Assembly: GCA_043815885.1 (NCBI GenBank)
Contig: JBDRIL010000045.1
Location: 1 to 11,597 of the forward strand
Direction of reading: 5' to 3'
Length of the DNA: 11,597 nt
DNA from: an archaeon
GTDB taxonomy: Archaea > Iainarchaeota > Iainarchaeia > Iainarchaeales > 1-14-0-10-31-34
This document shows, piece after piece, positions 1 through 11,597 of this stretch. Numbering within the stretch: the first letter of the stretch is position 1; the number at the start of each line of letters is the position of its first letter. The translations under genes and the position numbers were made by a program. Below the pieces are notes generated by a model. It saw nothing but the letters and a program-made list of their open reading frames with translations, did no database searches and was not told where the DNA came from.

Positions 1-114
1 GCAAAAATCAATTGATGATGGCTTCTAAGCTCACAAAACTGCTTCAGCATGAAGAAGAATAACGCTGTTGTAATATAAAAATATTTCGCTAAAAAAACAC
101 TTTCTCCAATAAAA

Positions 115-122
115 ATATAAAA
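115..122 (+). promoter_or_regulatory. Candidate TATA box upstream of the hairpin array and tRNA-Trp
   Basis: ATATAAAA preceded by an A-rich BRE-like run, about 30 nt before the first hairpin module. Weak evidence given the AT-rich background. Confidence 0.3.
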
Positions 123-154
123 GCAACAACCCAATTCATTATTATTGGCAGTTT

Positions 155-381
155 GTTTCGACGAAGTCGAAATCCTATTACCGACTGAAAGGAGGTAGTA
201 GTACACGCATGTAAACTGGGCGTGACAGTTTCCGAGCATAAGCGAGGAAAGCGTACCTCTGAACGAAAGTGAAGAGGTACCCTAAAGCGTAAACCGATTT
301 GCGGTTTTGCCGAAGGCAAGTCCTACTACTGACCGAAGGGAAGTAGTAGTACGTAGTGTAAACTGATAATATTCAGTTTTT
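155..381 (+). repeat. Three tandem ~75-nt modular hairpin units (C-A-B) abutting tRNA-Trp
   Basis: Units at 156-231, 229-307 and 307-381. Each has hairpin C (TTTCGAC-GAA-GTCGAAA; TTTCC-GA-GC-ATAA-GC-GA-GGAAA; TTGCC-GAA-GGCAA), hairpin A (8-bp stem-GA-2bp-GAA(A)-2bp-GA-stem), a spacer, and hairpin B (GT-AAACYG-loop-CRGTTT). Confidence 0.9.
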
Positions 382-524
382 GGGGTCATAGGGTAATGGC
401 TATCCCGCTAGGCTCCAGTCAAAAAGGAATTGGAGCGATGACAAAAACAAGGAATTGTTTTTGGATGACATAAATTTTTTGAGGGAGGCACTTAGCAATC
501 CGGGTTCGACTCCCGGTGACCCCA
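382..524 (+). tRNA. tRNA-Trp(CCA) with 71-nt intron at canonical 37/38 position (419-489)
   Basis: Acceptor GGGGTCA/TGACCCC+A; anticodon stem CTAGG/CTTAG with CCA at 415-417; T arm CCGGG-TTCGACT-CCCGG; bulge-helix-bulge-like junction (CTCC/GGAG helix, bulges AGT and GCA). Confidence 0.95.
419..489 (+). ncRNA. Intron-encoded box C/D-type guide (reduced) for Cm34 of tRNA-Trp
   Basis: TGGAGC (431-436) is complementary to GCTCCA of the anticodon arm. It is followed by D'-like ATGA (438-441), with the 5th nt upstream pairing C34, then a 9-bp hairpin and C'-like TGGATGA (462-468). This matches the known Haloferax pre-tRNA-Trp intron guide logic. Confidence 0.7.
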
Positions 525-525
525 T

Positions 526-1137
526 TCATTTTATTTCAATTAGTTTATCGTATAAGGTTTCGTCGTCTGGACTGCCTACAGCCAAGCGGTAAGTTCCTTT
601 TTCTGGAATGTTTACGCTGAAATTAATTTTTACAGGGCACCTGCAGTAAAAGGAGTCTTCTTTCAGCAATGCCTTGGTCCAGTCATTTGTTTCGAATTCA
701 TTAATAAATATTGTCTGGTTCTGGATTTCTGCTTTTACTTCAATTGCAGTGGCTTTACAGAATACCTTGTAGTAATTGGAGAACCTTATCGTGTTTCCTT
801 CAATCCTTAAATCCACTTTATTCATTTCTGTTTCATTTGGAGTGTTTGAATTAGGAACAAAATTGTTTTTAGAGTCTATTTCCCCCAGGCAATCCGTTAC
901 AGAGAAGTCTGTTGTAAGGTCAGTGTATTTGGTTGTGGAGGTTGCTGTGGGGAGTTCTGGTTCAATGACTAATCCCTCTTCTTCCTCTGGGGTGAGTAAT
1001 GGCTCTCCTTCCTGGGGAATATAGTCTTCCGGCTTCTCTTTGCTTTCCTGCGGCAAAAGAAAAAAGATTATTCCGATTACTATAATTAGCACTATCAATG
1101 CCAGTAATAATTTATTCAAGACAAATTTTTCCTTCAT
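526..1137 (-). CDS. Membrane-anchored/secreted hypothetical protein (203 aa)
   Basis: N-terminal hydrophobic helix (LLLALIVLIIVIGIIFFLL), Pro/Glu/Thr linker, beta-rich C-terminal domain with 4 Cys including CRC. Confidence 0.8.
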   Translation of the reverse strand: MKEKFVLNKLLLALIVLIIVIGIIFFLLPQESKEKPEDYIPQEGEPLLTPEEEEGLVIEPELPTATSTTKYTDLTTDFSVTDCLGEIDSKNNFVPNSNTPNETEMNKVDLRIEGNTIRFSNYYKVFCKATAIEVKAEIQNQTIFINEFETNDWTKALLKEDSFYCRCPVKINFSVNIPEKGTYRLAVGSPDDETLYDKLIEIK

Positions 1138-1170
1138 TTCTTCTCTAAAGTAAGATTAATTCCAAACAAT

Positions 1171-1180
1171 TATTTAAATA
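1171..1180. promoter_or_regulatory. Palindromic TATA box between divergent genes
   Basis: TATTTAAATA in the 67-nt divergent gap, about 25 nt before ATG 1205 and about 34 nt before ATG 1137 on the minus strand. Confidence 0.5.
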
Positions 1181-1204
1181 TTTGGCTAATTCTATTAATT
1201 AGCA

Positions 1205-1762
1205 ATGAATAAAGAACTAATTAATAAAATGAAGTTAATAAAGAGCTCTTTTTCAAGGAATGACTTAGTAGTGCTTAGAGGTGCAAGCAATGAATGCATT
1301 GAAAAGGCTGCCCTTACCTCCAACAGGAATTTAGCAAAAATTTCCTTGATTGCCTATGCATTGCATAAGCTTATCTCCAAACCTCACTTCATTAAATCAA
1401 GGAAGTGGAAGGAAGCAAGGCAGAAAATCCTTTTTTCTCTGGATCGATCAATTGATTTTCTGGAGAGAAATAAATTCAATGAATTTGAAAAGGAATTGGA
1501 GAAATTATCCCAGAGACTGAGGTCAGTTGATTCTTCTCTTGGAAACTTTATGCAGAACGTTTACGATAAAGCCAGGGTTAAACAGGCTTCAAGGGCTTAT
1601 GCCTTGGGACTGAGTTTAAGCCAGGCAGCCTCTTTAACCGATTCTTCCACTGGTGATTTACTGAGTTATGTTGGTTCAACTAAAATCCATGAAAAAGAAA
1701 AACCATTTATTTCAATAAAGGACAGAAAGAAGTTTTTGGAGGAATTGTTCAGTTATGAATGA
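1205..1762 (+). CDS. Helical protein with C-terminal UPF0175-like HTH (possible antitoxin-like partner)
   Basis: 185-aa ORF. The C-terminal KQASRAYALGLSLSQAASLT segment resembles the UPF0175 HTH. Overlaps the PIN gene by 8 nt. Confidence 0.6.
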   Translation: MNKELINKMKLIKSSFSRNDLVVLRGASNECIEKAALTSNRNLAKISLIAYALHKLISKPHFIKSRKWKEARQKILFSLDRSIDFLERNKFNEFEKELEKLSQRLRSVDSSLGNFMQNVYDKARVKQASRAYALGLSLSQAASLTDSSTGDLLSYVGSTKIHEKEKPFISIKDRKKFLEELFSYE

Positions 1763-2429
1763 ATTGGTTTTTGATGCAAGTTCAATAATTTCTGTTTCAG
1801 AGAACTGTTTAATGAAGGTACTGAAAAAACTTTCCTTCAAGGCAAAAAGCTCTTTTATTATTCCTGAAATGGTTGAAGTTGAAGTAGTGGAGAGGCCTCT
1901 CTCCATTAAGAGATTTGAATTGAATGCATTGAGGGTAAAGAAGGCAATAGAGGAGGGATGGCTGGAGGTTTACAGGGATACGGAAGAACTGAAAAGAATG
2001 AGTGAAAGAATTGAATCAATAACCAATAATATTTTCTTTAAGGAAGGAAAACCCATTCACTTGATTCATGCAGGAGAAGCCTGCTCTCTTGCCTTATATA
2101 AATTGCTTAGTGCATCTGTTCTCGTAATAGATGAAAGAACCACCAGAGACCTGCTTGAAAAGCCAGAGAGATTCCGTAAAAGGCTTGAAAGGAATTACGG
2201 GAAAAAGGTTTCATTTGATTCAAAAAAATTCAGTGAACTAAATAACCTTCTGGGAAAAATCAGGATTGTGAGAAGCAGTGAATTAATGGCTGAAGCATTC
2301 GAGCACGGATTGTTTAAAGATGAATTAAAGGAAGACTCCAAGACACTTGAAGCAGTACTGTTTGCATTGAAATTCAATGGCTGTGCGATTTCTTTTTCTG
2401 AAATAAACAGTTATCTTAAGGAAGGATAA
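1755..2429 (+). CDS. PIN-domain nuclease-like protein (DUF3368/COG2405-like)
   Basis: LVFDASSII start motif, IIPEMVEVE, HAGEACSLAL and VLVIDERTTR give the PIN acidic residue pattern. Confidence 0.8.
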   Translation: MNELVFDASSIISVSENCLMKVLKKLSFKAKSSFIIPEMVEVEVVERPLSIKRFELNALRVKKAIEEGWLEVYRDTEELKRMSERIESITNNIFFKEGKPIHLIHAGEACSLALYKLLSASVLVIDERTTRDLLEKPERFRKRLERNYGKKVSFDSKKFSELNNLLGKIRIVRSSELMAEAFEHGLFKDELKEDSKTLEAVLFALKFNGCAISFSEINSYLKEG

Positions 2430-2432
2430 CCA

Positions 2433-2858
2433 ATGATTTCCTCCATAGAAGAAAAGGACTTGAAAGAAATAAGTGAATTGATTCTTGAAGAGTTTCCTTA
2501 CGTGGAACCATTCAAGGAAAAACTCGGGCAAAGAATCAATGAGAAAAAGGTTTTTGTATTCAAGTTAGTGGAAGAAAAGGAATTGATTGGATTCATTGAC
2601 TTCCAGTTAAGGAAAGGAATCGGAAGGATTAACGCAGTTACAGTAAAAAAAGATTTCAGGAGAAAAGGTTATGGAAGTGAACTATTAAAATTTGCAGTGG
2701 ATTTTTTAAAGGAAAGAAACGCGGAAAGAATAACTCTTTTAGTGAAAAAAGAAAACCTTGATGCAAAAAAATTATATGAAAGAAACGGCTTCAGAGTGAA
2801 AAGAGAACTGGAAAAAAGAATAGATGATTCAGTAATCGAGGAAATGGAGTTAATGTAA
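2433..2858 (+). CDS. GNAT family N-acetyltransferase (RimI-like)
   Basis: Acetyl-CoA motif A VKKDFRRKGYGSELL and motif NLDAKKLYERNGF. Confidence 0.9.
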   Translation: MISSIEEKDLKEISELILEEFPYVEPFKEKLGQRINEKKVFVFKLVEEKELIGFIDFQLRKGIGRINAVTVKKDFRRKGYGSELLKFAVDFLKERNAERITLLVKKENLDAKKLYERNGFRVKRELEKRIDDSVIEEMELM

Positions 2859-3998
2859 TTAAGCTTCTCCGTAGAGAATCTTTATTGCCCTGTTCGAAAT
2901 CTTTTTTGGGTGTTTTTCCAGTATCATGGCTTCATAGATTTCTTCTTTTGAGAACTTCTTTATTGCAATATCCAGTGAATCAACCAATTTTCTAACTTCC
3001 TTTACTTCTTCTTTGGTTAATCCCTGCAGGTCTTCCCCGCTTATCGGGGTTTTTCCCATGCCCTTAACCAATCCCCTTGAAAAGAATCCAGTAATGCTTC
3101 CAACCTGTTTTCCGATTGAAGGAACTTCCTGTGCCTGAACTTCATATTCTGGTTTAGAAGTTACTGAAAGAGGGGTTTTTTCTTTCTTTGGAATCAATCC
3201 AACTAACTCACTTATATCCTTTCTTGGTTTCTTTTCTTCTTTTTTTGCAATATTCTTGCTTTCAATCACAAGACGTTCTTTTTTTGCTTCCTTTGCAGGA
3301 ATCTTCTTTGCTTTTACTGCCCTCTCTTTTCTTCTCGGAGACTCAACCACTAATCCTTCAAGCATTTCCTCTTCTTCAGTGGGGGGTTTCATTTTATTTT
3401 TTGAACTTCCAACCATAAGCGAACCGAACACGACTCCTTTTGAGGGCTGAACCATTCTTTCCTCCAGAAAGCTAAATTTGTCCCCTGGTTTTTTTTCTCC
3501 TCCTACTTTCTTTCCAATAAGCCCTTTCAGTTTTTCTTCTGTTCCATCCTTTTTTGGTTCAAAGGGCTTCTCCCATTTTTCCTTTACCTCTGGTTTTTTT
3601 GCCTCAAATCCTTTGAGCATATTTTCTTCTTTTGTGATTGGTTTTTCTTTTGAAATTTTTTTCTTTAATACTTCTTCCCTCAGGCTTTCCTGGATTTCTT
3701 TTTTTAATTCCTTTCCCGCTTCAGTTAAAGGCTTTCTATCCAGCTTCTCCCATCCCTGTTTTGGATGAATTTCTTCTTCTTTTACTACAAAAGGAACTTC
3801 TTCCTTTTTTTCTTCAGGCTTCTTAAAATCTTCCTTTATGTTTTCCTCAGTGCTTTTATCGCTCTTCCATTTACCAAAATCTTCATCCAGTTTTCCCTTT
3901 AGCTTTTGTAATCTGTTCCTCACCCTGTTCAGTTCATTCATTCTCTTTGCCCTTAAATCAGCATACTTTTCATGTTCTTCGTCATTTAATTCAGGCAT
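2859..3998 (-). CDS. Lys/Glu-rich, largely low-complexity hypothetical protein (379 aa)
   Basis: Long ORF with genome-typical codon bias; N-terminal coiled-coil-like segment; small helical C-terminal domain; purine-rich SD-like sequence upstream. Confidence 0.75.
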   Translation of the reverse strand: MPELNDEEHEKYADLRAKRMNELNRVRNRLQKLKGKLDEDFGKWKSDKSTEENIKEDFKKPEEKKEEVPFVVKEEEIHPKQGWEKLDRKPLTEAGKELKKEIQESLREEVLKKKISKEKPITKEENMLKGFEAKKPEVKEKWEKPFEPKKDGTEEKLKGLIGKKVGGEKKPGDKFSFLEERMVQPSKGVVFGSLMVGSSKNKMKPPTEEEEMLEGLVVESPRRKERAVKAKKIPAKEAKKERLVIESKNIAKKEEKKPRKDISELVGLIPKKEKTPLSVTSKPEYEVQAQEVPSIGKQVGSITGFFSRGLVKGMGKTPISGEDLQGLTKEEVKEVRKLVDSLDIAIKKFSKEEIYEAMILEKHPKKISNRAIKILYGEA

Positions 3999-4058
3999 TC
4001 CCTCTCACTCTTTCCCTAAATAAAAACAGCTTTTGGTTATATAAATTTAATTGCAGAA

Positions 4059-5543
4059 TCAGTAACTCTTAGCAATATACACTACTACTTCAGCCTTCTT
4101 TCCGCAAACAACACATTTTCCTTTTGGGACTTCTTTCTTGCCCACTCTCTCCCCCCTGATGCTTGCACTCAATTCCTTTTCAATTAATTCAGCACACTTT
4201 CCTGCCTCCATTCCAAGGGAACAAAAATTAGCTCTAACAATTTTCTTTCCTTCAATTCCTTTCTTTACTTCCCCCATAGAATAAGCATTAACAATAGAGG
4301 AATTAAATTTCTTTTCAGCTTTCTCCAACAAATTTTTATCAATTTCCTTTCCAAGCAAAGCAATTTTTTTCGGGATTGAATTAATTGCAATAAATTCTTT
4401 CTTTTTTTCATCCCTCCTGAAAAGCAATGCCTTCTTTTGCTTTAATTCCTTTTCCCCCAATTCAATTCTTAGGGGAATGCCTTTCATTTCCCAGAAATAA
4501 AACTTGTTTCCAATCCTTTCCTCTGAATAATCAATTTCAGCCCTTAAATTCAATTCAATTAATTTATTCTTTATTGCTTCAGCTTCCTTTCCAATTTTTT
4601 TGTTTAATTCCTTTTTTCCTTCCCTGAATATCGGAATAATTATTACCTGAATAGGAGCAAGAGAAAAAGGGAACACTAATCCATTATTGTCTCCATGCAC
4701 TGAAATAATTGCTGCAAAATTCCTGCTCACGCAAGGGCCATAGCAAGTAGTCCAAACAAATTTTTCTTCTCCTTTCTTGTCAACGAATTTAATATTGAAT
4801 GCTCTCGGGAATTGCTGAGAGAGTAAATGCGTTGCAGGAAGCTGTATCACTCTTCCATCAGGCATTAAGGTGTCTGCAGCAAAAGAGGCTTCTGCTCCGG
4901 CAAACTTATCCCATTGGGGCCTCTCAAAGTAAATCAATGGAACCGCATACTTTTCAGTAATCAATTTTTTTGTGATTTCCATGTCTTCCTTTATTTGTTT
5001 TAATGCTTCCTCTCTTGAAGAAAAAGCATTATGTGATTCAATCCAGTAAAATTCCCTGCTCCTCAAGAAAGGCCTTGTTGCCTTTGTCTCATATCTAAAC
5101 ACTTGGGCTCTCTGATAGCTCTTGAATGGAAGGTCATTATAACTTCTAATCCATAAAGAAAACATCTGATAGAAAGCGGTTTCTGAAGTAGGCCTTAAAG
5201 CAAGCTTTTCCTCTAATTTCTCTCCTGCCCCTGTCTCTGTAACCCAGAACACCTCCGGAGAAAATCCCTCCACGTGCTCTTTCTCTAAATAAAAATTCTT
5301 TTCAGGAATAACTGTAGGAAACCAATAAGGCTTATGCCCTGTCTTCTGCAATTCTTTCTCTAAATCCCTGTACATTAATTCCATTGGAATAACACTCCAA
5401 GGCTGAAACACAACAAAACCCTTTATGTTATACCTGATGTCAGCTAACTCTGCCTTCTTCACTATCTCAGTAAACCAATCAGAAAAATTCCCTTCCTTAT
5501 CAATATTGAAAGTAATCTTCTCTTTTTCGTTCTTATTCTGCAT
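4059..5543 (-). CDS. proS: Proline--tRNA ligase, archaeal/eukaryotic type
   Basis: HVEGFSPEVFWV, LALRPTSET, motif 2 FRYETKATRPFLRSREF, anticodon-binding domain WEMKGIPLRIELG, C-terminal Zn-site cysteines and terminal AKSY. Confidence 0.97.
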   Translation of the reverse strand: MQNKNEKEKITFNIDKEGNFSDWFTEIVKKAELADIRYNIKGFVVFQPWSVIPMELMYRDLEKELQKTGHKPYWFPTVIPEKNFYLEKEHVEGFSPEVFWVTETGAGEKLEEKLALRPTSETAFYQMFSLWIRSYNDLPFKSYQRAQVFRYETKATRPFLRSREFYWIESHNAFSSREEALKQIKEDMEITKKLITEKYAVPLIYFERPQWDKFAGAEASFAADTLMPDGRVIQLPATHLLSQQFPRAFNIKFVDKKGEEKFVWTTCYGPCVSRNFAAIISVHGDNNGLVFPFSLAPIQVIIIPIFREGKKELNKKIGKEAEAIKNKLIELNLRAEIDYSEERIGNKFYFWEMKGIPLRIELGEKELKQKKALLFRRDEKKKEFIAINSIPKKIALLGKEIDKNLLEKAEKKFNSSIVNAYSMGEVKKGIEGKKIVRANFCSLGMEAGKCAELIEKELSASIRGERVGKKEVPKGKCVVCGKKAEVVVYIAKSY

Positions 5544-5600
5544 GATTAAAACCTTTTAGTGCGAACTACTATTAAATAATTTACTTTTTCAGCTTTTTTA

Positions 5601-5658
5601 TTTTTTGAAACTGGTTTCTTTGGGGTCCTAGCACTTTCTTTTTGAAAAAAAGGGCTAG
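5601..5658 (-). repeat. tRNA 3' trailer repeat (copy after tRNA-Pro-GGG)
   Basis: 54/58 ungapped identity to 11464-11521; hairpin CTAGC..CTTT...AAAG..GCTAG followed by GACCCCAAAGAAA. Confidence 0.9.
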
Positions 5659-5733
5659 TGGGGCCGCCGAGATTTGAACTCGAGTCGGTAGCTCCCCGAG
5701 CTACAATGCTAGACCAGACTACACCACGGCCCC
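5659..5733 (-). tRNA. tRNA-Pro(GGG) with C33
   Basis: Acceptor GGGGCCG/CGGCCCC+A; anticodon arm GTAGC-TCGGGGA-GCTAC; T arm TCGAG-TTCAAAT-CTCGG. Confidence 0.92.
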
Positions 5734-5872
5734 AAAACCGCAAATCGGTTTACGCTTTTCACTACTACCTCCTTTTAGTCGGTAGTAGGACTTGCCTTCG
5801 GCAAAACCCCACTGTCAGTTGACACAAACCGTCACGCCCGGTTTATGTGCGTGTACTACCTTTGGTAGTACG
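5734..5872 (-). repeat. Modular hairpin array (A-B-x-C-A-B) abutting tRNA-Pro(GGG)
   Basis: Exact matches to the Trp array: AAAGCGTAAACCGATTTGCGGTTTT (284-308) and GGTTTTGCCGAAGGCAAGTCCTACTAC (303-329). Confidence 0.9.
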
Positions 5873-5884
5873 TCCTCAGAATTC

Positions 5885-6027
5885 TTTCCCTTTTTTCTTT
5901 CTTTGGGCAATTACAATCGTTTTCTTTTCTGAAAATAGTTTCTTTGAGGTCCTAGACCTTTGCTTGTTTTTCTTTCTTTGGGCAACTTACACTTTCTTTC
6001 TTTTTCTAAAAGAAAGAAAGGGCAGAG
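5885..6027 (-). repeat. Extended trailer after tRNA-Pro(TGG) with internal repeats
   Basis: CCCTTTCTTT...AAAGAAAGTG hairpin, CTAGGACCTCAAAGAAA motif (about 5931-5955), and two copies of TGTAA(G)TTGCCCAAAGAAAGAAAAA (5892-5915, 5967-5991). Confidence 0.75.
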
Positions 6028-6102
6028 TGGGACTGCCCGGATTCGAACCGGGGTTATTGGCTCCCAAAGCCAAAGTGATAGACCAGACTACACTACAGCC
6101 CC
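6028..6102 (-). tRNA. tRNA-Pro(TGG)
   Basis: Acceptor GGGGCTG/CAGTCCC+A; anticodon arm TTGGC-TTTGGGA-GCCAA; T arm CCCGG-TTCGAAT-CCGGG. Confidence 0.96.
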
Positions 6103-6279
6103 AATCAGAACCTACGGTTCCGATACCTCCCTTACGGAAGGATGCCTTTTCCTTTTTGATCAACCTTTTTTCCAAAAAGGCTGTCCGATACCTTTTCCTT
6201 AATCAGAATCTATGGTTCTGATACCTTTTCCTTTTTGATCAACCTTTTTTCCAAAAAGGTTGTCCGATACCTTTTCCTT
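6103..6279 (-). repeat. Tandem ~79-nt direct repeat made of hairpins, abutting tRNA-Pro(TGG)
   Basis: Copies 6103-6200 (with a 19-nt extra hairpin) and 6201-6279 are otherwise near-identical. Confidence 0.9.
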
Positions 6280-6283
6280 CTTG

Positions 6284-6337
6284 CTATTACCTCGCTTTAC
6301 TCGGTAATAGGAGTTCCTCGCTTTTCGCTAGGAAAAC
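6284..6337 (-). repeat. C-A hairpin module pair of the tRNA-leader family
   Basis: GTTTTCCTAGCGAAAAGCGAGGAACTCCTATTACCGAGTAAAGCGAGGTAATAG closely matches 11271-11324. Confidence 0.85.
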
Positions 6338-6506
6338 AATTCATATAATTAAGTAGATTAAAGAATAAGAATTTATTGGAGTAGAAGTAAATCACTTTGC
6401 ATTTTAAATCAATAACATTTTTAATGGAATTGAGTTTTAAAATATGTTGATTGCTGTATGGAGAGAAAGGATATTACTTTAGTTACATCGAAAGGAGTTG
6501 AAAAAA

Positions 6507-6635
6507 ATGCCTAAAAAACCACTGCCACCATTACGAGAGCAACCAGGAAAAATACGTAAACGGCTACTTGCAGAAGAATTACGAAAACATCAGGAAGCGA
6601 ATAACCCAACAGGAAAGGAAAAGAAAAAAAGATAG
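6507..6635 (+). CDS. Small basic hypothetical protein (42 aa)
   Basis: MPKKPLPPLREQPGKIRKRLLAEELRKHQEANNPTGKEKKKR; GGAG SD-like motif at 6494-6497; below the ORF-track length cut-off. Confidence 0.45.
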   Translation: MPKKPLPPLREQPGKIRKRLLAEELRKHQEANNPTGKEKKKR

Positions 6636-6699
6636 CTTCCAACAAAAAAAGGCTGAATTCTTCCATAATGAATTTAAATTAAAGAACTGTATTCTTATT

Positions 6700-8553
6700 A
6701 TGCAATTCAGATTAGTGGCTGAATACTTTGACAGGATTGAGAAGGTTTCCTCCAGACTTGAAATGACTGATTTATTGGCGGAATTATTCAATCACGTTAC
6801 AGCTGAAAACATGAAGGAAGTTGTTTATCTTTCCCAGGGAAAGCTTGCACCGAATTATGAGAGCATTGAAGCAGGAATGGGGGAAAAGCTGTTAATGGAT
6901 TCCATAGCAAAGGCAAGCGGTTTCACTAGAAATGAAATTGAAAAGGGATTCAAGGAAAAAGGCGATTTAGGTTTAGTTGCAGAGGAAATAATCAAGAAAA
7001 AAAAGCAGTCAGCATTATTCACTCAGGAATTAACTGTAGAGAAAGTGTACAAGAATTTAATAAAGATTGCTAAAGTGGAAGGTTCTGGAAGCCAGGAAAT
7101 GAAGTTAAAGCTCATGGCAGAATTGCTCAACAGTTCTTCCGGAGTAGAGGCAAAGTATATTGTAAGGATTCCGTTAGAAAATTTAAGATTAGGAATTGGA
7201 GATCCTACAATAATGGATGCATTTGCATTGAATTTAATTGAAGAAGGAAAAAAGGACAAGCAATTAGTGAAAAAAATTGAAAAGGAAATGAAGGAAAAGA
7301 AAATTAAAGAAAAAGATTGGAAGGAAGAATTGAATAGAAAAGTAAAGGCTGTTTTGAGGGAAAGGATTGAAGAGAAGTATAATATTCATTCTGATCTGGG
7401 GGAGATTGGAAGAAGATTAAAGGAAAAAGGATTGAGGGGACTGGAAAAAATAAGTATTCAGGCAGGAATTCCAATAAGACCGACTCTCGCAGAAAGATTG
7501 AGTACAGCAGAAGAAATCGTAAAAAAGATTGGAAAGTGCGCTGTAGAAAGTAAATATGATGGATTTAGGTTGCAGGTAAATAAGGATGGAGATAATGTAA
7601 CGATTTTTTCAAGGCAACAGGAAAATATTACTCATATGTTTCCGGAGATAGTGGAAGGAGTAAAGAAGCAGTTAAAGGCAAAGAGTGCAATAATTGAAGG
7701 CGAAGCCCTTGCAGTAAATGAAAATACCGGAGAATTCTTTCCTTTTCAGGTTACGATTCAGAGAAAGAGAAAGTATGGAATTGGAGAAAAAGCCAAAGAA
7801 TTTCCATTGAAATTATTTGTATTTGATGTAATGATGTTTAATGGAAGGAATTTAATGAATGAACCCTTCTCCAAAAGAAGAAAGTTACTGGAAAAAATAA
7901 TAGAGAAGGGGAAAGTAATTGAATTAACTGAAAGCATTATTGCTGCTGACCCAAAAAAAATTAATTCTTTTTTTGAGAAATCAATTGAAAGAGGATTGGA
8001 GGGGATTATTGCAAAGGACTTGAATGCAAAGTATATTGCTGGAGCAAGAAAGTTCTCCTGGATTAAATTAAAGCGTTCCTATAAAGGGGAATTGAGTGAT
8101 ACAGTTGATGCAGTAATAATTGGTTACTATAAGGGAAGGGGAAAGAGAACCCAGTTTGGCTTGGGGGCACTGCTTACAGCGGTTTACGATGAAAAAAAAG
8201 ATGAATTCAGGAGCATTGCAAAGATTGGGACTGGAATGAGCGAGGAAAAAATAAAGGAACTGGAAGGAATATTGAGTAAAATTAAGTCCTTAAAAAAACC
8301 TGTTAGAGTGAATTCTGAACTCGAGCCTGATTACTGGGTTGAACCAAAATATGTAATTGAGGCAAGGGCAGACGAAATAACCAAGAGCCCTGTACATACA
8401 GCAGGAAAAAAGAAGGGAGAAGGCTATGCTTTAAGGTTTCCAAGAATGATTTCAATCAGAACAGACAAAAAACCAGAGGAAGCTACCACGGAAAAAGAAA
8501 TAATTAAAATGTATGAATCCCAAAAACATGTAAGCACAGAAGAAGTGGTATAA
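6700..8553 (+). CDS. lig: ATP-dependent DNA ligase (probable start ATG 6700, 617 aa)
   Basis: Motif I ESKYDGFR, III IIEGE, IIIa FVFDVM, IV EGIIAK, V WIKLK, VI ALRFPR. Typical N-terminus MQFRLVAEYFDRIE, with TATA-like TTTAAATT at 6673-6680. Confidence 0.97.
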   Translation: MQFRLVAEYFDRIEKVSSRLEMTDLLAELFNHVTAENMKEVVYLSQGKLAPNYESIEAGMGEKLLMDSIAKASGFTRNEIEKGFKEKGDLGLVAEEIIKKKKQSALFTQELTVEKVYKNLIKIAKVEGSGSQEMKLKLMAELLNSSSGVEAKYIVRIPLENLRLGIGDPTIMDAFALNLIEEGKKDKQLVKKIEKEMKEKKIKEKDWKEELNRKVKAVLRERIEEKYNIHSDLGEIGRRLKEKGLRGLEKISIQAGIPIRPTLAERLSTAEEIVKKIGKCAVESKYDGFRLQVNKDGDNVTIFSRQQENITHMFPEIVEGVKKQLKAKSAIIEGEALAVNENTGEFFPFQVTIQRKRKYGIGEKAKEFPLKLFVFDVMMFNGRNLMNEPFSKRRKLLEKIIEKGKVIELTESIIAADPKKINSFFEKSIERGLEGIIAKDLNAKYIAGARKFSWIKLKRSYKGELSDTVDAVIIGYYKGRGKRTQFGLGALLTAVYDEKKDEFRSIAKIGTGMSEEKIKELEGILSKIKSLKKPVRVNSELEPDYWVEPKYVIEARADEITKSPVHTAGKKKGEGYALRFPRMISIRTDKKPEEATTEKEIIKMYESQKHVSTEEVV

Positions 8554-8804
8554 TGAAGGAATCAAAGATTTCTGTAATGTTCAGGATGCTCGCTTTTTTT
8601 GCGGCTTTTGGAGTGGTGGTTTATGCAATGCTTGTATTGAATGATTACTTGGGAGATTTCAGGAACCTGTATTTTCTTTTGGGTAATTGGGGAGACGCTA
8701 TAGGGTTAGCGATATTCATTCTTGGAATTTCCTTTATTTTGAGGTATCTTCTTTTGTGGCAGTACAGGAAGAGCGCTGGGATAAAGAGAAGGAAAAGAAA
8801 ATGA
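8553..8804 (+). CDS. Small two-TM membrane protein (83 aa)
   Basis: Two hydrophobic helices and a basic tail; TAATG coupling to lig and ATGA coupling to the next gene. Confidence 0.75.
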   Translation: MKESKISVMFRMLAFFAAFGVVVYAMLVLNDYLGDFRNLYFLLGNWGDAIGLAIFILGISFILRYLLLWQYRKSAGIKRRKRK

Positions 8805-9397
8805 ATGCAATAATTGTAGTTGGTCTTGCAAGATCTGGAAAGGATACTGTGGCTGAATTCATTGAAAGAGATTATGGATTGAAGAAATTTGTTCTTTCAG
8901 ATGTATTGGCAGAAGAATTAAGGAAGAGGGGAAGGAAGGTTTCAAAGAAGGGAATGGTGGAGTTAGGGGACGAATTGAGGAAGAAGCATGGAATGGACAT
9001 AGTTGCAAGAAAGCTGTATAAAAAAATCATTAAATCCAAATCAAAAAAAGATGTCTTGATTGTTGGCGCAAGGTCAATAGAGGAAGTCAATTACTTCAGG
9101 AAAAGAATGAAGAAAATCTTTATCGTGAAAATTGAAACGCCTTTGAAGGAGAGATTCAGCAGAAGGAGTTCTCTTGATCCTTCCACCCTGAAGGAATTCA
9201 GGAAGAGAGATTTAATTGATAAAAAGAACAAAGGAATGGAAAAAGTGTTGAGTAAAGCTGATTATATTATAAAAAATAATTCTGGAAAGATGGAATTGCA
9301 TAAAAAAATTGGTTTCTTAATAGAAAACATTTATAAACAGAAACGCGTAGTTGTTATTGGTGATAAGCTTTATGGCTATGGAAAACATTTTGAGTGA
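8801..9397 (+). CDS. P-loop NMP-kinase-like protein (UPF0200/dephospho-CoA-kinase-like); probable start ATG 8801
   Basis: IIVVGLARSGKDT Walker A, SDVLAEEL, GDELRKKHG, GARSIEEV and ADYIIKNN. Confidence 0.85.
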   Translation: MNAIIVVGLARSGKDTVAEFIERDYGLKKFVLSDVLAEELRKRGRKVSKKGMVELGDELRKKHGMDIVARKLYKKIIKSKSKKDVLIVGARSIEEVNYFRKRMKKIFIVKIETPLKERFSRRSSLDPSTLKEFRKRDLIDKKNKGMEKVLSKADYIIKNNSGKMELHKKIGFLIENIYKQKRVVVIGDKLYGYGKHFE

Positions 9398-10049
9398 TAC
9401 CGGAAACGCATTAATCCAAGCATTGTATAGCCTATGGGATACATTCGTTCTAACGATTCCAGGATTGCTTGCAGCTATAGTCTTAATTATCATTGGATGG
9501 ATCATCGGAAAAGTACTGAAGGAAGTAGTAGTCAGAATCATCAGGATAGCAAAAATAGATGAATGGGTCGAAGAACATAAACTTTCAGCTGTGATTGGCC
9601 ATGTTCCAATTTCAGCTATTGCAGGAACCATTGTAAAATGGTATGTAATCGTTTTGTTCTTGGCTCAGGCAGTAGCATTCATTCAGTTAAAAGTACTGGA
9701 GAACTTCCTGACTTATCTGTGGGTATTCATTCCAAGGGTGTTGGCTGCATTTGCTTTCATTGTAATGGGATTCCTGTTGGCTAGATATGTCAGAAACATG
9801 GTTGAAAAGACGGCTCACACGCACAAGGCAATCTTTGGACTTGTAATAGAGATAGTCATTATGTACGTTGCAGTAGTACTTGCCTTAATGAACATGGGCT
9901 TTGATGTAACAATACTGTTAGATGCATTCAGAATAGCATTGACAGCATTCGTTGTAATCTTTGCCTTAATCATTGGAATAGCGTTTGCAGTAGCATTCAA
10001 GAAAGACATACTTGGGTTCGCGACCGACATAAAGAAGCAGGTAAAGTAA
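9372..10049 (+). CDS. CmpX-like membrane protein with MscS-type conserved TM helix repeats
   Basis: Two repeats, IPGLLAAIVLIIIGWIIG and IPRVLAAFAFIVMGFLLA; GGTGAT SD at 9359-9364; no cytoplasmic MscS beta domain apparent. Confidence 0.8.
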   Translation: MAMENILSDTGNALIQALYSLWDTFVLTIPGLLAAIVLIIIGWIIGKVLKEVVVRIIRIAKIDEWVEEHKLSAVIGHVPISAIAGTIVKWYVIVLFLAQAVAFIQLKVLENFLTYLWVFIPRVLAAFAFIVMGFLLARYVRNMVEKTAHTHKAIFGLVIEIVIMYVAVVLALMNMGFDVTILLDAFRIALTAFVVIFALIIGIAFAVAFKKDILGFATDIKKQVK

Positions 10050-10088
10050 AAAGTAAAGGGAATTTTTCTCCCTACTTTTTTTTCTTTT
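10048..10088 (+). terminator. Putative terminator (imperfect hairpin plus T-tract)
   Basis: AAAAGTA..GGGA/TCCC-TACTTTT followed by a long T run right after the stop codon. Confidence 0.45.
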
Positions 10089-10254
10089 TATATAATTAAA
10101 TAGCTTTAAAAAGGTTTTATAGCAGAAATAAAAATATAATTAAACCCTAATTTTATTCTTTGATTAAAAGAATTACTTTAGGGCTAATATCAAAGGGCAA
10201 AAATATAGAAACAAAATTTGTCCTTTGATATAAACCTTGCGGAGGACAAACCTT

Positions 10255-10941
10255 ATGGATAAAGTTGCAGAATTAAGGCCCTTTCAGAAAAGGGTTGAAT
10301 TGCTCGTGAAAGTAGTGGAAAAAACAGAAGAAAGAGAAGTTACCTCAAGACTGGACAATACCACTCACAGGGTATCAGAAGCAGTAGTGGGAGACGAAAC
10401 AGGAACAATACTTCTCACTCTGTGGGATGACCTCATAGACAAAATAGAGCAAGATAAAGTGTATAAGGTAACAAACGGTTACACCTCTCTCTTCAAGAAC
10501 ACCCTTAGACTGAATATCGGAAGATACGGTACAATAGAGGACTCAAGCGAAGAAATAGGAGAAGTAAACTCTGACAATAATGTATCAGAAAAAGAAATTC
10601 AGACAGGAGGAAGGTTCGGAGGAGAAAGAGGCGGTGGCTTCAGAAGAGGATTCGAGAAAAGAGAAAAACCAAAAAGAGAGGAAACAGAAGAAGAAGACAC
10701 AAGCGACGAAGACAAAGAAGATGACGAAGAAAGCGATGACGACTCAGAAGACGAACCAGAAGCTGATACAGAAGAAGACACTGCTTCTGAAAAAAGCAGT
10801 GGCGCAAAAGATAAAAAGAACAAGAAAAAAGAAGCTGCTGAAGAAACAAGCGACGAAGACAAAGAAGAAGACGAAGAAAGCGATGACGACTCAGAAGACG
10901 AACCAGAAGCTGATACAGAAGAAGACGAAGAACTGAAATAA
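10255..10941 (+). CDS. ssb: Single-OB-fold ssDNA-binding protein with RGG and acidic tail (probable start ATG 10255)
   Basis: MDKVAELRP...VSEAVVGDETGTILLTLWD...NGYTSLFKNTLRLNIGRYG resembles the Sulfolobus-type SSB OB fold; GGAGG SD at 10241-10245. Confidence 0.9.
   Translation: MDKVAELRPFQKRVELLVKVVEKTEEREVTSRLDNTTHRVSEAVVGDETGTILLTLWDDLIDKIEQDKVYKVTNGYTSLFKNTLRLNIGRYGTIEDSSEEIGEVNSDNNVSEKEIQTGGRFGGERGGGFRRGFEKREKPKREETEEEDTSDEDKEDDEESDDDSEDEPEADTEEDTASEKSSGAKDKKNKKKEAAEETSDEDKEEDEESDDDSEDEPEADTEEDEELK
10699..10926 (+). repeat. 81-nt in-frame direct repeat in the ssb tail
   Basis: 10699-10779 vs 10846-10926, 80/81 identical. Confidence 0.95.
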
Positions 10942-10951
10942 ACCGGAATTG

Positions 10952-10980
10952 ATTTCTTCTATTTTTATTCTTTTTTTTAT
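10952..10980 (+). terminator. Archaeal T-rich terminator after ssb
   Basis: TTTCTTCTATTTTTATTCTTTTTTTT immediately after the stop codon. Confidence 0.5.
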
Positions 10981-11270
10981 TGCATACCAAAGGCATGCAT
11001 TGTTTTTTTGATAAAACTCCCAATTTGAGTATAACTCAAATGGGTCCCTTTGAATCCTTAGATTCAAACAGGGTTTCTTAAAAGTTTTTTATTTATCTGC
11101 CTATTTACATAAACCTTAAAAACTGATTCCATTTCAATTACTAGAGTGATGGACTCATGAGAAGGGATCGACAAATACTGGCGGAAAATTGATTTTTCGG
11201 ATTCTATTATTGAATTAAATAATAATAAAAACGTTTTCTGGGGTGATAATTCTTTCAACACTTAAATTAA

Positions 11271-11389
11271 GTTTTCCTAGCGAAAGCAAGGAAATCCTAC
11301 TACCGAACGAAAGTGAGGTATTAGTGCGAAGCACGTACTACTGACCGAAGGGAAGTAGTACACTGACGTAAACCGGCAGTGGCGGTTTC
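11271..11389 (+). repeat. Modular hairpin array (C-A-C-A-B) abutting tRNA-Ile
   Basis: Contains an exact 25-nt match TACTACTGACCGAAGGGAAGTAGTA (11336-11360 = 324-348) and ends with AAACCG-GCAGTGG-CGGTTT one nt before the tRNA. Confidence 0.9.
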
Positions 11390-11463
11390 GGGCCTGTAGC
11401 TCAGCCTGGTTAGAGCATTGGTCTTATACACCAAGTGTCGGGGGTTCAAATCCTCCCGGCCCA
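11390..11463 (+). tRNA. tRNA-Ile(TAT)
   Basis: D arm GCTC/GAGC; anticodon arm TTGGT-CTTATAC-ACCAA (TAT 11425-11427); T arm GGGGG-TTCAAAT-CCTCC; acceptor GGGCCTG/CGGCCC+A with one unpaired base. Confidence 0.88.
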
Positions 11464-11521
11464 CTAGCCCTTTCTTTAAAAAAGAAAGTGCTAGGACCCC
11501 AAAGAAAGAAGTTTCAAAAAA
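11464..11521 (+). repeat. tRNA 3' trailer repeat (copy after tRNA-Ile)
   Basis: 54/58 identity to the reverse complement of 5601-5658. Confidence 0.9.
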
Positions 11522-11535
11522 GAAAGGGAATTTAA

Positions 11536-11597
11536 ATGAAAAAAAAGAAGTTATTGGAAGCGTATTCTCTTGAGAAAGAGAATGAAGTAAAAAAATT
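11536..11597 (+). CDS. 5' end of a CDS running off the window; possibly a class Ia aaRS (IleRS-like)
   Basis: MKKKKLLEAYSLEKENEVKK resembles the Y...E.E.EV.KFW N-terminal helix of Ile/Val/Leu-RS. Only 20 codons are visible. Confidence 0.35.
   Translation, partial: MKKKKLLEAYSLEKENEVKK

Follow-up and report, generated by a model that had tools for sequence, protein, structure and literature searches.

Hairpin arrays at the edges of archaeal stable-RNA genes: probable small mobile elements that persist in the discarded parts of RNA precursors

The tRNA genes of the window and their flanking hairpins

We consider here a window of 11,597 nucleotides (the whole stretch of DNA that was analysed) from the archaeal assembly GCA_043815885.1, which we refer to as the host genome and which is labelled G000 among the genomes of its order that were compared. 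A search of the whole window with the Rfam tRNA model identifies four tRNA genes: tRNA-Trp(CCA) on the plus strand (382-524; 46 bits), with an intron of approximately 71 nt and called by ARAGORN with introns allowed; tRNA-Pro(GGG) (5659-5733) and tRNA-Pro(UGG) (6028-6102), both on the minus strand; and tRNA-Ile(UAU) (11390-11463, plus strand). The latter three are also called by ARAGORN, which recovers three of the four genes without its intron mode. An initial sequence-only reading had noted that every one of these genes is preceded by an array of hairpins, and with the tRNAs placed by Rfam this is borne out, the arrays being in tRNA sense and lying 0-2 nt from +1.

The array upstream of tRNA-Trp (155-381, plus strand), recognised from its sequence, its fold and its homologous copies in the genome, ends 1 nt before the tRNA and comprises three C-A-B units, all on the plus strand: C 156-172, A 174-202 and a long form of B (B-long) at 204-231; C 230-250, A 253-280 and a short form of B (B-short) at 288-307; and C 307-319, A 322-350 and B-short 358-380. 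The start-to-start spacing of the units is 73-77 nt, in agreement with the threefold C-A-B repeat of roughly 75-nt period first described. The 75-nt period is a structural one: with units less than about 70% alike, Tandem Repeats Finder lists nothing at 155-381. The sense strand of the array folds at -82.1 kcal/mol, against -53.7 +/- 4.2 kcal/mol for 200 dinucleotide shuffles (z -6.83; none of the 200 as good), and the opposite strand at -66.0 kcal/mol (z -4.57).

The remaining three arrays vary this scheme. Upstream of tRNA-Pro(GGG) (5734-5872, minus strand; from sequence and fold), the order is a simple A-like hairpin, B-long (approximately 5852-5826), a degenerate B, C, A, and a B-short that adjoins the tRNA, with matches to the B pattern at 5826-5844 and 5735-5751. 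Upstream of tRNA-Ile (11271-11389, plus strand; from sequence, fold and pattern match), C and A are followed by a GAA-looped mini-hairpin, another A, and a B-long (core 11371-11387) adjoining the tRNA. Thus the recurrence of modules C, A and B holds for the Trp, Pro(GGG) and Ile arrays, in each of which the module read-off places B last, as had been proposed. It does not extend to all of the array of tRNA-Pro(UGG) (6103-6337, minus strand; from sequence, fold and repeat family D9), where C and A give way to type-2 modules, namely D- and E-type hairpins with A-rich stretches linking them, with a D hairpin adjoining the tRNA and a 79-nt internal duplication (repeat family D9, 97% identical, spacing 79). 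When 12 arrays of the host genome were compared with the window by blastn-short, they matched only these four tRNA-adjoining places. None of the window's four arrays is flanked by a visible target duplication.

Hairpins are also found on the 3' side of the genes. Directly after tRNA-Ile there is a conserved, hairpin-containing trailer (11465-11525, plus strand; inverted repeat I1 and sequence), a copy of which follows tRNA-Pro(GGG) (5597-5657, minus strand; likewise I1 and sequence); the two trailers have 66 nt in common at 92% identity (I1 arms 5597-5662 and 11460-11525). A related hairpin trailer follows tRNA-Pro(UGG) (5960-6026, minus strand; repeat family D15, inverted repeats I8 and I25, and sequence).

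Anatomy and pairing of the modules

Comparison of copies reveals a common plan, in which a conserved terminal module (B, or a D/E hairpin) comes after between one and three hairpins (C, A) whose sequence is almost free. The mean pairwise identity of the hairpin 5' of B is 31%, versus 72% for B itself. D and E hairpins have stems of the AACC...GGTT type. B, initially taken to be one hairpin, is in its long form made up of two interleaved helices, the outer stem beginning N-AAC and finishing GTT-N'; in the B-long of the tRNA-Trp array, S1 pairs 204-208 with 220-224 and S2 pairs 213-218 with 226-231 (plus strand). Standard pairs occupy 92.5% of the S1 and S2 cells, compared with 79.6% in shuffled and 27-41% in slid controls, and the outer pair of S2 is of a Watson-Crick type in 96 of 100 copies, with all four types represented; the 8-27 pair of S1 is unpaired in 50 of 100. 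An H-type pseudoknot would leave a third loop of 1 nt with a 5-bp S1, which is too short, or of 3 nt with a 3-bp S1 core, which is feasible. On these loop lengths, with both helices covarying, B could equally well form two alternative hairpins or such a pseudoknot. The suggestion that structure is under selection is upheld for S1 and S2 by their compensatory changes. Covariation alone cannot tell whether the selected molecule is an RNA or a DNA hairpin, or whether a DNA hairpin has undergone templated correction.

Many of the nearly free-sequence hairpins contain a tandem G.A internal loop, either GA/GA (2x2) or GA/GAA (2x3), flanked by helices on both sides and lacking a 3-nt bulge. A kink-turn or K-loop of the kind bound by L7Ae was rejected on the absence of that bulge (judged by eye, against the consensus). 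One might nonetheless suppose that the arrays are precursors of small protein-binding RNAs, either stable leader hairpins (for example with G.A motifs and L7Ae-type binding) or functional circular introns, given that the tandem G.A recurs within stems whose sequence otherwise varies freely and that the modules lie in precursor parts that are freed as separate RNAs. We consider this quite improbable: the bulge that defines a kink-turn is missing, many copies have plain loops, antisense copies would not carry the motif, and there is no match in Rfam. A search of the window with Rfam 15 at E up to 1 returned only the four tRNAs and one chance sRNA match (E 0.79), and in 17 further array loci the matches were confined to rRNA, tRNA and RNase P RNA, apart from weak ones attributed to chance.

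Copies in the host genome and across archaea

Beyond the window, the sequence-only description of the window's modules as always in tRNA sense and nowhere else no longer holds. In the host genome, 12 of 43 tRNAs have a 5' array and 31 do not. Antisense arrays lie 1 nt after two tRNAs on contig C29 and 5 nt beyond the 3' end of the RNase P RNA, an antisense D module follows the 16S rRNA, and a sense C-A-B unit is located directly 5' of the 12-bp processing stem of the 23S rRNA. Arrays occur both before and inside a tRNA-Tyr-like gene on contig C49, and orphan modules on contigs C8, C52 and C14. Modules are found inside tRNA introns as well, and ARAGORN calls these introns in, or close to, the canonical position. 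The element end that faces tRNA 5' ends also adjoins, in antisense, the 3' ends of tRNAs and the 5' splice sites of introns. In total, 14 of 22 host-genome arrays face a stable-RNA boundary, compared with a random rate of 0.00075, an enrichment with some circularity, since 12 of these 22 arrays had served as the BLAST queries. A leader-trailer processing stem was rejected, as no host tRNA combines a sense 5' array with an antisense 3' array, and at the 16S rRNA the 5' flank has no sense D module. B as a promoter was rejected by eye; the promoter-like AT boxes sit upstream of the arrays. The tRNA-Ile loci on contigs C45 and C19 show no difference over the stretch that begins within the tRNA and runs to where C45 ends, possibly an assembly overlap, and were therefore left out as evidence of polymorphism.

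The host genome encodes an RNase P RNA (117 bits versus a cut-off of 84), as the sequence-only reading had suggested checking. This bears on the idea of a self-cleaving leader, in which a B pseudoknot would act as a small ribozyme freeing the tRNA 5' end. B is indeed compact and conserved, and it stops at the cleavage site; set against this are the encoded RNase P RNA, the presence of B within arrays, beside protein genes and, in antisense, at 3' ends, and the absence of any Rfam ribozyme match in the window at E up to 1. We regard a ribozyme as scarcely credible. The related proposal of a dedicated structured leader is not supported, given the 31 of 43 tRNAs that have no array, the differing sets of array-bearing tRNAs between genomes, the RNase P RNA, and the lack of a match to a ribozyme or any other Rfam family. 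An element specific to pre-tRNA leaders was rejected too, on the variable leaders of tRNA-Asn described below and on the copies placed in antisense, in introns and at rRNA, RNase P RNA and protein genes.

Across the 196 genomes of the order, a degenerate B-core pattern gives 101 matches, compared with 16 for a reversed control. The core is present in all nine family genomes (54 copies in total, from 2 to 13 per genome) and in 25 of the 187 others, where its occurrence can be abrupt: G108 has 13 copies and its two congeners have none. There are genome-specific subfamilies of B, such as a single variant present six times in G007. D and E copies occur in 18 of 41 related genomes, E often at contig ends, and D is 97-100% identical between several families. 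On a wider scale, the exact B 17-mer has 79 matches among 185,579 species genomes, approximately 47 of them in archaeal metagenome-assembled genomes (MAGs), many titled Altiarchaeota or Altiarchaeales and others Iainarchaeum, Micrarchaeota or simply archaeon. We take the approximately 32 bacterial matches as chance because about 70 would be expected from the size of the collection (our own arithmetic); no bacterial match has conserved sequence 5' of the core. Five exact matches in viral contigs, all in one same unrelated stretch lacking an upstream hairpin, were likewise attributed to chance.

Of the 87 B copies whose loci were examined, 37 have the terminal module at a distance of 0-3 nt from a stable-RNA gene or exon edge, and 5 more are beside the 23S processing stem; for the family copies examined, about three-quarters have the terminal module within a few nucleotides of such an edge. 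Polarity is constant for the family, and no copy with its hairpin end toward a gene was seen in the loci examined. In six genomes, drawn from at least five genera, B is found at one and the same position on the 5' side of the 23S processing stem, its S1 differing in sequence and mostly paired, and antisense D follows the 16S rRNA in both G000 and G002, representing two genera. Which tRNAs bear arrays differs from genome to genome. Outside the family, B copies often lie at the ends of protein genes, between direct target duplications of 17-43 nt. A preference for tRNA 5' ends, as first proposed, is thus too narrow a description of sites that include tRNA 3' ends, introns, the 23S stem, the 3' ends of 16S and RNase P RNA, and protein-gene ends.

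Proposed insertion, alternative explanations and known systems

With element boundaries read from the copies and their flanks, a clear direct duplication of the flank is seen in 13 of 136 copies examined, starting 0-2 nt after B in 11 of these. The lengths recorded are 17, 17, 19, 22, 23, 25, 25, 30, 32, 33, 35 and 40 nt. Among the duplicated flanks are the 3' part of a tRNA (32 nt), the 3' end of a gene (40 nt), the starts of genes (30-35 nt) and tRNA 3' ends (17-19 nt). An insertion of D type is bracketed by 26-nt duplications. An illustrative case is the orthologous tRNA-Asn gene of four congeners, in which the promoter is the same throughout. The leader is short and plain in one genome, and in the remaining three it holds hairpin elements that differ from one another, each of which stops 1 nt before +1. 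Two of the four genes have an intron, one of which is an E-type hairpin.

These observations suggest that the arrays are probably accumulated small (approximately 45-75 nt), non-autonomous, hairpin-forming mobile DNA elements, and that such elements are tolerated where RNA processing removes them is our best reading of the arrays. Of the two possibilities initially raised, a structured leader RNA and a non-autonomous element, the latter is the better supported, by the patchy bursts, the target duplications, and the empty and filled tRNA-Asn loci. Leaders would be cut off by RNase P, trailers by a 3' processing nuclease, and introns and rRNA spacers by the splicing endonuclease; because the added transcript would be removed, insertions at stable-RNA edges would be near neutral and survive. 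Repeated insertion at one edge could then build arrays such as the threefold C-A-B. The conserved helices would be kept because copying needs them, probably as a folded single-stranded nucleic acid, and one may speculate from the fixed polarity, with the terminal module toward the gene, that structure at the gene boundary guides insertion.

Several findings run contrary to mobile elements: no mobilising enzyme was found among the families tested in five genomes, the elements have no terminal inverted repeats and duplications of variable length, which is atypical for a transposon, the window's own four arrays show no such duplications, and the 0-3 nt junction with constant family polarity is more exact than neutral survival alone predicts. 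The B conserved at the 23S stem, the antisense D after 16S, the near-identical D copies and the tandem G.A, a non-Watson-Crick feature retained on the sense strand, would be consistent as well with a role in the host or with domestication. The arrays might accordingly be host-functional structured spacers, folding locally and stacking on the terminal helix of the precursor so as to insulate its folding or to mark or assist processing, with modules that spread by duplication and gene conversion rather than transposition; if domesticated, such spacers may overlap with mobile elements. In keeping with a spacer role are the placement of the terminal module 0-3 nt from a stable-RNA edge in those 37 of 87 copies and at the 23S stem in 5 more, the boundary enrichment of host-genome arrays (14 of 22 versus 0.00075), the compensatory changes in both B helices, the retention of B 5' of the 23S stem in six genomes and of antisense D after 16S in two genera, and a sense strand 16 kcal/mol more stable than the antisense. 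A spacer role would, however, have to accommodate the 31 of 43 tRNAs that manage without arrays, a tRNA-Asn that is empty in one congener and has unrelated elements in the other three, antisense placements whose transcript would be the complement and lose the G.A and G.U features, protein-gene-end copies with target duplications, and a patchy distribution with bursts. On balance, we judge it unlikely.

We searched five genomes for known mobilising enzymes. The Y1 transposase domain (PF01797) is present in one (G003) and absent from the copy-bearing G000, G001, G007 and G108; the TnpB domain (PF07282) is present in two, G000 (three) and G003 (one), and none of the three G000 contigs with TnpB-like genes was matched by the 12 arrays in blastn-short; the reverse transcriptase domain (RVT_1, PF00078) is found in none of the five, which as incomplete MAGs do not make this absence proof; and a GIY-YIG nuclease occurs in two. 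The copy-rich G007, G001 and G108 do not have most of the families tested, and none of the four tracks the elements across the five genomes, so that each was rejected as the mobiliser. Several established classes were rejected as well: a miniature inverted-repeat element (MITE), as in single-copy insertions the two ends, a hairpin of variable sequence at 5' and module B, D or E at 3', are not reverse complements of each other, and the duplications are long and variable instead of short and fixed; a RAYT-dependent REP/BIME, the Y1 transposase gene being absent from four of the five genomes tested, all four of them repeat-bearing; an IS200/IS605-derived element or omega-RNA, no association with TnpA or TnpB being found; and a SINE-like retroelement, no reverse transcriptase being found in any of the five incomplete MAGs.

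The hairpins could also be imagined as sites of a site-specific recombinase, AAC...GTT hairpins acting as folded single-strand sites in the manner of attC or Xer-type sites. The N-AAC...GTT-N' stem with its covarying outer pair does resemble the outer boxes of attC, and archaeal MAGs from nine phyla are reported to contain integrons (PMC9668308). Against recombination, no gene cassettes or ORFs lie between the hairpins, which are contiguous or adjoin tRNA genes; the elements, 45-75 nt long, are situated at tRNA edges; flank duplications of 17-43 nt are not an outcome of site-specific recombination at a fixed core; and the word tRNA is absent from the main text of that report. We accordingly judge recombination sites, among them integron attC sites, very unlikely.

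Returning to mobile elements, we offer as a tentative extension, less likely than the basic reading, a superfamily of tiny hairpin elements in DPANN-type and Altiarchaeota archaea that would insert directionally, guided by structure, at the edges of stable-RNA genes that are folded or RNA-hybridised (tRNA 5' and 3' ends and position 37/38), and would thereby keep creating and remaking leaders, trailers, rRNA spacers and, most of all, tRNA introns. If mobile hairpins do reside in discarded precursor parts, they would explain, for these very small archaea with small genomes, the 100-230 nt leaders, the 55-112 nt tRNA introns called by ARAGORN, the tRNA fragments beside tRNA genes and the broken assemblies at tRNA loci. 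Leaders, trailers and introns would then share one source, making archaeal tRNA intron gain testable in close relatives, and there would be an insertion mechanism with 17-43 nt duplications and fixed polarity that uses none of the tested transposase, reverse transcriptase or nuclease families. For annotation, the arrays should not be taken as regulatory leaders, and genes that bear them will be overlooked or wrongly placed by tRNA-finding programs.

Literature searches found no description of these modules, although several known kinds of element offer comparisons. The REP/BIME and REPIN sequences of bacteria are extragenic palindromes mobilised by RAYT Y1 transposases. Like them, the present elements appear to be short, non-autonomous, genome-specific intergenic hairpin repeats, single or arrayed; unlike them, they have archaeal hosts, a terminal module of interleaved helices, long variable duplications and no RAYT/Y1 gene in four of five genomes, and they adjoin stable-RNA ends and sit in tRNA introns. 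A high density of cMITEs is described in Candidatus Altiarchaeum hamiconexum, whose Altiarchaeota lineage is given as the richest among archaea (PMC11602168). Our elements resemble MITEs in being small, multi-copy, apparently non-autonomous and flanked by target duplications, and Altiarchaeota is the label of many B-bearing MAGs; they differ from MITEs in general in having no terminal inverted repeats and duplications of 17-43 nt in place of short fixed ones.

The Rickettsia palindromic elements are selfish palindromic repeats of a reduced genome that occupy harmless sites, including sites inside genes. The likeness lies in selfish palindromes that would persist where they do little harm; here, the safe sites would be discarded parts of RNA precursors, and direction is fixed toward the gene edge. 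The ends of IS200/IS605 elements, PATEs and the omega-RNAs of TnpB offer parallels in end hairpins that fold as single strands and in a structured RNA that stops at the element boundary, and circular omega-RNAs are reportedly found in archaea. IS200/IS605 is not known to make target duplications, whereas duplications are present here, with TnpB in two and TnpA in one of the five genomes.

A further comparison is with the gain of archaeal tRNA introns, for which transposition has reportedly been inferred in work on Thermoproteales. Intron gain by mobile DNA and disrupted tRNA genes are described for archaea in a case that involves a 1.8-kb element with a predicted recombinase gene (PMC3293823). 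The accounts as published share with our observations related sequence in different tRNA genes, introns that come and go between close relatives, and tRNA fragments beside inserted DNA. In contrast to the 1.8-kb case as described there, the elements considered here are hairpins of 45-75 nt, common to leaders, trailers, rRNA spacers and introns alike.

Hairpin arrays and trailers at the tRNA genes of the window

All four tRNA genes of the window are matched by the Rfam tRNA model: the intron-containing tRNA-Trp (382-524, plus strand), tRNA-Pro-GGG (5659-5733, minus), tRNA-Pro-UGG (6028-6102, minus) and tRNA-Ile-UAU (11390-11463, plus). With its intron mode off, ARAGORN recovered three of the four. 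Sequence reading and folding bear out the sequence-only reading that each gene is preceded by a tRNA-sense hairpin array, ending 0-2 nt before +1, and that 155-381, ahead of tRNA-Trp, comprises three C-A-B units, which are spaced 73-77 nt apart. Module C is a short hairpin, in module A an 8-9 bp stem is followed by a tandem GA facing GA and then by 2 bp that close a GNRA or GAA loop, and module B is the conserved terminal module. Folded as RNA, the sense strand of 155-381 reaches -82.1 kcal/mol versus -53.7 ± 4.2 for shuffled sequences (z -6.83), and its complement -66.0 kcal/mol (z -4.57). Because Tandem Repeats Finder lists none of the arrays of the window, their period is structural and not a close sequence repeat; an Rfam search of the window matched tRNA as the sole family and returned none for the arrays. 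Beyond its first C and A modules, the Pro-UGG array is made of the alternative terminal hairpins D and E on A-rich linkers, with a 79-nt internal duplication (repeat family D9).

Three of the four genes also have conserved 3' trailer hairpins (5597-5657 and 5960-6026 on the minus strand, 11465-11525 on the plus strand) that begin immediately 3' of the discriminator base, those of Pro-GGG and Ile being 92% identical across 66 nt. Since the trailers too hold a conserved hairpin, and T/A-rich hairpins resembling them occur in tRNA introns of related genomes, these tRNA genes seem to have repeat elements on both flanks.

We note three further features of the contig. The tRNA-Trp intron (419-489) has a TGA box along with two GATGA-type boxes in a layout like that of a box C/D guide RNA, and was unmatched in Rfam; the archaeal tRNA-Trp intron is known to encode such an RNA. 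A Glu/Asp-rich coding repeat at 10663-10926, within the ORF at 10237-10941, has 87-nt units that are 98% identical and 147 nt apart. Finally, the contig end (11380-11597) and C19:1640-1860 of the same assembly are identical from within tRNA-Ile(UAU) to the end of the contig, and differ in acceptor stem and upstream sequence; the cause is either variation between strains or contigs that overlap at a repeat in the assembly.

Covariation within module B

We aligned 100 distinct B copies, excluding 12 matches from distant genomes (coding-like sequence, no hairpin). The alignment is near-gapless and contains two interleaved helices, S1 (columns 7-11 with 24-28) and S2 (columns 17-22 with 30-35). 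Standard pairs fill 92.5% of the helix cells, compared with 79.6% in shuffles, none of the 500 reaching the observed value, and pairing falls to 27-41% when the partner strand is slid; two-sided changes affect 132 helix cells versus 41 in shuffles. The search pattern fixed four S2 pairs, which are thus uninformative, and left the S1 5' strand and column 17 free. Among the free positions, pair 10-25 alternates GC/UA/AU, pair 11-24 alternates CG/GC/UA, and the outer S2 pair 17-35 is CG in 44 copies, AU in 31, GC in 15 and UA in 6; pair 8-27 is unpaired in 50 of 100. On this modelling, B could be a small pseudoknot with a 3-bp S1 core, or otherwise a pair of alternative hairpins. The 30 nt 5' of B have a mean pairwise identity of 31%, as against 72% for B itself, and hold a hairpin in nearly all copies (fold z < -2 in 52 of 99).

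Selection on a single strand in its folded form is shown by the conserved helices and by the retention of the G.A pairs, and could serve the element's own propagation. The earlier claim of selection on structure is upheld by compensatory changes in both S1 and S2; these do not prove an RNA function, because templated correction between the arms can likewise produce such changes in DNA palindromes.

Module positions in G000 and its relatives

The G000 assembly (1.16 Mb, 62 contigs, 37% G+C), of which the window is one entire contig, has 43 tRNAs by ARAGORN with introns and 34 by the Rfam model. Introns are called in about 22 of the 43, part of these calls being unconfirmed by the Rfam model; many are 55-112 nt long and several contain B-, D- or E-type modules. 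Across the flanks of all 43, 12 have 5'-abutting arrays, and the remaining 31 have a short plain leader behind an AT-rich promoter-like box. A blastn-short search of the assembly with the 12 arrays returned 32 regions, 22 of at least 40 nt, comprising the 12 queries and 10 others. The non-query regions are an antisense array 5 nt past the 3' end of RNase P RNA, a sense C-A-B array immediately 5' of the 12-bp helix formed between the two 23S rRNA flanks, two antisense arrays on C29 that each lie 1 nt past a tRNA, one antisense array located 107 nt downstream of tRNA-Leu(CAG) and preceded by a repeat of the final 14 nt of this tRNA, two arrays at a tRNA-Tyr(GTA)-like gene on C49, and three orphan arrays. 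An antisense D module also lies past the 16S rRNA 3' end. The array 3' end falls -3 to 12 nt from a stable-RNA boundary in 14 of the 22 regions (random-placement rate 0.00075), a count that is partly circular because 12 of the 22 are the queries; the Trp array scores -6 because its match extended into the tRNA. A tRNA-specific leader is too narrow a reading, since arrays also occur at RNase P RNA, rRNA and tRNA 3' ends and as orphans. The RNase P RNA whose presence was to be checked is encoded, scoring 117 bits against a cut-off of 84.

Two kinds of tRNA locus in G000 stand apart. Downstream of tRNA-Leu CAG and CAA (C33:13841-13960 and C26:32250-32368), hairpin elements are followed by a mini-copy made up of the initial 7-8 nt and the final 14 nt of the tRNA itself, which looks like a target-duplication remnant or a degraded tRNA copy. 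A tRNA-Tyr(GTA)-like gene (C49:14925-15200, minus strand, locus L008), detected by neither ARAGORN nor Rfam, is divided at its anticodon loop by some 235 nt containing a full C-A-A-B array, with an A-B array in front of its first piece; the arrangement represents a giant intron or else a split gene.

In the loci examined among relatives, 87 distinct B occurrences were tallied. Twenty-one lie in sense against the 5' end of a tRNA (gap -1 to 3), nine abut a tRNA 3' end in antisense, seven lie antisense in a tRNA intron (the B end at the 5' exon in five, further modules between in two) and five stand immediately 5' of the 23S processing stem; the other 45 are 10 intergenic copies in the related genome G108, within-array copies, a few orphans and probable chance matches. 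By hand tally, stable-RNA edges hold about 35 of 46 family B copies examined, none of which was seen with its hairpin end facing a gene. In other families D likewise abuts a tRNA 5' end in sense and, in antisense, tRNA 3' ends and the 5' exon of an intron; in a second genus it again adjoins the 3' end of 16S rRNA. Which tRNAs bear elements varies between genomes.

We consider the arrays to be, on balance, pile-ups of small non-autonomous hairpin elements that persist where added transcript is removed: an element would be tolerated wherever RNase P, 3' processing or splicing cuts its transcript away. At least partial domestication by the host, which we consider unlikely, is favoured by the precision of the junctions, by a polarity constant within the family, by the persistence of B beside 23S rRNA in six genomes, four of them with S1 paired, and by the near-identity of D across families.

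Distribution, probable mobility and known systems

BLAST with the Trp array found matches in all eight other family genomes and in 3 of 32 other genomes sampled from the order. A degenerate B core is present in every one of the 9 family genomes, with 54 copies between them, and in 25 of 187 non-family genomes of the order, mostly as a single copy; G108 has 13, and its two congeners (67% and 73% complete) zero. The total is 101 matches, versus 16 with a reversed control pattern. D and E modules are present in 18 of 41 sampled genomes; D copies of several families share 97-100% identity, and contig ends hold many of the E copies. An exact B 17-mer occurs 79 times across 185,579 species genomes, about 47 of them in MAGs of archaea; Altiarchaeota or Altiarchaeales stands in many of the titles, and Iainarchaeum, Micrarchaeota or just archaeon in others. 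We regard the bacterial matches as chance, as they lack the conserved upstream part and their count is near chance level.

Protein-gene ends are the site of many B copies in G108 and in MAGs titled Altiarchaeota. Local alignment of upstream against downstream flanks (n = 136, median best score 16) revealed clear direct duplications at 13 B copies, 11 beginning 0-2 nt past B. One of 32 nt runs from a tRNA T-loop through the 3' end plus 10 nt; another, of 40 nt, covers the 3' end of a ferredoxin-like gene and is followed by a second element, making this a growing array. Others cover gene starts (30-35 nt), 5' parts of tRNAs (23-33 nt) and tRNA 3' ends (17-19 nt), and a D-bearing insert is flanked by 26-nt duplications. 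Duplications in tRNAs have their inner end at the T-loop, the D-loop or just past the D-arm, which we infer would be consistent with a single strand being cut in its folded state. tRNA-Asn offers the clearest comparison: in four congeneric species the promoter box and the tRNA itself do not differ. Their leaders comprise a short, plain one and three with different hairpins (E-type, or hairpin plus B) that all stop 1 nt before +1. Two of these genes are interrupted by an intron; one of the introns is an E-type hairpin whose short tail is complementary to the anticodon region.

Among candidate mobilisers sought in five MAGs (G000, G001, G003, G007 and G108), Y1 transposase was matched in one, TnpB domains in two, reverse transcriptase in none and GIY-YIG nuclease in two. 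No family tracks the elements; as the five MAGs are incomplete, failure to match a family is no proof of its absence. G000, an assembly without Y1 transposase, has three TnpB-like genes (Cas12f1-like TNB domain; C38:17467-17664, C11:11385-11582 and C2:375-572), two of them in open frames of 420 aa.

A full-text literature search yielded no account of the modules, and the listed sequencing runs that contain this DNA include no RNA run. The conserved-MITE density reported for Candidatus Altiarchaeum hamiconexum is the highest of any archaeon (PMC11602168), archaeal integrons are described with tRNA unmentioned in the main text (PMC9668308), and the disruption of tRNA by a 1.8-kb element is described as well (PMC3293823), a larger-scale analogue. 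The elements described here lack terminal inverted repeats and have duplications of variable length (17-43 nt), and they therefore fall outside the standard rules for MITE, REP and IS200/IS605 elements.

Follow-up and report, generated by a model that had tools for sequence, protein, structure and literature searches.

Hairpin islands and tRNA genes in the window

The stretch of archaeal DNA analysed here (11,597 nt in full, referred to below as the window) carries tRNA genes whose leaders are built of short tandem hairpins. An intron-containing tRNA lies on the plus strand at 382–524; it was missed by ARAGORN and was identified from an Rfam match (RF00005, 46 bits) together with its fold. Its intron of about 70 nt follows the anticodon loop, and its anticodon was read as CCA. 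The two GATGAC words of this intron recall the box C/D guide RNA of euryarchaeal tRNA-Trp introns. The other two tRNAs with such leaders considered here are tRNA-Pro(GGG) at 5658–5733 (minus strand) and tRNA-Ile(UAU) at 11389–11464 (plus strand). The anticodon UAU is unusual for tRNA-Ile in archaea, most of which use a modified CAU. Hairpin island 1 (150–381, plus strand) forms the leader of the tRNA at 382, island 2 (5734–5870, minus strand) that of tRNA-Pro(GGG), and island 4 (11270–11388, plus strand) that of tRNA-Ile.

The genome to which the window belongs amounts to 1.16 Mb in 62 contigs, with a G+C content of 36.8% and a completeness of 91.7%, and contains an archaeal RNase P RNA (117 bits) and archaeal rRNAs. 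Around 20 islands were found in it, each a tandem array of hairpins, 70–240 nt long, with loops that are often GAA or GNRA. The order of the units varies between islands, and the hairpin named B is usually the last one. Six near-identical B copies are spread over five contigs, and for eight copies of the B type the distance to a tRNA 5' end is about 2 nt or less. The gap separating B from the tRNA is too short for a promoter, and AT-rich boxes are located 5' of the islands; at tRNAs without islands, such boxes are found about 25–35 nt upstream. This arrangement suggests that transcription extends through the islands, which would then form long leaders.

Architecture of the B module

Island 1 opens with a hairpin of the TTTCGACG-AAG-TCGAAA type (155–173, plus strand, from the MFE fold), which is followed by the hairpin named A (175–201, plus strand; repeat family D16), folded as an 8-bp stem, a GA/AG internal loop, 2 bp and a GAAA loop. 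In each of the A hairpins at 175–201, 324–348 and 11336–11360, a symmetric internal loop of UGA/GAA with tandem G-A is followed by 2 bp and then by a loop of GAA or GAAA. At 175–201 the A hairpin ends 2 nt before the 5-nt spacer strand of the first B module, which by direct reading of 200–231 is AGTACACGCATGTAAACTGGGCGTGACAGTTT. In this module, a 7-nt loop is closed by the 6-bp stem S2, formed by AAACTG (213–218) and CAGTTT (226–231). The spacer strand CACGC (204–208) ends 4 nt before the stem and is complementary to loop bases 2–6, GCGTG (220–224), and these two strands make up the helix S1, with a covarying core of the inner three bases 206–208 and 220–222. Three connectors, all read on the plus strand like the helices, link the four strands: L1 (ATGT, 209–212), which is always 4 nt; L2, the single first loop base at 219; and L3, which consists of 1 nt (225) when all five pairs are formed and of 3 nt when the core alone is formed.

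Six B copies are present in the window, and three of them end 0–2 nt before a tRNA (that at 382–524, tRNA-Pro at 5733 and tRNA-Ile at 11389/11390). The earlier note on this DNA had proposed a pairing between the spacer and the B loop in a fixed register, and all of its coordinates, among them CACGC/GCGTG at 204–208 and 220–224, were correct on direct reading. The same CACGC/GCGTG combination recurs, as claimed, in the copy internal to island 2 (5826–5857, minus strand). The two-base-pair variant, CACTG at 11361–11365 opposite CAGTG at 11377–11381, is found in the matching register in the copy at 11357–11388 (plus strand), which ends at most 1 nt from tRNA-Ile(UAU). The 8-nt-loop module at 347–379, with its hairpin at 359–379, indeed keeps only two spacer-loop pairs, as the note had said, and stops 2 nt short of the tRNA that begins at 382. 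The AAA/TTT pairing described for both copies with an ATTTG loop is present, with AAA at positions -6 to -4, but it is indistinguishable from chance in such A-rich spacers. These copies lie at 278–307 (plus strand, hairpin 290–307, 5-nt loop), where AAA/TTT is the only pairing and is weak, and at 5735–5764 (minus strand, hairpin 5735–5752), 1 nt before tRNA-Pro(GGG).

Spacer-loop pairing in copies collected by their stem

Chance and selection are not distinguishable from the three informative copies of a single window, and further copies were therefore gathered by the stem alone. The pattern TAAACYG-N5-8-CRGTTT was searched in the window's own genome, in 8 more from its family and in a sample of 32 others from the order; a second search took in all 196 genomes of the order, and the flanks of the matches were fetched. 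The stem pattern is present in 8/8 of the other family genomes and in 12/32 of the sample from the rest of the order. After one of 119 matches was left out (L101, whose locus offers only 16 nt upstream), 118 matches with at least 20 nt of upstream sequence remained. These were divided without regard to the spacer: a match was called module-like when the 45 nt that precede the 9-nt spacer have an MFE of -8 kcal/mol or below. This rule yielded 61 module-like matches (56 distinct combinations of spacer and loop) and left 57 matches outside this class (55 distinct).

All three inner pairs (-4:2, -5:3 and -6:4, spacer to loop) are formed in 35/56 module-like combinations and in 10/55 of the others. 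When the loops were permuted within length classes 10,000 times, the count of combinations with all three pairs averaged 13.3 (sd 2.6) and never exceeded 24. The genome-wide comparison of spacer and loop with shuffled controls, for which the earlier note had asked, thus places the observed 35/56 far above chance. A register scan gave a sole peak, at the proposed register, and every other register reached at most 20/56; the two runners-up, at 20/56 and 12/56, correspond to the S1 helix displaced by one pair. Core pairing is missing from 22 module-like matches. Judged by eye, about half of these are antisense readings or non-modules, and the other half are true unpaired exceptions (L025, L067, L071, L074, L075, L078, L106, the ATTTG copies and the 8-nt-loop copy at 359–379). 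The ATTTG-loop class as a whole has 2–4 AAA/TTT pairs in five copies, which in A-rich spacers are not separable from chance.

Covariation of the two helices and spread across families

Pairing in S1 was analysed separately for two loop lengths by shuffle tests, which ignore the relatedness of the copies, and by controls with the partners slid along, which keep it. For the 7-nt loops (26 sequences, 22 distinct; 17 from the mechanical set and 9 added, with counter-examples among the added ones), 83.6% of the S1 positions are paired against 67.4% after shuffling, and the covariation score is 0.488 against 0.242; none of 500 shuffles reached the observed covariation. With the partners slid along, pairing in this set is at most 47%. 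For the 6-nt loops (34 sequences of the mechanical set, antisense and chance members kept), the corresponding values are 68.4% against 47.8% and 0.531 against 0.185, again with 0/500 shuffles reaching the observed covariation. Double changes occur in three of the five S1 pairs of the 7-nt-loop set and in all four pairs of the 6-nt-loop set. Of the 22 distinct sequences with 7-nt loops, 9 do not form the outer pair -7:5 and 4 do not form -8:6; double changes are almost absent from these two pairs, which are not supported by covariation. Three relatives have CACTG opposite CAGCG, which creates an A-C mismatch.

Eleven distinct, fully Watson-Crick types of the 3-bp core were counted across at least six families, including CGC/GCG, CTG/CAG, CAG/CTG, CCG/CGG and TCG/CGA as well as GCG/CGC, GTG/CAC, ACC/GGT and CGT/ACG. 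Compensation is also seen in S2, where the Y-R pair of the search pattern is UA or CG in 11 and 10 distinct sequences, respectively, and AAAC/GUUU changes to CAAC/GUUG in variants of the window's own genome; the remaining S2 pairs are fixed by the search pattern. One of these variants, on another contig and directly 5' of a tRNA, combines S1 CACGT/ACGTG with the compensated stem CAACTG/CAGTTG. Six families have module-like copies whose core is paired, namely the window's own and f16, f24, f25, f10 and f28. A tRNA-adjacent match of family f31 (L085) pairs AGA with TCT but fails the upstream-fold rule, and a search with the 7-nt-loop pattern across 215 genomes of the phylum added no convincing new lineages. 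Collectively, at the level of sequence comparison, the spacer-loop pairing is confirmed as real and under selection.

Geometry of the module and its strand of action

The four strands follow one another in the interleaved order S1a-S2a-S1b-S2b (columns 5–9/21–25 for S1 and 14–19/27–32 for S2 of alignment A1). A single palindrome is ruled out as the source of the pairing because the complementarity of S1 and that of S2 are interleaved, and the view of the earlier note that more than a simple palindrome repeat is involved holds, with covariation across at least six families. The register scan further showed that the connectors are constant: exactly 4 nt separate the spacer strand from the stem, and exactly 1 nt separates the stem from the loop strand. 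Beyond the 3-bp core, 2–3 loop bases are left, mostly AA in the 6-nt loops. The preceding helix ends 0–1 nt before the core in 25/39 paired copies and in 5/22 unpaired ones. With this spacing, the preceding hairpin, S1 and S2 could stack as one in the predicted secondary structure, ending at the acceptor stem where a tRNA follows.

In H-type knots, 2–3 nt can cross a helix of 3 bp, and 1 nt cannot cross a helix of 5 bp. The steric objection that the earlier note had raised against the 1-nt connector is accordingly fair for the 5-bp version in the window, but the 3-bp core of the relatives leaves 2–3 nt for the crossing. The same note had offered either a pseudoknot or a two-state switch; the interleaved and covarying pairing bears out the first part of this proposal, and the sequence evidence tends to favour the knot. 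The constant connectors, two helices with no nucleotides in common, the predominance of AA at the 3' side of 6-nt loops and the flush preceding helix argue for a compact H-type pseudoknot, in which both helices may form simultaneously as a rigid cap. At 200–231, the 5-bp spacer-loop hairpin and the B stem, calculated separately, are nearly iso-energetic (-6.0 and -4.4 kcal/mol), which leaves some probability to a switch in the window's own genome. In the relatives, the 3-bp spacer-loop hairpin alone is thermodynamically marginal (0 to -1.7 kcal/mol), and a switch would be the less economical account across the family.

The module appears to act as RNA on the strand that bears the GAA-type loops, which we consider the better reading. 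GNA triloops number 23 on the module strand and 6 on the opposite strand, and at the variable stem pair of module-like copies U-G occurs three times and C-A never. The wobble counts within S1 are mixed: G-U and A-C occur 11 and 5 times in the 7-nt-loop set, and 13 and 15 times over the four pairs of the 6-nt-loop set, or 10 and 6 times over the inner three pairs. A reading of the palindromic stem as an operator in double-stranded DNA was rejected because the loop varies in length from 5 to 8 nt and because the spacer-loop covariation would be unexplained in duplex DNA.

Placement of the modules near genes

The location of the module at tRNA 5' ends, which the earlier note had described as frequent, holds for the eight copies of the window's own genome mentioned above but is not exclusive, since other sites are used elsewhere. 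In relatives, the module adjoins the 3' ends of oppositely oriented tRNA genes (L044, L053, L106 and L107). The last of these, in another family, is also a tRNA-Ile(UAU), with a knotted module inverted at its 3' end. Antisense modules lie within tRNA introns, flush with the 5' exon, at L024 (G004) and at L098 (G108, in a tRNA-Arg(UCU)-like gene). Furthermore, modules occur in mRNA leaders, 5–12 nt before the start codon (L036 and L104), and between convergent ORFs (L019 and L022).

Two further islands of the window's own genome illustrate this range of sites. On contig C14 (17,428–17,621; 928–1121 of L004), an island fills the whole gap between the stop of an ORF and the convergent 3' end of the RNase P RNA; no gene lies downstream of it, and it terminates in B followed by TTTTT. 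On contig C49 (about 14,900–15,250, L013), two knotted modules and other hairpins apparently lie within an intron of about 190 nt in a tRNA-Leu(UAG)-like gene, and the acceptor halves TCCCGCC and GGCGGGA were read on either side of the island.

The placement of the module was also compared at an orthologous locus. The 494-aa protein encoded next to tRNA-Pro(GGG) has orthologues in 8/8 other genomes of the family, and ARAGORN found tRNA-Pro(GGG) upstream of the orthologue in 5/8; a 5' island was present in 0/5 of these. One of the five relatives carries a B-like module inverted at the 3' end of this tRNA. The absence of the 5' island and the one inverted module at this locus indicate that module placement turns over, and together with the six near-identical copies on five contigs, which point to recent multiplication, they suggest that the modules multiply and move.

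Relation to known RNA families and mobile elements

An Rfam search of the window, at the gathering score and at E ≤ 1, returned only the tRNAs and one chance-level match to an sRNA elsewhere in the window. Over 15 other island-bearing loci, a search at E ≤ 0.01 returned only tRNA, rRNA, RNase P and chance matches on tRNAs. Full-text searches of the literature, at the level of listings and abstracts, retrieved no account of an archaeal pre-tRNA leader module with a pseudoknot.

Classical H-type knots include the acceptor-arm knot of plant-virus tRNA-like structures and the knots of small riboswitches such as preQ1-I, and they place minor-groove adenines at 3' loop residues. The B module resembles them in the pairing of a loop with a flanking single strand, in its short and constant connectors and, for the 6-nt-loop class, in its A-rich 3' loop. 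Both the interleaved strands and the compensatory changes in both helices that characterise the H-type class were found here. Unlike in the classical knots, it is the 5' flank and not a 3' tail that pairs with the loop, and the stem is conserved in sequence whereas the loop helix varies; in addition, nothing indicates a ligand or tRNA mimicry, and no Rfam family matches.

Other structured RNAs were considered and rejected. In a kink-turn or K-loop, tandem sheared G-A pairs adjoin a 3-nt bulge or close a loop; the A hairpin, as read, has the symmetric UGA/GAA internal loop without a bulge, then 2 bp and the GAA/GNRA loop, and was not accepted as a kink-turn or K-loop. Hammerhead, H/ACA and pistol readings of the preceding hairpin were ruled out by eye against consensus features. 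HDV-like (theta) ribozymes consist of a nested double pseudoknot with five helices and a catalytic C, and this class was discarded as only one hairpin, S1 and S2 are present here and Rfam gave no match.

REP-like palindromes have been reported in archaea, and a paper on bacterial and archaeal REP elements does not mention pseudoknots (PMC12306157). The module is like the REP/BIME mosaic palindromic elements of bacteria in its many extragenic copies per genome, in hairpin units that come in variable order and in its location in transcribed spacers or between convergent genes; it is unlike them in its covarying pseudoknot, in its strong tie to the ends of stable-RNA genes and in the lack of a Y1/RAYT transposase in the window's own genome. 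The dispersed extragenic copies in mosaic hairpin order were found in the window's own genome in the form of the roughly 20 islands, and a search of the same genome (91.7% complete) for the Y1 transposase of RAYT/IS200 elements (PF01797) gave 0 matches. Three TnpB-like (Cas12f1-like_TNB) genes lie on contigs C38, C11 and C2 (L117–L119), two of them as 420-aa frames with near-identical tails. An origin of the module from IS200/IS605-TnpB ends (omega-RNA, PATE-like) was rejected, as no B-like hairpin occurs in the flanks of these three genes.

A candidate fold for the ends of stable RNAs

We propose that the module is an H-type knot that caps hairpin-built spacers, keeps the leader folded and leaves the RNA ends cleanly defined, a reading to which we assign a probability of about 0.5. 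In this model, loop bases 2–4 (up to 2–6 in the window's own genome) of a 6-bp hairpin, UAAACYG...CRGUUU, would pair with the spacer 4 nt upstream of the stem, and the knot would stack on the hairpin in front, serving as the usual last unit of the tandem-hairpin islands that fill transcribed spacers. The module would work as RNA on the strand carrying the GAA-type loops, with both helices together acting as a rigid cap that keeps the long leader self-folded and stops directly at the acceptor stem. This would give a clean definition to the RNase P cleavage junction or, with the module inverted, to the tRNA 3' end. The role of the module may thus lie in defining or insulating RNA ends. The modules would also multiply and move within genomes, so part of their conservation may serve the repeat itself. 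Counting against the model are the modules found away from tRNA 5' ends, the turnover at the tRNA-Pro(GGG) locus, the near-identical copies, the mixed G-U and A-C counts in S1, the true copies that lack the pairing and the marginal stability of an isolated 3-bp helix. A broader version of the proposal, in which the module is a portable end-definition handle, is tentative and, in our judgement, rather unlikely. In it, the preceding hairpin, S1 and S2 would stack as a single rod reaching the acceptor stem, and would mark the cut sites of RNase P (sense, 5') and tRNase Z (inverted, 3'), with the module also located at intron borders; if it holds, reduced archaea would assemble and reassemble the precursors of their stable RNAs from a common kit of folded spacers, and might acquire introns in the same way.

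The strongest competitor is a selfish structured repeat, that is, REP/BIME- or MITE-like DNA that multiplies and settles where it is harmless, in leaders, trailers, introns and UTRs, and whose fold is kept for spread as single-stranded DNA or RNA and not for any use by the host. With islands that number about 20 per genome and lie in various contexts and in both orientations to their neighbours, a shuffled order of modules, near-identical copies on different contigs, placements lost, gained or inverted at an orthologous tRNA locus, and G-U and A-C counts without a clear strand asymmetry, such an origin is a serious possibility, yet one we hold at clearly less than even odds. The 91.7%-complete genome offers no IS200/RAYT-type Y1 transposase, its TnpB-like ends are unrelated, and the loop types are strand-biased. 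Moreover, the stem sequence has been retained from family to family alongside compensated changes in the spacer-loop helix, and a constant stem combined with a compensated helix requires long-term selection on the fold. A selfish repeat and a host role are not exclusive of each other. The opposite extreme, in which no pairing is selected and the complementarity stems from a few founder copies or from template-switch repair of a quasi-palindrome, could draw on the relatedness of the copies, which the shuffle tests ignore, and on the presence of only two informative types within the window. It is largely refuted by the 11 Watson-Crick core types in at least six families, by the far lower values of the slid controls, in which kinship is kept, and by the matches without an upstream hairpin, only 10/55 of which pair; we regard it as highly improbable.

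For the two-state switch, a 5-bp spacer-loop helix closing an 11-nt loop would alternate with the B stem and so expose or hide a U-rich strand beside the tRNA. The nearly equal stabilities of the two hairpins in the window's own genome (-6.0 and -4.4 kcal/mol), the single nucleotide left to cross the helix when all five pairs are formed and the MFE fold of the whole island, which picked the spacer-loop hairpin, are consistent with this scheme. Set against these points, the two helices have no nucleotides in common and only the inner three pairs covary, the connectors are constant to the nucleotide, which a switch does not need, and the 3-bp hairpin alone is unstable in relatives (0 to -1.7 kcal/mol); we consider a switch quite improbable. 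Even less can be said for a small self-cleaving ribozyme that releases the adjacent RNA end, which a hairpin and a pseudoknot beside tRNA ends might suggest: there are only two short helices, no unpaired core is conserved apart from the stem, no Rfam ribozyme matches even at E ≤ 1, RNase P RNA is present, and the module also occupies sites that need no RNA end. Its probability appears to be very small.

The proposed capping knot would be a compact RNA fold, backed by evolution, that matches nothing in Rfam and sits at exact tRNA boundaries in very small archaeal genomes, where spare DNA is unexpected. A module that helps to define RNA ends would be a new cis element in tRNA maturation; a selfish one would represent a rare repeat family with a pseudoknot unit that moves among leader, trailer and intron positions, a movement that bears on the origin of archaeal tRNA introns. 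In either case, the 3-bp core is a clean mutable target for probing and RNase P assays.

Other repeats in the window

Several further repeats accompany the tRNA genes of the window. A 66-nt trailer lies 3' of tRNA-Pro(GGG) (5597–5662) and of tRNA-Ile (11460–11525), with 92% complementarity between the two sites; it consists of a hairpin, CCCTTTCTTT-AAAAAA-GAAAG..., followed by words of the AAAGAAAGAAG type. Island 3, read on the minus strand, contains tandem 60-nt units at 6141–6200 and 6220–6279 that are 97% identical and belong to the tRNA-Pro(UGG) leader. The flush hairpin at the end of this leader is of another kind, the GGAACCGTAGGTTC type, and elsewhere in the genome also precedes tRNA-Val(GAC) and tRNA-Ser(GCU). 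At 10663–10926, an 87-nt direct repeat in two copies with 98% identity lies within an ORF and encodes an acidic, D/E-rich stretch.
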